This document shows, one piece after another, positions 1-64,000 of a DNA stretch of 64,000 nt (position 1 is the first letter of the stretch; the number at the start of each line of letters is the position of its first letter). A program made the translations under genes and the position numbers. The DNA is taken from the NCBI GenBank assembly GCA_963715255.1, contig CAVQRN010000005.1:9880-73879 (forward strand), read 5' to 3'. The notes under the pieces were generated by a model that was given only the letters and a program-made list of their open reading frames with translations, was not told the origin of the DNA and did not search any database. This stretch comes from an uncultured Actinomycetota bacterium (GTDB taxonomy: Bacteria > Actinomycetota > Acidimicrobiia > Spongiisociales > UBA5794).

Positions 1-190
1 AGACGTAGATAACTAGCGCAACGACTGCGCCAAGGAGGTCGAGTCGCTCCAGCAGGTCGCCTCCCAACCAGGGGCGCCGGTCACCCTCCCAACTCTGTCA
101 ACTCTCCTCCGGAACTGCAAGGGAAGGAGGTTACATCGCGGACCTCCAGAACATAGGTGCGTCGTGGGTGGGTCAGTTGCTCGGTCAAGT

Positions 191-904
191 TCAGGAGTCG
201 GTGCCGGTCCGGAGACGACTCCGGAACACGAGGGCGATTAGCACTCCGTTGACGATCAATACGAGCCAGGTGACTGAGATCACGACGACCTCAAATCGAT
301 CCTGCCGATCGAATCCAAAGGCAATCGCGATAGCGACCAGCGCGAGCGTGGATGCGACGAATCCGGCACCGAAGATCCATCGAACGGCCTTCGCCCGGAT
401 TCCCTCAGCGGGGATCAATGGGATCAAGAAGAGAAATGACAAGCTCATGAGCAGGTACCCGATCTCCTCGAGGGCTATGAATATCCCGTGAGGGTTGTAC
501 TGCGTGAGCAACGAGATGCCGTCAGTCTGTCCGACGGAGAGGCTGGATGGGACGACGGAGAATTGGACGAAGTAGGTAGGCGCAAGCACAGCCACGACAA
601 CGATTGCCAAACCCACTGCGACCTGACCGGCAATCGCCGATCCTGAGTGCGGACGGACGAAGTTGAGCGCCGTGACGAAGATCAGGTAGGCGACTACCAG
701 ACCGATCGCGAAGTACATCCACACGTAATCACGAGGGAACCGGTCAAGCGTATCGAGATAGGGGTACTCGATGCAGTCGCTTGGACAATTCGAACCAGAA
801 ATCGGGACGGCAAATAGAGCCAGACCGAAAGTGACCGTTGTGATGGCAGCCATGGCCATCGCTGCATACATGGCAATCCGGGCTGCCACGCGTTCCTCGC
901 TCAC
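191..904 (-). CDS. hypothetical polytopic membrane protein
   Basis: 237-aa ORF with several long hydrophobic segments (AMAMAAITTVTFGLALFAV, YVWMYFAIGLVVAYLIFVTAL, IGYLLMSLSFLFLIPLI, VISVTWLVLIVNGVLIALVF). No family recognised. Confidence 0.55.
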   Translation of the reverse strand: MSEERVAARIAMYAAMAMAAITTVTFGLALFAVPISGSNCPSDCIEYPYLDTLDRFPRDYVWMYFAIGLVVAYLIFVTALNFVRPHSGSAIAGQVAVGLAIVVVAVLAPTYFVQFSVVPSSLSVGQTDGISLLTQYNPHGIFIALEEIGYLLMSLSFLFLIPLIPAEGIRAKAVRWIFGAGFVASTLALVAIAIAFGFDRQDRFEVVVISVTWLVLIVNGVLIALVFRSRLRTGTDS

Positions 905-1178
905 ACGGAGGCACCCTTCCTATCCGTGAACAACGCCACCCGGCGCGGCATCCACGATAGCCGCGGGTGCAGCGAGTCCGTATCCGGCTGGGATGAGCGG
1001 ACCAATCCGGTTACTTGACAACCCGCAGATAGAGCAGAGGAGCGCCATGTGTGCTGCAACGACCCCCTGACATCGCAGCCGATATGGGCGGGATGATCTA
1101 CCAGACTTCTGCGTTGCGGGGAGACGATGACTTGTGGGGCGTTGGCTACGATCTGACACAGCGAGAAGGAGAACATGC

Positions 1179-1445
1179 GTGTTCAATGCCAATGATGCGA
1201 GCGAAGCTCTCGAACTGGCGGGTATCGACATCTCAAACGAGCGGTACACCGTGGAGGACGTTGCGACGGGGATGAACGTCGAATCGGAACACGGGACGCG
1301 GTTTCCCGACCTAGACGTCACAGGCGACGATCCGGTTATCACGGCGAAGATCGCCCTCGCTCACCTGCGGGAATTCCCTGACTACTACGACCGGCTCGAA
1401 GTCATGGAGCGTGAAGCAGAAGCGGCCTGGGAGTCTGAGGGCTAG
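1179..1445 (+). CDS. small DUF5661-like protein
   Basis: Lies in ORF 1134..1445. Likely GTG start at 1179, 7 nt after GAAGGAG. GMNVESEHG and AHLREFPDYYDRLEVME resemble the DUF5661 small-protein pattern (recalled from memory). Confidence 0.5.
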   Translation: MFNANDASEALELAGIDISNERYTVEDVATGMNVESEHGTRFPDLDVTGDDPVITAKIALAHLREFPDYYDRLEVMEREAEAAWESEG

Positions 1446-1573
1446 CGAAAGACCTGCCCGATCCAGCAAACCGCAGAACCGGCCACGTCCGCCCGCATGC
1501 GCCGACATGGGCGGGTGTACAGGTCCGGGGTCTCGACATATGATGTCAGTTGTCTTGACGTGTGGAGGTGACC

Positions 1574-1930
1574 ATGGCGTACGGTTCTGTGCATCCAGTT
1601 CAGGTACGGCATCACGACACGGGCAGACATGTCGCAGCGTGGGCTGCGTCGGTGCTCGGACTCGTTGCAGCCGCTCTCGGTGCCTACATCGCGTTGGCTC
1701 CCGACGACGGGACCGTCACGGTCAATGGCAGGTCGTGGGCGGCGGCCGATCTCGCCACGTGGGGACCGTGGCTCCTGATCGTCGGTGGAGTCGTTGCTGG
1801 TACGGGCATGATCGGTGTGGCGGTGGTGGACCAGCGGCAACGTGCAAGCCTGTGGCTCGTCGCAGCGGAGGGCGTGCTGGCCATCATCGGCGTGGTAGCT
1901 GCCATATCTGGCATCGTTCTCCTCGTCTAG
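1574..1930 (+). CDS. hypothetical small membrane protein
   Basis: ORF 1562..1930. ATG 1574 lies 5 nt after GGAGG. Three hydrophobic helices (AAWAASVLGLVAAALGAYIAL, WGPWLLIVGGVVAGTGMIGVAVV, LVAAEGVLAIIGVVAAISGIVLLV). Confidence 0.5.
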   Translation: MAYGSVHPVQVRHHDTGRHVAAWAASVLGLVAAALGAYIALAPDDGTVTVNGRSWAAADLATWGPWLLIVGGVVAGTGMIGVAVVDQRQRASLWLVAAEGVLAIIGVVAAISGIVLLV

Positions 1931-2030
1931 ACCCAACTCCGGCCAGCCCATGGTCAGCAGCATGGGTGACTGGTTGACTCGGGCTTGCCCGCCCATTGCC
2001 GATCTGGGTGGCGTTGTAGAGTGGAAGTCG

Positions 2031-2546
2031 ATGGAACGGTCCGATCGCGGTTCATTGGCTGTCAGAGAAGCCTCCGGCGAAGACGTAGAGGCGTTTGCCG
2101 AGTTCCTTACGGCGGCATGGCAGCAATCTGGGCCTGATGCTCCCGGGTTTGCCGGTGCTACCGACGAGGTCATTGCTGAACTGGTGACGCGTGATGCGGT
2201 CCTTGAGCGAATCGGTGGACCGGACCGGCGAATGTTCCTTGCATGGGAGGGCGGACGGATTGTGGGATTCGCCGCCATGAAGCGAATCGACGTGGAAACG
2301 GTTGAGCTGGCGGGCATCATTGTGCTGCCGTCGTGTGCCGGTCGCGGGGTTGGCACTGCCCTTGTCGACGAGGCTCTCCGCCGGGGACGAGACGAGCGGT
2401 ATCGCACGGTGATCGTTCGCACAGAGACTACGAACCAGGCGGCACGAGCGTTCTATGAGGCGCGCGGATTCGAGCTCGGGGAGATCACTGTCGAGCGGGT
2501 CGGCGACGTCTCGGTCCAGGTGTGGGAACTTTCCCACGATCTCTAG
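2031..2546 (+). CDS. GNAT family N-acetyltransferase
   Basis: Acetyl-CoA loop IIVLPSCAGRGVGTALVDEAL and NQAARAFYEARGF are typical of GNAT. The start (ATG 2031 within ORF 1950..2546) is uncertain. Confidence 0.8.
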   Translation: MERSDRGSLAVREASGEDVEAFAEFLTAAWQQSGPDAPGFAGATDEVIAELVTRDAVLERIGGPDRRMFLAWEGGRIVGFAAMKRIDVETVELAGIIVLPSCAGRGVGTALVDEALRRGRDERYRTVIVRTETTNQAARAFYEARGFELGEITVERVGDVSVQVWELSHDL

Positions 2547-2696
2547 ACGCGCACCAGCCGCCCATATGTCGCTCTCAGGGTGCGTAGGTGCCGATATGGG
2601 CGGCCTGTCTCAGAGTTCCGGAGTGGCTATCGGTCCAAGATGTGTGATGCTGTTGGGCCCGCCCCTGCGTTACAGCGACAGCCCGAGGAGGACGAG

Positions 2697-3071
2697 ATGG
2701 ACAACGAAGGACCGGAACAGATCAGCAGACGGCTCGAACGCTACCTTCGCACCGGCGACGTCGACGCACTGCGGGACTTGTACGAACCCGAAGCGGTCTT
2801 TGCCGATTACGACGGTACCGCTCGGGGATGGTCCGCGATTCGAGCTGCGCACCAGAGCTTCCTCGACGCAGGTCTCACGTTGACACTCACCGACTCCTTT
2901 GTACTCGAGGTTGACAACATCGCCCTCGTCCACTGGTCCTGGACGGTTCAACAGAGTGATGGCTCGTCGATAGAAGGCACCAGCGCCGAAGTGCTCCGCC
3001 GTCAACACGATGGCTCGTGGAAGTTCATCATCGACAACTCAGACGGATCCGCTCTGATCGGGCTCCCCTAA
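2697..3071 (+). CDS. SnoaL-like / DUF4440 (NTF2-fold) protein
   Basis: ATG 2697 is preceded by GAGGAGG. About 124 aa with LYEPEAVFADYDG and DGSWKFIIDN, typical of NTF2-like small proteins. Confidence 0.6.
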   Translation: MDNEGPEQISRRLERYLRTGDVDALRDLYEPEAVFADYDGTARGWSAIRAAHQSFLDAGLTLTLTDSFVLEVDNIALVHWSWTVQQSDGSSIEGTSAEVLRRQHDGSWKFIIDNSDGSALIGLP

Positions 3072-3204
3072 CACCCCACGGGTGCCGCTATGCGTTCTTG
3101 GGGGAAGCGATCGCAATGGCGCGAGAACGGGGTGATCGGGACGCAACTGGGGGTCAGCGGTCCAAGTACCTGTTGAGGGGTAGCTGCCTTGTGCGCCCCG
3201 CGTC

Positions 3205-3897
3205 TTAACCGATCGACGCCGCGAAGCGGCGGAAGGCTGCGGCGGCTCCAGACTGGATGGGGGCGGCATGTCCGAACAGCGCCTTCTCGAAGTCGAACTC
3301 GGCGATGTGCCGGAGGCTGGCGTCCAAGATCGACTTGGCGCGGCTGAACCGGCCACGACGCACTTCGCCCTTCTTCGCCGCCGTCGCGCTGATACGGGCG
3401 GGAGCCGAGCGCCAAAGCGTCACCATTGCTCAGATGGTTGAGCAACTCGCCGACCGTACCGGCGTCACATTGGCTTGACGGCACCCGCTCATGTTGTCTC
3501 TCGCCGTGTCCTTGACCGTTCGTGCGAGAAAGGACCGCGGCTCTGGCGCTGCTGCTGTCAGCTGTGCATGCTGCGCGCCAGTCGAGCGAGCAGACGATGC
3601 ACGTTGACGTCGATTCCAGTATGTCTCGATCTCGGTCCGATCGACTCGGGTCTCTGGAGCCATGGTCTTGGGCCACGCCTGGGCCACAAATGGCTGCGGC
3701 GATGGCGTCGACGTCGCAAGCGATCCGTAGCGGTCCGTGAGGGCAGTGGCGGGGCGGTTGACATGGGTGGCGTCGAGGATCCGCATCTCGGTACGCCGGG
3801 GCCGGGGTAGCCGAGGCCCGTCGATGCGGGAGAGGGTGACGTTGCCGATCAGGAGGGGCCGGACAGGACAGAACGCGAAGCAATGTGACGCTCTCAT
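3205..3897 (-). pseudogene. possible decayed MBL-fold-hydrolase-like gene (C-terminal remnant 3205..3426 plus frame-scrambled upstream part)
   Basis: ORF 3205..3426 ends ILDASLRHIAEFDFEKALFGHAAPIQSGAAAAFRRF, like the C-terminus of MBL-fold hydrolases. It shares a frame with ORF 3430..3897 across an in-frame TGA (3430-3432). Upstream, the coding-like third-position GC bias hops between the three minus frames, and no HxHxDH motif was found. Confidence 0.3.
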
Positions 3898-3948
3898 CTT
3901 TGAGGACTGGATGCTCTCGACACGGCACCTACGTTCGGCGACAACGAC

Positions 3949-4428
3949 CTAGCTGTGCGAGACGATGTCGACCTGCTCTGCGCCGACAGCGTCCAGCAGA
4001 TCGTGTGGCGACAACTCCAAGCCTGCGAGTGAGTCACCTGAGCTGATGGTTGTCCGCTCATGAGCCAACACGGTGGGATCAGCCAGCATCAGTGCCCTCC
4101 CCACGAGTTGCGTTGGAGATATCGCTCCAACGACCAGCCCGAGTTCAGCGACGAGCCGTTCGGGAGCCACCAGCTTGAGACCGGACGCGCCGACCCTCTT
4201 CCTGGCCTTGCTCGATTTCAGGCGCTTGTCGCCCGGGATCAACATCGCCACAAGTTGGCCGGATTCCGTTTCGCCGATCATGCATTTGACGATCTGGGAA
4301 ATTCCTACGCCGCGCTCTCTGGCTGCAGCCTCTGCCGTGAGCGCTGCCTCCCGGTGTGACCTGACCACGTAGCGGACGCTCATCTCGTCCAAATAGTCAG
4401 TGACGTCGGTCTTCACAACGCACACCAT
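3949..4428 (-). CDS. YbaK/EbsC-type aminoacyl-tRNA editing (deacylase) domain protein
   Basis: 159 aa. Pattern TAEAAARERGVGISQIVKCMI ... LIPGDKRL ... GAISP is typical of the YbaK/ProX family. Confidence 0.75.
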   Translation of the reverse strand: MVCVVKTDVTDYLDEMSVRYVVRSHREAALTAEAAARERGVGISQIVKCMIGETESGQLVAMLIPGDKRLKSSKARKRVGASGLKLVAPERLVAELGLVVGAISPTQLVGRALMLADPTVLAHERTTISSGDSLAGLELSPHDLLDAVGAEQVDIVSHS

Positions 4429-4697
4429 ACGCGATCACCCGTCCTCCGACGTATCGTGGATCTCACCGAGCGACGGAAGCATGCGTGGAATTGCGGTGGT
4501 CCACTCTGGAGTCCGACAACCGGAAGCCCACATTCGAGGACCTTGAGGCGAGTGCGAACGGGTGGCCGGCTGATCATCCGGACATCGTCGCCGGTCCCCC
4601 TCAGCAGCTCGGCACGAACGTCGCACTGCCTTTCGACTCTAGCGACCGTCCACAACGGAAGGCAGGGTGGGAAGCCGGGAACCAGGAGGGTGAGATA

Positions 4698-6087
4698 GTG
4701 AGCGCAGGACGAATTGTTGCAGTGATCGCGGGTGTTGTCGTCGGACTGCTCGCCATCGGACTTCTGATTGGCGGAACCTTCCTGACCGTTGGATACGCGG
4801 TCACGGCCGAGGACGACGGCTACTTCGACACGTCGCCGAAGCGATTCGGTAGTCCGGCCTTCGCCATCACGACCGAAGAGGCCGAATTGGCCGCCGACCC
4901 CGCACCGCCGGATTGGCTCTGGGACTTCGTCGACTTCTCCGTCCGGTTCCGAGTCGTTGGGTTCGGAAACGAAGTGTTCCTTGGCGTCGGCAGTCAGGCG
5001 GATGTCGAGGCGTATTTGGGTTCGGCCGCCTACGACCAGGTACGCGAGATTCGTCCCGGCCAATCGGTGCAGTACCGCAGCGTCCCAGGGGCCGGCACGG
5101 TCGAGCCGCCGGTGGACCAAGACTTCTGGGTCGCGGAAACCTCAGGATCCGGCCCCCAGGAGGTGGTGTGGGACGTCACCGAAGGCACATGGGTCGTCGT
5201 CTTGATGAACGCCGACGGTTCACCGGGTGTGGTCGCCGACGTCGCCGTCGGCGCCAAGTCGGGAGTGGTCCTTCCGCTTGGCATTGCGCTGCTCGTGTCA
5301 GGGTTCTTCCTGTTCGTGATCGCTGTGTTGATCATCGTTCTCGCCGCGGTCGTTGGACGAGGCAGCGAGATCGCGGATCGCGAGGCAGCAGGGGTACCGC
5401 AGCGGTTCCTGGAGCCGGTGCGTGTCGAGGCGGTGATCGACGCGCCGCTCTCGCAGTGGCTCTGGCTCGTCAAATGGTTCCTGGCGATCCCGCACTTCAT
5501 CGTGCTTGCGTTCCTCTGGATTGCGTTCGTCGCGCTCGACCTTCATCGCGTGGTGGGCCATCCTGTTCACCGGTCGCTATCCCGAAGGGCTCTTCCGATT
5601 CAACGTCGGTGTGATGCGATGGTCGTGGCGCGTCGGCTACTACGCCGGTGGAGGTGGCCTCGGGACCGACCGCTATCCGCCGTTCACGCTCGAGGACGTG
5701 CCCGACTACCCGGCGCGGTTCGACGTTGCCTATCCGGAGCACCTCTCACGCGGACTGGTGCTCGTGAAGTGGTGGCTTCTGGCTATCCCGCAGTACATCG
5801 TCGTCGGGGTCATGGTTGGCGGGACCCTCGCTTGGGGCGCCGACCTGTGGTGGGGTGGTCCGATGTGGGCAGGCGGCTTGATCGGTGCCCTCGTGCTGAT
5901 CGCCGCGGTCATCCTCTTGTTCACCGGCCGCTACCCGGAGCCGCTGTTCGACTTCATCATCGGACTCAATCGATGGGTGATGCGTGTGGCCGCGTACGCG
6001 TGTCTCATGACCGACCGGTATCCGCCGTTCCGCCTCGATCAGGGAGGGAAGGAACCGGTCACCACCGAAACAGCGATCGACCGCTAA
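4698..6087 (+). CDS. membrane protein with two DUF4389-type modules; reading frame broken near 5531-5545
   Basis: GTG 4698 lies 10 nt after [29 protein letters not shown] (frame of ORF 4485..6230) continues as [32 protein letters not shown] in ORF 5506..6087. A second module follows: [16 protein letters not shown]...[24 protein letters not shown]. Confidence 0.7.
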
Positions 6088-6210
6088 GGGATCCAAACGC
6101 CGTCGTCCAGCGATGCCCAAACCGGTATCGCGGGGGTCGATGTCGATCGGTGGCCGATGTTGGCCCTCGGGGACGCATCGAGGTATGCATTGATGCGTCG
6201 ATTTGGACGG

Positions 6211-6393
6211 TCAGCCGGAGAGGGCGTTGAAGACCTCGTAGATCATGAAGGCGGGCCAGAAGAGACCCTGGAAGAAGGAGAACACGTATTCCCAGAACGT
6301 GTCTGCCTGCTGCCAGAAGTACACGAAGGCTCCGAAGATGCCCAGGCCGTAGATTGCCCCGCCACCGGCGGCACCGGTATTGCTGGAACTCAT
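6211..6393 (-). CDS. small hydrophobic protein (60 aa)
   Basis: ATG at 6393 lies inside the long shadow ORF 6211..6729. Sequence is MSSSNTGAAGGGAIYGLGIFGAFVYFWQQADTFWEYVFSFFQGLFWPAFMIYEVFNALSG. No family recognised. Confidence 0.45.
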   Translation of the reverse strand: MSSSNTGAAGGGAIYGLGIFGAFVYFWQQADTFWEYVFSFFQGLFWPAFMIYEVFNALSG

Positions 6394-6746
6394 GGTCACA
6401 CCACCCCACGGTTGCGTCACGCTTGCGGGGGCGAGTGTACTAGCCGCAGGCAGCGGCGCCTGTGTGGGTCGAACCCCCGCAGGCGGTGACCGGTGGGGGT
6501 GGGGACGGAGGTCCGGGTCACTTCGCGCGGCGCCTTGACCTCGGCGGCTCCGTATTCGTCGAAACAGCGGAACCGCCGGACCGTAGTTGTGGCCGCTTCC
6601 CCATGGACGCAGAATCGACCACGATTCGCATCGGTCCCGTTCCGCCGAGGCCATCGCTTGGGGTGACTCCATATCGCTGCCGGAGGGTATCCACCAGCCT
6701 GTTCCCGAGACCCTTTCTGACGGCAGCACGCTGATATGCTCGTGTC

Positions 6747-7577
6747 ATGCCGATCTTCATGGATATTCATGAGAACCTGGGTGATGTCACCGAGCAGGAC
6801 ATCAAGAGTGCTCACCAGCGAGACCTTGCTATCCAAGATCAGCACGGAGTCCAATTCCTCACGTTCTGGTTCAACAGCCCGAATGGTCAGGCATTCTGCC
6901 TGGTCGACGCTCCAACGAAGGAAGCGGCAATCGCCGTTCACAAGGAGTCTCACGGGTTGGTGCCCCACGACATGGTCGAAGTGGAGCGGCCAACGGTTAG
7001 CCGCTTCATGGGTGATTGGGAGAAGAACGCTCCGAATATCGCAAGACACGACGATTCCGAACTCGACACTGGTTTGCGAGCCATCATGTTCACCGATCTC
7101 GTCGGGTCAACTCAGATCAGCAGCCGAGACGGTGATGCGAGGGCCCTGGAGGTCTTGGGACGCCACGATCAGATTGTCAGAGAGGCCCTCTCGTCGCACG
7201 GCGGACGAGAGGTCAAACACACGGGCGACGGCATCTTCGCTTCGTTCAGCTACGTCAGCAGGGCAGTCGACTGCGCCGTACAGATTCAGCGTGCGTTCGG
7301 CGAACCGGTTCACGCAGACTCAGGTGACCCCCGTGTCCGCATCGGGATCAGCGCAGGAGAACCAGTCAGCCAACACGAAGATCTCTTCGGTGCCGTCGTG
7401 AATCTCGCATCCCGGATCTGCGGACACGCGAACCCCGGGCAGATTCTCGTATCGGGTGCAGTGCGTGAGCTCTCCGTCGGAAAGCCGATTGTCTTCCAAG
7501 ACCGGGGCCCTATTGCGCTTAAAGGATTCGACGATCCAATCAGGCTCTTTGAAGTACCGATCGACCATCGCGCCTGA
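6747..7577 (+). CDS. DUF4242-like N-terminal domain fused to a class III adenylate/guanylate cyclase domain
   Basis: The N-terminus (MPIFMDIHENLGDVTEQDIKSAHQRDLAIQDQHGVQFLTFWFN..FCLVDAP..HKESHG) is DUF4242-like. Cyclase motifs are present: FTDLVGST, VKHTGDGIFASF, RIGISAGEP, GAVVNLASRI. Confidence 0.85.
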   Translation: MPIFMDIHENLGDVTEQDIKSAHQRDLAIQDQHGVQFLTFWFNSPNGQAFCLVDAPTKEAAIAVHKESHGLVPHDMVEVERPTVSRFMGDWEKNAPNIARHDDSELDTGLRAIMFTDLVGSTQISSRDGDARALEVLGRHDQIVREALSSHGGREVKHTGDGIFASFSYVSRAVDCAVQIQRAFGEPVHADSGDPRVRIGISAGEPVSQHEDLFGAVVNLASRICGHANPGQILVSGAVRELSVGKPIVFQDRGPIALKGFDDPIRLFEVPIDHRA

Positions 7578-7801
7578 CCGGCCGTATCGGACGTTCCTCG
7601 CGCCGAAGAGGCCGGGCACGCACACTGCCTCCCCGGCGCATACGATCTACCGATCTGGGTCGGCGTAGGGGCGACGGGGCAGTACGATCACGCACGTACA
7701 TGAGAGTCTTCACCCCCGGCCGCTGTCCTTCTTGTTGCTGCGGCTATCCCGCGGGTGAACGATGTCTGTGTCCCTGAATCCCACCACAGACTGAATCACA
7801 C

Positions 7802-7833
7802 GGCCCGCGGCAAGAAGCCCAGGGCCTTTTTCT
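7802..7833 (+). terminator. weak hairpin plus T-run in the cysK leader (possible attenuator)
   Basis: GGCCC (7802-7806) pairs with GGGCC (7822-7826) and is followed by TTTTTCT. The element sits just upstream of the GGAGG RBS (7836-7840) and ATG 7850. Confidence 0.2.
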
Positions 7834-7849
7834 ATGGAGGTAATCGAAG

Positions 7850-8800
7850 ATGGGACAGATCTTTTCCGATATCACCGAGACCGTTGGCGGTACTCCGCTC
7901 GTCGAACTAAAACGCATGTCACCGGTCGGTGGTGCCCGCGTCGTGGCCAAGCTGGAGTCGTTCAACCCGCTGTCGAGCGTCAAGGATCGGATCGGCGTGA
8001 ACATGATCGCCGCAGCCGAAGCATCCGGGAGCATCACGCCGGGTGAGACCACCTTGATCGAGGCGACGAGCGGCAACACCGGCATCGCCTTGGCCTTCGT
8101 GGCGGCCGCCAAGGGATACCGGTTGGTGTTGACCATGCCCGAAACGATGAGTGTTGAGCGCCGCCAACTGCTCCGCCTCTTCGGCGCCGAAGTTGTGCTC
8201 ACTCCAGGTGGGGAAGGCATGGCGGGTGCGATTGCCAAGGCTGAGCAACTGTTGGAGGAAACCCCCGGTGCGTTGATGCCCCGGCAATTCTCGAATCCGG
8301 CGAATCCGGAGATTCACCGTCGGACCACCGCCGAGGAGATCTGGGCCGACACCGACGGGGAGGTGGACATCATCGTGGCAACGGTGGGAACCGGAGGGAC
8401 GATCACCGGAGTCGCCGATGTTCTCAAGCGACGGAAACCGTCGCTGCAGATCGTCGCCGTGGAACCGGTCGGTTCACCAGTCCTCTCCGGCGGACCACCC
8501 GGATCGCACAAGATCCAGGGAATCGGAGCGGGATTCGTTCCGGCAGTCCTGAACCGAGAGCTGATCGATGAAGTCTTCCAGGTCACCGATCAGGACGCCT
8601 TCCAAGTCGCTCGCGAACTGGCCAGGAGCGAGGGGATCTTGGCAGGCATCTCCAGTGGAGCCGCGCTCCACGCCGCCCGGATCGTGGCAGCACGCCCCGG
8701 TCGGGAAGGAAGACTGCTCGTGGTCATTCTGCCCGACACTGGAGAACGCTATCTGTCGACCGCGTTGGCCCAGATGGACGAAGCGAGCACCCGCACATGA
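7850..8800 (+). CDS. cysK: cysteine synthase A (O-acetylserine sulfhydrylase)
   Basis: PLP-lysine motif [15 protein letters not shown] loop, full-length 316 aa, RBS GGAGG. Confidence 0.95.
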
Positions 8801-9549
8801 ACCGCCCGATCCGACGAGAAGAAGACCCGAGGAGACTGCCAGGCCGACGACGGCTGCGCCCGTTGGGGCGCCTCGGCGAGGACATCCAGGCCATCTTCGA
8901 TCACGACCCGTCCGCTCGCAGCGTGCCCGAGGTCCTGGTCTGCTACCCGGGACTCCACGCGGTGGTGCTGCACCGGGTGGCGCAACGGCTATGGATGAAA
9001 GGTCACAAGTTCTCGGCGCGGCTCTTGAGCCATCTGAGTCGCACGCTCACGGGTATCGAGATCCACCCGGCGGCCAAGATCGGACGGCGTTTCGTCATTG
9101 ATCACGGCATGGGCGTAGTGATCGGTGAGACTGCCGAGATCGGTGACGACGTGATGCTCTACCAAGGCGTCACCTTGGGGGGCACGAGTCTCAAGAAACG
9201 GAAACGCCACCCCACCCTGGATGACGGGGTAGTGGTCGGAGCAGGAGCCAAGATCCTCGGCGCCGTCAACATCGGAAGAGGCGCTCGCGTGGGGGCGGGC
9301 GCGGTGGTAGTGAGAGACGTACCGGTGGGAGCGACCGTGGTGGGGCTCACCGGTCGGGTGATCGACCAGCACGAACCCGGCCGACGGCCGCTGAGCATGG
9401 ACCTGGCCGAGAGCAGGGACGATCACGCCGTCCGGGTACTCGAGGTCCTCGTCGAACGGGTCCAGCAACTCGAGAGCAGCGTCAACGGCGGCACCCTCAC
9501 CGCTCCCCCCACTCCCGAAAAGACCTTCGCGCAAGGAGCGGGAATCTGA
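8797..9549 (+). CDS. cysE: serine O-acetyltransferase
   Basis: ATGA overlap with the cysK stop. Hexapeptide-repeat core [40 protein letters not shown]. Confidence 0.9.
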
Positions 9550-9654
9550 ATGAGCGTCCTCGTTTGGGACCGCGTTCCGGTTGGTGGCCACTAGGAACCG
9601 AATCACGCCTCCCGTCTCGTGAAGTGGGGGACCGTGGATGCGAACGAATCCGCG

Positions 9655-9696
9655 GAAAGGTGTTATCAAACGGGACAGTATGGTAATGTATTGAAA
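9655..9696 (+). promoter_or_regulatory. AT-rich promoter/operator-like patch upstream of the TetR gene
   Basis: Locally AT-rich island in a GC-rich genome: GGTGTTATCAAACGGGACAGTATGGTAATGTATTGAAAGTG. It contains TATGGT/TAATGT (-10-like) and a direct repeat GTGTTATCAA / GTGTTGACCAA. Confidence 0.25.
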
Positions 9697-10311
9697 GTGT
9701 TGACCAAGACCAACTGCGTGCAGCCACGGCGGGGCCGCCCCCGTGACCCGTCGGTCGACCGTGCGATTCTCGAATCGGCCCGGTCGGTCCTGGCGCGCCG
9801 GGGCTTCACCGGCACCTCGATGGACGAGATCGCCCGAACGGCCGGCGTCGGCAAGGACACCCTGTATCGCCGGTGGAAGTCGAAGGAGATGCTCGTTCAG
9901 CATCTGCTCACGGTGCTTTCGGCCGAGAACGCTCCCGTGCCGGCAGATGACGATCCCAGGTACGCCCTGTTCGTCTTCCTCCAGGACATCGTGCGCCTCA
10001 ACACACGGTCCGATTTCGGTGCGATCCTTGCCGGGATCGTCGGCGAGTCGGCGCGCAACCCGCAATTGGCCATGGCGTTCCATCAGTTTTGGAGAGAACG
10101 TCGGAGCATCACCGGCGGCATCGTGCGTCGGATCGTCGACCCGGCCACACCTGATCGAGAGATCGACCGGATCCTGGATCGCGTCCTGGGTCCCATCTAC
10201 TACCGCCTACTTCTCTCCGGAGGCCCGATCGACGACGAGTACCTGTGGGATCTCATCCTTGCAGTCCCATGGGCTCCCGGCGAACAAGAAAACCAGAGGG
10301 AAATCACATGA
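9697..10311 (+). CDS. TetR/AcrR family transcriptional regulator
   Basis: HTH TSMDEIARTAGVGKDTLYRRWKSKE. The longest ORF starts at GTG 9619, but the AT-rich promoter-like patch lies inside it, so GTG 9697 is preferred (possibly leaderless). Confidence 0.8.
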   Translation: MLTKTNCVQPRRGRPRDPSVDRAILESARSVLARRGFTGTSMDEIARTAGVGKDTLYRRWKSKEMLVQHLLTVLSAENAPVPADDDPRYALFVFLQDIVRLNTRSDFGAILAGIVGESARNPQLAMAFHQFWRERRSITGGIVRRIVDPATPDREIDRILDRVLGPIYYRLLLSGGPIDDEYLWDLILAVPWAPGEQENQREIT

Positions 10312-10793
10312 CAACGGACATCAGTATCAACACTGAGAAGAACATGAATACGAACACGGAGAAGAACATGAAGATACAGGAACACATCGTTGCGGTCGTC
10401 GAGCCGACCCGTGACGGGGAGGCAACACTCGACATCGCCAATGAGGTCGTCAACAGGGGAGGGCGAGCCACGGTTGTCGTACTCATCACCCGGAAGACCA
10501 TGAGCGACATCCGGGCTTTCGCAGCGTCCGAGAACCTCACGGTTCCCGACGCGAGCGAGATCTACTTCGAGCGGTTGGCCGAGACGTACTCGTCACGTGT
10601 CGGCAGCCCCGACGCGTCCGCCGTCGTCACCGAGAGCGCCTCTTCGGGCCGAACCGTGTTCGAGACCGCGGCAAGCGTCCGTCCGACCACCATCGTCATG
10701 CCCCAGAGGTTGGCGAATCGGCGAGGCTGGCGGGCATCCGTCGCTCGCTCCCAGGTCCCGGTCGTTATCGCACCGTCGACGGCTGCTGCCTGA
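10308..10793 (+). CDS. universal-stress-protein-like (adenine nucleotide alpha-hydrolase fold) protein
   Basis: ATGA overlap with the TetR stop. IVAVVEPTRDGEATLDIA ... TTIVMPQRLANRRGWRASVARSQVPVVIAP resembles the USP layout. The N-terminus has a tandem NTEKNM repeat. Confidence 0.45.
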   Translation: MTTDISINTEKNMNTNTEKNMKIQEHIVAVVEPTRDGEATLDIANEVVNRGGRATVVVLITRKTMSDIRAFAASENLTVPDASEIYFERLAETYSSRVGSPDASAVVTESASSGRTVFETAASVRPTTIVMPQRLANRRGWRASVARSQVPVVIAPSTAAA

Positions 10794-10830
10794 GTCCCAT
10801 CTCGATCGAGGGATGCTCACTACGGTGTCC

Positions 10831-10859
10831 GGCGGGAGGGCACATGCGGTTCTCCCGCC
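10831..10859 (+). terminator. hairpin downstream of the USP-like gene
   Basis: GGCGGGAG ... CTCCCGCC forms an 8-bp perfect stem with a 13-nt loop. No clear U-tract. Confidence 0.35.
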
Positions 10860-11028
10860 TCGGAACGACCGGCGACGCTATCCGACGACCACTTCCACGC
10901 GGTGGAGACAACACCAGACCCGGACGCGTTCAATCGCTGAGGGCGATGAGAGTGTCTTGCGCCCCTAGCCGTGGCGCCGCCGTCGGACCATGCTGGGGTT
11001 TCAGTCGTTCGAGGAGAAAGTCCGCACC

Positions 11029-13710
11029 ATGCGTCCCCACTATTTGAGAACACTTTTCGCACCGAGTTCGGTCGTCATGTTCGGCGCCAGCGACCGGGTC
11101 GATTCCGTAGGTCAGATCGTCTTCAAGAACATGCTCGAGGGGAGCTTCGAAGGGGAGATCTACGCCATCAATCCGAAGCGCAAAGAGATTCAGGGTCGTA
11201 GGGCGTATCCCGACCTCGAAGCGATCGATCAGCCGATCGACCTCGCGATCGTGGCGACCCCCGCCGCGACGGTTCCTGCCATTGTGGAGAAGTGCGGGGA
11301 ACACGGCATCAAGTCGATGATCATCCTGTCGGCCGGCTTCCGAGAAGTCGGTCCGGCCGGTCGCGCCCTTGAGAAGAAAATCGGAGATCTTGCTCGCTCG
11401 TATGGAATCCGCTTCCTCGGACCCAACTGCCTCGGGCTGATCCGTCCGAGCATCGGTTTGAACGCCACGTTCGGTAACAACAACGCGGCGGAGGGCGGCG
11501 TGGCGCTCGTTTCGCAGTCCGGGGCGTTGTGCACCGCAATCCTCGACTGGGCAGACGGTCGTGACGTTGGCTTTTCCGCCGTCGTGTCCACGGGCATTGC
11601 GGCCGACGTCGACTTTGGAGACATCCTCGATTTCCTCGCCTCTGATCCGAAGACCCAGAGCATCATCCTCTATGTGGAGGGCCTGCAGGATGCCCGCCGC
11701 TTCATGAGTGGACTTCGCGCTGCAGCACGAGCGAAACCGGTGATCGTCATCAAAGCTGGTCGCCATTCCGAAGGTGCAGCAGCCTCGATGTCTCACACGG
11801 GCGCGCTTGTCGGTGGTGACGAAGCCTTCACCGCAGCGCTCAATCGGTCTGGTGTCGTTCGCGTCGAGAACATCAGCCAGGTGTTCGCCGCGGCGGGAAC
11901 GCTCTCTTCGCGTTACCGGAGCAGCGGCAATCGCATCGCGATCATCACCAACGGCGGTGGCCCCGCGGTGCTCGCGGCCGATCACGTGCCGGAAGTTCGT
12001 CTGAAGTTGGCCGAGTTGAGCGAGAAGACGATCAAGAGCCTCAACGCAGCGCTGCCGGCTACCTGGTCGCATGGCAACCCGGTGGACATCATCGGGGATG
12101 CGCCACCGGAGCGCTACAAGGACGCGATCGACATCTGCCTCGGGGATCCCGACGTCGACGGTGTGCTCGTCATCCTCACGCCGCAGGCCATGACGCGCCC
12201 CCTCGACGTTGCAGAGGCGGTCATCGAAGCCGCCGAGCAGAACGAGAAGCCCATCATCGCATCGTGGATGGGAGGTCCCCAGGTCAACCCCGCCCGTCAG
12301 GCCTTCCGCCGCGCAAAGATCCCGATCTTCAACACGCCGGAAGCCGCAATCGACGCCTTCCACTATCTCGCCGCCTACAAGTTCAACCAAGAGTTGCTGC
12401 TCCAGACTCCGGGGCGGCTACCGCTCGAGCACGAGGAACCGAACACCGAGGCCGCTCGCCTCATCATCGAGAGTGCACTCAGCGAGAAGCGGAGCGTGCT
12501 CACCGAACCGGAGTCGATCGCCCTCCTGGGGGCGTTCGGCATCCCGACCGTGCGCAACGGCATCGCTCGATCTGCCGAAGAGGCCCTTGTCCTCGCCGTA
12601 TCCATGGGGTTTCCGGTCGCGATGAAGATCTACTCCGAGGACATCTCGCACAAGTCCGATGCCGGTGGTGTCACGCTCGACATCCAGGGTGCGGCAGACA
12701 CGCGCGGCGCCTACAACGGTCTGATGAATCGGGTCCGGAATGCCCGCCCGGACGCCGTCCTGCAAGGCGTCACGGTCGAACAGATGAGGCGCACGGCGAA
12801 CGGCCGTGAAGTCATGATCGGCGTGCTCAACGACCCGGTCTTTGGACCCGTCATCAGCTTCGGAGCGGGAGGAACCAGGGTTGAGGTGATGAAGGACGTT
12901 GCCGTTGCTCTGCCGCCGCTCAACGAACGCCTCGCGAAGAACCTCATCTCGCGAACCAAGATCGCCACGATGCTCGAGCAATTCCGGAACCTGCCTGCGG
13001 TCAACGTCGATGCGTTGGTCGACGTGTTGCTGCGAGTGTCGAACATGGCGTGTGAGCTCCCCTGGCTCCAGGAGATGGACATCAATCCGCTCATTCTGGA
13101 TGAGAACGGTGCGGTCGCGGTCGACGCACGGGTCGTCGTCGGTTTGCCGCGCCCGTCGACCGACCCCTATCACCACATGGCCATCCACCCCTATCCCGCC
13201 GACCTGGAGACGCACTTCCAGCTTCCCGACGGCACCGACGTGACGATGCGGCCGATCCGACCGGAAGACGCCGAGATCGAAGCACTCTTCATCCTGAATC
13301 TCTCCGATGAAGCCAAGTACTTCCGATTCATGCACGCGGTCCACGAACTCACTCCGGAGATGCTGGTTCGTTTCACCCAGATCGACTACAACCGCGAAAT
13401 GGCACTGATCGTCGTAACTCACGAAGACGGACACGAGGTTGAGCACGGAGTCATCCGGTATGTCACGAATCCCGATCAGAGCAGTTGTGAATTCGCCCTG
13501 GTCGTCTCAGACGAGTTCCAGGGCCACGGTGTCGGGCAACGCATGCTGAAGCGACTGATGGAGATCGCCCGTTCCCGCGGACTCGACACGATGGAAGGTG
13601 AGGTTCTGTCCGAGAACCGCAGAATGCTGAACCTCGTGAAATCCATGGACTTCCAGATCCAGCCCACGCCCGACGATCCCGGCGTTCAATACGTTTGGAG
13701 AGATCTCTGA
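11029..13710 (+). CDS. bifunctional ADP-forming acyl-CoA synthetase-like / GNAT protein (Pat/YfiQ-type protein lysine acetyltransferase architecture)
   Basis: The N-terminal ~700 aa carries CoA-binding and ATP-grasp signatures (FGASDRVDSVG, IVATPAATVP, ILSAGFRE, FLGPNCLG). The C-terminus is GNAT (VVSDEFQGHGVGQRMLKRLMEIARSRG). ATG 11029 lies after GAGGAG; ATG 10990 is also possible. Confidence 0.85.
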   Translation: MRPHYLRTLFAPSSVVMFGASDRVDSVGQIVFKNMLEGSFEGEIYAINPKRKEIQGRRAYPDLEAIDQPIDLAIVATPAATVPAIVEKCGEHGIKSMIILSAGFREVGPAGRALEKKIGDLARSYGIRFLGPNCLGLIRPSIGLNATFGNNNAAEGGVALVSQSGALCTAILDWADGRDVGFSAVVSTGIAADVDFGDILDFLASDPKTQSIILYVEGLQDARRFMSGLRAAARAKPVIVIKAGRHSEGAAASMSHTGALVGGDEAFTAALNRSGVVRVENISQVFAAAGTLSSRYRSSGNRIAIITNGGGPAVLAADHVPEVRLKLAELSEKTIKSLNAALPATWSHGNPVDIIGDAPPERYKDAIDICLGDPDVDGVLVILTPQAMTRPLDVAEAVIEAAEQNEKPIIASWMGGPQVNPARQAFRRAKIPIFNTPEAAIDAFHYLAAYKFNQELLLQTPGRLPLEHEEPNTEAARLIIESALSEKRSVLTEPESIALLGAFGIPTVRNGIARSAEEALVLAVSMGFPVAMKIYSEDISHKSDAGGVTLDIQGAADTRGAYNGLMNRVRNARPDAVLQGVTVEQMRRTANGREVMIGVLNDPVFGPVISFGAGGTRVEVMKDVAVALPPLNERLAKNLISRTKIATMLEQFRNLPAVNVDALVDVLLRVSNMACELPWLQEMDINPLILDENGAVAVDARVVVGLPRPSTDPYHHMAIHPYPADLETHFQLPDGTDVTMRPIRPEDAEIEALFILNLSDEAKYFRFMHAVHELTPEMLVRFTQIDYNREMALIVVTHEDGHEVEHGVIRYVTNPDQSSCEFALVVSDEFQGHGVGQRMLKRLMEIARSRGLDTMEGEVLSENRRMLNLVKSMDFQIQPTPDDPGVQYVWRDL

Positions 13711-14002
13711 TCGACAGGGGATGAGAATCGTCCGGGTTCGACACCAGGTGGTTGACCCCGACGCTCGGTCACGATCGCGCGACCGTTCTGATGTGACCGA
13801 CCGGGCGCTGGACGCGTCATATTCTTCGCGAGAGGCGACGCCCACTCCGGTGGCGAGCGTCGCTCCGAAAACGAACAAGAAGAGGCATCATTGTGAGGAC
13901 ATCGAATCTGATCATCGCGACGGGGGCGATGAAGATTCGCGCCTTCCCCCTGATCGCCATGTCCGGAGGGTGAGTCGGGTACTTCGGGCTATCGTCCGCT
14001 GA

Positions 14003-15190
14003 ATGATCGAGGTCCGACCAGCCCAGAATCTCGGCAGCGCCCTTGCACTCGCCACGGAGCGAATCGTGGCGCCCGTTGAGGGGATGCATCGAGCGATCTC
14101 CGGGCGCTGGTTCGGTCCGCTCGGTGCTGTTGGAGCGCCGGTTCGGAAAGTGCACGACGCCATCGTGAGCGTCGTCTATGGATCTGTTCGTCTCGGCGGG
14201 GACACCGTGGGTATCACCCTTGGCGACCGGATCATCGTCGAGGCAAGCACCGCAGATTCGGTCCAGGCGTTCATGAACGGCCTGTGGGGTGACACGCTCG
14301 GCCAGCGCGCAGGTCATACGGAGATTCAGATGGGTGTCCGCGACCAATGGGGAGCGTCGGTGACGATCGGCCCCGATCTCGCGACGGCCTTCCCCGGCGC
14401 CACCGGCCGATTGGTCGTGCTGGTGCACGGACTCTTCGAGACGGAACGGTGCTGGCACGGCACCGAGACGGAACCCAGTCTCGCCCAGGCGCTCGAGGAC
14501 CACGCCGAGCTGACCCCGGTGTCGATTAGGTACAACTCGGGGTTGCGCGTGTCGGACAACGGATACCGGCTGGCATCGCTGCTCGATGAGGTCCACTCCG
14601 AGTGGCCGGTTCCGGTACAGTCAATCGCCCTCGTCGGCCACTCAATGGGTGGTCTTGTGGTTCGCAGCGCCTGCGAAGCCGCTCGCGCCGGGGGACACCG
14701 ATGGGTTGACAACGTCGACGACTTGGTGACGGTGGCGGCGCCGCATCAAGGTTCACCGCTCGAGAAGATCGCCAATGTGGCTGCGTTTGGCCTCGGTGTC
14801 GCGGCCGAGACCAGGCCGCTCGCCGACTTCGTGAATGGCCGGAGCGTCGGGATCAAAGACCTCAGATTCGGCGCGATCGTGGAGGACGACTGGAAGGGTG
14901 TCGATCCAGATGCTCTGCTGCACAACGCGGTTGGCAAACACGCTCTGGCGTCCGGCATCGACCATCACTTCGTGACCGGCGTGGTCACTTCGGATCCAAC
15001 CCACCCGGTGGGGGTGGCAATGGGAGATCTGGTCGTGCGTGCCGGAAGCGGCACCGGGGGGCAGCATCTGCAACCGAGGGACAGCGTTGTCGTGGGCGGC
15101 AAGAACCACTTCGACCTTCTTCATGAACCAGAGGTGATCGACCGCGTCCTGGGATGGCTCGCCCCGACGCCGGTCGATTCCGTCTCGTGA
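14003..15190 (+). CDS. alpha/beta hydrolase (PGAP1-like esterase/lipase family)
   Basis: VVLVHGLFE ... nucleophile elbow LVGHSMGGLV ... VTVAAPHQGSPLE. Confidence 0.7.
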   Translation: MIEVRPAQNLGSALALATERIVAPVEGMHRAISGRWFGPLGAVGAPVRKVHDAIVSVVYGSVRLGGDTVGITLGDRIIVEASTADSVQAFMNGLWGDTLGQRAGHTEIQMGVRDQWGASVTIGPDLATAFPGATGRLVVLVHGLFETERCWHGTETEPSLAQALEDHAELTPVSIRYNSGLRVSDNGYRLASLLDEVHSEWPVPVQSIALVGHSMGGLVVRSACEAARAGGHRWVDNVDDLVTVAAPHQGSPLEKIANVAAFGLGVAAETRPLADFVNGRSVGIKDLRFGAIVEDDWKGVDPDALLHNAVGKHALASGIDHHFVTGVVTSDPTHPVGVAMGDLVVRAGSGTGGQHLQPRDSVVVGGKNHFDLLHEPEVIDRVLGWLAPTPVDSVS

Positions 15191-15261
15191 TGTGATGGTG
15201 CGCCGCGTTGTCGCCGACTCGCCCTCCTGCAAGGATCAGGAGTGAATTGAGATCTTGGCCG

Positions 15262-16938
15262 TCAGCTCAACGGATCGAGACTGAGGATCGCCGGATCGAC
15301 AGCCGGGGAGTTCGGCGACACCGAGGGGACCGATTCGTAGACGGACTCGAGGGACGGGCGCGGGTCCGGCTCACCCTTGTTCGGCCACATGGCCATCGCT
15401 CGCTCGGCCATCGCCGTAATCGACAGTGACGGGTTGACACCGAGATTCGCGCCGACGGCGGCTCCGTCGACAACATGGAGCCCAGGATGACCGTACACCC
15501 GGTGATAGGCATCGATCACACCCGTCGATGGGTCAATTCCGATCGCTGCACCGCCGAGGATGTGAGCGGTCGTCGGACGATTCAGGACCACTTCGTTGAT
15601 CGAACTCATCGGATCGCCGCCCATGACCTCGGCGGCGATCCGGGCTGCGTCGTTTGCGACCGGGATGTACGTGGGGTTCGGGTCACCATGACCCTGACGA
15701 GAAACGACGCGGGTACCGAAGATGCCACGCTTGCGGAATAGCCGCAACGAATTGTCGTAGCTCTGCATCACCAGGAGGATCACGGAGCGCTCCGCCCACC
15801 TGCGCACCGACATCGAGCGAAGCCACCGGATCGGATGGAACACGATGTTCCCGAGATACCGGAGTGGACGCGGCACGCCGGGGCCACCGTCGGTGAGGAT
15901 GGTGCCGAGCAAGCCCATCACCGAGCTTCCCTTCGGATAGCGCACCGACTCGATGTGCGTGTGCGGCTCCGGATGGATCGACGACGTGATCGCCACACCC
16001 TGCGAGTAATTGACCTCGGTGCCACGCGCCGTCGCTCCCAGCAGTACCTCAGAATTCGTGCGAACAAGCTGTCCCACTTGATCGGAGAGATCGGGGAGGC
16101 GTCCGTGGTCCACAAGGGAGAGCAGAAGGCGAGTCGTTCCGAGGGCCCCGGCAGAGAAGATGACCTGGCCGGCGAAGAACAACCTACCGTTGCGCCCCTT
16201 GACTGGGCCGGGGCGCTGGGTTGTGATCCGCCAGCGGCCGTCGGGCAGTTGCTCGACGTCGGTGGCCTCCGTGTCGGCGTGGACGACGGCACCGTTCTGC
16301 TCCGCGAGATAGAGGTAGTTCTTGTCGAGGGTGTTCTTGGCGTTCTGATTGCACCCGATCATGCAGGCCCCGACGCTCGTGCATCCTGAGCGGGAAGGGC
16401 CCGCACCACCGAAGTAGGGATCTTCGACTTCGACGCCGGGCTCACCGAGAAAGACCCCCACCGGGGTTGGCCGGAAGGTATCCGCGACCCCGAGACGTTC
16501 GGCTACCTGGCGCAACACATCATCTGCCGGGGTGTCGGCGCTCGCTTCGGTGACTCCGAGCATTCTCCTCGCAAGGGCGTAGAACGGTGCGAGTTCCTGT
16601 CTCCAGTCGGTGATGGAACTCCACTGTGGATCCGTGAAGAACGCGTCATGCGGTTCATAGAGCGTATTCGCGTAGACAAGGGATCCACCACCAACTCCCG
16701 CACCGGAGAGGACCAGCACATTGCTGAGGAGATCGAGTCGCTGGATCCCATACAACCCGAGACGCGGGCCCCAGATGAAGCGCTTCACGTCCCAATTCGT
16801 CGCCGCGAACTCACCGGTCCGATAGCGTCGACCGGCCTCGAGCACCCCGACGCGATACCCCTTCTCGGTCAACCGCAGAGCAGAGACGCTACCCCCGAAG
16901 CCAGACCCGATAACGGCGACGTCGTAGAAGGTATCCAT
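15262..16938 (-). CDS. GMC family oxidoreductase (cholesterol-oxidase-like flavoprotein)
   Basis: FAD motif DVAVIGSGFGGSVSALRLTEKGYRVGVLEAG. 558 aa counted from ATG 16938. Confidence 0.85.
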   Translation of the reverse strand: MDTFYDVAVIGSGFGGSVSALRLTEKGYRVGVLEAGRRYRTGEFAATNWDVKRFIWGPRLGLYGIQRLDLLSNVLVLSGAGVGGGSLVYANTLYEPHDAFFTDPQWSSITDWRQELAPFYALARRMLGVTEASADTPADDVLRQVAERLGVADTFRPTPVGVFLGEPGVEVEDPYFGGAGPSRSGCTSVGACMIGCNQNAKNTLDKNYLYLAEQNGAVVHADTEATDVEQLPDGRWRITTQRPGPVKGRNGRLFFAGQVIFSAGALGTTRLLLSLVDHGRLPDLSDQVGQLVRTNSEVLLGATARGTEVNYSQGVAITSSIHPEPHTHIESVRYPKGSSVMGLLGTILTDGGPGVPRPLRYLGNIVFHPIRWLRSMSVRRWAERSVILLVMQSYDNSLRLFRKRGIFGTRVVSRQGHGDPNPTYIPVANDAARIAAEVMGGDPMSSINEVVLNRPTTAHILGGAAIGIDPSTGVIDAYHRVYGHPGLHVVDGAAVGANLGVNPSLSITAMAERAMAMWPNKGEPDPRPSLESVYESVPSVSPNSPAVDPAILSLDPLS

Positions 16939-16976
16939 CGACAGGAATCGTAGCAACCGGCTCTCGAGAAGCCCCG

Positions 16977-17038
16977 GCTGCAAGCTTCAAGCGACAAGCT
17001 GCAAGACGGTCCTTCCAGCAGCTTGCGTAGCTTGCAGC
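16977..17038 (-). terminator. two-tier palindromic hairpin after the SDR gene
   Basis: The outer stem is 10 bp, pairing 16977-16986 with 17029-17038 (GCTGCAAGCT/AGCTTGCAGC). The inner stem is 8 bp, pairing 16995-17002 with 17018-17025. The element lies 4 nt downstream of the stop at 17042. Confidence 0.4.
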
Positions 17039-17041
17039 TGA

Positions 17042-17758
17042 TCAGAACTCCGCCGCGCCCCATACCGGAATCTGGGCCCCGTTGATGACGGCTGAGCGGT
17101 GGCCCGTGAGGAAGTCGATTACGTTTGCGATCTCGTCGGGCTTTGGCCAATTCACGTAGTCGGCGTAGGGGAGGGCTTCCCTGGTGCGGTGGGTGTCGAT
17201 CACCGACGGGAGCAACACGTTGCAGGTCACGTTCGTATCGGACAACTCGCGAGCAACGGACTTCCCGAGTGCTACGACGCCTGCCTTTGCGATGTTGTAC
17301 GCAGCTTGTCCGGCCGGCGGATCGATCGCCTGGCGGCTACCGAGCATCACGATACGACCCCAGTCCTGACTGCGCATGTACGGGATCGCCGCACGCACGG
17401 CGTTGAACGCCGATCGGAGATTCAGGTCGATCATGCGATCGAAACGTACGTCGTCGGTTTCGTGTACGTCGCGGCCGCCGGCCCATCCGCCGACGAGAGA
17501 GACAAGGACGTTCAGTCCACCGAACGTATCCACCGTCTCCTCGAAGAACGCGTCCGTCGCGGAAGCATCAACGGCATCAACACGGCGGAGGATGAGTTGA
17601 TCCTCAGGCAGGTCGAGTTCGCGCTCGAGAGCGGCCGCCTGTTCGGGAACGATGTAGGTGACGCCAAGCTTGAAGTTGCGCTGAACAAGGAGGGGGAGCA
17701 GTGCTCGACCGACCGCTCCGGAGCCTCCGGTGACGATAGCGATGTTCGATCCGTTCAT
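17042..17758 (-). CDS. SDR family oxidoreductase
   Basis: TGGSGAVG (TGxxxGxG) cofactor motif and catalytic YNIAK (YxxxK). Confidence 0.85.
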   Translation of the reverse strand: MNGSNIAIVTGGSGAVGRALLPLLVQRNFKLGVTYIVPEQAAALERELDLPEDQLILRRVDAVDASATDAFFEETVDTFGGLNVLVSLVGGWAGGRDVHETDDVRFDRMIDLNLRSAFNAVRAAIPYMRSQDWGRIVMLGSRQAIDPPAGQAAYNIAKAGVVALGKSVARELSDTNVTCNVLLPSVIDTHRTREALPYADYVNWPKPDEIANVIDFLTGHRSAVINGAQIPVWGAAEF

Positions 17759-17847
17759 GGGTTCAGCCTAGCGTTGCGGTGGTCGCGGTCCGTGGCGCAC
17801 CCCTTTTCGGGATGTTATGATCACCGCAGCTACGCAAGGAGTTGGAA

Positions 17848-19062
17848 GTGGCGGAGATCCTCCTCGAAGACATTGGCAAGATCTACCCGGATGGGACTCG
17901 GGCGGTTGGACAGGTCGATCTGGAGATCAAGGACGCCGAATTCCTTGTGTTCGTTGGACCGTCCGGTTGCGGAAAGTCGACCCTGCTGCGGATGATTGCG
18001 GGCCTTGAGGAGATTACCGAAGGCAAGATGTACATCGGGGACAAGCTCGTCAATGACGTCGCCCCGAAGGATCGGGACATCGCGATGGTGTTCCAGAACT
18101 ACGCGCTGTATCCCCACATGTCGGTGTACGACAACATGGCGTTCGGTTTGAAGCTTCGCAAGACCCCCAAGGATGAGATCGCGCGACGCGTGAACGAAGC
18201 CGCCGAGTCGCTTGAGATCACCGAGTTCTTGGATCGGAAGCCGAAGGCGCTCTCTGGCGGCCAGCGGCAGCGTGTTGCGATGGGTCGGGCCATGGTTCGC
18301 GAGCCGATGGCTTTCTTGATGGATGAGCCGCTCTCCAACCTCGATGCCAAGCTCCGTGTCCAGATGCGTAGCGAGCTCGGCCGCCTCCACAATCGCCTCA
18401 AGACGACGACCGTGTACGTCACCCATGACCAGATCGAGGCGATGACGCTCGGGCACCGCGTCGCCGTCATGCGTCCGGTGTCGGAGAATCGCCCGTACAA
18501 CATGCAGCAGGTTGCACCTCCGGCCGAGCTGTTCAACGAACCACGCAATCTCTTCGTGGCGGGGTTCATTGGGAGCCCAGCTATGAACCTGATCTACGGC
18601 ACGCTCTCGAGCGAGGGCGGGGACGTCTGGTGCTCGTTCGCCGGTCAGCGGGTGAAGCTCCACAGAACGGCTCTCGATCGGCATCCGGGCCTCGAAAGCT
18701 ACATGAACAAGCAGTTGGTGGCCGGGATGCGGCCTGGGGACTTCGAGGACGCGAGAGTGGCGCCCGAAGATCCGGACTGCACGATCAGCGCGACCACCGA
18801 CGTCAACGAGATGCTGGGTTCGGACACGTACGTCCATTTCTCGCTTCCGGAGAAGCCGGTGCTTACCGCGGACATCGAGGAACTGGCTGCCGCACAGGGA
18901 ACCGATCTCTCGCTGCGTGGAAACGAGACGAACTTCAGCGCCCGTGTGAGTCCCGATGTCGCTGTGCCGAACGGATCCGAGGTCAGGCTCGTGCTCGATA
19001 CCAGCAAGATGCACTTCTTCGATCCCGAAACCAACCATCGGATCGGGACGACATCGCCGTAG
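17848..19062 (+). CDS. sugar ABC transporter ATP-binding protein (MalK/UgpC/MsiK family), orphan
   Basis: GTG 17848 lies 6 nt after AAGGAG. Walker A GPSGCGKST, signature LSGGQRQRVAMGRA, Walker B FLMDEPLSNLD, and a C-terminal MalK-type domain. No adjacent permease or binding-protein gene. Confidence 0.85.
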   Translation: MAEILLEDIGKIYPDGTRAVGQVDLEIKDAEFLVFVGPSGCGKSTLLRMIAGLEEITEGKMYIGDKLVNDVAPKDRDIAMVFQNYALYPHMSVYDNMAFGLKLRKTPKDEIARRVNEAAESLEITEFLDRKPKALSGGQRQRVAMGRAMVREPMAFLMDEPLSNLDAKLRVQMRSELGRLHNRLKTTTVYVTHDQIEAMTLGHRVAVMRPVSENRPYNMQQVAPPAELFNEPRNLFVAGFIGSPAMNLIYGTLSSEGGDVWCSFAGQRVKLHRTALDRHPGLESYMNKQLVAGMRPGDFEDARVAPEDPDCTISATTDVNEMLGSDTYVHFSLPEKPVLTADIEELAAAQGTDLSLRGNETNFSARVSPDVAVPNGSEVRLVLDTSKMHFFDPETNHRIGTTSP

Positions 19063-19065
19063 GGG

Positions 19066-20167
19066 TCACGACCTCCGTTCGGTTACCGTGATCCCGACGG
19101 GCTGAAGGGCCCTGATGAGTGCGTCGCCGTTGATCGCGCGCTGCATCGTGTGCACTCCCGTCTTCTCGATATGACCTCGGGTGACGAGGTCGATGAGCGC
19201 GGTGGCGGGGAACGCCGTAGTGCGGGCGAGCGCCGAGAACCGGCCGTCGTGAACGTCCTCGATCTCCATGGTCCTGGTGGTCTCGTCCGTCTCGACCCAG
19301 ACGCGAACGAGAACGAGATCGTCATCTCCCCTAAGGAGTGTTCGGTCGAGTGCTGCCAGCAGGACGGATCGCGGCGATGGATCACCGGTCTCGTCAAAGA
19401 GGCCCATCTCACGTATCGCGGCGAAGATGCGTCCGTGACCCGGAAACCGGAGGGTCTTGTACTCGAGATGATCGACCCTTCCTTCGTAATCTCGACACAT
19501 GGTTGACGTGCCACCGGCGGTCGAGAACGCTTCAAGCGGCCCCCGGCCCTCCCACTCGACGGTCTCGAACCGGGTCAGCGGATCGACGGTTCGATACGAG
19601 CCGTCTTCGACGATCTCACATGGTTCCGCATACTCGTTGATCAGGCCGGCGGGACTGAACGCCAATTGATATCCGAGTGTGCCGATCGGCTCCGAGGGCA
19701 GAGCGCCCACCCGCATCTGGACCGAGCGGAACGCGCCCCGGCGTCGTGGCGATGAGGTGTTCGGCCATCGCATTCGCGAGACCCGGAGCAAGACCGCAGT
19801 CGGGTGCGACGAGGACTCCGGCGTCGAAAGCTGCGTCGTTGAGTTCGTGTTGTTGGGCCACGACGGTCGGATTGCCTCCGAAATCCGCGTAGTGGGCGCC
19901 GGCTCGAATCGCAGCACCGGCGACCGCAACGCCGAAACGGTACGGAACCGCCGAGACCACGGCATCGAACCCGTCGACGAGGGTGGAGAGTTGCTCCCCA
20001 TTGCTCACGTCGAGGCGGGTTGGCGATGCCCCGAATGAGGCGGCCACCTCGTCGGCCACTCCCGGGTCGGCGTCGGCGATCGTGACCGCGTGACCTCTTC
20101 GAACGAGGTCCCAGACCGCGGCCGAGCCGACGATCCCTGCGCCGAGTACCAGTGTGTTCGGAGTCAT
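19066..20167 (-). CDS. saccharopine dehydrogenase family protein; reading frame broken near 19733-19742
   Basis: Rossmann motif LVLGAGIVGSAAVWDL is in ORF 19616..20167. The C-terminal half (MRVGALPSEP..GLINEY..RFPGHG) is in ORF 19066..20001. The frames meet at a CCCC run (19736-19739). Confidence 0.75.
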
Positions 20168-20188
20168 GTCACTCTCCTTCTGTTCTTT

Positions 20189-20941
20189 CTATGGGACGAT
20201 TCGTTTGAAGATCTCCGCCCGGTCGGTGCCGAATCGGGAGGCACCGAAGCGGAGCCAGCCGTCAACGCGTTCGACGAACCGATCTCGGGCCTCACCCATC
20301 TGTGCCGCGTTTCCCATCGTTGTCTCCGACTGCGATGCATGGCACAGGAGGGCATCGACCTTGGCATCGAAGGCTCGATCATCCAGCGGTTCGGCGTGGT
20401 CCGGCTCGTCCGCCGACCAGAGAAGAATCGTGGAAGGACGGTGCGGCTCGAGTCCCTGGGTCGGGTAGAAGAGCGGCTCGCGAGCGGCAACGACGGCATC
20501 GACGGTGAGGAGGCCCGCCGCGCGGTGGTCCGGATGGAGTTGGTAGCGCTGCCACGGATCGTGGGTTAGCACCACGTCGGGTCGATGCAGTCGGATCAGT
20601 CGCGCAATCTCCTCGCGCAGTTCAGGCGTGTGTTGGAGTTCGCCGTCGGTCTGATCGAGCCACTCAATACGCGCTGCGCCGAGGATTGCCGCCGCCTTCC
20701 GCTGTTCTCGTCGCCGTTCCTCGACGAGGGCGGATCGATCAATCGCCGGGTCCCACGACCCTTTCGAGCCGTCGGTCACGACGACGATCGTCGCCACCGT
20801 CCCGCCCGCCGTCCAATTGAAGACCGTTGCGCCGGCACCGAACTCCACATCGTCGGGATGCGCCCCGATGGCCATGATGCGTTCCGGTCTGGGCAACGGC
20901 GGGGGAGGGTTGGTGGGCTGGTCGTAGAGGGCGGGGGGCAT
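20189..20941 (-). CDS. PIG-L (LmbE) family deacetylase
   Basis: AIGAHPDDVEFGAGAT ... VVTDGSKGS ... HPDHRAAG. Confidence 0.8.
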   Translation of the reverse strand: MPPALYDQPTNPPPPLPRPERIMAIGAHPDDVEFGAGATVFNWTAGGTVATIVVVTDGSKGSWDPAIDRSALVEERRREQRKAAAILGAARIEWLDQTDGELQHTPELREEIARLIRLHRPDVVLTHDPWQRYQLHPDHRAAGLLTVDAVVAAREPLFYPTQGLEPHRPSTILLWSADEPDHAEPLDDRAFDAKVDALLCHASQSETTMGNAAQMGEARDRFVERVDGWLRFGASRFGTDRAEIFKRIVP

Positions 20942-20952
20942 GGGCAGAGAAT

Positions 20953-20992
20953 AGGAGGAGCGGAGGAGCCGAGTAGCCGAGTGACGGAGTCT
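20953..20992. repeat. short degenerate copy of the 8-nt repeat family (5 units)
   Basis: AGGAGGAG CGGAGGAG CCGAGTAG CCGAGTGA CGGAGTCT. It lies between the PIG-L start (20941) and the cofC stop (20994). Confidence 0.6.
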
Positions 20993-20993
20993 C

Positions 20994-21569
20994 CTAGCCG
21001 GGGATGTGGCCGAGTTGTTGCAGGGCGTTCAGGTCCCAGGGGCGGTCGAGGTCGAGGGCTAGGCCTGGTCTGATGAGGATCGTCGCGTCTCCGCGGACGG
21101 CGGCGAGGTGGCGGCGGAAACTCCCGGGGCCGTATCGGAAGGGGAAGTCTCGTCCCGTACCGCCGATCAATGAGGTTCCTCCGTCGTGGGATGGGGCGAG
21201 GACCCATCCACTTCCGACCGATCGCATCGCTGCCCGCACGTCGCCCGCGTCGATGGCGGGGAGGTCGGCATGGATGACCAACCAGGGATCATCTCCGACC
21301 TCAGCCACACCCGCCGCCGCTGCGGCGTCGAGGCCGTGCGGTGCGGACTCGGCGATACATTCCACGCCTGAGGCGAGCGCCCATCGGTCGACCTCCGCAT
21401 CGGCGGTGATCACCGAGACTCGAGTGTTCGCGTCGCGAGCAGCCCGAATCGTGCGGCCGGCCAGATCGCGAGCAAACCTCCTGCGATCCTCTGATCCGAG
21501 TCGACCGGAGAGGCGCGTCATCCCGTCGAACGAGCGGATCGGGATGAGCGCTCTGAACGCGTTCTCCAT
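20994..21569 (-). CDS. cofC: 2-phospho-L-lactate guanylyltransferase (F420 biosynthesis)
   Basis: ALIPIRSFDGMTRL ... VITADAEV ... PHGLDAA ... VIHADLPA ... APSHDGGTSL ... RYGPGSF is the CofC/FbiD layout. ATG 21569 overlaps the permease stop (TGATG). Confidence 0.7.
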   Translation of the reverse strand: MENAFRALIPIRSFDGMTRLSGRLGSEDRRRFARDLAGRTIRAARDANTRVSVITADAEVDRWALASGVECIAESAPHGLDAAAAAGVAEVGDDPWLVIHADLPAIDAGDVRAAMRSVGSGWVLAPSHDGGTSLIGGTGRDFPFRYGPGSFRRHLAAVRGDATILIRPGLALDLDRPWDLNALQQLGHIPG

Positions 21570-22369
21570 CAATATCCGGGTGTGGAGATGCGCTTCTCGT
21601 ACCAGCGGAGGAGGAGGCTCAGCGAGATGGTCAGCGTCAGGTAGAACGCGGTGAGGATCAGGTACCCCTCCATGAATCGGAACGAACTCCCCGTCCAGAG
21701 CTTCGTCATCTGGGTGAGCTCACGAACCGCGATCACCGAGACGAGGGACGAGTCCTTGAGGAGAGCGATGAGATCGTTGCCGAGCGCGGGCATGATGTTC
21801 TTGACCGCCTGGGGGAGGACGATGAACCGCAGGATGTGCCGCTTTGAGAGACCAACCGACATTCCGGCCTCGCGCTGACCGCTCGGGATCGACTCGATGC
21901 CGGCGCGAAACACCTCGGCGATGAACGCGGCGTAGATGATCCCGAGAGCAAGGGTGCCTCGAATCGCCTTGCTCGGCGCGTCGATACCGAGTTCCTGAGA
22001 CAGCTGGCCGAAACCCACGATCGAGACGAAGAGGATCGTGACGAGAACCGGGACGCCGCGGATGAATTCGATGTAGTACATCGCGAGGTTCTTGATGACT
22101 GTCTTCTTCGACAGCCGGGCAAGCCCGAGAAACAACCCGAGGACGATGGCGATCACGAATCCGCCGACCGTCACGATGAGCGTCAAGGCCATCCCGCCAC
22201 GGATGAATTCGAATCCCTCGCGCCACTTCGGTTTGGTCGCGATCTGGAACGCAATCACCGCAATCGTGGCGATGATCCCGATCAGCCACCACGGGACGCC
22301 GCTGAAGGACCAGCGGCTTGCTGCGCCGGGCGGCAACGGATCGAGAACGGGATCTTCGATGATCTGCAC
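21569..22369 (-). CDS. amino acid ABC transporter permease
   Basis: The polar-amino-acid permease EAA-type region is present (YYIEFIRGVPVLVTILF ... GQREAGMSVGLSKRHILRFIVLPQAVKN). GTG 22369 lies 6 nt after GAGGAG; ATG 22429 is also possible. Confidence 0.85.
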   Translation of the reverse strand: MQIIEDPVLDPLPPGAASRWSFSGVPWWLIGIIATIAVIAFQIATKPKWREGFEFIRGGMALTLIVTVGGFVIAIVLGLFLGLARLSKKTVIKNLAMYYIEFIRGVPVLVTILFVSIVGFGQLSQELGIDAPSKAIRGTLALGIIYAAFIAEVFRAGIESIPSGQREAGMSVGLSKRHILRFIVLPQAVKNIMPALGNDLIALLKDSSLVSVIAVRELTQMTKLWTGSSFRFMEGYLILTAFYLTLTISLSLLLRWYEKRISTPGY

Positions 22370-22483
22370 GGGCGTCTCCTCTGCGTGATTCGGTGCGGAG
22401 GTTGGCACAAAGAAGCGTCGAACGCACATACAGAAACGCCGGACCCGCAGGTCCGGCGTTTCAGATCAACCAACTGGTTCGGA

Positions 22484-23269
22484 TCAGTATTCGAAGTCGA
22501 CGAACCACTTCTGGGCGAGTTCGTCGAGTGTGCCGTCTTCCTGCATCTCTTTGAGGACCGCGTTGATCGGCTCAATGAGGTCGCTATCCAGAGGGAAGAT
22601 GAATCCGAGCGGATCGCTCTGCAAGGCATCAGGCAGCAGACGGACGTCGCCCTCATTGGCGCCCTTGTATCCCTGGCCGGCCGTGTCGTCGATAATGACC
22701 GCGTCGACGTCACCGTTGATCAACGCCTGAACGGCGACACCGAATTGGTCGTACGCGTCGATCCTGGCGTCACCGCCGAGAAGGCTGACGCCGAGTTCGT
22801 AGTTGGTCGTGCCGACCTGCGTACCGAGGCGGTAGTCGCCCTCGACGAATTGGTCCAAGCTGCCGAACCGTGACTCGTCGAATCTGACCATGAGCTTCTG
22901 CTCGATCACCATGTACGGATCGGAGAAGGCAACGACTTCCTTCCGCTCCTCGGTGATCGAGATTCCGTCCGCGGCCGTGTCGTACTGACCCTGACCGGTC
23001 TCGACGATCACATCGGGCCATCCAGCTTCGACAAACTCGGCCGTGCAGTTGAGTCGCTTGCAGATCTCGTTCCACGCGTCGTAGTCCCAGCCCTGACCAG
23101 TGGTGGTGCCCTCTTCAATGAAGTTGTAGGGCACGTAGGCGTTCTCGACCGCAACCGTGACGGTTCGACCGTCGAGATCACCGGCCGAGGAGTCGCTCGA
23201 CGAACACGCCGCGGCGATGAGCATCACCGCAAGCGCCAACAGCACTACCTTCGTGAACTTTCGCATCAT
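22484..23269 (-). CDS. amino acid ABC transporter substrate-binding lipoprotein
   Basis: Lipobox LIAAACSSS, and a family-3 solute-binding layout ([12 protein letters not shown] ... [17 protein letters not shown]). Confidence 0.85.
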
Positions 23270-23368
23270 TCCTCCTCAACATCCCTGTGTCGGGATGACG
23301 CAGTCAGGCTACTCCTAATCCCCTCCGCGTGTCACTTCCCGCCCGGTCGTAGCCGTTAGGGTGACCGG

Positions 23369-24799
23369 ATGAAGAGGAAGACGAAGATCGTCGCGACGCT
23401 CGGACCGGCTATTGATTCGCTCGACGGCGTACGCGAGCTGATCGGGGCAGGACTCGACGTCGCGCGGTTCAATTTCTCACACGGCACCGTGAAAGAACAC
23501 ATCCGGCGGCACGAATGGGTGCGCACCGCGGCGGATGAGGCGGGGGTCTCGGTCGCGACGATGCAGGACATCCAGGGTCCCAAGATTCGGGTCGGGACGT
23601 TCCCCGGTGGTTCGGTCATACTCGAGCAAGGAGCAGAGGTCGCCCTCCAACCCGGTGAGGGCGAAGGAGGAGCATCGACGATATGCGTTGCATATCTCGA
23701 GTACGTTGATCTGGAGCCCGGCTCTCCAGTGCTCCTCGCCGATGGGATGATCCGCCTCGAAGTGGTCTCGGTGGCCGGGGGCGCGGCTCGCGCCCGGGTC
23801 GTCGGTGGCGGCAAGCTCCTCAATCACAAGGGAGCGGCCTTTCCCGGCAGTGATACCGGTGTGCCGGTCATCACGGACAAGGACGTGGAGGATCTAGCGA
23901 TCGGCAGGGAGATCGGGTTTGATCTCATCGCCGCGTCGTTCGTCTCGTCGGGAGAGGACATTCGCGAGATTCGCAAGCACGTCGGGAACACGCCGATCAT
24001 CGCCAAGATCGAGTCAACGGTCGGGTACCGCAACCTCGACGACATCCTCACCGAGGCAGATGGCGCGATGGTGGCTCGCGGCGATCTTGGAGTCGAGTTG
24101 AACCTGGAGAGCGTGCCCCGTGCTCAGCACGAGATACTTGAACGGACGAACAGGGCAGGGAAACTCACGATCACGGCCACCGAGATGCTCGAATCCATGA
24201 TCACGAACCCCCGTCCCACCAGGGCCGAGGTGGCCGACGTGTACCGATCGGTGCTCGACGGCACCGATGCGGTCATGCTCTCAGCCGAGACCGCGATCGG
24301 TGCGTATCCAATCGAGGCCGTTCGGATGATGGATGTGATCAGTCGGGAGGCCGAACAGAGTCCGGAGTTCGTTACCACGCCGTACGCGGCGATGCACCAC
24401 GATCGATCACCGTTCGCATCCGCTGTGGCACAGGCCGCGGTGGAGACGGCGAACCGACTCGCTGTCGACACCATCGTCGCCTTCACCGAGGCCGGGACGA
24501 CGGCGCGGCTCCTTTCGAAACAGCGGCCGTGGGCCGACGTCTACGCCTTCACTCCCCACGAGGCGACCTATCGTCTGATGGCGCTCTTCGGCTGCATCAC
24601 GCCGCTTCGCACACCGATCCACCGGTCAACCGACGCGATGCTCACGTTCGCAGAGGAGTACCTGCTGGAACACGGAATCGCCACCACCGGTGACACGACC
24701 GTGATGGTCGCGGGAATCCCCCCGAATCTCCAGGCCTCAACGAATCTGATGAAGGTTCATCGCGTGGGGAGCGCGACCGGGGGAGTACCGAGACACTGA
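23369..24799 (+). CDS. pyk: pyruvate kinase
   Basis: MKRKTKIVATLGPA ... ARFNFSHGT ... IIAKIES ... MVARGDLGVE. Full length, 476 aa. Confidence 0.95.
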   Translation: MKRKTKIVATLGPAIDSLDGVRELIGAGLDVARFNFSHGTVKEHIRRHEWVRTAADEAGVSVATMQDIQGPKIRVGTFPGGSVILEQGAEVALQPGEGEGGASTICVAYLEYVDLEPGSPVLLADGMIRLEVVSVAGGAARARVVGGGKLLNHKGAAFPGSDTGVPVITDKDVEDLAIGREIGFDLIAASFVSSGEDIREIRKHVGNTPIIAKIESTVGYRNLDDILTEADGAMVARGDLGVELNLESVPRAQHEILERTNRAGKLTITATEMLESMITNPRPTRAEVADVYRSVLDGTDAVMLSAETAIGAYPIEAVRMMDVISREAEQSPEFVTTPYAAMHHDRSPFASAVAQAAVETANRLAVDTIVAFTEAGTTARLLSKQRPWADVYAFTPHEATYRLMALFGCITPLRTPIHRSTDAMLTFAEEYLLEHGIATTGDTTVMVAGIPPNLQASTNLMKVHRVGSATGGVPRH

Positions 24800-24860
24800 G
24801 AGAGCCGATTCGGTGATCGCGGGATGCCGTGAGGAGCGGAGTGGGGGTGGTTGCGCCGGT

Positions 24861-24898
24861 CGGCTGGCTTCGTTCGGCTGCTCGGCTACTCATTCGGC
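24861..24898. repeat. degenerate trace of the 8-nt repeat family
   Basis: CGGCTGGCTTCGTTCGG CTGCTCGG CTACTCAT TCGGCC. It lies between pyk and the next gene. Confidence 0.35.
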
Positions 24899-24940
24899 CA
24901 TCGGTTCTACACTTCGCGACCCCGACGCCAGGAGCGGAGC

Positions 24941-25237
24941 ATGGGCCAGCCTATTGAGGAACTCGACCGGACCACGGTTGATGAGGTCGCGATCTTCACC
25001 CTCGATCGCAACGTGACGAGCATGGCAACGCGGTCGTTCGACGAGGCTCCGGCCGGCCCGAATGTCGACGACTTCGCCGCGATCCTGGCAGCCAAGATCT
25101 TCGAGATTGATCCGGCGATCAATCGGGTATACGCGGCGGCGAACGTCGTTCAGGTGACCCGCCGGCGAGGATGGGACGACGCTTCAGGAAGCGCCGTCGG
25201 GGTGGTGATCGGCGACCTCTTCCGCTTCTACGGCTGA
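24941..25237 (+). CDS. NifU/Nfu N-terminal-domain-like small protein
   Basis: ATG 24941 lies 6 nt after AGGAG. FAAILAAKIFEIDPAINRVYAAANVVQVTRRRGWDD..VGVVIGDLF matches the Nfu_N pattern recalled from memory. Confidence 0.45.
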   Translation: MGQPIEELDRTTVDEVAIFTLDRNVTSMATRSFDEAPAGPNVDDFAAILAAKIFEIDPAINRVYAAANVVQVTRRRGWDDASGSAVGVVIGDLFRFYG

Positions 25238-25272
25238 GTCCGGCACTCGGTATTCGGACCGAGCCAGCCGCG

Positions 25273-27312
25273 TCAGGGGGCTGCTGTGGTCGTCGTCGAC
25301 GGGACGGTCGTGGTTGGGGGAGCGGTGTAGACACCGACCTTGAGGGTGACCGACGCTCCGGGTCGCACGAAGGTGCCGCCTGACGGGTCCATCGACAGCA
25401 CGACACCGTTCTTCGACTGGCTGTCGGTCTTCTCGTCGACTCTGATGATCGTATAGCCGGCTGTTGCCAGCTGATCCAAAGCGGCTTCGTACGACTTGCC
25501 GACGACCGAAGGAAGTTCCGCGGGACAGTTGACGGGTTCCCCGGTAACCATGCAGGCGTGCACGGCGATCTTCTCGTCCTGGATGTTGTAGCGCCAACTC
25601 CAGGTCTTCTCACGTTCCTTTGTGCCATCAGAGTGGGTGATAATCCGGGTGACGGTTTGTGTGAAGCCGTCGATGCCGCTCTGGACCCGCTTCTCTTGGC
25701 CGGGGTTGAGTGGTGTTTCCCCGTCGACAGGTTCGTCCGCGACGTAGACGGTCTCGTACTCCTCCGGATTGGTGCGCTCACCCCATTCGGCGGTGCAGGT
25801 CTTCCCTCCGTTGTTGCCGAAGAAGTACACCGTGAGTTCGGAATCCGAATACCGGGTTCTGATGATGACCGGAGCATCGCTGTTGTTCCTGAACTTCACG
25901 TCGGGGCTGGGGTACCCCATCGTCGCTTCGATCACTTCCGGGTACTTCTTGAAATAGAGGGAGTGCGGCTTGTGCTCGACGTCTTCGTAGCAGCCGTAGA
26001 ACACGGCGTTGTAGAACGTGGTCGAGAACTGGGAGACGCCGCCGCCGATATTGGCCGCATGGCCTTCGCAGAGGACTTCGCCGTTGATGATGGCGCAGTC
26101 CTCGAGGTAGCCCTTCTCCACGGTCCGCGGACCCACGACTTCGTTGATCGAGAAGGTTTGCCCCGGGAACACCACATACTCGTCGACGGTGTCGGCCATG
26201 AGGTGGATGTTGTGGACACGGTTCACCCCCGGCGTGTCGGTCGTGAACTTCGAGACGAGAGCCATCGGCCCGTATGCCGCGGCTTCCTCGTTGGTGAGCG
26301 TCGGTTCGTCTCCTTGCGAGACCGGGAACGGCCCGGTCTTGGATCCTTCCGCGGCTCTCATCAGCTCCTCGGTGACGGCGGGCGCGTTCATCGTCGTCCC
26401 GTAGCGACCGGGGATGAAGTAGACCTCGCCGCTCGAGAGCGTCGCTTTGAATTCGGCGCTCACCGGTGCCAACTCGAACTCGCTTCGGTGCGGTTCGAGG
26501 AGATCACGGACCACGGCCTCGTCGAGCAGAACTGCAACCTCGACCGGATTCGTGCTGATCTCGGTGTAGACGGCTCGGGCGATCTCATCTGCCGTGAACG
26601 TCTGCGAGTATTCGATGTCGTCGTTGGTGAGGATCACGTTCGCGTTGATGATCCGACGAACCCGAACAGCGGCGGCGTCGACATGAGAGTCGGTCACCTC
26701 CGGCTGGTGATCGACAACGGGGAGGCGGGCTTCCCGGCCCGGGAGTACCGAGAGTGTCTCGACCACGATCTCCGTTGAGGCCGACTTCTCGAGCCGCTCT
26801 CCGGCTCGCGGGTATTCGACGACGACCTCCATCTCAACGACGTCCACGGATCCCTCGTAGGCCGGATTGGGGATAGCGGCGTCCTGCCAGATAGTGAGCT
26901 GGTCGTCGATCGCTTCGCGGTCCATGGTGATCGGGAGGTGCACGTCGACGGGCTTCGAGAATCCGCCGAGCCAGGCCCAGAACCGGCTGATCGGGCCACC
27001 CTCGGTGCGTTGCGAAATCGCCTCTTCGACGGCGGTCACCTCATCGGCCTCGACCGAAACAGACGAAGGCTCGAGTCGGAACGGGTGCTCGTTGACGATG
27101 AATACGGCCGGTGTGGTCTGGAGTTGCCGTTCGTAGGCCTGGATAGTGAGCATCGCATCGTCGTAGCTGAGGCCGCTGACGTCAATGCCGGCGATCGAGA
27201 CGTTTCGCGGCACCTCTCCCTCGGCAATGGAGCGATCGACCCAGAACACCCCGGCCGGGAGGAGGAACAGGGCGATCGGGAGGAGCGCGAAGAGAGCGAA
27301 TCGTGGTTTCAC
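25273..27312 (-). CDS. VanW family protein with G5-like and C-terminal PASTA domains
   Basis: N-terminal TM segment. VanW core: VNRVHNIHLMADTVDEYVVFPGQTFSINEVVGPRT..GGGVSQFSTTFYNAVF. G5-like: GQEKRVQSGIDGFTQTVTRII. PASTA-like: LPSVVGKSYEAALDQLATAGYTIIRV..VTLKVG. Confidence 0.8.
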   Translation of the reverse strand: MKPRFALFALLPIALFLLPAGVFWVDRSIAEGEVPRNVSIAGIDVSGLSYDDAMLTIQAYERQLQTTPAVFIVNEHPFRLEPSSVSVEADEVTAVEEAISQRTEGGPISRFWAWLGGFSKPVDVHLPITMDREAIDDQLTIWQDAAIPNPAYEGSVDVVEMEVVVEYPRAGERLEKSASTEIVVETLSVLPGREARLPVVDHQPEVTDSHVDAAAVRVRRIINANVILTNDDIEYSQTFTADEIARAVYTEISTNPVEVAVLLDEAVVRDLLEPHRSEFELAPVSAEFKATLSSGEVYFIPGRYGTTMNAPAVTEELMRAAEGSKTGPFPVSQGDEPTLTNEEAAAYGPMALVSKFTTDTPGVNRVHNIHLMADTVDEYVVFPGQTFSINEVVGPRTVEKGYLEDCAIINGEVLCEGHAANIGGGVSQFSTTFYNAVFYGCYEDVEHKPHSLYFKKYPEVIEATMGYPSPDVKFRNNSDAPVIIRTRYSDSELTVYFFGNNGGKTCTAEWGERTNPEEYETVYVADEPVDGETPLNPGQEKRVQSGIDGFTQTVTRIITHSDGTKEREKTWSWRYNIQDEKIAVHACMVTGEPVNCPAELPSVVGKSYEAALDQLATAGYTIIRVDEKTDSQSKNGVVLSMDPSGGTFVRPGASVTLKVGVYTAPPTTTVPSTTTTAAP

Positions 27313-27393
27313 AATGGGTTTTGGTCCGGATTCATGGGCTTCGATTGAGGGTACCGGTGCGGCCCGATAACACGCGTCGGGCGGCCCATTGCC

Positions 27394-29262
27394 TCAGCCG
27401 CCACCGACTGTTGTTGTCGTGGTGTCCCCTGGGATCGTTGTGGTGGTGTCCTCCGGGATCGTTGTGGTGGTCGTGGTCGGTACCGGACAGGACCCGATGC
27501 CCAGGTCGCACGGGTGCTTCTCGATGACGCGGGCCGATCCCCGGTAGTGGTGGGTGTACGGCTCGCGAATGATGCTGCCGTCTGGCATGGTCATGACGCG
27601 GGTCACCGTGACGCTCCAGCCCTGCGAACCCTTCGAGACGACGCGCTCGGTTCCCGGTGTCACCGCCGGGTTCTCTTTGTAGACCACCCGAGGCTCCGTG
27701 TAGTTGGACCGTTCCGATCGTTCCGCCTCACACGTGCGACCGCCGTTGTTCCCGTAGAACTGAACGGTGATCGTCGAATTGCCGTCGTAGGAGTTCCGGA
27801 TGATGATCGGCGCATCTGAATCGTTGCGGAACACGACGTCAGGGCGCGGATAACCCATCGTTGCTTCGCGACCCTCCGGGTAGCGAGAGATGTAGATGCT
27901 GTGCGGCGTGTGTTCGATGTCCTCGTAGCAGCCGAAGAAGATGGCGTTGTAGATGGTCGTGGCATATTGACTGACGCCGCCGCCAACATTCGCCGGATCG
28001 TCGCAACAGGTGACTTCGCCACCGATGATCGCACCATCGCGCTTGTAGCCACCCGCCTCGGTTCGCTGGCCGACGGTCTCATTGACCGAGAATTCCTCGC
28101 CGGGCCAGACGACAGAGCCATCGAGCGTGTCGGCCATGAGGTGGATGTTGTGTACCCGGTTCACACCGGGCGTGTTCGTTGTGAACTCCGAGACGAGACC
28201 AAGCGGGCCGAAGCCCTCAGCATCGGCCGTGGTGAACGCCGGCTCCGCCCCTTCCGCGAAGACGAGTCGTCCGCTCGCGGTACCGGACGTAGCGGCTTTG
28301 AGCAGCTCGACGGCCACGCCTTCCGGATCGAGGATCGTTCCGTTCTTCGAAGGGATGATCGACACCTTCGTGGTCTCGATGTCGACGTCGAAGTCCGCGT
28401 TGATCGGAGGAAGCTCAAAGTCCTCTCGGTGTGGCTCGAGAATCTCTGCGACCCGATCGACGCTGAGGGAGATATCGATCTGTGGGGGCGAACTGTGCAC
28501 GATCTCGACGATCGTGGCGTCGGCGATCTCGGACGGTTTCACGGTGAGGACGAGGTTTCGGTCCTCGTCATGCAGCAGAATCGGTCTCGATGCCATCGCC
28601 CTGAGTGTCGTCACGGCGTCATCGACGTCGGCCTGGGTCATCACGGGAACGGAGTCCATCAAAGGGAGTTCAGTTGTCTCCCGTTGTGGCTGTTCCAGGA
28701 CAGAAGTGATGATGGTGCGCGCAGCCGGCTTGTCGATCTTCTCCCCGATTCGCGGATACTCGAACTCGATGTCGCCGTCCACGATTTGAATCGCCCCTTC
28801 ATACGCCGGACTCTCGATCGCATCCTGCTCCCAGTCGTCCAGGAGGGCGTCGACAGCCTCATCATCGACGGAGATCGCCAGGTTGACGTCGACACGCTCG
28901 GTGAACCCGTTGAGCCAGGGCACGAAGCCGCTGACCAATCCGCCGCTGCGCTGACTCAGAGCCTCGGTCACGGCACCGTCAACGTCGGCTGTGAGACCGA
29001 CGGTCGTCGGGTCGAGTTCGTACGCGGAGCCGCTTACGACAAACGTCGCCTGCTGGGTCTGAAGATTCGTCTCATAGGCTCGAACGACGACGGTGGCGTC
29101 ACGCTTGGAGAGCCCGCCTACGTCGATTCCCGCGACGCTGACGTTCCGTGGTATTTCACCCTGATTGGCCGTTCGGTCGACGAAATAGACCACGAGCGGG
29201 AGCAGGAGGAGTAGTGCCGGTACGGCGATCGAGGCGATGATGCGAATACGGCGGGTGTTCAT
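27394..29262 (-). CDS. VanW family protein with G5-like domain (paralog of 25273..27312, no PASTA)
   Basis: ATG 29262 (MNTRRIRIIASIAVPALLLLLP) lies inside the long shadow ORF 27394..30099. VanW core VNRVHNIHLMADTLDGSVVWPGEEFSVNETVGQRT..GGGVSQYATTIYNAIF. Thr-rich tail TTTTTTIPEDTTTTIPGDTTTTT. Confidence 0.8.
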   Translation of the reverse strand: MNTRRIRIIASIAVPALLLLLPLVVYFVDRTANQGEIPRNVSVAGIDVGGLSKRDATVVVRAYETNLQTQQATFVVSGSAYELDPTTVGLTADVDGAVTEALSQRSGGLVSGFVPWLNGFTERVDVNLAISVDDEAVDALLDDWEQDAIESPAYEGAIQIVDGDIEFEYPRIGEKIDKPAARTIITSVLEQPQRETTELPLMDSVPVMTQADVDDAVTTLRAMASRPILLHDEDRNLVLTVKPSEIADATIVEIVHSSPPQIDISLSVDRVAEILEPHREDFELPPINADFDVDIETTKVSIIPSKNGTILDPEGVAVELLKAATSGTASGRLVFAEGAEPAFTTADAEGFGPLGLVSEFTTNTPGVNRVHNIHLMADTLDGSVVWPGEEFSVNETVGQRTEAGGYKRDGAIIGGEVTCCDDPANVGGGVSQYATTIYNAIFFGCYEDIEHTPHSIYISRYPEGREATMGYPRPDVVFRNDSDAPIIIRNSYDGNSTITVQFYGNNGGRTCEAERSERSNYTEPRVVYKENPAVTPGTERVVSKGSQGWSVTVTRVMTMPDGSIIREPYTHHYRGSARVIEKHPCDLGIGSCPVPTTTTTTIPEDTTTTIPGDTTTTTVGGG

Positions 29263-29379
29263 GAAGTCCTTGCGGGAGGAAGATCGGGAGCGAGTATAGG
29301 AATGCGTTCTGATAACGGTCCCCATCTCGAACAGGCTGCAACCCTTGTCCTGTAAGAGTTTCCTGCATAGAATCGACCG

Positions 29380-30171
29380 GTGATCAGCTTCCCCGACCTC
29401 GCGCCCGGTGGACGCATCTCGGTGTCGGCAACGCTCTACGTGACCTACCGCTCCTGCCCCCAACAGGCGCTCGGGCGACTCCGCGGGGAATACCCGACCG
29501 ACTCGATCGCATCGTTCAAGGGCTCCCTTGCACACCGCGTCTTCGCGCGCCACCTCATGGCCGGACCGATTCCTGAGCGAGATGTGCCCCGGGTCTGCCG
29601 TGAGGAGATCGGGGCTCCGGAAGGGCACCTGAACACGAAGCTCGCCCCTCTCAATCTGGACCGACCGTCGAGACTCGCACCGGTTCTCGCCGAAGTCGGC
29701 GATCTGTATGCGCGGTTCGAACGCTTCCCGACCAGCGGCTTTCGGGCGGCCGAAGTGAGCCTCGAGGTGGACGTCGGGACTGGGGCGATTCTGCGCGGTC
29801 GGGTCGATGCGGTTTTCGACGGTCCATCCGGCGCACCGGTGATCATCGACTGGAAGACGGGCGCCTGGCTCGAAGATTCCGGGCCCCAACTCGAATTCTA
29901 CGCCCTGGTGTGGGCCCTCGAGCGCGGCGAATTGCCGGTCAGGGCCGAAGCGGTATCCGTACAAACCGGGGAGCGGACCGGGATCGAACCGACAGCCGAG
30001 CGATCCAAGGTCGTCGCTCAAGACGTCGCATCGATGATCGAGATGCTCAGAACGGCCTTCCAATCGGGCGACGACATCGAACGGCGAGCGGGACCACACT
30101 GCCGATGGTGTCCGCTTCTCGACGGATGCACGGAGGGAACGACCGCCGTCGCGATCCTCGGCGGCCCGTGA
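29380..30171 (+). CDS. PD-(D/E)XK (Cas4/RecB-like) nuclease family protein
   Basis: GRVDAVFD ... VIIDWKTG core. One upstream Cys (YRSCPQQ) plus a C-terminal [10 protein letters not shown] (C-x2-C-x5-C). Confidence 0.7.
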
Positions 30172-30190
30172 TCTATGGTTGACTGCCTCG

Positions 30191-31031
30191 ATGCGGAAAA
30201 CGATCGTTGCACTTCATGCCCATCCCGATGACGAGTCGAGCAAGGGCGCTGCAACTATCGCCCGCTACCACGACTCCGGCATGCGGACTGTCCTCGTCAC
30301 CGCGAACAGGCGGAGAGGCTGGAGAGATCCTGAACCCGGAGGCGGAGACGCCTGACGCGCTCGCCGATCTGGCCGCGGTCCGACGATCCGAGCTTCGTGA
30401 AGCCGCCGGCATCATTGGATACGACGATGTCGTGATGCTCGGATACCGGGACTCCGGAATGCCGGGGAGCGATGCCAACCGCCATCCAGACGCATTCGTC
30501 AACGCGTCGCTCGACAAGGTCCTGGAGCGTCTCGTTGCGATCATTCGTTCCGAGCGACCACACGTCATCCTCGGATACGATGACCACGAGTGGTACCCAC
30601 ACCCCGACCATCTGCGTATCCACGACTTCTCCGAGGCTGTCTTCGAAGCGGCCGCTGATCCGAATCGATTCCCGGATGCCGGCGATCCGTGGGCGGCGGA
30701 TCGCCTCTACGCACCAGTGTTCTCGCTAAGGCGGCTGCGTGTGCTTGGAGAGGCGATGGCGTCGCGTGGGCTGGAATCCCCGTTCTCCCGATGGATCGAG
30801 CACATCGGGCCGGATGCCGTTGATCCTCCCCTCACGGTCATCGACGTCGGACCGTACGTCGAGCGGGCGAGGAGCGCTCTACGGGCGCATCGTACGCAGA
30901 TCGACCCGGACGGCCACTGGTTCCAGATCCCGCTCGACGTGATCCTCTCCGTCTATCCGTACGAGGACTTCGAACTCCTGGCATCGAGAGATGACGCGAA
31001 CCCGGCAGGCACGGATCTGTTCGGCCCGTAG
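30191..31031 (+). CDS. mca: mycothiol-conjugate-amidase-like PIG-L family deacetylase; reading frame broken near 30304-30308
   Basis: ATG 30191 gives [38 protein letters not shown]. The protein continues in ORF 30207..31031 as [14 protein letters not shown]...GYRDSGM...HPDH. A single extra or missing base around GCGAACAGG reconciles the frames. Confidence 0.75.
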
Positions 31032-31153
31032 TCAGACGAATCGCTCACGCCCCAAACTCGGCCCTTGGCCCCGCCCCCTGTCTGCTGTTGGCTGTCTGCT
31101 GTTGACCGTCTCCTGCCCTTCGCCTTCCGAGTCAACCCACTCATCCCCCCGTT

Positions 31154-32488
31154 GTGTTTCAATACGGACCTATGGATCGTCAGCCGGCCACAAGCCTCCA
31201 TGCTCTCCTCTCTGCGCTCGACCCGAGCCTGGCAGGGCCGGCGCTGCACCCCCTCGAGCGTCTCGTTACCCGATCTTGGTCCGGCGATGGGCTGATCACC
31301 GCGATTGTCGGCACGTCAGGTGTCGGGAAGTCAGAGATCGTGAATGCGCTCGCCGGTGCCAGGGTGGTCGCGGTCGGACCGTTGCGTCCGACCACCACCG
31401 AGATAGCAGTCTGGGGCGATGTCGATAGTGGGTACCTGACCGGCGCAAGGATCTCCGATCCGCAACCACCCAACGATTTGGCGCTCGTCGACACACCGCC
31501 CGCGGAGCACTTCCCGGAGACGGTCACCGCCGTACTCGACCTCGTCGACGTCGTGGCGATCGTGGTGTCTCCCGAACGATACGCCGATGCGACCACCGTG
31601 GCGCTGCTGGCCGCCGTCCGGGAGCGTGGGATCCCGATGTGTGTTGTCCTCTCTGTCGGCGCGCGGGACCCGTCCAGCTTCGAGGAACTCGCCGAGGATG
31701 CGAGGGTGAAGTTGGGAACACCCATCAACGTCCTGGTGGGCGAGGACATCGACCCCCTGCGACTCCTCCTCGACGAGATGGTCCACGATCGCGACGGCCT
31801 CATCGAGCAACGGGATCGGGCGGCGGCGGGGTTCTGCGCGATTCAGACGTGTGAGGTCGCGGGAGTTCTCGAGGAGCGTACCGTCGAGTCCCGGATCGTT
31901 GTCGGAAAGGCCGACGAGGCATTCGCTCGGGCGCGGGTCGATCGTCGGCAACTCGAGGCGACGGCAGATGCAGCGTGGGAAGTCGCCGCACCCGCGATTG
32001 CCGACATGACCGCTGATGCGACGGATCGCGCGATCGGTGAACTCGCCGACGACGTCGCCGCAGATGAGTTCTTCTCGTGTGCCGTCGCTCACGCGGCCGC
32101 GTCGCTCCCGTCGATCGATCGGGAACCGATTGATGATTGGTATCGAGAAACCATGGCTCTCTCCCTGGCGGCGATCAAGCGGCGACGACTCCACCCGCTG
32201 CGTTCGAGAGCCGTTCGCGAGGAGATATGGCGGCTTTCGGTCGACTTCGACCGCCGACCGCCCAAGCGAGTGCTCAGGGCGCTCGGCGGTCGCCTGCCCG
32301 ATCTCAGATTCGATCGGAGCACCGCGTTGACCGGCGCCATGCGCGATGCCGGAGCGGTCAGGATCGCCGCCTTCAAGACCGATCTTGACCCGTCAAGCCG
32401 GGTCTCCGCTGAGGACTTGAGAGCTGCTGCAGACGCTCTCGCCACCACCGGATCGCCGCGTTGGGAGGCAGGCGACGATGTATCGTGA
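31154..32488 (+). CDS. P-loop GTPase-like protein with long helical C-terminal region (partner 1)
   Basis: G1 is GTSGVGKSEIVNALAG and G3-like is LVDTPP. No canonical NKxD (VVLSVGARD occupies that position). A ~230-aa Ala/Arg/Asp-rich C-terminal part follows. The start is uncertain (GTG 31154 or ATG 31172). Confidence 0.6.
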   Translation: MFQYGPMDRQPATSLHALLSALDPSLAGPALHPLERLVTRSWSGDGLITAIVGTSGVGKSEIVNALAGARVVAVGPLRPTTTEIAVWGDVDSGYLTGARISDPQPPNDLALVDTPPAEHFPETVTAVLDLVDVVAIVVSPERYADATTVALLAAVRERGIPMCVVLSVGARDPSSFEELAEDARVKLGTPINVLVGEDIDPLRLLLDEMVHDRDGLIEQRDRAAAGFCAIQTCEVAGVLEERTVESRIVVGKADEAFARARVDRRQLEATADAAWEVAAPAIADMTADATDRAIGELADDVAADEFFSCAVAHAAASLPSIDREPIDDWYRETMALSLAAIKRRRLHPLRSRAVREEIWRLSVDFDRRPPKRVLRALGGRLPDLRFDRSTALTGAMRDAGAVRIAAFKTDLDPSSRVSAEDLRAAADALATTGSPRWEAGDDVS

Positions 32489-33488
32489 CTTCACTCCTGC
32501 GCTTGATCTGCTCGATCTCGCGATCGCTTCCTCCGAGGGGCTGGCCTCGGAGGCAGATCGAGAGGCAGCGGCAGGTCTCGCTGCCGTGACCCGCCGTCGA
32601 CGGGATCATCTCAGCGGCGCTATTGTCGTCGCGATCGCGGGAGGGACCGGATCGGGGAAATCAAGTCTGCTCAACGCCATCGCCGGTCGAGAGGTCGCTT
32701 CAACGAGTGCTCTCCGGCCGCACACCGACGAGCCTCTTGCGTGGATCCCGGCAGACGATGCCGCGATCTCCGCGATGGTGGCGACCCTCGGTGTCGACAC
32801 GGTCGTCGAGCACGACGATGAACTGGATCTCGCCGTTATCGATCTCCCCGATCTCGACAGCGTCGATGCCAACCATCGATCGCTCGTGGAGGCGACCCTT
32901 CCGCTTGTTGACGCGGTGATCTGGGTATTCGATCCGGTCAAGTACCACGACCCCTCGATCGATGACGAGTTCCTCGCCACTGTCACCGAGTATGAACCGG
33001 TGTTCATCTTCGCGCTCAACAAGGTCGATCGTCTCGACGAGGCGGAAGCAGAAGCGGTCGAAGCCCACTTGGGCGGCATCCTCAGGATGGACGGTTTCTG
33101 CGATCCCGAAGTGCTCGCCGTTGCTGCTGCGCCGCCCGACGGGAGCCCGGTCGGCATCGACAGACTGATGACCTCGCTCGAACGCACGCTGGTGACGAAG
33201 CGCGCCGATCGGGTGAAGCTGGTCGCCGACATTCTTCGAGCGGGTCGGCGCCTTGCCACCGACGCAAACGTATGGACCGGGACACCCGACGACGCTCACG
33301 ACCAGATTCGTGACACCGCCGGTGAGCCCGGGCAGCTCTCCACCGTGCTCGATCGGCTCGGGATCGATGGACCGCTCAGGGCCGAAATCGTGTCTTCGAA
33401 CGGCGAGATCGATCCGATCGATCTAGGGCTTCATCGGCGCGCCGAACTCGCGGCAACCGTGGCCGCGGCTGGGAGTCGCTTGCGCTGA
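32478..33488 (+). CDS. P-loop GTPase (partner 2)
   Basis: ATG 32478 lies 9 nt after GGGAGG and overlaps the upstream gene by 11 nt. G1 is GGTGSGKSSLLNAIAG, G3 is VIDLPD, G4 is NKVD. Confidence 0.7.
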   Translation: MYRDFTPALDLLDLAIASSEGLASEADREAAAGLAAVTRRRRDHLSGAIVVAIAGGTGSGKSSLLNAIAGREVASTSALRPHTDEPLAWIPADDAAISAMVATLGVDTVVEHDDELDLAVIDLPDLDSVDANHRSLVEATLPLVDAVIWVFDPVKYHDPSIDDEFLATVTEYEPVFIFALNKVDRLDEAEAEAVEAHLGGILRMDGFCDPEVLAVAAAPPDGSPVGIDRLMTSLERTLVTKRADRVKLVADILRAGRRLATDANVWTGTPDDAHDQIRDTAGEPGQLSTVLDRLGIDGPLRAEIVSSNGEIDPIDLGLHRRAELAATVAAAGSRLR

Positions 33489-33518
33489 AATCTCAGACGA
33501 TGACCCCGGAGCCGCATC

Positions 33519-34364
33519 GTGATGCTCGGGACAGCGCCGTGGACCGAGATCTGGCAGACCGTGCTGATCCTCGTTGTGTCGATCACCGTGTGGCTCGTGG
33601 TGCGGGTGCTCATACATCGAGGGAGCAGGCGGACGCAGCGCAACCTCGAGGCGACCGGCGGTCTCGCGGACCGAGCGAAGGCCCAGCGTCTCGAGACGAT
33701 CGCCCGCACCGTCTCAACGGTCGTGTTTCTCGCGATCATGGTCACCGGCATCGTCATGTGTTTGGCCATATGGGGGATACCGATTGCTCCAATCGTTGCC
33801 TCTCTGTCCGTCGTCGGCATCGCGATCGGCTTCGGAGCCCAGGACTTCGTTCGGGATGTCATCTCCGGTCTGTTTGTCCTCCTCGAAGACCAGTACGCCG
33901 TGGGCGACGTGGTCGATCTTGCAGGGGTCTCCGGGACGGTGGTGGAGATTCGTCTGCGGACGACCGTGCTGCGGGGACTCGATGGAAGCGTCTATCACGT
34001 ACCGAACGGAGAGGTTCGCGTCGCAACGAACCTCACCCACGAGTACAGCAGTGTTGTGATCGACATTTCCGTCGCGTACGAAGGGCCGGTGGATCGGGCG
34101 ATCGACGTCATCACCGATGAGGCCGGCGCGTTCGCTTCCGACGCCGATTGGGGTCCCCGCCTTGTGGATCAGCCGGAGGTTCTCGGGGTCGACAAGCTCG
34201 CGGAATCGGGCGTCATCGTGCGGGTGCTCATGACCACGGATCCGGACGAACGGTGGAGGGTCAAGCGCGAATTCCTCCGAAGGATCAAGAACCGCCTTGA
34301 CGACGAAGGCATCGAGATTCCGTATCCGCACTTGACGATCGCGGACCGACCGGACGAGACCTGA
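33519..34364 (+). CDS. mechanosensitive ion channel (MscS) family protein
   Basis: GIAIGFGAQDFVRDVISGLFVLLEDQYAVGDVVDLAGVSGTVVEIRLRTTVLRGLDGSVYHVPNG. Confidence 0.85.
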   Translation: MMLGTAPWTEIWQTVLILVVSITVWLVVRVLIHRGSRRTQRNLEATGGLADRAKAQRLETIARTVSTVVFLAIMVTGIVMCLAIWGIPIAPIVASLSVVGIAIGFGAQDFVRDVISGLFVLLEDQYAVGDVVDLAGVSGTVVEIRLRTTVLRGLDGSVYHVPNGEVRVATNLTHEYSSVVIDISVAYEGPVDRAIDVITDEAGAFASDADWGPRLVDQPEVLGVDKLAESGVIVRVLMTTDPDERWRVKREFLRRIKNRLDDEGIEIPYPHLTIADRPDET

Positions 34365-34387
34365 CCCTGCTTCCCCCGCGATGCGCC

Positions 34388-35311
34388 TCACGCATCCGGG
34401 TCACGCACGGCAAGCATCGCGTCGACCGCCGGCGTGATCTCGATGTGCGACGTCAAGCCCAGGTGCTCCCCATCCGCCTGGAACGGCGTCACCGGATCGG
34501 CGTCGATCGTCAACCTGTCGAAACAGCTGTACACCCGGGCATCGAGACGTTCCGTCAGCGGTCGCTTCAGAATCGCCCTGGCGAAGATCTCCGCCGACCG
34601 GTGCACTTCGAGGTCGCCGGCGACCACCGCAGCGAGGCCGTCAACGGGTTCCCGGGTGATGTGGAGCGGCACACGTCCGAAGTATGTGTAGGGCTGGTGA
34701 ACCTGCGTGAGGGCGGCGACGCCGTCGACACGAACGCCGTCGATATCGACGCGTAGATTCGCGGGCGGCCCCGCCATTGGCCCAGGAGTGTGGAGATCGC
34801 CGACTCCGCGGTAGTGTGCGCCGCCGAACCAGATCTTCGAGTGGGGGCGCCGCTCGGCGTGTTCGACGACGTCGGCGTCGAACCCGACGCCGACCGCGAA
34901 GGTCGCGTACTCGATGGTCGTGCTCCCGCCGATTGACGACTCAATCCGTGCCAGACGGGTGGGGATCGACGGCAAGGTCGCGATCGCTGCGGCGGCGCGC
35001 CTCGGCCGCTTGGGGAGACCGAAGATCCGCGATGTCACATTCGTCGTGCCGGCCGGGATGATCCCGAGAGCGGCCGTCGTGCCCACGATGCCGTTGGCCA
35101 CGTGGTGAACGACGCCGTCGCCTCCCATCGCAACCACGATGGCATAACCCTCCTCCGCTGCTCGTGCCGCATGTTCTCTGGTCGCCTCCGGCCCTTGGGG
35201 CCACTCGGCATCGACGTCGAAGGTCTCGGAGAGTGTCGTGATCACGTCGCGATAGAGCGCACCGGTGAAACCGGAGGCCGAGGGATTGGCGAGGAGCAAC
35301 AATCGGCGCAT
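34388..35311 (-). CDS. diacylglycerol kinase family lipid kinase
   Basis: ATG 35311 (MRRLLLLANPSASG) lies inside a longer ORF. VAMGGDGVVHHVANG and GIIPAGTTN motifs. Confidence 0.8.
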   Translation of the reverse strand: MRRLLLLANPSASGFTGALYRDVITTLSETFDVDAEWPQGPEATREHAARAAEEGYAIVVAMGGDGVVHHVANGIVGTTAALGIIPAGTTNVTSRIFGLPKRPRRAAAAIATLPSIPTRLARIESSIGGSTTIEYATFAVGVGFDADVVEHAERRPHSKIWFGGAHYRGVGDLHTPGPMAGPPANLRVDIDGVRVDGVAALTQVHQPYTYFGRVPLHITREPVDGLAAVVAGDLEVHRSAEIFARAILKRPLTERLDARVYSCFDRLTIDADPVTPFQADGEHLGLTSHIEITPAVDAMLAVRDPDA

Positions 35312-35383
35312 TGCCTCGAAGCGTACGGGTGCCGTGTGGTGAACGCTTCCGGCGGGACGCGATGGAGAGGGTACGCTCGGGTT

Positions 35384-36032
35384 GTGAGGTTCAGGGATCG
35401 TCACGAGGCCGGTGAACGGCTTGCCGACGCACTGGAGGAGAGCGCTGTGCTCCGCCCGGCAGATCGACCGCTCATTCTGGGGGTGCCGCGTGGTGGCGTT
35501 CCCGTTGCTGCGGTCATCTCGGACCGGCTCGGAGCTGAACTCGACGTTCTGGTGGCCCACAAGCTCGGTGCGCCGGGGAACCCGGAGTTTGCGATTGGCG
35601 CAGTGGCGGAAGACGGGACGACGATTCTGGACACCCAACTGATTGAGCGATACGGGATCAGCGGCGACTATGTCGAGCGAGAGACGCGTTCCCAGCGAGC
35701 GGAGGTCGAGCGTCGCGCCAAGCTGCTTCGGAGTGGACGCTCCCCGATTCCAGTCACCGGCCGGATCTGCATCGTGACCGACGACGGCGTAGCTACCGGT
35801 TCGACGCTCGAAGTGTCACTGCGCCTCGTCCTCAACGCCGGTGCGGATCGCGGTCATCGCCGCGATCCCGGTCGGCCCACCAGCCACGATCAATCGACTG
35901 GAGGGAATCGTCGATGCCGTGGTCTGTCCGATGCAGCCGGCAACCTTCTTCGCAGTCGGCGCGTGGTACGAAAACTTCGAACAAGTATCTGACAAGACCG
36001 TGATCGATCTTCTCGGTGCCCGTAGTCCGTAA
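35384..36032 (+). CDS. phosphoribosyltransferase family protein; reading frame broken near 35838-35848
   Basis: GTG 35384 (VRFRDRHEAGERLA). The PRPP loop is ICIVTDDGVATGST. The C-terminus continues in ORF 35841..36032 (RIAVIAAIPVGPPATINRL..FFAVGAWYENFEQVSD). Confidence 0.7.
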
Positions 36033-36086
36033 TCCGCGGCCCGGCTCATAGCTCATGGCTCAACGAACAGGCTTCTCTGGCCGGCA

Positions 36087-36176
36087 GCTCTGCTCTCCTG
36101 CTCTATTGCTCTGCTCGGCTACTCGGCTACTCCGCTACTCGGCTACTCGGCTACTCGGCTGACTCCGCTACTCCGG
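36087..36176. repeat. 8-nt tandem array (CTACTCGG/CTACTCCG, about 8 clean units plus degenerate TGCTCTNN units)
   Basis: CTGCTCGG CTACTCGG CTACTCCG CTACTCGG CTACTCGG CTACTCGG CTGACTCCG CTACTCCG, read directly. The array sits between convergent gene ends, and its last unit contains the stop codon (36168-36170) of the response regulator gene. Confidence 0.9.
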
Positions 36177-36575
36177 CACGACGGCGGTGTTCAACCGCAC
36201 CGCCCCCGCATCCGCCAACAGCGCTTCTACCGAATCCCTGAGTTCATTCGGACGGAACGGTTTGGTCATGAAGGCGTCGGCTCCCCCGGCGGCAGCGCGA
36301 TCGGCCATCTCCGGTTGAGCATGGGCAGTGAGAACGAGGACGCGAATGTCAAGCGTGCTCGGCCCTGACCGGAGTTGGGACAGAACCTCCCACCCGTCGA
36401 GGCCGGGCAGTCCGATGTCGAGGATGATGACGTCGGGCACTGCGGCTCGCGCTGAATCGAGGCCGATCAGACCGTCCTCTGCGAACCGCATCTCCGCATT
36501 GAGCGGACGCAGGCAAACGTCGATCAGTCGGCGCACACTGGCCGAGTCCTCGATGACGAGTACGGAGGGCTGCAT
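36168..36575 (-). CDS. single-domain response regulator (CheY-like receiver), orphan
   Basis: ATG 36575. VLVIEDS ... phospho-acceptor region VIILDIGLPGLDG ... LVLTAH ... FMTKPF. 135 aa, with no output domain and no kinase gene nearby. Confidence 0.8.
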   Translation of the reverse strand: MQPSVLVIEDSASVRRLIDVCLRPLNAEMRFAEDGLIGLDSARAAVPDVIILDIGLPGLDGWEVLSQLRSGPSTLDIRVLVLTAHAQPEMADRAAAGGADAFMTKPFRPNELRDSVEALLADAGAVRLNTAVVPE

Positions 36576-36680
36576 GGCATATTCATCGGCACATTGCCGG
36601 GACACTTGAACGGTCCGTTGACTCTGGTTCTCGAGTGTTGTTGCCGTACCATCGGGCTGACATCGTCGTGAGGAGACACC

Positions 36681-38237
36681 GTGTTGCAGCCCTACAAAGC
36701 CCTGTCGTACTCCGACTTCTCTGAACCCGCTCCGGCCGCTGCGTATCGTGATGCTCTCGACAAGGTGCGCAGCGAACTCGGCGTTCATGCACCTCTGGTC
36801 ATCGGCGGCGAACGGATCACCACGAAGAGGGTCATACGGAGTCTCGACCCGTCCCAACCGGCCCGTCTTGTCGGGACCGCATCGTCGGCAACGCAAGCAC
36901 ACGCTGTGGCCGCTCTCGATGCTGCATGGGACGCCTACCCGGGCTGGTCGAATCGGCCGGCTGCGGAGCGGGCGGAACTGATTCATCGAGTCGGCGATCT
37001 GATCGCCGAGCGGATCTACGAGTTCGCAGCGTGGCAGACATACGAGGCAGGGAAGAACTGGGTCGAAGCCGAAGCGGATGTAGCCGAGGCGATCGATTTC
37101 TGTCGCTACTACGCGCACCAGGCGCTTGCAATGGAGAGACCGCTTCCGGTTCACGCCTATCCGGGAGAGACCAACGAGTCATGGCTCCAGCCCATCGGCG
37201 CAGGTGTTGTGATCCCACCGTGGAACTTCCCGCTCGCGATCCTCGTCGGTATGACCGCCGGTCCTATCGCTGCAGGAAACACCGTCGTTCTCAAGCCCGC
37301 ATCGAACACCCCGCTCGTCGGGTGGGGCTTCATGCAAGTCCTCGAAGAAGCCGGGGTGCCGGACGGTGTCGTGAACTTCCTGCCCGGACCGGGTTCCGAG
37401 GTTGGGGACACCCTGGTCGACCATCCCACCACCCGGTTCATCAACTTCACCGGCTCCAAGGAAGTCGGGCTCCGGATCGGGGAGCGCTCCTCGAAAGTCC
37501 ATGAGGGACAGAAATGGATGAAGCGTGCCTACATGGAGATGGGGGGCAAGGACGCACTCATCGTCGATGAGACCGCAGATCTCGACGCCGCAGCAGATGA
37601 CGCGGTGCGGTCCGCATTCGGGTTCCAGGGCCAGAAGTGCTCGGCGTGTTCGCGGCTGATCGTTGTCGACGCCGTGCATGATGTCCTGGTTGACAAGGTT
37701 GTGGAGCGGGCGGCTGCCCTGATCATCGGGGCACCGACCGAGAATCGTCAGGTCGGTCCGGTGGTGTCGGAGGCTCAGCACCGCGCGATTCTCGAGGAGA
37801 TCGACCTCGGCAAGGGGGAAGGCACCATCGTCCTCGGTGGAGGATCGGTCGAGCAGAACGGTGGCTACTACATCGAACCGACGATCTTTGTGAACGTCGA
37901 CCGCGACGCACGCCTTGCTCAGCACGAGATCTTTGGTCCGGTGCTCTCCGTGATCCGGGCAGCCGACTTTGATGAGGCGCTCGAGATCGCGAACGGCACC
38001 GAGTACGGACTCACCGGCGGACTACATTCGGCCGACGAGTCCCGTATCGAGCGGGCGCGTCGAGAGTTCTACGTCGGCAATCTCTACATCAACAGGAAGA
38101 TCACCGGTGCATTGGTGGGAATCCAACCCTTCGGCGGTTTCAACATGTCGGGATCGAACGCCAAGGCGGGAGGTCCGGACTACCTGCGCCTCTTCATGGA
38201 AATGAAGACGATGGCCCGGCGGATCGAGTCCGCCTAG
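36681..38237 (+). CDS. pruA: L-glutamate gamma-semialdehyde (1-pyrroline-5-carboxylate) dehydrogenase
   Basis: GTG 36681 lies 5 nt after AGGAG. Aldehyde dehydrogenase catalytic motifs EMGGKD and FGFQGQKCSACSR. The N-terminal region is typical of PruA/RocA. Confidence 0.85.
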   Translation: MLQPYKALSYSDFSEPAPAAAYRDALDKVRSELGVHAPLVIGGERITTKRVIRSLDPSQPARLVGTASSATQAHAVAALDAAWDAYPGWSNRPAAERAELIHRVGDLIAERIYEFAAWQTYEAGKNWVEAEADVAEAIDFCRYYAHQALAMERPLPVHAYPGETNESWLQPIGAGVVIPPWNFPLAILVGMTAGPIAAGNTVVLKPASNTPLVGWGFMQVLEEAGVPDGVVNFLPGPGSEVGDTLVDHPTTRFINFTGSKEVGLRIGERSSKVHEGQKWMKRAYMEMGGKDALIVDETADLDAAADDAVRSAFGFQGQKCSACSRLIVVDAVHDVLVDKVVERAAALIIGAPTENRQVGPVVSEAQHRAILEEIDLGKGEGTIVLGGGSVEQNGGYYIEPTIFVNVDRDARLAQHEIFGPVLSVIRAADFDEALEIANGTEYGLTGGLHSADESRIERARREFYVGNLYINRKITGALVGIQPFGGFNMSGSNAKAGGPDYLRLFMEMKTMARRIESA

Positions 38238-38256
38238 GACGATCACGGGCGCCGGC

Positions 38257-39177
38257 CTACGGCACGATGTCGTAGGAATGTCGTTCGACGACGTTCTCCA
38301 GTTGATCCTGGAGGATGATCGTGTTCCCTGCTGTCGACCAGATCGCCGAGTCGGAGCACCAATGGAGAATGCCACCTGCGTTCGTTCCGCAGGCGGTGAC
38401 GACCTGGAGAGCTCCGCCCGCCGAAACCGAGGTCCCGGCCGGGAATTCGAGACGACGCTCGCCCGTTTCGTCCCTGACCGTCCACCCGGCGATGTCGACA
38501 CTGGTGTACGACTGGTTCACGATCTGGAACCACTCGGAGGCTAGGTCGGGTTCGTCTGCGTCGACCGGGACGAGACTGACGTCGCCGATCCGAACCTGCG
38601 GGCGGTCGGGGGAGACCCCGTCTTCTGGATGGCCGCACACGAACGTGCCCCACATGCCGTTCCCCGATGCGTAGGCCTGGTCTCCGCGTGCGAGAAAATC
38701 GGCCTCCATGAGGTGTCCACTGTGAAGCGGGACGGCAGCACCGGACGAGACGAGTGCTGCGTTCACGAGCACGGCCGGATCGCCCTCGATGAGCACGTAG
38801 CGAAGAGCGCGGCCTGCAGCGTCGGTGTCCGGGCCGTCGGAAGCAAGGACCACAGTCTGACCGATCGTGAGCGAGGCCAGGACCGTCCTGGATTCATTTC
38901 CGTAGCATTCGTCACCTTCGGGAGCATCGACGCCGATGAGACGGATGTCGATCCTCTGCCCGTCGACGACGGCCTGAATCGTGTCACCGTCGATGACACC
39001 GTCGACGGTCCCGCGAACGACCTCTTCTGCAGGAGGCAGCGTCACTTCGGTCGATGAAGGCGACGATTCCCCGGGCAGCGTCGTTTCGGATGATTCGTCG
39101 GTTCCGATCGAGGGGCCGGACGTGCAGGAACCGACGATGATCGCGAACGACAGGATGGCGGTGACGGTTCGGCGCAT
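38257..39177 (-). CDS. secreted lipoprotein: thermonuclease (SNase)-like domain plus lamin-tail-like domain
   Basis: Signal/lipobox MRRTVTAILSFAIIVGSCTS. SNase-like: VIDGDTIQAVVDGQRIDIRLIGVDAPE ... RALRYV. LTD-like C-terminus: EWFQIVNQSYTSVDIAGWTVRDETG..FPAGTSVSAGGAL. Confidence 0.7.
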   Translation of the reverse strand: MRRTVTAILSFAIIVGSCTSGPSIGTDESSETTLPGESSPSSTEVTLPPAEEVVRGTVDGVIDGDTIQAVVDGQRIDIRLIGVDAPEGDECYGNESRTVLASLTIGQTVVLASDGPDTDAAGRALRYVLIEGDPAVLVNAALVSSGAAVPLHSGHLMEADFLARGDQAYASGNGMWGTFVCGHPEDGVSPDRPQVRIGDVSLVPVDADEPDLASEWFQIVNQSYTSVDIAGWTVRDETGERRLEFPAGTSVSAGGALQVVTACGTNAGGILHWCSDSAIWSTAGNTIILQDQLENVVERHSYDIVP

Positions 39178-39295
39178 GGTGTTCGATACGGTACCGGTCG
39201 TCCACATTTGCACACGGCATTCGAGTGTCCGGCGCGGTTGAAGATTGGCCGGGCACTCCTACTCTGCGGTTGGCGAGAGCGAGAGAGGAGTGGTC

Positions 39296-39754
39296 ATGCA
39301 GATCTTCCCGGCGGAGGAGCTGGCAGATCGGGTCGGCATGGAGACCGGCGTATCGGACTGGCTCGAGATCGATCAGGACCGGATCAACGCGTTCGCCGAC
39401 GCAACGATGGACCATCAGTTCATCCACGTCGACCCCGAAGCGGCGGCTCAGACACCCTTCGGTTCGACGATCGCCCACGGATTTCTGACGCTCTCGCTCA
39501 CCACCCCCATGATGATGGAGACGATGGTTGCCCCCGACCGGATGGTGATGGCCGTCAACTACGGAACCGACAGGCTCCGCTTCATCGAGCCGGTCAAGGT
39601 GGGGAGTCGCATACGAGCGCGGACCCGACTCGTCGACGTCACGACGAAGGGTCCCGGTCGCTGGTTGCTGAAGAACGAGGTAACGGTCGAGGTCGATGGT
39701 GTCGACCGACCGGCACTCATCGTCGAAGCTCTCACCCTGTTCATCACGGCATGA
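39296..39754 (+). CDS. MaoC family (hot-dog fold) dehydratase
   Basis: ATG 39296 follows GAGGAG. DQDRINAFADATMDHQFIHVDPEAAAQTPFGSTIAHGFLTLSL. Confidence 0.8.
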   Translation: MQIFPAEELADRVGMETGVSDWLEIDQDRINAFADATMDHQFIHVDPEAAAQTPFGSTIAHGFLTLSLTTPMMMETMVAPDRMVMAVNYGTDRLRFIEPVKVGSRIRARTRLVDVTTKGPGRWLLKNEVTVEVDGVDRPALIVEALTLFITA

Positions 39755-40470
39755 ACACGGTTGTCCTCGTCCACGGCGCTGCGATGGACGGCACGGTCTG
39801 GCGGTACCAAGCGGATGCTCTCTCTCGAGCAGGATTCTCTCCCATCGCCGTTGATCTCCCGGGGCACGGCGGCTCGGAGGGTGAACCATCGGTGACGATC
39901 AGGGGTTACGCCGGTTGGCTCCTTGCGTATCTCTCCGTGTTGGACGAACCGGTCCATCTCGTCGGGCACTCCATGGGGGCACTGGTCGTTCTGGAGGCCA
40001 CCGGGGCGCGTCCGGATCGAGTGAAATCGGTCACGCTCGTCGGCGTTGCCGACCGGATGCCCGTCAATCCCGATCTCCTGACCGGCGCCGCCGCCAACGA
40101 TCTCACGGTGTCCGCCACGATGGGCTCGTGGATGCACGCTCGGCAACCCGTCGGTAGACCCGAATGGCAGGTCCGCGACACCGTCGCGATCATCGAGCGG
40201 TCCCGGCCGGGGATCGCATTCGCCGACCTCACGGCGTGCAACGATTACCGGGGTGCGGCCGCCGTCGCCGCGAATGTGTCCGTGCCGATGTTGCTGGTCC
40301 TCGGCGACCAAGACGTGATGACGCGGCCATCCGCCGCCGAACCGATCGCGAATGCAGCACCGGATGCAACGACGGTGATCGTCGAGGGTGCGGGCCACCT
40401 GCTGTTCGTCGAACGGCCGGATGTGGTGAATGAGGCGCTGGTGGGGTTTCTGAACGGAGTAGCGGAGTAG
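39751..40470 (+). CDS. alpha/beta hydrolase
   Basis: ATGA overlap with the MaoC stop. VVLVHGAAMDG ... nucleophile elbow LVGHSMGALV ... GAGHLLFVE. The stop TAG (40468-40470) lies inside the 8-nt repeat array. Confidence 0.8.
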   Translation: MNTVVLVHGAAMDGTVWRYQADALSRAGFSPIAVDLPGHGGSEGEPSVTIRGYAGWLLAYLSVLDEPVHLVGHSMGALVVLEATGARPDRVKSVTLVGVADRMPVNPDLLTGAAANDLTVSATMGSWMHARQPVGRPEWQVRDTVAIIERSRPGIAFADLTACNDYRGAAAVAANVSVPMLLVLGDQDVMTRPSAAEPIANAAPDATTVIVEGAGHLLFVERPDVVNEALVGFLNGVAE

Positions 40471-40540
40471 CGGAGTAGCGGAGTAGCGGAGTAGCGGAGT
40501 AGCGGAGTAGCGGAGTAGCGGAGTGGCGGAGTAGCGGAGG
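40455..40540. repeat. 8-nt tandem array (CGGAGTAG x ~10.5), reverse complement of the 36.1-kb array
   Basis: Eight perfect CGGAGTAG units are followed by CGGAGTGG, CGGAGTAG and CGGAGG. GCTACCG GCTACCG follows immediately after. The array sits between convergent gene ends. Confidence 0.9.
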
Positions 40541-40599
40541 CCAAGCTACCGGCTACCGGCTTCGAGCCTTGTGGCGTGGGTCATCAGCCCGACAACCGA

Positions 40600-41577
40600 C
40601 TACCGGTCTCCGAGCGCCAGATCAGGATACGCGAAGGCGGCGAAGCCGCCGCCGGTGTGCCAGAACACGACATGGTTGGCTGTGGTGAGTCGACCCTGCT
40701 CGATCTCTCGCTTCAAACCGTAGACGACCTTTCCCGTGTACGCCGGGTCGAAGAGCATGCCGGTAAGGCGCGTGGCTTCGACCTGCACAGCAAGCTCCTC
40801 GGGCGTTGAGAGACCGTATCCGCGCCCGATGTAGTCGCCGGTGATCCGCCACCGGGCCTCGCCGACCGACTCGCCGAACCTATCTGCGGCTGCGGATAGG
40901 AGCACCCTCACTCGCTGTTCGACCTCGTCCGCAGGGTCGCCGACCGACGATCCGACGATCTCGACGTCGATACCGAGTTCTTGCGCTCCACGGACCATTC
41001 CCGCCGTGGTTCCGGCGCTCGAAGCGGCGTGCCAGATGATCGGCCGTACGATCCCTTGGTCCTCGAGTTGCGGGGCAATCTCGTGCATCGCAGCGACGAA
41101 GCCCAGGGTACCGAGAGCATCCGAGGCGCCTTCAGGGATGACCCACGCACTGCCGCGAGCCGCGGCGGCCTCCTCCATGATCCGATCGCGGTCGTCGTAC
41201 TCGGCGGGTGTGATGAAGCGACACTCCGCCCCCGCAAGTCGTTGAAGGAGATGGTTCCCCGTTGTCGCTTCGGGTGGTTCCCCGTCGGGGCTTCGGAGGT
41301 AGAGGATCGTGTGCAGGCCGACTCGAGCGGCAGCGAGCGCCGTGGCCCGGCAGTGGTTCGACTGGACCGCTCCACAGGTGATGACGGCGTCGGCACCGGC
41401 ATCGAGCGCTGCGGCGAGATGAAATTCGAGCTTGCGAACCTTGTTCCCCGAGAGACCGAAGCCGGTGAGATCATCCCTCTTGACCCAGATGGTCGGGCCA
41501 CCCCACGCCGCGCTGAGGCGATCCGCCGGCTCGAGCGGCGTCGGGAGATGGGCGAGACCGATTCGTGACTGGTTCAT
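40600..41577 (-). CDS. D-cysteine desulfhydrase / ACC deaminase family PLP enzyme
   Basis: LPTPLEP ... WVKRDDLTGFGLSGNKVRKLEF ... CGAVQSNHCRATA. Confidence 0.85.
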   Translation of the reverse strand: MNQSRIGLAHLPTPLEPADRLSAAWGGPTIWVKRDDLTGFGLSGNKVRKLEFHLAAALDAGADAVITCGAVQSNHCRATALAAARVGLHTILYLRSPDGEPPEATTGNHLLQRLAGAECRFITPAEYDDRDRIMEEAAAARGSAWVIPEGASDALGTLGFVAAMHEIAPQLEDQGIVRPIIWHAASSAGTTAGMVRGAQELGIDVEIVGSSVGDPADEVEQRVRVLLSAAADRFGESVGEARWRITGDYIGRGYGLSTPEELAVQVEATRLTGMLFDPAYTGKVVYGLKREIEQGRLTTANHVVFWHTGGGFAAFAYPDLALGDR

Positions 41578-41720
41578 GCTTCTGACGCTATCACTTGTAC
41601 CTCTGGCGGTGTCGCGTAATCCGCCGAATCGGAATCGGTGACGAGGAGCACCGATCCGTGCAGCTTTGTCGGCTCGGGCGATCGCCTGATCGCCGGCGCG
41701 GAGTATGCGACACTACGGCC

Positions 41721-42512
41721 ATGCCTGAAGTCATCATCAACGACCACGAAGTCTTCTACCGCGAAAAGGGGAGCGGTTCTGTTGCGCTCTTCGTCCACGG
41801 ATTCCCGTTCGACTCGACGATGTGGATCGAGCAACTCGATGCTCTGTCCGACGTGCGACGGTGCATTGCGCCCGATCTGCGCGGTTTCGGTCGCTCTGCG
41901 CCGTCGATTCGCCCCGTGCTCACGATGGAAGATCACGCGTTCGACCTCGTTGCGCTCACCGATGCTCTCGGCGTCGAACAGGTCGATCTGATTGGACTCT
42001 CCATGGGCGGCTACATCGCCCTCGCGTTCGCAGAGCGCTATCCGGAACGGCTTCGCACGCTGGCGCTCGTCGACACGAAGTCCACAGAGGACTCCGTCGA
42101 TGCGAAGGCCGGACGCGGAGCCGCCGCAGAGCGGGTTGCCACCGAGGGGCGCACCGGGGTCGCGGCCGACATGGTCAGCGTTCTCGTCGCGGCGTCGGCG
42201 TCGAACTGGATCCGCGCCCGCTTGCGCACCATGATCGAATCAACGCCTGCCGAGTCCATCGTCGCCGCGCTCATCGGTATGAAAGATCGCCCCGATCGGA
42301 CCGCGGTGCTGTCGAGTCTCTCGGTCCCCGTCGCTGTGATCGTCGGGGAGCACGACATGCTGGCATCGCTCGCCGACGCTGACCACATGGCGGTTGCTGC
42401 AGGCGCTGCTCTCACGGTTGTGCCCGATGCCGGTCACATGGCGCCGATCGAGGTTCCGATTACCGTCGCGCAAGCACTGCGGACCCTCTGGTCCTCTGGT
42501 CGGGTCCGCTAG
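41721..42512 (+). CDS. alpha/beta hydrolase
   Basis: ATG 41721. LFVHGFPFDSTMW ... LIGLSMGGYIA ... AGHMAPIE. Confidence 0.8.
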   Translation: MPEVIINDHEVFYREKGSGSVALFVHGFPFDSTMWIEQLDALSDVRRCIAPDLRGFGRSAPSIRPVLTMEDHAFDLVALTDALGVEQVDLIGLSMGGYIALAFAERYPERLRTLALVDTKSTEDSVDAKAGRGAAAERVATEGRTGVAADMVSVLVAASASNWIRARLRTMIESTPAESIVAALIGMKDRPDRTAVLSSLSVPVAVIVGEHDMLASLADADHMAVAAGAALTVVPDAGHMAPIEVPITVAQALRTLWSSGRVR

Positions 42513-42543
42513 CCTCCGCCCGGGTCGAGAGGGAGGACCAAGG

Positions 42544-44466
42544 ATGGCCGACGCGATCGCCGAGTACGGAGCCGTCGACGACCGGGAATACCGGAGACGA
42601 ATCCGGGCATGGGCGATGTACGACTGGGCGAACTCCGCATTCGCCACCACCATCCTCGCTGCCGTCCTGCCGGTGTACTACAGCCAGGTCGCCGGTCGCA
42701 CCCTCGGGTCCGCCGCCCAGGCAACCGCGTACTGGACGGCGACGCTCTCGATCTCGCTGATCATCGTCGCGATCCTCTCGCCGATCCTCGGTACCATCTC
42801 GGATCTCAAGCGGGGCAAGAAGAAGTTCCTCGCTGCTTCCATCCTCGTGGGTGCGGTCGGGGTGTCACTCCTCGTCTTCGTTGGCACCGGCGACTGGCTC
42901 ATCGCGTCAGCAGCGTTCGTCATCGCCAGGATCGGGTTCGCGACCGGCAACGTGTTCTACGAGGCGCTCCTTCCTCACGTGGCTCACGACGAGGATCTCG
43001 ATCGCGTTTCGACCATGGGGTACGCCGTCGGCTATCTCGGAGGAGGGCTGCTCCTCGCCGTCAACATCGTGATGATCTTCACCCTCGGTGATTCCCTGGG
43101 GACGCGGCTGTCGTTCCTCTCCGTGGCGATCTGGTGGATCGTCTTCTCGATTCCGGTGTTGCGCAGGGTCCCCGAGCCACCCGCGGCCGTTGCGACCGGA
43201 TCCGGAGGGCTGTTCTCCGTTACGTTCAAACGCCTCGGGGAGACATTCAGCCACCTCCGCAGTTACCGCGAACTCTTGAAGTTCCTCGTCTCGTACCTGA
43301 TCTACAACGACGGAATCGGAACGATCATCGGTGTCGCCGTCATCTACGGCGCCGAACTCGGCTTTGGCTCGATCGAGTTGATCGCGGCGATTCTGCTCGT
43401 GCAGTTTGTCGGGATCCCGTTCTCGATCGTGTTCGGGAAGATCCCGTCCAGGGATGAATCGAAGCGAGCGTTCTTCCTCGCGTTCGTCGTTTGGAATCTC
43501 ATCATGCTTCCGCTCGTCGGGATCGGGAGCCAGTTCGTCCTCAGCGACGACGTCACGGGAACCAGGCCGCCGGCATATGAAGACACTGCCGCCGCCGTCG
43601 GTGAGGGTGACTACGCGGTCGACTCATCAGCCGTGGCGCTCGAAGGTGTATGGGAGACGGACGGTGAGTACGCAGGCACCTACGATGCCGGTGCGATCTA
43701 TTCGCTGGCGTACAACGGCACCAAGGTGCGGGTGCACTACAGCGAGGGACCGGATCGAGGCGAATGGGCGGTGCTCATCGACGGTTCGGCAGTGATCGAA
43801 GATGACGAACCGGTCGTCATCGACGGCTACAACCTCGCGGTCCACGAAGGTGTGGACATCGATATCGCGGCGACGGAAGCCGGAGAGCATCTCCTCGAGA
43901 TCGTCAACACCGGCGAAGCGGACGAAGCCTCGTCCGGCACGGCCATGGTCATCGGTGAGGCCACGGTGATGGAGCCACCGAGGACAAGTGATCTTCTCGC
44001 GATCCTGGGCTTGCTGTTCGTGGTTGAAGTGGTTGGACTCGCAGTAGCAGTCGTGCTCGGAGGTCCGCTCTTCTCAGGACGTGCCGACACGATGACCACG
44101 AAGCGCACGATCATCCTCGCCCTGATCGTCTACTCGGCGATCGCCATCTGGGGGTTCTTCCTTGACAGCGTCGTCGAGTTCTGGTTCCTGGCGTTCATGG
44201 TCGCCGTTGTCCAGGGCGGCTCTCAGGCCCTCAGTCGGAGTCTCTATGCCTCGATGGCGCCGAAGGCCCTGTCTGGCGAGTTCTTCGGGTTCTTCTCTGT
44301 CATGTCGAAGTTCTCGGCGATCCTTGGACCGCTGCTCTTCGTCGGCGCCGTCACCCTGTTCGGATCATCGAGGCCAGCAGTCCTCGGGTTGATCGTGTTC
44401 TTCGTAGTCGGGATCTACCTCCTGACCCGTGTCGACGAGACCGAAGGCCGCCGGGTGGCGCGCTGA
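42544..44466 (+). CDS. MFS transporter (UMF1/Atg22-like) with a ~150-aa soluble insert between late TM helices
   Basis: ATG 42544 follows GAGGGAGG. RIRAWAMYDWANSAFATTILAAVLPVYY is typical of UMF1. A non-hydrophobic, beta-rich insert is encoded at about 43543-43987. Confidence 0.8.
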   Translation: MADAIAEYGAVDDREYRRRIRAWAMYDWANSAFATTILAAVLPVYYSQVAGRTLGSAAQATAYWTATLSISLIIVAILSPILGTISDLKRGKKKFLAASILVGAVGVSLLVFVGTGDWLIASAAFVIARIGFATGNVFYEALLPHVAHDEDLDRVSTMGYAVGYLGGGLLLAVNIVMIFTLGDSLGTRLSFLSVAIWWIVFSIPVLRRVPEPPAAVATGSGGLFSVTFKRLGETFSHLRSYRELLKFLVSYLIYNDGIGTIIGVAVIYGAELGFGSIELIAAILLVQFVGIPFSIVFGKIPSRDESKRAFFLAFVVWNLIMLPLVGIGSQFVLSDDVTGTRPPAYEDTAAAVGEGDYAVDSSAVALEGVWETDGEYAGTYDAGAIYSLAYNGTKVRVHYSEGPDRGEWAVLIDGSAVIEDDEPVVIDGYNLAVHEGVDIDIAATEAGEHLLEIVNTGEADEASSGTAMVIGEATVMEPPRTSDLLAILGLLFVVEVVGLAVAVVLGGPLFSGRADTMTTKRTIILALIVYSAIAIWGFFLDSVVEFWFLAFMVAVVQGGSQALSRSLYASMAPKALSGEFFGFFSVMSKFSAILGPLLFVGAVTLFGSSRPAVLGLIVFFVVGIYLLTRVDETEGRRVAR

Positions 44467-44513
44467 AGCCGATGACGCGGCAGCTGCCGCGGGCATCATC
44501 GAGGCTGGCTGAC

Positions 44514-45743
44514 ATGAGACGTCCGACCATCGCGATCGCGATTGTCGTGTTGGCCGCTGCTTCGTGCGGCGGCGAATCGTCACCGGTGTCCGTTCCGGCC
44601 TCTTCTCCCACGGTGGCTCCGTCATCAACGTCGACAGCCGCCGTCGGTGAAGCGACGACGACCACGCTCGCCCCTGAGCAGACGCCAACAACGACGCTAC
44701 CGCTCGAGGATACGATTCTGCGTCTTGAGGCGGTGGCCGATGGATTCGAACAACCGGTCTTCTACACCACGGTTGGCGATCGCGGCTATGTCGTGGACCA
44801 GCCGGGCGTGATTTGGACGATTGTCTCCGGCGAGGACCCCTCGATGTTCCTGGACATACGTGATCGGGTGCGATTCAGCGGCGAGCAAGGCCTCCTCGGC
44901 CTCGCGTTCCACCCCGAATATCCAGACCGGCTCTACGTGGATTACACCGCGAGCGACGGTCGAACGGTCGTTTCGGAGTTCACCGTCGGCGCGGACTCGC
45001 GGACCGCTGATCCGGCTACCGAGCGTGTGTTGCTTGAGATCGAACAGCCGGCTGCGAACCACAACGGCGGCATGATCGCCTTCGGGCCCGAGGGATACCT
45101 GTGGATCGGCATGGGTGACGGCGGGGCCTCAAACGACAAGTTCGGAAACGGACAACGTGAAGACACGCTGCTCGGAGCGATGCTCCGGATCGTGGTCGGA
45201 CCAGATGTCATTCCTTACGGGGTCGCCGAGGACTACGGCTTCGCAGCGGCCGAGGTGTGGGCGATCGGACTTCGGAATCCGTGGAGGTTCTCTTTCGATG
45301 GTGAGGATCTGTGGATAGCCGACGTCGGCCAAGGCGATGTCGAAGAGATCAACCGAGTGTCGGCGGAGGACACGATGGTCAACTACGGCTGGCCCATCTA
45401 TGAAGGGAGCGAGTGTTTCGCCGGGCCGTGCACCGGAGTGGACTCGTCGGGTCGTGCACTTACCGGACCCGTTCACGAGTATCGACACGACGAAGGTTGT
45501 TCGATCACCGGCGGCTACGTGTACCGGGGGGATGCGATCCCGCAGCTCGATGGTCACTACTTCTTCTCGGACTGGTGCACCGGGTTCATCCGCTCGATCG
45601 CACCCGACGGATCGGTGCACGACTGGACGGACGGTACCGGGACCGTTCCCGCCGTATCTTCATTCGGACGAGATGACAACGGCGAGATCTACGTCGTCTC
45701 CAGTACCGGCACCGTCTACCGAATCGCGGAGGATCGCGAATGA
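44514..45743 (+). CDS. PQQ-dependent sugar (glucose/sorbosone) dehydrogenase-like lipoprotein
   Basis: Lipobox VVLAAASCGG. GLLGLAFHP ... HNGGMIAFGPEGYLWIGMGDGG ... LLGAMLRI ... WAIGLRNPWRFSFD. Confidence 0.8.
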   Translation: MRRPTIAIAIVVLAAASCGGESSPVSVPASSPTVAPSSTSTAAVGEATTTTLAPEQTPTTTLPLEDTILRLEAVADGFEQPVFYTTVGDRGYVVDQPGVIWTIVSGEDPSMFLDIRDRVRFSGEQGLLGLAFHPEYPDRLYVDYTASDGRTVVSEFTVGADSRTADPATERVLLEIEQPAANHNGGMIAFGPEGYLWIGMGDGGASNDKFGNGQREDTLLGAMLRIVVGPDVIPYGVAEDYGFAAAEVWAIGLRNPWRFSFDGEDLWIADVGQGDVEEINRVSAEDTMVNYGWPIYEGSECFAGPCTGVDSSGRALTGPVHEYRHDEGCSITGGYVYRGDAIPQLDGHYFFSDWCTGFIRSIAPDGSVHDWTDGTGTVPAVSSFGRDDNGEIYVVSSTGTVYRIAEDRE

Positions 45744-46632
45744 TCGTCGTCGTTGGATCGGTGAACCGGGACCTGATTGCTCGGGTCGAGCACCACCCGG
45801 TTCCGGGAGAGACGGTTCTCGGATCCGGCCATGAAATGATGCCGGGTGGCAAGGGGGCGAATCAAGCGGTCGCGGCGGCACGTCTCGGAAGGGACGTCGT
45901 CTTCGTCGGGCGGGTCGGCGCGGACGAAGACGGTCGCGATCTCATTGCAGAGTTCGAACGGGAAGGTATCGAGGTGAGCCACGTCACGGTGGATCCCGAA
46001 GCTCCGAGTGGGCTCGCCATCGTCACCGTCGACGACGCGGGGGAGAATGCGATCGTGGTGAGCTCGGGGGCGAACGGCCACGTCTCTTCCTCCGATGTCG
46101 GGGAGCGTCGGCAGTTCTCATGGCGGCGACGGTGACATTGCTCCAACTCGAGATCCCGATGGAAGCGGTGCTCTCCGCTGCCGCCGCGTCGGAGGGAATC
46201 GTCATGCTCAATGCGGCGCCGGCCGCTCACCTCCCCGCCGCGCTCTTCGAATCAATAGACGTTCTTGTCGTCAACCGCGGTGAACTCGCAACACTCACGG
46301 GGTCGGGAGATCCCGTCTCCGCGAGGAGCCTCCCAGTCCCGGTGACCGTCGTGACACTCGGTGCCGATGGCGCTCGCATCATCAGGACCGATACCGACAC
46401 GTCGATCGCGGCGATGGACGTGTCCCCGGTTGACACGACGGGTGCAGGCGACAGCTTCTGTGGGGCACTTGCCGCCGGTCTCGATGCCGGGCTCAGCCTC
46501 GAGTCCTCGGTGCAGCGGGCCGTCGTAGCCGGATCGCTGGCGGTGACGGCCATCGGGGCGCGAACCGGGATGCCGACGCTCCCCGAACTCGAAGGTGCAT
46601 TGCGAGCCCAGAGTTCGCAGGACACCTTGTAG
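45740..46632 (+). CDS. rbsK: ribokinase; reading frame broken near 46105-46122
   Basis: ATGA overlap with the upstream gene. N-terminal half: VVVGSVNRDL..PGGKGANQAVAAARLG (ORF 45740..46135). C-terminal half: LLQLEIP ... DTTGAGDSFCGAL (ORF 46120..46632). Confidence 0.75.
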
Positions 46633-46644
46633 GCTCGTTCCGCA

Positions 46645-47580
46645 ATGGCGCGACCGATCATTATCGATACGGACCCCGGGCAGGATGACGCCGTCGCGAT
46701 TCTCTTGGCTCTCGCGTCGCCCGAACTCGACGTGCTCGGCATCACGACCGTTGCGGGGAACGTCCCGCAGCCGCTCGTCACGACGAACGCCCTGAAGCTC
46801 CGCGAACTTGTCGGGCGGACCGATGTCCCGGTCTTCATCGGCGCCCACCGGCCGTTGGAGCGTGAACTCTTCACCGCCGAGTACGTCCACGGACCGACCG
46901 GTATCGACGGTACCAACCTGCCGGATCCGGTGACGACCGCAGAATCGAAACATGCCGTCGATTTCATCATCGACTCCTGCCTCGCCGCAGGAATCGAAGG
47001 AATCACGCTCTGTCCCGTTGGACCTTTGACCAATATCGCATCCGCGATCGCCAGGGAGCCGATGATCCTCCCGAAGATTCGGGAGATCGCACTGATGGGC
47101 GGCGGCTTCTTCGAAGGAGGGAACACGACTCCGGTCGCCGAGTTCAACATCTACGTCGATCCCGACGCTGCGGCGATTGTGCTCAACAGTGGTGTTCCGA
47201 TCACCGTGTTTCCTCTCGACGTCACGCACAAGGCATTGGTGCTGCCGGAGGACCTCGACCGGATGAGGGCCATCGACACGTCGGTCGGCGACGCCGTGGT
47301 TGGCATGCTCGGCTACTACGAACGCCATGACGTCGAGAAGTACAGCATCGCAGGCGCACCGCTCCATGACCCGTGCGTGATCGCCTACCTGATCGACCCG
47401 GAACTCTTCTCCGGAAAGGCGTGCCGGGTCGACGTGGAGACCGAGTCGGAACTCACCATCGGGCAGACGGTTGTCGACTGGTGGGGCGTGACCGGCGCCG
47501 AACCCAACGCCATGGTCATGTCCGACGTCGACCGCGAGGGGTTCATCGATCTCGTTGTGGAACGGATCGCAAGACTCTGA
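46645..47580 (+). CDS. nucleoside hydrolase (inosine/uridine-preferring family)
   Basis: IIIDTDPGQDDAVAILLAL (DxDxxxDD motif). 311 aa. Confidence 0.9.
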   Translation: MARPIIIDTDPGQDDAVAILLALASPELDVLGITTVAGNVPQPLVTTNALKLRELVGRTDVPVFIGAHRPLERELFTAEYVHGPTGIDGTNLPDPVTTAESKHAVDFIIDSCLAAGIEGITLCPVGPLTNIASAIAREPMILPKIREIALMGGGFFEGGNTTPVAEFNIYVDPDAAAIVLNSGVPITVFPLDVTHKALVLPEDLDRMRAIDTSVGDAVVGMLGYYERHDVEKYSIAGAPLHDPCVIAYLIDPELFSGKACRVDVETESELTIGQTVVDWWGVTGAEPNAMVMSDVDREGFIDLVVERIARL

Positions 47581-47599
47581 AGCTTCGTCCGGAGTCTGG

Positions 47600-49045
47600 T
47601 CAGGCGTCTTCGTGCTGCTTGCTCCTCCATGCCCAGAGCGCGAGGAGAAGCGCCATCCCAACGAGCACTGCTGCGACGATCATCGTGTCGGTGAGTGCCG
47701 CGGCCTGCGCGGCCGCAGGCGCGTTGGCAACCTCTCCGCCGCCTGCATAGACGGCGGTCCGAGCAGCCCACAATGCGCCGAGCACGGCGATGCCGGTGAG
47801 GCTCGCCGTCGTGCGGTTGATGGTCAACATGCCCGAGGTGACGCCGAGCTGATCGTGGGGGACCGAACCCAGGATCGCCGAATTGTTCGGGGATTGGAAG
47901 ATCCCGAATCCGAGGCCGATGATGAGTCCAACGATGACGACGACGAGTGCTGTTGTGGCGCCTTCGAACCAGAACCCTGCGATCGCATACGCGATGGTCA
48001 TCAGGGCGAGTCCGACGACCGTGACCGGTCTCGATCCGATCCGGTCCGACAGCATGCCGGACATCGGAGCGACGATTCCCATGGTGATGGGGATCGCTCC
48101 GAGAACGAAGCCTATCCCGCGTGGCGACAGTCCGATCACGTCGGTCAGGTAGAACGGGACGAGGAGGATCATTCCTGAGAGTGCGAAGAACCCGATGAAT
48201 CCGGTGATCAGGTTCACCGTGAGATCACGACTCTTGAAGAGAGCAAGGTTGAGCATCGGCTGCGCGACCCGTCGTTCCACCGCGATGAAGGCCGCGAGCG
48301 CGGCGACCGAGACCGTGAACATCCCGAGGATCAGCGGCTCCGTGAAGCCGATGTTCTGACCCATCGTGAGAGCGAGGAGGAAGGTGAGAAGCCCGACGAA
48401 GAATGTGCCTGCACCAACGAAGTCGAAACGCTGTCCACCCTTTGGCTTGGTGTTCGGGACGAACTTGATCGCTGTGATGGTGCCGATGATGCCGATCGGT
48501 AGGTTGACGAAGAAGATCCAGCGCCAGTCGGTCGCCTCGAGGATTATGCCGCCGATGATCGGTCCTGCCATGATCCCGAGTGACACCGTGGTGCCGTTGA
48601 TTCCGAGTGCCTTGCCGCGTTCCGACGGGGGGAAGGCTTCGGTGGTGATAGCGAAACCGAGAGCGAAGATCATCGACGCTCCTACTGCCTGGACGACTCG
48701 GGCTGCGATGAGGAACTCGATCGTCGGTGAGAGTCCCGCGAGCACCGAGCCGATCGTGAACACGCTGAAACCCGCGGTGAAGATCGGTTTCTTGCCAATC
48801 ATGTCCCCAAGCCGTCCGAACATGAGCGTGAGGCTCGTCTGGGTCAGGAGGTAGGCGAGCACCACCCACTGCGCCACACTGAACGTCGTTTCGAACTCGT
48901 CGACGAGCGTCGGAAGCGCCACATTGACGATGCTCCCATCGACGGTTCCGAGGAAGATCGCCATCGCGATAGCGATGAGGACGAACCACTTCCTCGAGTA
49001 GTCGACGCCTTCTGGAGGTGCTTCGTGGTGGCCGGACATGGCCAA
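47600..49045 (-). CDS. MFS transporter, DHA2/EmrB-like drug:H+ antiporter family (14 TMS-type)
   Basis: 481 aa. Motif FGRLGDMIGKKPIF. About 14 hydrophobic spans. Confidence 0.85.
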   Translation of the reverse strand: MAMSGHHEAPPEGVDYSRKWFVLIAIAMAIFLGTVDGSIVNVALPTLVDEFETTFSVAQWVVLAYLLTQTSLTLMFGRLGDMIGKKPIFTAGFSVFTIGSVLAGLSPTIEFLIAARVVQAVGASMIFALGFAITTEAFPPSERGKALGINGTTVSLGIMAGPIIGGIILEATDWRWIFFVNLPIGIIGTITAIKFVPNTKPKGGQRFDFVGAGTFFVGLLTFLLALTMGQNIGFTEPLILGMFTVSVAALAAFIAVERRVAQPMLNLALFKSRDLTVNLITGFIGFFALSGMILLVPFYLTDVIGLSPRGIGFVLGAIPITMGIVAPMSGMLSDRIGSRPVTVVGLALMTIAYAIAGFWFEGATTALVVVIVGLIIGLGFGIFQSPNNSAILGSVPHDQLGVTSGMLTINRTTASLTGIAVLGALWAARTAVYAGGGEVANAPAAAQAAALTDTMIVAAVLVGMALLLALWAWRSKQHEDA

Positions 49046-49150
49046 GGGAGGCTAGGCAAGGCGGTAGCGCTGCGAACCTTCTTCGCGTTCCGAGGACGCA
49101 CCGCGAACCGTTCCGGGGACGTCCTCTTCCGCGGGCTCACAGCGCCGCCC

Positions 49151-49278
49151 ACGGGGACCCATACCCTGGGTACGGGTGTGTTGGTGGGAGAGGTGGGGGG
49201 TCTCGATATGCGCGGCCGGTGGCATGTCGTGTACCCTTGATCGGGTTACGGGGTGGCATCGGAGAAAGGGGCGTCCCG
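49151..49278 (+). promoter_or_regulatory. candidate structured 5' leader (partial resemblance to the ydaO / c-di-AMP riboswitch core)
   Basis: ACGGGGACCCA (49151-49161) is followed by a small hairpin TACC-CTG-GGTA and then CGGGTG. A second ACGGGGTGGCATC lies at 49248-49260. The downstream gene encodes a peptidoglycan-binding lipoprotein. The conserved 3' ACCUCGUAAGC element was not found. Confidence 0.2.
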
Positions 49279-49860
49279 ATGAGGTACCGACGAAGACTGG
49301 CATTCATGGCGGTGCTCGCACTCGCACTTGCTGCGTGTTCGTCGGGTGGCGACGACACGACCACTTCGACGTCCACGACGTTCCCGACGGCGACCACATC
49401 GGCGACCACGACCGTGCCGTCCACGACGACCTCCACCTCCACCCCGACGACCACGACGACGTCTCCGTACGGTGGAGCGACGCTTCTGACGACGATCATT
49501 CAGCAGGAACTGCAGATCCTTGGATACTTCGAAGGCCAACCCGACGGGATCCTTGGACCCGTGACCGAAGAAGCGCTCAGAGCCTTCCAGACCGATGCGG
49601 GAATCACCGTCGACGGTGAGTACGGTCCGGAGACGTACGCGGCCCTCGCCGATGCCCTCGAGGCCGACACCGACTTCGTCACCACGGTCCAGGAGGACCT
49701 CATGGAGTTGAAGCTCTATCCGGGTCCGGCTGACGGCGACTACGGCCCGGGAACGACGAAGGGCGTGGAGTCCCTCCAGGAGAAGTGCGGCATCACGGTC
49801 GACGGCCGCTTCACCCCGCAGACACACCTCTGTCTCGAAGCGGAGATGGGCCGCATCTGA
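49279..49860 (+). CDS. lipoprotein with two peptidoglycan-binding (PG_binding_1-like) repeats
   Basis: Lipobox LALAACSS, then a Thr/Ser-rich linker. Two repeats follow: LQILGYFEGQPDGILGPVTEEALRAFQTDAGITVDGEYGPETYAAL and LKLYPGPADGDYGPGTTKGVESLQEKCGITVDGRFTPQT. Confidence 0.75.
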   Translation: MRYRRRLAFMAVLALALAACSSGGDDTTTSTSTTFPTATTSATTTVPSTTTSTSTPTTTTTSPYGGATLLTTIIQQELQILGYFEGQPDGILGPVTEEALRAFQTDAGITVDGEYGPETYAALADALEADTDFVTTVQEDLMELKLYPGPADGDYGPGTTKGVESLQEKCGITVDGRFTPQTHLCLEAEMGRI

Positions 49861-49873
49861 TCGAGATCCCGGT

Positions 49874-51008
49874 GTGACTGTGATGCCGCTCGACGATCTC
49901 ACCGTCGTCGAACTCGCAGGCTTGGGGCCGGTCCCGTTCGCCGGGATGGTTCTCGCCGGTCTTGGCGCCGATGTGATCCGCGTCGACCGCCCAGGTGGGC
50001 CTCCGATTCCCGACCCGATGGTGGGCGCCGTCGGCCGTGGGAAGCGTTCGATCGCTCTCGATCTCAAGAGGTCGGAGGCCGTCGACATCGTGCTCGCGCT
50101 CGTCGCCGATGCAGATGTTCTCCTCGAGGGATACCGTCCGGGCGTGGTCGAACGGCTCGGCATTGGCCCCGATGATTGTTGGGGAACCAACCCCAATCTT
50201 GTCTACGGCCGCATGACCGGCTGGGGGTCGAGTGGCCCCTACGCATCCATGGCGGGCCACGACATCAACTACATCGGGCTCAGCGGCGCTCTCCACGCGA
50301 TCGGCGACACCGATCGGCCGGCGCCGCCATTGAATCTTGTTGGGGACAACGGGGGAGGTGCCATGTCTCTCGTCGCAGGCGTTCTCGCTGCCATCTACGA
50401 CCGCGAACGTTCGGGCGGCGTCGTGGTGCACACGTCCATGGTCGAAAGGCGCGGCATCGCTCATGGCCCCGTTCTATGAGATGGCCGCCACCGGACTCTG
50501 GGAGGATCGACGCGCCCGCGAATCTCCTCGACGGGAGCGCTCCCTTCTACACGACGTACCAGACCTCCGACGAGAAGTGGATGGCCGTCGGTCCGCTCGA
50601 ACCGGTGTTCTACGCTGAGTTGCTGAACGGACTCGAGCTCGACCCGGCTGGGCTGCCCGGCCAGTACGACCGGGAGGGATGGCCCGAGCTTCGGCGCCGC
50701 TTCGGGGGCGCGTTCGCCCAACGAACACGGGCCGAATGGAGGAAGTGTTCGACGGCACGGATGCCTGCGTGACACCCGTGTTGTCCCTCACCGAGGCCCC
50801 GGAGCACCCACACAACCTGGCTCGCAGCGTCTTCGGCGGGTTCGCAGGCCGTCGCCTGCCGAATCCGACTCCGCGTGTCGGTGCCGACCACCCGTTCACT
50901 CTCACCGATGCGCCAGTGCTCGGGGTCGATACCGACGAGATTCTCGCTCGGCTCGGATACGACAAGGCCGGCATCCGGGAGTTGCGCGGCCGCGGGGTGG
51001 TGTCGTGA
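49874..51008 (+). pseudogene. family III CoA-transferase / alpha-methylacyl-CoA-racemase-like gene with three frame breaks
   Basis: The protein must be read across four frame segments. Segment 1 is ...GADVIRVDRP...VVHTSMVE (ORF 49874). Segment 2 is GAASLMAPFYEMAATGLWEDRR (ORF 50337 frame). Segment 3 is ANLLDGSAPFY...RTRAEW (ORF 50176 frame). Segment 4 is EVFDGTDACVTPVLSLTEAPEHPHN... (ORF 50679..51008). Confidence 0.7.
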
Positions 51009-51172
51009 CCAGTCGGTATCCGGACCGAGACGATCAGCGGGAGGATCGAGTTCGGGCGTTGAAGGACCGGGTCGAACGGGGAGAGTATCGAGTGCCGGCG
51101 GACTCGGTCGCAGACGCGGTTATCGCCTGGTATCGCAGGATGGATCCGGGACGCCGTCCTACTCGGCGGTGA
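51005..51172 (+). CDS. 55-aa ORF with FlgM-like (anti-sigma-28 C-terminal) pattern; not in the ORF track
   Basis: GTG 51005 overlaps the upstream stop (GTGA). Sequence is VTSRYPDRDDQREDRVRALKDRVERGEYRVPADSVADAVIAWYRRMDPGRRPTRR. The R..LK..V..G.Y.V....VA.A.I pattern resembles the FlgM C-terminus (from memory). Confidence 0.3.
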   Translation: MTSRYPDRDDQREDRVRALKDRVERGEYRVPADSVADAVIAWYRRMDPGRRPTRR

Positions 51173-52092
51173 GTTCGTCGATCTCGTCGGCGACGGTGTG
51201 GTGACCGATCTTGCGACCGAGTGCGTCGATTCCGAGGACCAGGAGGAACGCGAACGTGGCGACGCCCAGGGCGCCGAGACGGTCCTCACCCGGTGCGTGG
51301 ATGGCCGTGCTGTCGACACCGAGTGGCCAAGGCCAGAGCACCCGGAGTGAACCGAGCATCAAGCCGATCAGCGCCGCCATCACCGAGTTGTAGTGGTCTC
51401 GCAGCGCCCGGTGGAGGACCTGGGAGAAGAGGGCCAGTCCGATCACCGCGCCGACGGTGAACACGATCAGCGAGAAGAAGTCGCCGGGAGGTGACGGCCG
51501 AGAGCAGGGGCCCGTACATACCAAGCATCACCAGGATGAATGATCCGCTGATCCCCGGGAGGATCATGGCGCAGATTGCGACTGCCCCGGAGCCGAAGAA
51601 TGCCAACAGAGCCGGATCGGCGATCTGCACGGCGGTGTCGCTCGATGTGCTCTCCCGCAACCCCAGCAGCACGAACACCACCAGTGCAACGCCGGCGATG
51701 ATCGCCAGCCGGCGAACATCGCGAATGGTGAGGAGCTTCCAGGCAACCACGGCCGAACCAAGCACGAGTCCGAGGAACAGCGCGGCCATCAGAACGGCGT
51801 GCTCACGGAGTAGGCGTTCGAGGAGGTGGGCCAGAGTGATGATCGCAAGCCCGATCCCGGCAACGAGAGGGAGGATGAAGGACCAGTCAACCTTCCGGAG
51901 CCACTCGACGCCGCCGGAGAAGTCGAGGCGGAGGAACGAACCCAGTGCGGAGCTTCCGGCGCGCACCGAGGCGATGAGTCGTTCGTAGATGCCGAGGACG
52001 AGCGCGATCGTTCCTCCGGACACGCCGGGGACGATGTCGGCGGCACCCATCAGGAAACCACGGAAGAGCGACCAAGGAATCTCGCGAATCAC
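51159..52092 (-). CDS. DUF368 family membrane protein (family recently linked to undecaprenyl-phosphate translocation); reading frame broken near 51480-51500
   Basis: GTG 52092. MGAADIVPGVSGGTIALVLGIYERL ... ILPGISGSFILVMLGMYGPLLSAV lies in the ORF 51286..52545 frame. It continues as GDFFSLIVFTVGAVIGLALFSQVL...LIGLMLGSL in ORF 51159..51524. Confidence 0.7.
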
Positions 52093-52161
52093 GGCGGCGA
52101 GTGTAGAGGCGGGGTCACGCCACCGGTGTACCGTGCGTTCCGAGCAAACCCGGGAGGTCCG

Positions 52162-52617
52162 ATGCGTATCGTCCTGCAGCGAGTACGTCGATCCGCGGTC
52201 GAAGTCGATGGGGTGACGACCGGGCTGATCGGGACCGGTCTCCTCGCTCTCGTGGGGGTCGCAGCGGGGGACACCGCTTCCGATGCGCGGATCGCGGCTG
52301 CGAAGACGGTCGCCATGCGCATATTCCCTGACGAGGAAGCCAAGATGAACCGAAGCGTTGCCGATATCGGAGGAGCGATCCTTCTGGTGTCCCAGTTCAC
52401 ACTTCTGGCCGACGTCCGCAAGGGCCGCCGCCCCGCTTTTACAGCCGCGGCACGACCCGAGGAAGCGATCCCGGTGCTCGAGGCATTCACCGAGGCGATC
52501 GAGGCCGAAGGCGTGCGGGTCGCACACGGGCGTTTCGGCGCCCACATGGACGTGGAACTCCTGAACGACGGCCCGGTGACCATTGTGTTCGACGTACGGG
52601 ATGGGAGGATCAGATGA
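52162..52617 (+). CDS. dtd: D-aminoacyl-tRNA deacylase
   Basis: ATG 52162 follows GGGAGG. MRIVLQRV ... LLVSQFTLLAD ... NDGPVTIVFD. Confidence 0.9.
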   Translation: MRIVLQRVRRSAVEVDGVTTGLIGTGLLALVGVAAGDTASDARIAAAKTVAMRIFPDEEAKMNRSVADIGGAILLVSQFTLLADVRKGRRPAFTAAARPEEAIPVLEAFTEAIEAEGVRVAHGRFGAHMDVELLNDGPVTIVFDVRDGRIR

Positions 52618-54776
52618 AGATCAAGGGATACACCCCCGATGGCGTCGCTCTGACGCGGGACGAGCACGGGATTCTCCACATCCGGGCCGACGATCTCGCA
52701 GGCGCCTACTGGGGGATGGGGTATGCCCACGCACGAGATCGGGCGATGCAGATGGGCTTGATGCGGCTCCTCGGACAGGGTCGGGTCGCAGAGTGCCTTG
52801 ACGGCAGCGACGAGTCGGTTGAGGTCGATCGATTCTTCCGGCGAATGAATTGGTGCGGGAGCACGGCAGCTCAGGTCGATGCTCTCACGCCCCAGACCCG
52901 CGTGCTCGTCGACGCATACTGCACCGGCGTCAATGTCCGCTTCTCCGAGACGCGACCGTGGGAGTTTCGAGTTCTCGGATATCGACCCGAGCCGTGGACC
53001 GTCGAGGATGTGCTGCTCATGGCTCGTATGACCGGCTATCTGACCCTCGCGACGTCGCAGGCCGAGATCGAGCGACTGTTCGTCGAGATGGTGCAGGCAG
53101 GCGTCGACGACGGGCGGCTCGATGCACTCTTCCCTGGGTGCGTGGGGACCCTCGATCGTGACCTGCTCCAGAAGGTGACACTCGGGGAGCGCGTCGTTCC
53201 CGACTCGGTCAAGTGGACCGTTGGGGGGCCGCGGATGATGGCCTCGAACAACTGGGCCCTGTCGGCTCAACGCTCGGCGACGGGCCATGCTCTGCTCGCC
53301 AACGATCCGCACCTGGAGGTCAATCGTCTCCCGGCTGTGTGGGTCGAGCAAGTAATCGAGTTTCCGGACGACACCGTGTTCACCGCGAACATGCCGGGCC
53401 TCACCGGTCCGCTGATCGGGCGCAAGGACGATCTCGCCTGGGGCGCAACCTACGCGTTCATGGATGCCGTCGACTCATGGGTCGAGGAGTGCCGTGACGG
53501 CGAGTTTCGGCGAGAAGATCGTTTCGAATCGTTCACCGAACGGCGCGAGCGGATCCTGGTGAAGAAGAGCCAACCAGTGGATGTGGTGTTCTACGAGAAC
53601 CTGCACGGCGTGCTCGACGGCGATCCCTTCGAGGAGGGCTTCTACCTCTCGACGAAGTGGGCGCCGGCCGACTCGGGTGCTGCGACGCTCAACGCGGTCA
53701 CCGACATCTGGCGTGCCAGAACGGTCGATGATGCGCAAGACGCTTTCGGTCGACTCGAGACCGCCTGGAATTGGGTGTTCGCCGACAGCTCTGGGCGGAT
53801 CGGGTATCAGATGTCCGGCCAACTCCCCATCCGCGACGAAGACGCCACGGGTTTCGTTCCGATGCCGGGGTGGGACCCGAAGTGGGACTGGCGCGGATTC
53901 GCCGCGCCCGACGAGCTGCCCGGCGTGCTTGATCCGCCCGAGGGCTTCATCGTGACCGCGAACAACGACTTGAACCACTTGGGAGCGGCGAATCCGATCA
54001 ACATGCCGATGGGTGACTATCGGGCCCGCAGGATCACGAGTCTCCTCTCGGAGGAAGCGGCTGATCTCGATACGTTCCGGCGCATACACCAGGACACCTA
54101 CTCGCTTCAGGCCGAGGAGATGATGGCGCTCCTGGCGCCACTGCTTCCCAGCACGCGAATCGGCCACCGTCTCGGCGCGTGGGATTTCCGCTACGAGCCT
54201 GACTCGCAGGGAGCGGTGCTCTTCGAAGCCTTCTACCGCGAGCTTCTCGTGGAGATGTTCGCACCGAACGGCATGGGTCAGCCGGTGGTGGACCACCTCG
54301 TCGACGCGACCGGGGTGTTCATCGACTTCTACCGCAACTTCGATCGCATCCTTCTCGCACGGGAATCGCCGTGGCTCGGCGAGCGCGATCTGGGTTCGGT
54401 CTATCGCGCCGCGTTCGATCGTGTGGACCCGGCCGAGGATCGCCGATGGGGTGACGTGAACCGGGTGACGCTCACTCACATCCTGCTCGGCGACAAGCTG
54501 CCGGGGTGGGCCGGGTTCGACGTCGGCCCGATCGAGATCAAAGGTGGCAGAGCCACGCCGCATCAGGGACAGATCTACGAGAGTGCCGGTCGCATCACCA
54601 GCTTTGCCCCGTCGCTGCGCCTGATGGTCGACATGGGTCAACCCGGAATGCGAACGGCGCTCGCAGGAGGGCCGTCGGACCGGCGATTCTCAAAGTGGTA
54701 CACCTCCGACCTCGAACAGTGGCAGCGCGGCGAGTACAAGGATCTGCGCCGTCTCGACGAGTCCTCCCCAGACTGA
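52614..54776 (+). CDS. penicillin acylase family Ntn-hydrolase
   Basis: ATGA overlap with the dtd stop. Nucleophile context MMASNNWALS ... LANDPHL. 720 aa. Confidence 0.85.
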   Translation: MKIKGYTPDGVALTRDEHGILHIRADDLAGAYWGMGYAHARDRAMQMGLMRLLGQGRVAECLDGSDESVEVDRFFRRMNWCGSTAAQVDALTPQTRVLVDAYCTGVNVRFSETRPWEFRVLGYRPEPWTVEDVLLMARMTGYLTLATSQAEIERLFVEMVQAGVDDGRLDALFPGCVGTLDRDLLQKVTLGERVVPDSVKWTVGGPRMMASNNWALSAQRSATGHALLANDPHLEVNRLPAVWVEQVIEFPDDTVFTANMPGLTGPLIGRKDDLAWGATYAFMDAVDSWVEECRDGEFRREDRFESFTERRERILVKKSQPVDVVFYENLHGVLDGDPFEEGFYLSTKWAPADSGAATLNAVTDIWRARTVDDAQDAFGRLETAWNWVFADSSGRIGYQMSGQLPIRDEDATGFVPMPGWDPKWDWRGFAAPDELPGVLDPPEGFIVTANNDLNHLGAANPINMPMGDYRARRITSLLSEEAADLDTFRRIHQDTYSLQAEEMMALLAPLLPSTRIGHRLGAWDFRYEPDSQGAVLFEAFYRELLVEMFAPNGMGQPVVDHLVDATGVFIDFYRNFDRILLARESPWLGERDLGSVYRAAFDRVDPAEDRRWGDVNRVTLTHILLGDKLPGWAGFDVGPIEIKGGRATPHQGQIYESAGRITSFAPSLRLMVDMGQPGMRTALAGGPSDRRFSKWYTSDLEQWQRGEYKDLRRLDESSPD

Positions 54777-54816
54777 CGCCCGTAGCGATGCCCGGCGCCA
54801 CTCCACACGGCGCCGT

Positions 54817-57800
54817 TCAGCGTTTCAGGAATGCTCGTCCCGCTTCACAGAACGAGGCGAAGTCACATCTGCGGCACGCGTCGGACGGGGTTGGCGCGAA
54901 CTCGTCATGTTCGAACTGGCGGGACAGGTCCTCGATGCGCTGCCTGGCGGTCGCCAGCCATTCGTCATCGACGTCGACCGACCGCTCCGCGTATCCACCG
55001 CCTCCGAAAAACGCGAACGTGACCGAGAGGGCACCCGGTACCGGCTCCGCGACGGTGCCGTCGGCTGCTGCGATCGCGTACGTCTGGAGTTGCACGTCGA
55101 GGGCGGGGTCGTCGGACGGACGGCCCGACTTGTAGTCGACGATCTCCCAGCGTTCCGGTTCCGGTTCGTACACGGCATCGATGCGGCCCCTGATTCTCAC
55201 CGCGCCGAAACTCAGATCGATCGGAACCTCAGCGAAACGGGCCCTTTGATCCGCGAACCGAGAGGCCAAGAAGACGTTGTAAGGATCAGCACTCGAGGCT
55301 GCCGGTTCACCGTCCCCTTCGCCGGCCAGGTCGTAGGTGACCTCCTCGGGATCATCGAACGGAACCTTCCCCAGATTGTGGAGTTCGACGCTGCGGTGGA
55401 ACCGGACGCCACGGCGGAGCGCAGGTGAAGGTCGCCGCGGGAGCCGGTCGACGAATGCCCATCGGAACTGCAGAGGGCATCGTGCGAGAGTGACAAGGCC
55501 TGTGACCGACGTGGTTTTCGCGACGGGCCGGTCTGCGACCGCCGGCTGAGGGAGTGCTTCGAGTTCGAGTCGCAGCTGGGACGCCCTGACCGTGGCGACC
55601 GGTGCGTGCTCCGGGTACGCGCTGAGCCAGTCGGGATCATTCACCGCTCGGCGGAGTATCTCATCCCACCCGGACCCGGTGAAGAGCGGATCGGGCACCG
55701 GGCCGGGAGGTTCCCACTGGGGTTCTTCGATGGGGCCGGGGTCGTCCTTCTCGACGTTCATGCCGGCGATCTCCGCCGCCATCGTGAAGAGTGGGGACGG
55801 AGTCCGGGCCGTCTTTCGTTCAGCGGTGCGGTGGGAGCCTGTGACGATGAGTCGGTGCCGCGCCCGTGTGACGGCCACGTACGCCGTCCGCCACTCTTCC
55901 GCCTCGTGATAACCCCGGAGGATTGCGTTTCGGTCTGACGGTTTCTGGGCGCCGCTCAGGTCGGGGAGGCTCTCGGCGTCGAGTCTCAGGGAGTAGGGCA
56001 GGTACTCGGCCTTGTCGATCGGGCTGGCGTACGAGCGGGACCGCGACGGGAATCCGCCATCGACGACCGACGGGATCACGACCGTGTCCCATTCGAGCCC
56101 CTTCGCCCGATGGATCGTGAGCATCGCGACCGCGGGTCCGCGGGAGATGGAGACGGTATCCAGTTCCTGCGGGGCGTTCTCATCGGACAACAGGAGGAGG
56201 TACTGCAGGAACGAATCGAGCGTGGCTCGCCCGACGACAGGTTTCCACGACTCGACGAGGTCCAGGAATCGGTACAGGTTCAGTCGGGCGGACACGGCGG
56301 CGTGGTCATCCATCGCATCGATTTCCGTCCATGCGTCCATCTCGGCCAGCACGCTGCGGCAGAGATCGGGCACCGGGACACTCTGCGCTTCTACGAGCAG
56401 TCGACCGTAGCGGCTTCGGAATTCCTCGAGACGTCGCTTCGCTTCCGGACGGCAACCGCGAATCTGCTCCCTGTGGTCGATCGCCTCGACGAGGGAGGGT
56501 TCGGCGTCGGTCCGGTGCTTGCGGTTGCGAACCCATGCGGCGAGCGGCGCCAGATCTCCGAGGCCCAATCGGTAGGCGCTTCCGAGGAGGATCCGAGCGA
56601 GGGACGTCGATTTCGACGGGTCATCCAGAACCTGCAGCCACGACAGCAGTTCGGCGATCTCCGGGACCTCCAACAGGCCTCCGACGGATGCGACCTCCGT
56701 CGGAATCCCTGCCGATAGCAGGGCCTCTCGAATCGCGGCGATGTCGCTGTTCTTGCGAACCAGGACGGCGATCTCGTTCCAGGGTGTTCCATCGTTGTGG
56801 GCTTCCTCGATCCGGGCGGCGATCCACGCCGCTTCCTCGACACGGGTCCCGAGCCATCCCGTGTCGATCTCGCCGATCCCCGCCCCGGGACGAGGCTCGA
56901 GCGGATCGAATGGTCCCTCACCATGCAATCGCCCCCTGACGCGGTTCGCGAGGTCGAGGATGACTCGGTCCGACCGCCGGTTGAGTGTGAGCGGCAGCGT
57001 TGCGGCAGCGGTGCCGTCGGGGTTCGGAAAGTGCCGGACGAAGCCGTCGAAGTTCAGGCGGGAGGCGCCCCGCCACTCGTAGATCGTTTGATCAGAGTCG
57101 CCAACGGCGGTGACGGGGAATCCGCCACTGAATATGGCGCGCAGGAGTTCTCGCTGCGCCGGATCGGTGTCCTGGTACTCGTCGAGAAGCACCACGCGAT
57201 ATCGGTCACGGATGCGCCTAGCGATGGAAGGGTGCTCCGTTACGAGCCGGTGGGCCCGCCCAACGAGATCGGCGTAGTCGACAACACCGATGTCCGCCTT
57301 CGAGTGCGAGTACGCATCCACCAGCGAGAGAAGCTCGAGACGAGTCTCCCACACCTCATCGCGAGCCTCTGTGGCGGGTGCCGCCGATCGCACGTCGGCG
57401 GCGTCGAGGAGATTGTCACCGACCTGGCCCGCAAGCGTGAATGCCTTCTCGATGATCGCGCGCGGCTTGGTCAGATCGAGATGATCGTAGGGAACAAACC
57501 CGAGCCCTTCCTCGATCAGTTGGCGCTGATGAGCGGGACCGATCACGGTGGTGTCGCGTTCCACTCCGACGAAGGCACCGAACTCTCGGAGTACTTCGTA
57601 GGCGAAACCGTGGTACGTCGCCACCTGCACCTCGCGGCCGTCGGAGGTCAGGTTGGGGAACTCGGACCGGAGGCGGTCGGCGAGTTCTCCTGCGGCCTTG
57701 TTCGTGAAGGTGATTCCGAGGGCCGATTCGGGTTCGATGCCGTCGGCTATCAATGCCTTGAGGCGGAGCACGATCGTGGTCGTCTTCCCGGTACCGGCCC

Positions 57801-57873
57801 CGGCGGCCACCCGAAGCGGAGCGAGCGGATAGTCGACGACGGCTCTCTGTTCGGCGGTCAGCCGGAAGCTCAT
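54817..57873 (-). CDS. adnB: UvrD-type helicase with C-terminal RecB-type nuclease (AdnB-like subunit)
   Basis: ATG 57873 overlaps the upstream stop (ATGA). Walker A AGAGTGKTT and motif II VLLDEYQDTD. The nuclease domain has GRIDAVYEPE..IVDYKSG, one upstream Cys (LARCPLQF), and CRRCDFASFC. Confidence 0.75.
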   Translation of the reverse strand: MSFRLTAEQRAVVDYPLAPLRVAAGAGTGKTTTIVLRLKALIADGIEPESALGITFTNKAAGELADRLRSEFPNLTSDGREVQVATYHGFAYEVLREFGAFVGVERDTTVIGPAHQRQLIEEGLGFVPYDHLDLTKPRAIIEKAFTLAGQVGDNLLDAADVRSAAPATEARDEVWETRLELLSLVDAYSHSKADIGVVDYADLVGRAHRLVTEHPSIARRIRDRYRVVLLDEYQDTDPAQRELLRAIFSGGFPVTAVGDSDQTIYEWRGASRLNFDGFVRHFPNPDGTAAATLPLTLNRRSDRVILDLANRVRGRLHGEGPFDPLEPRPGAGIGEIDTGWLGTRVEEAAWIAARIEEAHNDGTPWNEIAVLVRKNSDIAAIREALLSAGIPTEVASVGGLLEVPEIAELLSWLQVLDDPSKSTSLARILLGSAYRLGLGDLAPLAAWVRNRKHRTDAEPSLVEAIDHREQIRGCRPEAKRRLEEFRSRYGRLLVEAQSVPVPDLCRSVLAEMDAWTEIDAMDDHAAVSARLNLYRFLDLVESWKPVVGRATLDSFLQYLLLLSDENAPQELDTVSISRGPAVAMLTIHRAKGLEWDTVVIPSVVDGGFPSRSRSYASPIDKAEYLPYSLRLDAESLPDLSGAQKPSDRNAILRGYHEAEEWRTAYVAVTRARHRLIVTGSHRTAERKTARTPSPLFTMAAEIAGMNVEKDDPGPIEEPQWEPPGPVPDPLFTGSGWDEILRRAVNDPDWLSAYPEHAPVATVRASQLRLELEALPQPAVADRPVAKTTSVTGLVTLARCPLQFRWAFVDRLPRRPSPALRRGVRFHRSVELHNLGKVPFDDPEEVTYDLAGEGDGEPAASSADPYNVFLASRFADQRARFAEVPIDLSFGAVRIRGRIDAVYEPEPERWEIVDYKSGRPSDDPALDVQLQTYAIAAADGTVAEPVPGALSVTFAFFGGGGYAERSVDVDDEWLATARQRIEDLSRQFEHDEFAPTPSDACRRCDFASFCEAGRAFLKR

Positions 57874-60835
57874 GTGGCGAATGCCTCCTTGCCTTCCGGC
57901 ATGGCGGGACACAGGACCCGGAGACCGCAGCGGCCGCAGGCGGCACCGGGTCTCGGCGTCCAGTCTTCGCCGCTGATGCCGAGCGCGACGGCCGTCATAC
58001 GGTCCTCGATCGTGTCGAGATTCGAGACATCGAATGATCGTGTGGCGATCGATCGCTTCTGTGCCTCCATCGGGAACCACATCTCGGCTGCGGTTGTGAG
58101 CCCGAAGGCAGCGATATCCGGATCTTCCCGTGCGCCGATCAAGTAGAAGCCGAGTTGGAGCGAGGTCGCGGCCTCGTCGATGCTGACGAGTTGGCCCGTC
58201 TTGTAGTCGACGGCCGCCACGGATCCATCGCGCTCCTCGATGCGATCGACCCGCCCGAGCCAGTGGACGTCGCCGCGTTGCACGCTGAGCTTGGCTTCGG
58301 AACTCACCGGCGTTCCCGTGCTCGGCCACAACGAGTAGGTGTTCTTGAGAGCGGCATGGGCACGGTTCCGCCACGCCGCGTCGTAGGCGGCGCCGCCGAA
58401 GGCACCCGGCACCATCAGCTCATCGAGAACAGCGAGTGCTTCCTCGACGGTTCCGTGCCGGTCGCCGCGTTCGGTCGCCGCGTTCTCGACGCGTTCGAGA
58501 ACGGCGTGGATGAGGGTCCCGAATTCGGCGGCATTACTCGGCTCGGATCCGATGGCGAGTTTCCGTTCGAGGACGTAGCGGCGCGGGCAGGCTTCGTAGG
58601 CGATGGCCTGACTGGGGGAGAGGCGCGGGGGAGTTGTGCGACACCGGTGTCGGGGCCCGGTTCTCTGGCTCCTGCGAAGCGCATCGGTGATCGCAGGCCC
58701 ACGTCCTGTCCATGAGCCAGGGTGTGCACCGCGGCGAGGCGTTCGGGAGGAGGCAGCGATGGATCTATCACCATTCGGCGAAGCGCCGCTTCGAATTGCC
58801 GAGTCGTGATCGGCCGGTGATGCCCGGTGGGCTCCGAGACGGCCTCAGCAACGGTTGGTGCACCGAGAGCGAGAGGGAGGAATCGGCTCGGTGTCCCACC
58901 ATCGTTGTCGAAGCGGGAGTCGGTGGCCGTCCACACAACCCGGCGGGAAGCACGGGTCATCGTCGTATAGGCGAGTCTCCGCTCTTCCTGGAGTCGGAAT
59001 GCGAGGTATCCGGCCGTGTCGGTCGGCAGGTGAGGTTGGAGGTGGCGTGTCCCGAGGAGCGAGTCGCGCGTGCGGAGATCGGGGAAGACCCCTTCGACGG
59101 CGTCGGCGATGAAGACGACGTCGAAGTCGAGGCCTTTCGCCTGGTGGAGTGTGGTAACGGTGACCCGATCATGTTCGTCGGCCCGGTACGACAGGAGAGG
59201 GCTCGCTTCGAACTCCTCGATCTCGCTGTGTTTCCGGTATTCGAGCAGCGTGCCGCGTGGATTGCGTTCGTTCCACCGTTCGAGCACCTGGGCGAACGAG
59301 GACCAGGCAGCACGATCCTGTTCCCTGCTGGGGCTGGTTGCCAGATCGGCGATCTGGGGGAGCGTCGACCAGAGTTGCCACAGACCCGCAACGGCCACGT
59401 CCTTGTTCGCCCACGCGGGGTCGAAGAGCAAATCGCCGAGCGCTGCGCCATCTCTGATGCCCGATCGCACGATCGCGGCCCAGGAACGCCCACGGTCTGT
59501 CCGCTCTCTGAAGAGTTCGGCGAATTGCGACGGCGGAGTCTCGAACACGGGGCCAAGAAGAATCCGGCGCACGGCACGATCGGTCCCAATCTCCCCATCG
59601 GCGCTCGTCGCAGCCGCGACGACGTCGAGGATGAATCGGATCGCGGGTTGATCGACGAGTCGGCTGTCGGGTCGATCGTGGGGTATGTCTCTCCGCTCGA
59701 GGGATCGGGAGAGTGATGCAACGAAACGCGTCTTCGATCGAGTGAACACCGCCATCCGATCGAATGGGATGCGTTGCTCGAGGTTGAGCCTGTGGATCTC
59801 CGAAGCGATCCACTCCGATTCTTCGACCTGCTGACCGAATCGGTAGGCCTCCACGGACCCATCACCCGGTGCGGGGGCGACCCTTCCCGCCGCGCCGGGG
59901 AGTTCGTGGGCGGTGATCCGAACGGCGGCGTCGAGGATCGCCTCCGGCACGCGAAATGAGGTGGTGAGGACGAGCCGCTCGGCAGGTCGACCGTCGAAGG
60001 TGAAGTCATCGGGGAATCGAACGACGTTCTCGATGTCGGCACCGCGAAAGCTGTAGATGGACTGGTACGGATCTGCGGCGGCCGTGACGCGGCCGTGCCC
60101 GCTCACGAGACGCCGGAGCAGGACGGATTGGGCATGGGTGGCGTCCTGGTACTCATCGACGAGGACGTGCTGGTACTGGTTGCCGACGGCTTCTGCGACC
60201 GCTGGGTCGGCCAGCAGGCCGGCGGCTTCCGCAAGGAGCGTGCCGTAGTCGATCACCGCTCGATGCCGGAGCATCCGATCGTAGCGGTCGAGAAAGGTCG
60301 AGAGTCCCCGCCAATCAGCTCGATCCTCTGATCGCTCAGCAATGTCGCTTGGACCGATGAGTTGCTCGCGGCACCGAAGGACGAAGTCGGTGACCTCATC
60401 GGCGAACGTCCGAGTCGTGAGGAGGGGTCGATAGGCGGGTGACCACCGACTCGGATCCTCGGTCTCGAGGAGTTCGGCGATGAGCCGCTTCTGATCCGGG
60501 CCGGGCAACACATCGGGAGGTCGTTCCCATCCGCGATACGGCGCATAGGTCTCGAGGAGTCGGGCGGCGAAGGAGTGGTACGTCGAGACGTCCGTCGCCC
60601 GAGCGGGGCCGGCAGCTGCGGCCCGGATGCGAGCGTCGAGGTCAGTGGCGCCGCGCCGTGAGAACGACAGCACGAGCAGCGCCTCTCCGTCTCCTCCTTC
60701 GATGAGATGCGCCGCCCGCCGAACGATGAACTCCGTCTTGCCCGTACCGGGTCCACCGACGATGAGCTGTGGTCCGGGACCCGGTGCCACTCGTCGGGAC
60801 CAGTCGGCAGGGTCGACGCGGATGTCGCCGGTCAT
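57870..60835 (-). CDS. adnA: UvrD-type helicase with C-terminal RecB-type nuclease (AdnA-like subunit); reading frame broken near 58614-58631
   Basis: ATG 60835 overlaps the DUF488 stop (ATGA). GGPGTGKTE and LVDEYQDATH lie in ORF 58415..60949. The nuclease domain is in the frame of ORF 57870..58415: LSPSQAIAYEACPRRYV ... GRVDRIEE..AVDYKTG ... CGRCGLRVLC. The frames meet at two G5 runs. Confidence 0.75.
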
Positions 60836-61311
60836 CGGTCGAAGGGCAGCGGGGACTCGTGGGGTCGCGTGGAGCCGTTGGGCAGGATGTGAACAACCGC
60901 GACGCCTCGTGCCCCGAGGGCCGGCGCGATCACCGTTGAACGGTGGCACTGTTCCGCGTCGGGCTCGCGACAGAGGACGACGGTTCGCGACGCCTCAGCG
61001 ATTGCGATGAGGTCGTCGACGACGGGGCCGACTTCGGCAACTGAATCCTCGCCGAGCGTCGAGCCCATCCAGCGATATCCGAAGCCGGCTTCGGTAGCGA
61101 GCTCTTCGAGGCGGCGATGGTCGAAGTCCCGAACTCGAGGGTCGTCGCGCCGCGTGCGGACGTCGACGATCATGGAGATGTCGAGGTCGGCGAGGTCCCG
61201 CTCGACGTCGTCGAACGACCGCTCCCCGAAGCCGATGGTCCAGATCGTGGTCGTCAGACGCCACCCCCTCTGTCGTCGGTGAAGGCGGGGCAGATGTCCT
61301 GGTAGGAGCAC
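60832..61311 (-). CDS. DUF488 domain protein
   Basis: IWTIGFGERSFDDVERDLADLDISMIVDVRTRRDDPRVRDFDHRRLEELATEAGFGYRWMGSTLG fits the DUF488 pattern. The start is uncertain: the annotated ORF start overlaps the upstream gene by 57 nt. Confidence 0.65.
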   Translation of the reverse strand: MLLPGHLPRLHRRQRGWRLTTTIWTIGFGERSFDDVERDLADLDISMIVDVRTRRDDPRVRDFDHRRLEELATEAGFGYRWMGSTLGEDSVAEVGPVVDDLIAIAEASRTVVLCREPDAEQCHRSTVIAPALGARGVAVVHILPNGSTRPHESPLPFDR

Positions 61312-62060
61312 CAGTCACACAACACCCCGGTACGCGGCGGGAAGTGATCGGTCGCGATTGCCTGCTCGATTGCGTTCCACAGGGCTTCCAGCTGCCGCTC
61401 CATGGCGTCGAGTTGCCCGTCATCGATCGGGATCTCGAGGACCTTTGGGCCCGTGAGGTACATCAGACGGAGCGCGACGGGCGTTCGACCCTCCCGGATG
61501 CGGATGAGGAGTGCATAGATCTTGAGTGCGAAGAACGCCGACATCGCGAATCGCTCCGGAGGAGCTTTGCCGCTCTTGTAGTCGGTGATCACGAGACCTT
61601 CGGGCGTCTCCTCCATCCGATCGAGGATGCCGCGGATGGTCATGTCCCCGACGGCCTGAGTCATGTCGAGTTCGCGTGATAGCGGATCGATCTGGGTGGG
61701 ATCCTCCATCGCGAAGTAGTTGTTGAGGATGGCGAGACTCTCGATGCCCCAAGCACGCTCGGCCTCGATGCCGTCGAACAGATCGGGGAACGCTCGCGGC
61801 TTGAGCTCTAGCCATGCCGCTCGGAAGAGATCGGAGAGACGCTCAGGGGTTCGATCCATTGCGGGCAACTCGAAGAGCCGCTCAAGAGCGAGATGAGCGG
61901 TCGTTCCCCTTGCCTGGTACACCGTCGGCGGCGTGGGAATTCGATCGATCGCACTGAACTTGAACAGCTGAGGGCAGCGCTTGAAGTCGCCGGCCCGCGA
62001 GGGAGAGAGGCTTGTCAGGCCCACGCGGTCACTTCCGGTCTGCTGAGTGTTCGACGTCAT
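61254..62060 (-). CDS. PD-(D/E)XK (RecB-family) nuclease
   Basis: ATG 62060 (MTSNTQQTG). SLSPSRAGDFKRCPQLFKF ... GILDRME..LVITDYKSGK ... CDWCSYQDIC. Confidence 0.75.
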   Translation of the reverse strand: MTSNTQQTGSDRVGLTSLSPSRAGDFKRCPQLFKFSAIDRIPTPPTVYQARGTTAHLALERLFELPAMDRTPERLSDLFRAAWLELKPRAFPDLFDGIEAERAWGIESLAILNNYFAMEDPTQIDPLSRELDMTQAVGDMTIRGILDRMEETPEGLVITDYKSGKAPPERFAMSAFFALKIYALLIRIREGRTPVALRLMYLTGPKVLEIPIDDGQLDAMERQLEALWNAIEQAIATDHFPPRTGVLCDWCSYQDICPAFTDDRGGGV

Positions 62061-62191
62061 GGGGAGGACTATACGGGACCGGTGTGACACGAACCACAGC
62101 CGTGTAACTACCCCGGGTCGAAGAATGGGACAACGCGGGTTGGAGGGAGTCCCCCATGTGCAGCTCGATCCGGTCCGTCTAGCGTGCGGGC

Positions 62192-62446
62192 ATGCGGATT
62201 GTTCTTTCACTTCTGCGTGCGGCTGTCGGCGCGGTCTTGCTGATGGTCGGTGCCGCGGCGCTGAAGTGGTACGTGTGGGATGTTGTGATCGGGCAGGCGG
62301 GCGAGTCAGACCGGTCCATGCTCTTCTGGGGACTCCCGATCCTCTTCATCGGAATAGTCGCCGGTGCCGCAGGCGTGGGTCTCATCATCAGTGCCGTCCA
62401 CGACGTCCGGTCCCACAGCGTTCGCGGTGTCGGAGAGGGTTCCTGA
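62192..62446 (+). CDS. small membrane protein (84 aa)
   Basis: ATG start. Two hydrophobic helices (LLRAAVGAVLLMVGAAAL, FWGLPILFIGIVAGAAGVGLIISAV). No family recognised. Confidence 0.45.
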   Translation: MRIVLSLLRAAVGAVLLMVGAAALKWYVWDVVIGQAGESDRSMLFWGLPILFIGIVAGAAGVGLIISAVHDVRSHSVRGVGEGS

Positions 62447-62556
62447 TCACGGACGACCGACCACGGACCACGGAATTCGCCGCTCAGCGTGCGGTTCGCG
62501 AAACTTCAGGATCGAACGCGAAAACCAACCAGTGTTTTCGGTGGACAATGCCGCAC

Positions 62557-62880
62557 GGGGCCTCTAGTTTCTCGACTGTCGCCGGGACGGGAGACCGAAC
62601 CGGGGACCACCGGCCCGAAAGGGTCGGCCCGGAGTTCGAAAGGGCACCGGGAACGTCTGACCGGACACCCCTCGAAAGGGGCGGCGTCGACCTCGCAAGA
62701 GGTCACTGGAAGCGGCCTTCGGGCCGGGACCGGGCGGAAGGACACCTCGCCGGACGGCTTCGGCCGGATGGTGAGAGCGAACGGTCGTAAGGCCGCTCGC
62801 ACCGACGGAATCAGCCCTCCGGGGCCGGGACCGTCGGAACGAGGACACCCCGAGGGGGCGCAAGCTTCCTCGGGGTTTCT
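62557..62880 (+). ncRNA. candidate structured non-coding RNA of unknown class
   Basis: No credible ORF on either strand. There are at least 8 hairpins capped by GNRA loops (GAAA 62617, GCAA 62695, GUAA 62787, GCAA 62860) or UNCG loops (UUCG 62718, UUCG 62759, UCCG 62818). A module is duplicated (62706-62733 vs 62802-62837). A terminal 8-bp hairpin (62848-62875) is followed by TTTCT. The 5' end is not defined. Confidence 0.4.
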
Positions 62881-62967
62881 CGCGTGGACCTTTGGCCCAT
62901 GTTGAGCACGCACCTCAATACCCGATACCCAGTACTCCGCGATGCCGGGGCGGCTACACTCATCGTC

Positions 62968-63612
62968 ATGCCATGGCCTGAAGATGCACTCAGTCAAGAC
63001 GAGACGATCGTCACCGCATTCCGTCAGCACTGGAAGCTGCTCGTGATCCCGATCGGTTGGTTCATCCTGGCCATGGCGATCATCATTCTTGTATTGACGC
63101 GCGATTGGTGGCAGCCGGCCGAATGGGTCATCATTCTCGCGGTGGTCGGTGCCGGCATCTGGTTCATCGTGCGACCGGTCGTCAGTTGGGCAACGACCCG
63201 GTACGTGCTGACGACCCACCGGCTCATCACTCGCAGGGGACTCGTCGCGAAGTCGGGGATCGAGATTCCTCTCGAGCGGATCACGAATGTCAACTTCAGC
63301 CAGACCGTGTTTGAGCGGATGCTCGGCGCCGGAGATCTGCTGGTCGAGTCGGCAGGTACGGGTGGGCAGAGTGCGTTCTCGAACATCCCGCATCCCGATG
63401 CCTTCGCAACGTTGCTCTACAAGGTCCGTGAGGAACGTTCCGTGGCACTTCAGGGACGGCCACCGGCTGCACCTGCCGCACCCGCGGCGGCACCGGACGC
63501 GCCGTCTGACGCAACGGAACGACTCCAGCGGCTCAGGCAACTCCACAACGACGGTGTCCTTACCGACGCAGAATACGAAGAGAAGCGTGCCAAGCTCGTC
63601 GGCGAGATCTAG
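62968..63612 (+). CDS. membrane protein with bacterial PH (bPH_2/YdbS-like) domain and C-terminal SHOCT domain
   Basis: ATG 62968 (MPWPEDALSQDETIVTAFRQHWK) is preferred over GTG 62884. YVLTTHRLITRRGLVAKSGIEIPLERITNV is bPH_2-like. LHNDGVLTDAEYEEKRAKLVGEI is SHOCT-like. Confidence 0.75.
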   Translation: MPWPEDALSQDETIVTAFRQHWKLLVIPIGWFILAMAIIILVLTRDWWQPAEWVIILAVVGAGIWFIVRPVVSWATTRYVLTTHRLITRRGLVAKSGIEIPLERITNVNFSQTVFERMLGAGDLLVESAGTGGQSAFSNIPHPDAFATLLYKVREERSVALQGRPPAAPAAPAAAPDAPSDATERLQRLRQLHNDGVLTDAEYEEKRAKLVGEI

Positions 63613-63633
63613 CACCAAGACCCGGCGGGTTCG

Positions 63634-64000
63634 TCATCCCAGAGCGAAACGGGTGATCGTTTCGACGTGATAGGTCTGTGGGAAGAGATCGACGGGTTGC
63701 ACCCAGTCGATCCGATACCCGGAACCAACCAGGAGCGAGGCATCGCGCGCGAGCGACGCAGGGTCGCATGAGATCAGCACGATCGTCCGGGGTCCCGTTC
63801 TGGTGACGGCGGCTACCCCCTCCGAGCCGAGACCGGCTCGTGGTGGATCAACCACAGCGACGTTCCAACGGTCCTTCGCCGTCGGAGCGACGCGTTCAAA
63901 GGGGCCGAATAGCGAGCGATATCGACCAGGGATGACGTGCTCGAGGTTTCCGGTGATCGCACCGAAGGCCGCCTTCCCGGCATCGATCGTCACAACACGA
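63634..64000 (-). CDS. class I SAM-dependent RNA (uracil-5)-methyltransferase, TrmA/RumA-like, 3' part only (runs off the window)
   Basis: VVDPPRAGL ... VLISCDPASLARD ... VQPVDLFPQTYHVETI. The ORF is open to the window edge. Confidence 0.75.
   Translation of the reverse strand, partial: RVVTIDAGKAAFGAITGNLEHVIPGRYRSLFGPFERVAPTAKDRWNVAVVDPPRAGLGSEGVAAVTRTGPRTIVLISCDPASLARDASLLVGSGYRIDWVQPVDLFPQTYHVETITRFALG

Follow-up and report, generated by a model that had tools for sequence, protein, structure and literature searches.

The 64-kb window (the whole stretch of DNA analysed here) contains an intergenic region for which an earlier note had proposed an unclassified structured RNA on the plus strand. 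The question raised by this locus is whether such an RNA gene exists, where it starts and ends, and what its product might do. The gap, described before as about 520 nt without a credible ORF, measures 521 nt and contains only basic, low-complexity ORFs. It lies between an 84-aa membrane ORF without a Pfam domain, which ends at 62446, and the likely start (ATG at 62968) of a gene with the Pfam domains bPH_2 and SHOCT. Farther neighbours are genes for a PD-(D/E)XK nuclease and a UvrD helicase. Every test run supported the proposal: approximately positions 62576–62882 of the plus strand are a conserved gene for a highly folded, predicted non-coding RNA of ~305 nt, which falls outside the known RNA families.

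Extent of the RNA gene and its family

The element is kept in 34 distinct relatives, all of the carriers being uncultured MAGs, and nhmmer searches against the relatives gave E-values from 1e-47 to 1e-107. The proteins adjoining the RNA in the window have counterparts of 98–100% identity on the metagenome contig Ga0316188_10007625 (L142). In the alignment of these homologues, the substitutions have no 3-nt periodicity, and a whole hairpin is gained or lost as an indel of 36–37 nt; a coding region is ruled out by the missing codon periodicity and by this indel. The signals around the gene are as follows.

62497..62504, plus strand: distal upstream box CGCGAAAC (within TTCGCGAAAC), the first of two direct boxes
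62517..62525, plus strand: proximal upstream box CGCGAAAAC, with the conserved CAACCAG(C/T)G after it
62542..62547, plus strand: putative −35 hexamer TGGACA, assigned by conservation
62565..62570, plus strand: putative −10 hexamer TAGTTT (TAnnTT), assigned by conservation
62576..62882, plus strand: predicted mature RNA, its 5′ end deduced by way of the −10 hexamer and its 3′ end by way of the hairpin and UUUCUCG
62840..62882, plus strand: terminal hairpin H13, with a core at 62848–62875 extended by CGAGGA/UUUCUCG pairing
62955..62970, plus strand: bPH boundary, consisting of the −10 hexamer TACACT (62955–62960), 7 nt, and the ATG (62968) of the bPH_2/SHOCT gene

The RNA has its own conserved, putative promoter and is an independent transcription unit, not the 5′ UTR of bPH. 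Transcription would proceed from a sigma-A-type promoter composed of the −35 hexamer TGGACA, a spacer of 17 nt whose sequence is unconserved, and the −10 hexamer TAGTTT. In alignment A1, the T, the A and the final TT of the −10 hexamer are invariant (positions 26, 27, 30 and 31 of the first sequence), with variable flanks; distant family members have TACnTT. The −35 hexamer is found as GTGGACA in the clade of the window and as TTGACG or TTGCGA in distant relatives. The 5′ boundary of the RNA had been placed at 62557, but since the −10 hexamer occupies 62565–62570, the transcript probably starts at ~62575–62578. Farther upstream, two CGCGAAA(A)C boxes stand ~21 nt apart, about two helical turns. 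This two-box element is kept upstream of every RNA in the family, and the position of its proximal box relative to the −35 hexamer is kept in all relatives. Apart from the site at this RNA, no two-box site occurs in the 64-kb window; in related genomes, the element is also found upstream of nrdJ and dnaA.

At the other end, the transcript would finish at a GC-rich hairpin of 12–19 bp followed by UUUCU. In the window this is H13, which has a 12-bp GC-rich stem with a tetraloop and then UUUCUCG, and which occurs there once. Its sequence, including the stem (CACCCCGAGGGGG...GCTT.CT.GGGGT), is invariant in 34 of 34 sequences and is common to both paralogue types. H13 is presumed to be the intrinsic terminator and the signature of the family. 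The consensus terminator scan requires at least 5 T in 8 bases and gave no call here, the T run being too short; U tracts of such shortness occur frequently in Actinobacteria. The promoter of the RNA was not picked up by the consensus promoter scan either, so the assignments of both promoter and terminator rest on conservation.

The RNA is the bPH-proximal member of a family of hairpin-chain RNAs, 145–430 nt long, which usually occur as two in tandem. The two paralogous genes share the promoter architecture and the 3′ hairpin, and hairpin counts in the relatives range from 4 to above 10. The family is restricted to one subclade of Acidimicrobiia MAGs, with one or two copies per MAG, always at the same locus, between the helicase-nuclease operon and a leaderless bPH/SHOCT gene. 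In the 64-kb window, the bPH-proximal copy stands alone, neither a further copy nor the upstream paralogue having been found. The signature hairpin does not occur in viral_contigs, and a phage origin was rejected on this ground.

Fold, covariation and strand

The predicted fold would string together some ten short helices that carry GNRA or UNCG tetraloops at their tips, and would include one three-way junction. The earlier note had listed eight hairpins read from the sequence, and all of them are present where it had placed them (first two lines below). The helices of the fold are listed after them.

62612–62625, 62668–62681, 62689–62704 and 62714–62725, plus strand: the first four of the eight hairpins
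62756–62765, 62777–62800, 62814–62825 and 62848–62875, plus strand: the other four, the last one followed by TTTCT
62578..62607, plus strand: H1, the 5′ hairpin, GUC-GCCGG-GA-CGG-GAGA-CCG-AA-CCGG-G-GAC; 84% of cells paired
62610..62627, plus strand: H2, CCGGCCC-GAAA-GGGUCGG; 98.7% paired, with an invariant G·U pair
62628..62651, plus strand: H3, CCCGG-A-GUUC-GAAA-GGGC-A-CCGGG; 76% paired, with double-sided changes in 4 pairs
62655..62743, plus strand: junction domain (helices 4–8), a closing helix around three branches; double-sided changes in 13 pairs
62664–62688, plus strand: junction branch with a GAAA loop
62689–62704, plus strand: junction branch with a GCAA loop
62706–62733, plus strand: third junction branch, with a UUCG loop and a 4x4 internal loop
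62746..62775, plus strand: H9/10, CUCGCCG-GA-CGGC-UUCG-GCCG-GA-UGGUGAG, with a tandem GA/GA internal loop
62777..62800, plus strand: H11, GCGA-A-CGGUC-GUAA-GGCCG-C-UCGC; 97% paired, with double-sided changes in 6 of 9 pairs
62802..62837, plus strand: H12, the second copy of the internal-loop hairpin module

In H1, the apical CGG/CCG stem and the GNRA loop are nearly invariant. H9/10 is paired to 97% in its apical part and to 82% in its basal part, and the apical GGCUUCGGCC is also kept in distant family members. H12 is cleanly missing in 9 of the 34 relatives, as the indel of 36–37 nt. The duplication of a module, which had been claimed before, was borne out: the two copies (H12 and 62706–62749) align with a score of 18, while the scores of shuffled sequences averaged −3.6 and never exceeded 9 (0 of 1000 as good). 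The longest supported pair spans 89 nt (62655–62743); all of the covariation-supported helices are local, and the 5′ and 3′ ends each lie in their own hairpin, not paired with each other. About half of the unpaired bases are A.

The folding energy of the RNA is −0.61 kcal/mol per nt. For the region 62540–62885, the minimum free energy of the plus strand is −200.3 kcal/mol against −165.2 ± 5.5 for shuffled sequences (z = −6.35; 0 of 100 shuffles as good), while the minus strand gave z = −1.87. Homologous regions are present in many relatives, and covariation is seen among them. In the 34 distinct homologues, 91.4% of the cells of the 109 proposed pairs are paired, as compared with 31–53% when the partners are slid by 1–3 columns. 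Double-sided changes were found in 34 pairs (116 cells), against 14–21 pairs (21–41 cells) after sliding, and none of 500 shuffles reached the observed values of pairing and double-sided change. RNAalifold gave 85 pairs, 17 of them compensatory. Among the pair cells, G·U occurs 416 times and A·C 99 times, which fixes the strand. The plus orientation deduced earlier is upheld by this ratio, by the difference in folding z, and by the occurrence of GNRA and UNCG loops on one strand only.

These data also bear on the idea that the hairpins act at the DNA level, as REP-like palindromes, protein-binding sites or a stack of terminators insulating divergent genes, with no functional RNA made. The region does hold many GC-rich palindromes, is intergenic between divergently regulated genes, and has a terminator-like hairpin as its family signature. 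Nevertheless, we regard this idea as extremely improbable. The strand asymmetry extends to invariant G·U pairs, the GNRA and UNCG loops are confined to one strand, RNA pairing is maintained by compensatory changes, and a dedicated conserved promoter lies upstream; moreover, the family has 1–2 copies per genome at a single locus and is not dispersed. REP or MITE palindromes in particular were rejected by the single copy in the 64-kb window and the strong strand asymmetry.

Relation to the neighbouring genes

The earlier note had asked whether the bPH/SHOCT gene is always downstream. It is so at nearly every locus, the exceptions being L211, in which the RNA pair is inverted, and a few others such as L086, L094, L128 and L149. 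A TAnnnT hexamer occurs ~6–7 nt before the bPH ATG in roughly 45 loci inspected, and no obvious Shine-Dalgarno motif was seen by eye in the listed upstream sequences. The −10 hexamer lying 7 nt before the ATG indicates that bPH is leaderless. The spacer leading back to the RNA hairpin is 40–180 nt long and unalignable.

The strict positional conservation beside bPH and the nuclease operon could reflect a local (cis) role instead of a role in trans. In such a case, the RNA would regulate bPH/SHOCT as an attenuator or riboswitch-like leader with terminator read-through, or its strong promoter would occlude or interfere with the bPH promoter. The RNA lies 40–180 nt upstream of bPH on the same strand at nearly all loci, even where bPH identity is ~45%. 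At many loci, the terminal hairpin is just 45–50 nt from the bPH ATG, and the bPH −35 region would there abut the conserved tail CTCGCGTC. However, bPH has its own conserved −10 hexamer at a leaderless distance with no visible Shine-Dalgarno motif, and no antiterminator pairing that competes with the terminator arms was seen. The upstream paralogue, with the same promoter and the same terminal hairpin, has behind it either a gene on the minus strand or the promoter of the next RNA, with no co-directional ORF. In L211 the RNA pair is directed away from bPH, and Ilumatobacteraceae-like relatives keep the leaderless bPH in the absence of the RNA. By these features the RNA is independent of the bPH mRNA, and a bPH leader or riboswitch was rejected. 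Whole hairpins are gained and lost between relatives, unlike a ligand-binding core, and only in the terminal helix is the sequence invariant; a ligand-binding core was rejected on these two points. Taken as a whole, we consider cis regulation of bPH/SHOCT unlikely.

Another reading of the same neighbourhood is that the RNA forms an RNP with the product of a neighbouring gene, either the membrane bPH/SHOCT protein, in an OLE-like manner, or the helicase-nuclease machinery that processes DNA ends. Throughout the carrier clade, the RNA genes stay between the nuclease and bPH genes, whichever way they point; their promoter boxes are common with those of DNA-replication genes; and the prevalence of A among the unpaired bases, together with the many GNRA loops, is a usual trait of RNAs that make tertiary or protein contacts. 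Related Acidimicrobiia, however, carry the same helicase and bPH genes without the RNA, which indicates that neither protein needs it. The gene order of the region is conserved anyway, so the adjacency of the RNA may be historical. An RNP of this kind is highly unlikely.

Candidate functions and comparison with known RNAs

We favour the reading, with a probability of roughly 0.4, that this independent gene produces a stable trans-acting RNA that binds a protein as a decoy or scaffold, with RNA polymerase (RNAP) as the leading candidate partner. Nearly all bases lie in local helices and the tetraloops are closed; the only extended invariant sequence is a helix, H13, and the number of hairpins varies from 4 to more than 10. 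These features suggest a protein binder rather than a base-pairer. The invariant 3′ hairpin may serve as terminator, stability element and recognition element, and the variable hairpins may be modular. RNAP is suggested as the partner by analogy with the 6S, Ms1 and CoRP RNAs, the latter two from other Actinobacteria. Actinobacteria are without a recognised 6S RNA and have lineage-specific RNAP-binding RNAs of 230–516 nt, Ms1 and CoRP, and it has been proposed that every species possesses an abundant RNAP-associated RNA of its own (PMC9130861; PMC11077062). Against the favoured reading, the RNA does not adopt the rod form around a central bubble that 6S has, and neither its sequence nor its structure resembles the Ms1 of S. 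coelicolor.

A classical trans-acting sRNA that base-pairs with mRNAs, for example those of nrdJ or dnaA in the same regulon, seems distinctly improbable. The gene stands by itself, with a promoter and a terminator hairpin, as is usual for sRNAs, and the two-box element common to the RNA, nrdJ and dnaA makes co-regulated targets conceivable. On the other hand, the RNA is ~305 nt long, nearly all of its bases lie in stable local helices, and it is far more structured than typical seed-based sRNAs. Its apical loops are closed GNRA or UNCG tetraloops, and its conserved single-stranded stretches are short and A-rich. Outside the 3′ hairpin, the sequence drifts with compensatory changes, which indicates that selection acts on the structure and not on a seed.

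There is also a slim chance that the RNA and its paralogue represent a new class of modular hairpin-chain RNAs in an Acidimicrobiia replication/repair regulon, where they would be cofactors or regulators of a protein of the pathway or of the adjacent bPH/SHOCT protein. The RNAs would then be driven by the two-box element of dnaA and nrdJ and anchored beside the helicase-nuclease operon, with its damage-type promoter. If this were true, the RNP would be one without a described counterpart. Apart from this possibility, the two-box promoter element common with dnaA and nrdJ may mark an unknown regulator of replication-linked genes.

Whatever its function, the family is well defined, with at least 34 distinct sequences, a covariation-supported fold, and a defined putative promoter and terminator, and it lends itself to an Rfam entry and to experimental work. 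Acidimicrobiia are largely uncultured bacteria of marine waters, sediments and sponges. In the literature we found no report of a lineage-specific structured RNA, 6S or other sRNAs in this group, and nothing on an RNA linked to bPH/SHOCT. RNAP-binding RNAs such as Ms1 and CoRP have been found clade by clade, and under the favoured protein-binding reading the present family is a concrete candidate for their equivalent in part of the Acidimicrobiia.

The earlier failure to match the region to a known RNA family was reproduced with covariance models. Rfam 15 at gathering thresholds gave no match in the whole window, including none to the raiA motif, OLE, ROOL or GOLLD, and none in 14 related loci; with E up to 10 on 62350–63050, only chance-level hits to mir-5391, P35 and BjrC80 appeared, all far below threshold. 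ARAGORN found 0 tRNA/tmRNA genes in 62000–63100. The 6S model (RF00013) matched neither the window, nor 62350–63050 with E up to 10, nor the relatives.

Among known systems, the CsrB/RsmZ sponges are similar in being stand-alone genes with a terminator hairpin and arrays of short hairpins whose number varies by species. They differ in showing a repeated GGA in their loops, where the present loops are GNRA or UNCG. GGA is not enriched in the RNA (16 observed, 13.6 expected); in apical loops it is found only at H1, where the first two bases of the loop GAGA complete a GGA, and all other occurrences are at the ends of helices or within internal loops. No repeated loop motif pointing to a sponge was seen, and the GGA sponge was rejected for lack of enrichment. 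CsrA is not known in Actinobacteria.

The raiA motif, OLE, ROOL and GOLLD are likewise covariation-supported RNAs of unknown or poorly known function that came to light through comparative genomics. The partners of OLE are membrane proteins encoded beside it. These RNAs have conserved junctions, pseudoknots, invariant unpaired nucleotides and a wide phylogenetic range, whereas here a modular chain of hairpins varies in hairpin number and has its invariant sequence in the 3′ hairpin only.

With 6S RNA, the present RNA shares the character of a stand-alone regulatory RNA (abundant in the case of 6S), the occurrence as paralogue pairs (6S-1 and 6S-2), and a function that would depend on structure rather than sequence. 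However, 6S folds into one rod of ~180 nt, in which a central bubble mimicking an open promoter lies between a closing stem and a terminal stem, whereas here every supported helix is local, the two ends of the RNA are not paired with each other, and no bubble is conserved.

Ms1 (MTS2823 / scr3559), an sRNA that binds the RNAP core, comes from the same phylum, is 230–300 nt long, has an independent gene and a lineage-specific sequence that is hard to find by homology, and carries a 5′ hairpin and a 3′ terminal hairpin around a structured centre (PMC9130861). In this layout, the present RNA has both end hairpins, but its centre consists of hairpins and a three-way junction and not of a rod, the Ms1 structures themselves being predicted. 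The Ms1 of S. coelicolor folds as one long irregular rod of ~125 nt that contains bubbles and has an energy of −0.44 kcal/mol per nt, in contrast to the chain of short tetraloop hairpins here at −0.61, and by eye its sequence has no similarity to the RNA. An Ms1 model is held in Rfam (PMC9130861), and no Rfam model matched here. In PMC9130861, Ms1 is flanked by genes for a HAD-IB hydrolase and an oxidoreductase and is not reported from Acidimicrobiia, whereas the immediate flanks here are the small membrane protein and bPH. Membership in Ms1 or 6S was rejected on model match, synteny and fold, and what remains is an analogy of possible function.

CoRP of Corynebacterium, an RNAP-binding RNA of 516 nt, was discovered experimentally by RIP-seq, is encoded between tRNA genes and undergoes cleavage that yields two fragments, in which it differs from the present case (PMC11077062). 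Nevertheless, it is a long, structured, intergenic actinobacterial RNA that is restricted to its lineage and has no homologues outside its clade (PMC11077062), so that the resemblance, drawn from its description, is one of kind and not of family. CoRP also shows that an RNAP-binding RNA need not resemble 6S (PMC11077062).

Fold and conservation of the RNA

The predicted non-coding RNA of about 305 nt (approximately 62576–62882, plus strand; hereafter, the RNA) lies between an 84-aa membrane ORF and the bPH/SHOCT gene. The earlier note had seen no credible ORF in this gap, and only basic, low-complexity ORFs were found there. When 61800–64000 was read, all eight hairpins claimed in that note were located where it had placed them. 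The minimum free energy of the plus strand of 62540–62885 was −200.3 kcal/mol, as compared with −165.2 ± 5.5 kcal/mol for dinucleotide shuffles (z = −6.35; 0/100 as good), and the reverse strand gave z = −1.87. Because of the z-scores on the two strands and the presence of the hairpins, the hairpin region is real, beyond chance and strand-specific. Its helices (H1–H13) are arranged as follows.

62578–62607, plus strand: H1
62610–62627, plus strand: H2
62628–62651, plus strand: H3
62655–62743, plus strand: three-way-junction domain
62746–62775, plus strand: H9/10
62777–62800, plus strand: H11
62802–62837, plus strand: H12
62840–62882, plus strand: terminal hairpin (H13)

Nearly all bases of the RNA fall within local helices, closed GNRA or UNCG tetraloops form the loops, and 51% of the unpaired bases are A. 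The module that had been described as duplicated is borne out: its copies align with a score of 18, the shuffle maximum being 9.

Thirty-four distinct homologues were aligned with MAFFT and scored against the minimum-free-energy fold of the window (13 helices, 109 pairs). In this alignment, 91.4% of the cells were paired, a fraction inflated by the use of a scoring structure taken from one of the aligned sequences, whereas 31–53% were paired in the control, where the partners were slid by 1–3 columns. Changes on both sides were found at 34 pairs (116 cells), as compared with 14–21 pairs (21–41 cells) in the slid controls, and none of the observed pairing measures was reached by shuffles (0/500). 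RNAalifold, applied independently to 17 sequences, recovered these hairpins with 17 compensatory pairs; the covariation in relatives, for which the earlier note had proposed to look, is thus present. The plus-strand orientation was likewise confirmed by the two z-scores and by 416 G.U cells versus 99 A.C cells. Since G.U cells far exceed A.C cells and several G.U pairs are invariant, selection acts on the plus-strand RNA. The substitutions have no 3-nt periodicity, and 9 of the 34 aligned homologues lack the whole hairpin at 62802–62837 as a 36–37-nt indel.

Promoter, 3′ end and the separate bPH gene

Upstream of every member of the RNA family, two boxes (the two-box element), a conserved stretch, a −35 hexamer, a spacer and a −10 hexamer occur in a common order. 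These features and the −10 hexamer of bPH are listed below.

62497–62504 and 62517–62525, plus strand: two direct boxes CGCGAAA(A)C, about 21 nt apart, conserved across the family
After the boxes and before the −35 hexamer, plus strand: CAACCAGCG-like stretch, conserved across the family
62542–62547, plus strand: putative −35 hexamer TGGACA (TTGACG or TTGCGA in other members)
Between the −35 and −10 hexamers, plus strand: 17-nt spacer, unconserved
62565–62570, plus strand: putative −10 hexamer TAGTTT (TAnnTT), conserved across the family
62955–62960, plus strand: bPH −10 hexamer TACACT, 7 nt before the ATG at 62968

The 3′ hairpin, including its stem, is invariant in sequence in 34/34 homologues and is followed by TTTCTCGCG. 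The promoter and terminator assignments are based on conservation, and the consensus scans called neither at the RNA. Because the signal is asymmetric between the strands, a dedicated promoter is present and the pairs covary, it is highly improbable that the hairpins are DNA-level palindromes or stacks of terminators. The locus is a conserved plus-strand gene for a covariation-supported non-coding RNA, equipped with a promoter and a 3′ hairpin of its own and independent of the bPH mRNA. That the RNA family is real is strongly supported, and we put the probability of a real structured RNA gene at about 0.9.

The downstream protein carries the Pfam domains bPH_2 and SHOCT. The spacer between the RNA and bPH is unalignable and 40–180 nt long; at its end, a TAnnnT hexamer occurs about 6–7 nt before the bPH ATG in about 45 relatives, some of them from clades that lack the RNA. 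No Shine-Dalgarno motif was obvious by eye in the listed sequences upstream of bPH, and the bPH mRNA appears to be leaderless. From this geometry it follows that bPH has its own promoter and that the RNA is not the bPH 5′ UTR. The GTG start at 62884 in the ORF listing is probably wrong, and the ATG at 62968 is preferred. The stretch that separates the RNA hairpin from the bPH −10 hexamer often contains short tandem repeats, which differ by genome: among the related loci (L-numbers), CTGGCAT ×7 in L013 (1925–2050), GTTCTGT ×4 in L083 and GGACTAC ×3 in L010 (2850–3000), with L107 also carrying such repeats. The spacer of the window holds ATACCCGATACCCAGTACTCC at 62905–62950.

Relatives, paralogues and neighbouring genes

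When the bPH protein was searched against GTDB species genomes, 61 loci were obtained, of which L001–L049 are almost all from Acidimicrobiia MAGs; a few contigs with other phylum labels look mis-binned. Such labels were Saprospiraceae or Kiloniellales (L001, L050, L076, L106), Acidobacteria (L019, L071) and Armatimonadetes (L020), and mis-binning is the likely reason for filing an Acidimicrobiia-specific locus under unrelated phyla. The homologues sought by the earlier note were found by nhmmer, using the window RNA and then a profile: closer relatives have full-length copies (E = 1e-47 to 1e-107) on the same strand as bPH and immediately 5′ of it, and in more distant relatives the matches were partial and fell in the 3′ part. 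Further genomes and 29 metagenome contigs, but no viral contigs, came from scanning for the pattern of the 3′ hairpin. One metagenome contig (L142, Ga0316188_10007625) encodes the helicase, nuclease, small membrane, bPH and methyltransferase proteins of the window at 98–100% identity, a pointer to the kind of sample in which the organism of the window lives. The family has a narrow phylogenetic range, uncultured carriers and a simple hairpin-chain architecture.

Many genomes have a second RNA gene about 0.5–1.2 kb upstream, adjoining the nuclease gene. It shares the promoter architecture and the lower stem of the 3′ hairpin (CCCCGAG.GGG...C.CCTCGGGG), and its apical extension is longer than that of the bPH-proximal RNA. 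Among the matches listed in the two-box motif scan, further members were found in other Acidimicrobiia, and the typical pair is a 145–260-nt RNA with about 4 hairpins followed by a 230–400-nt RNA. The genes stand in the order nuclease(−), RNA1(+), RNA2(+), bPH(+). The window has the bPH-proximal copy only, and the other position is taken by the small membrane ORF (84 aa, two-helix, 62192–62446). The closest relatives also conserve this ORF: L002 (1860–2090), L004 and L007 have it on the opposite strand, and L010, L137 and L142 on the same one; the upstream paralogue, missing in the window, is kept in L002 and L010. The strand switches and the absence of the paralogue point to a history of local inversion or deletion.

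It is unlikely that the RNA regulates bPH in cis: their strict adjacency favours it, but each has its own promoter, the RNA its own 3′ hairpin, and the paralogue and locus evidence is also contrary. In L211 (1100–1583), the RNA pair (158 + 147 nt) is inverted, so that it is aimed at the nuclease gene, runs in the direction of that gene and diverges from bPH, and in Ilumatobacteraceae-like relatives the helicase gene lies 60–100 nt from a leaderless bPH gene with no RNA between. An RNP formed with a neighbouring gene product is very unlikely, since those proteins are present in relatives without the RNA.

According to Pfam, the minus-strand genes upstream of the window RNA encode a PD-(D/E)XK nuclease and a UvrD-type helicase. 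In L200 and L258, the operon adjoining the RNAs consists of two successive nuclease and UvrD-helicase pairs, the second 23–30% identical to the first, an arrangement reminiscent of a split AdnAB-type heterodimeric helicase-nuclease. The nuclease gene is preceded by conserved TGTCAC..-N8-TAnnnT-N6-9-start in at least 16 related loci, in the window as follows.

62058–62089, minus strand: nuclease start (ATG 62060), preceded by TGTCACAC-N8-TATAGT-N7-ATG

This arrangement looks like a leaderless promoter, which we take to resemble the actinobacterial RecA-NDp/PafBC damage-inducible promoter.

Shared promoter element, predicted function and known systems

Among the matches listed, the two-box element was also found upstream of the class II ribonucleotide reductase gene nrdJ (L161, L234) and of dnaA (L171, L173 of Ca. 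Actinomarina, L198); the scan includes chance matches in other phyla, and the regulon is sketched from these matches. The NrdJ of L234 and the DnaA of L171 were confirmed with Pfam, and the nrdJ loci and RNA carriers belong to the same MAGs (L161 with L064, L234 with L008). The element has the form CGCGAAAAC-N10-14-CGCGAAAAC (L234, 506–535; L161, 3162–3190; L164, 7920–7949). NrdR-box-like palindromes were seen by eye between it and nrdJ. The shared element suggests a common regulator of replication-linked genes and these RNAs; the link of the RNA to a dnaA/nrdJ promoter element is new.

Family members differ in hairpin number in a modular way, from 4 to over 10, and a helix is the one sequence that stays invariant. 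A base-pairing sRNA is quite unlikely, there being no accessible conserved seed. With its local helices, closed GNRA/UNCG loops and A-rich unpaired bases, the RNA would most likely be a stable protein-binding RNA acting in trans; the full statement including this binding is tentative, at somewhat below even odds.

No described family was matched by the RNA, which is, in kind, a lineage-specific structured regulatory sRNA. As the earlier note had supposed, no significant Rfam match was found: Rfam 15, run on all 64 kb, gave none at gathering thresholds, a relaxed limit of E up to 10 on 62350–63050 brought up nothing better than chance-level matches well under threshold, and the loci of relatives were negative too; ARAGORN found no tRNA or tmRNA at the RNA region. 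On the features tested, the RNA could be placed neither with 6S or Ms1 nor among riboswitch leaders, REP elements or Csr-type sponges; GGA is not enriched in it, so a Csr-type sponge is unlikely. Against RNA polymerase as the partner, the fold is no rod around a central bubble and is unlike that of S. coelicolor Ms1, and the locus lacks Ms1 synteny. RNA polymerase is nevertheless the leading candidate partner: Actinobacteria lack a recognised 6S RNA and use lineage-specific polymerase-binding RNAs, namely Ms1 (230–300 nt) and CoRP (516 nt), and each species has been proposed to have its own (PMC9130861; PMC11077062).
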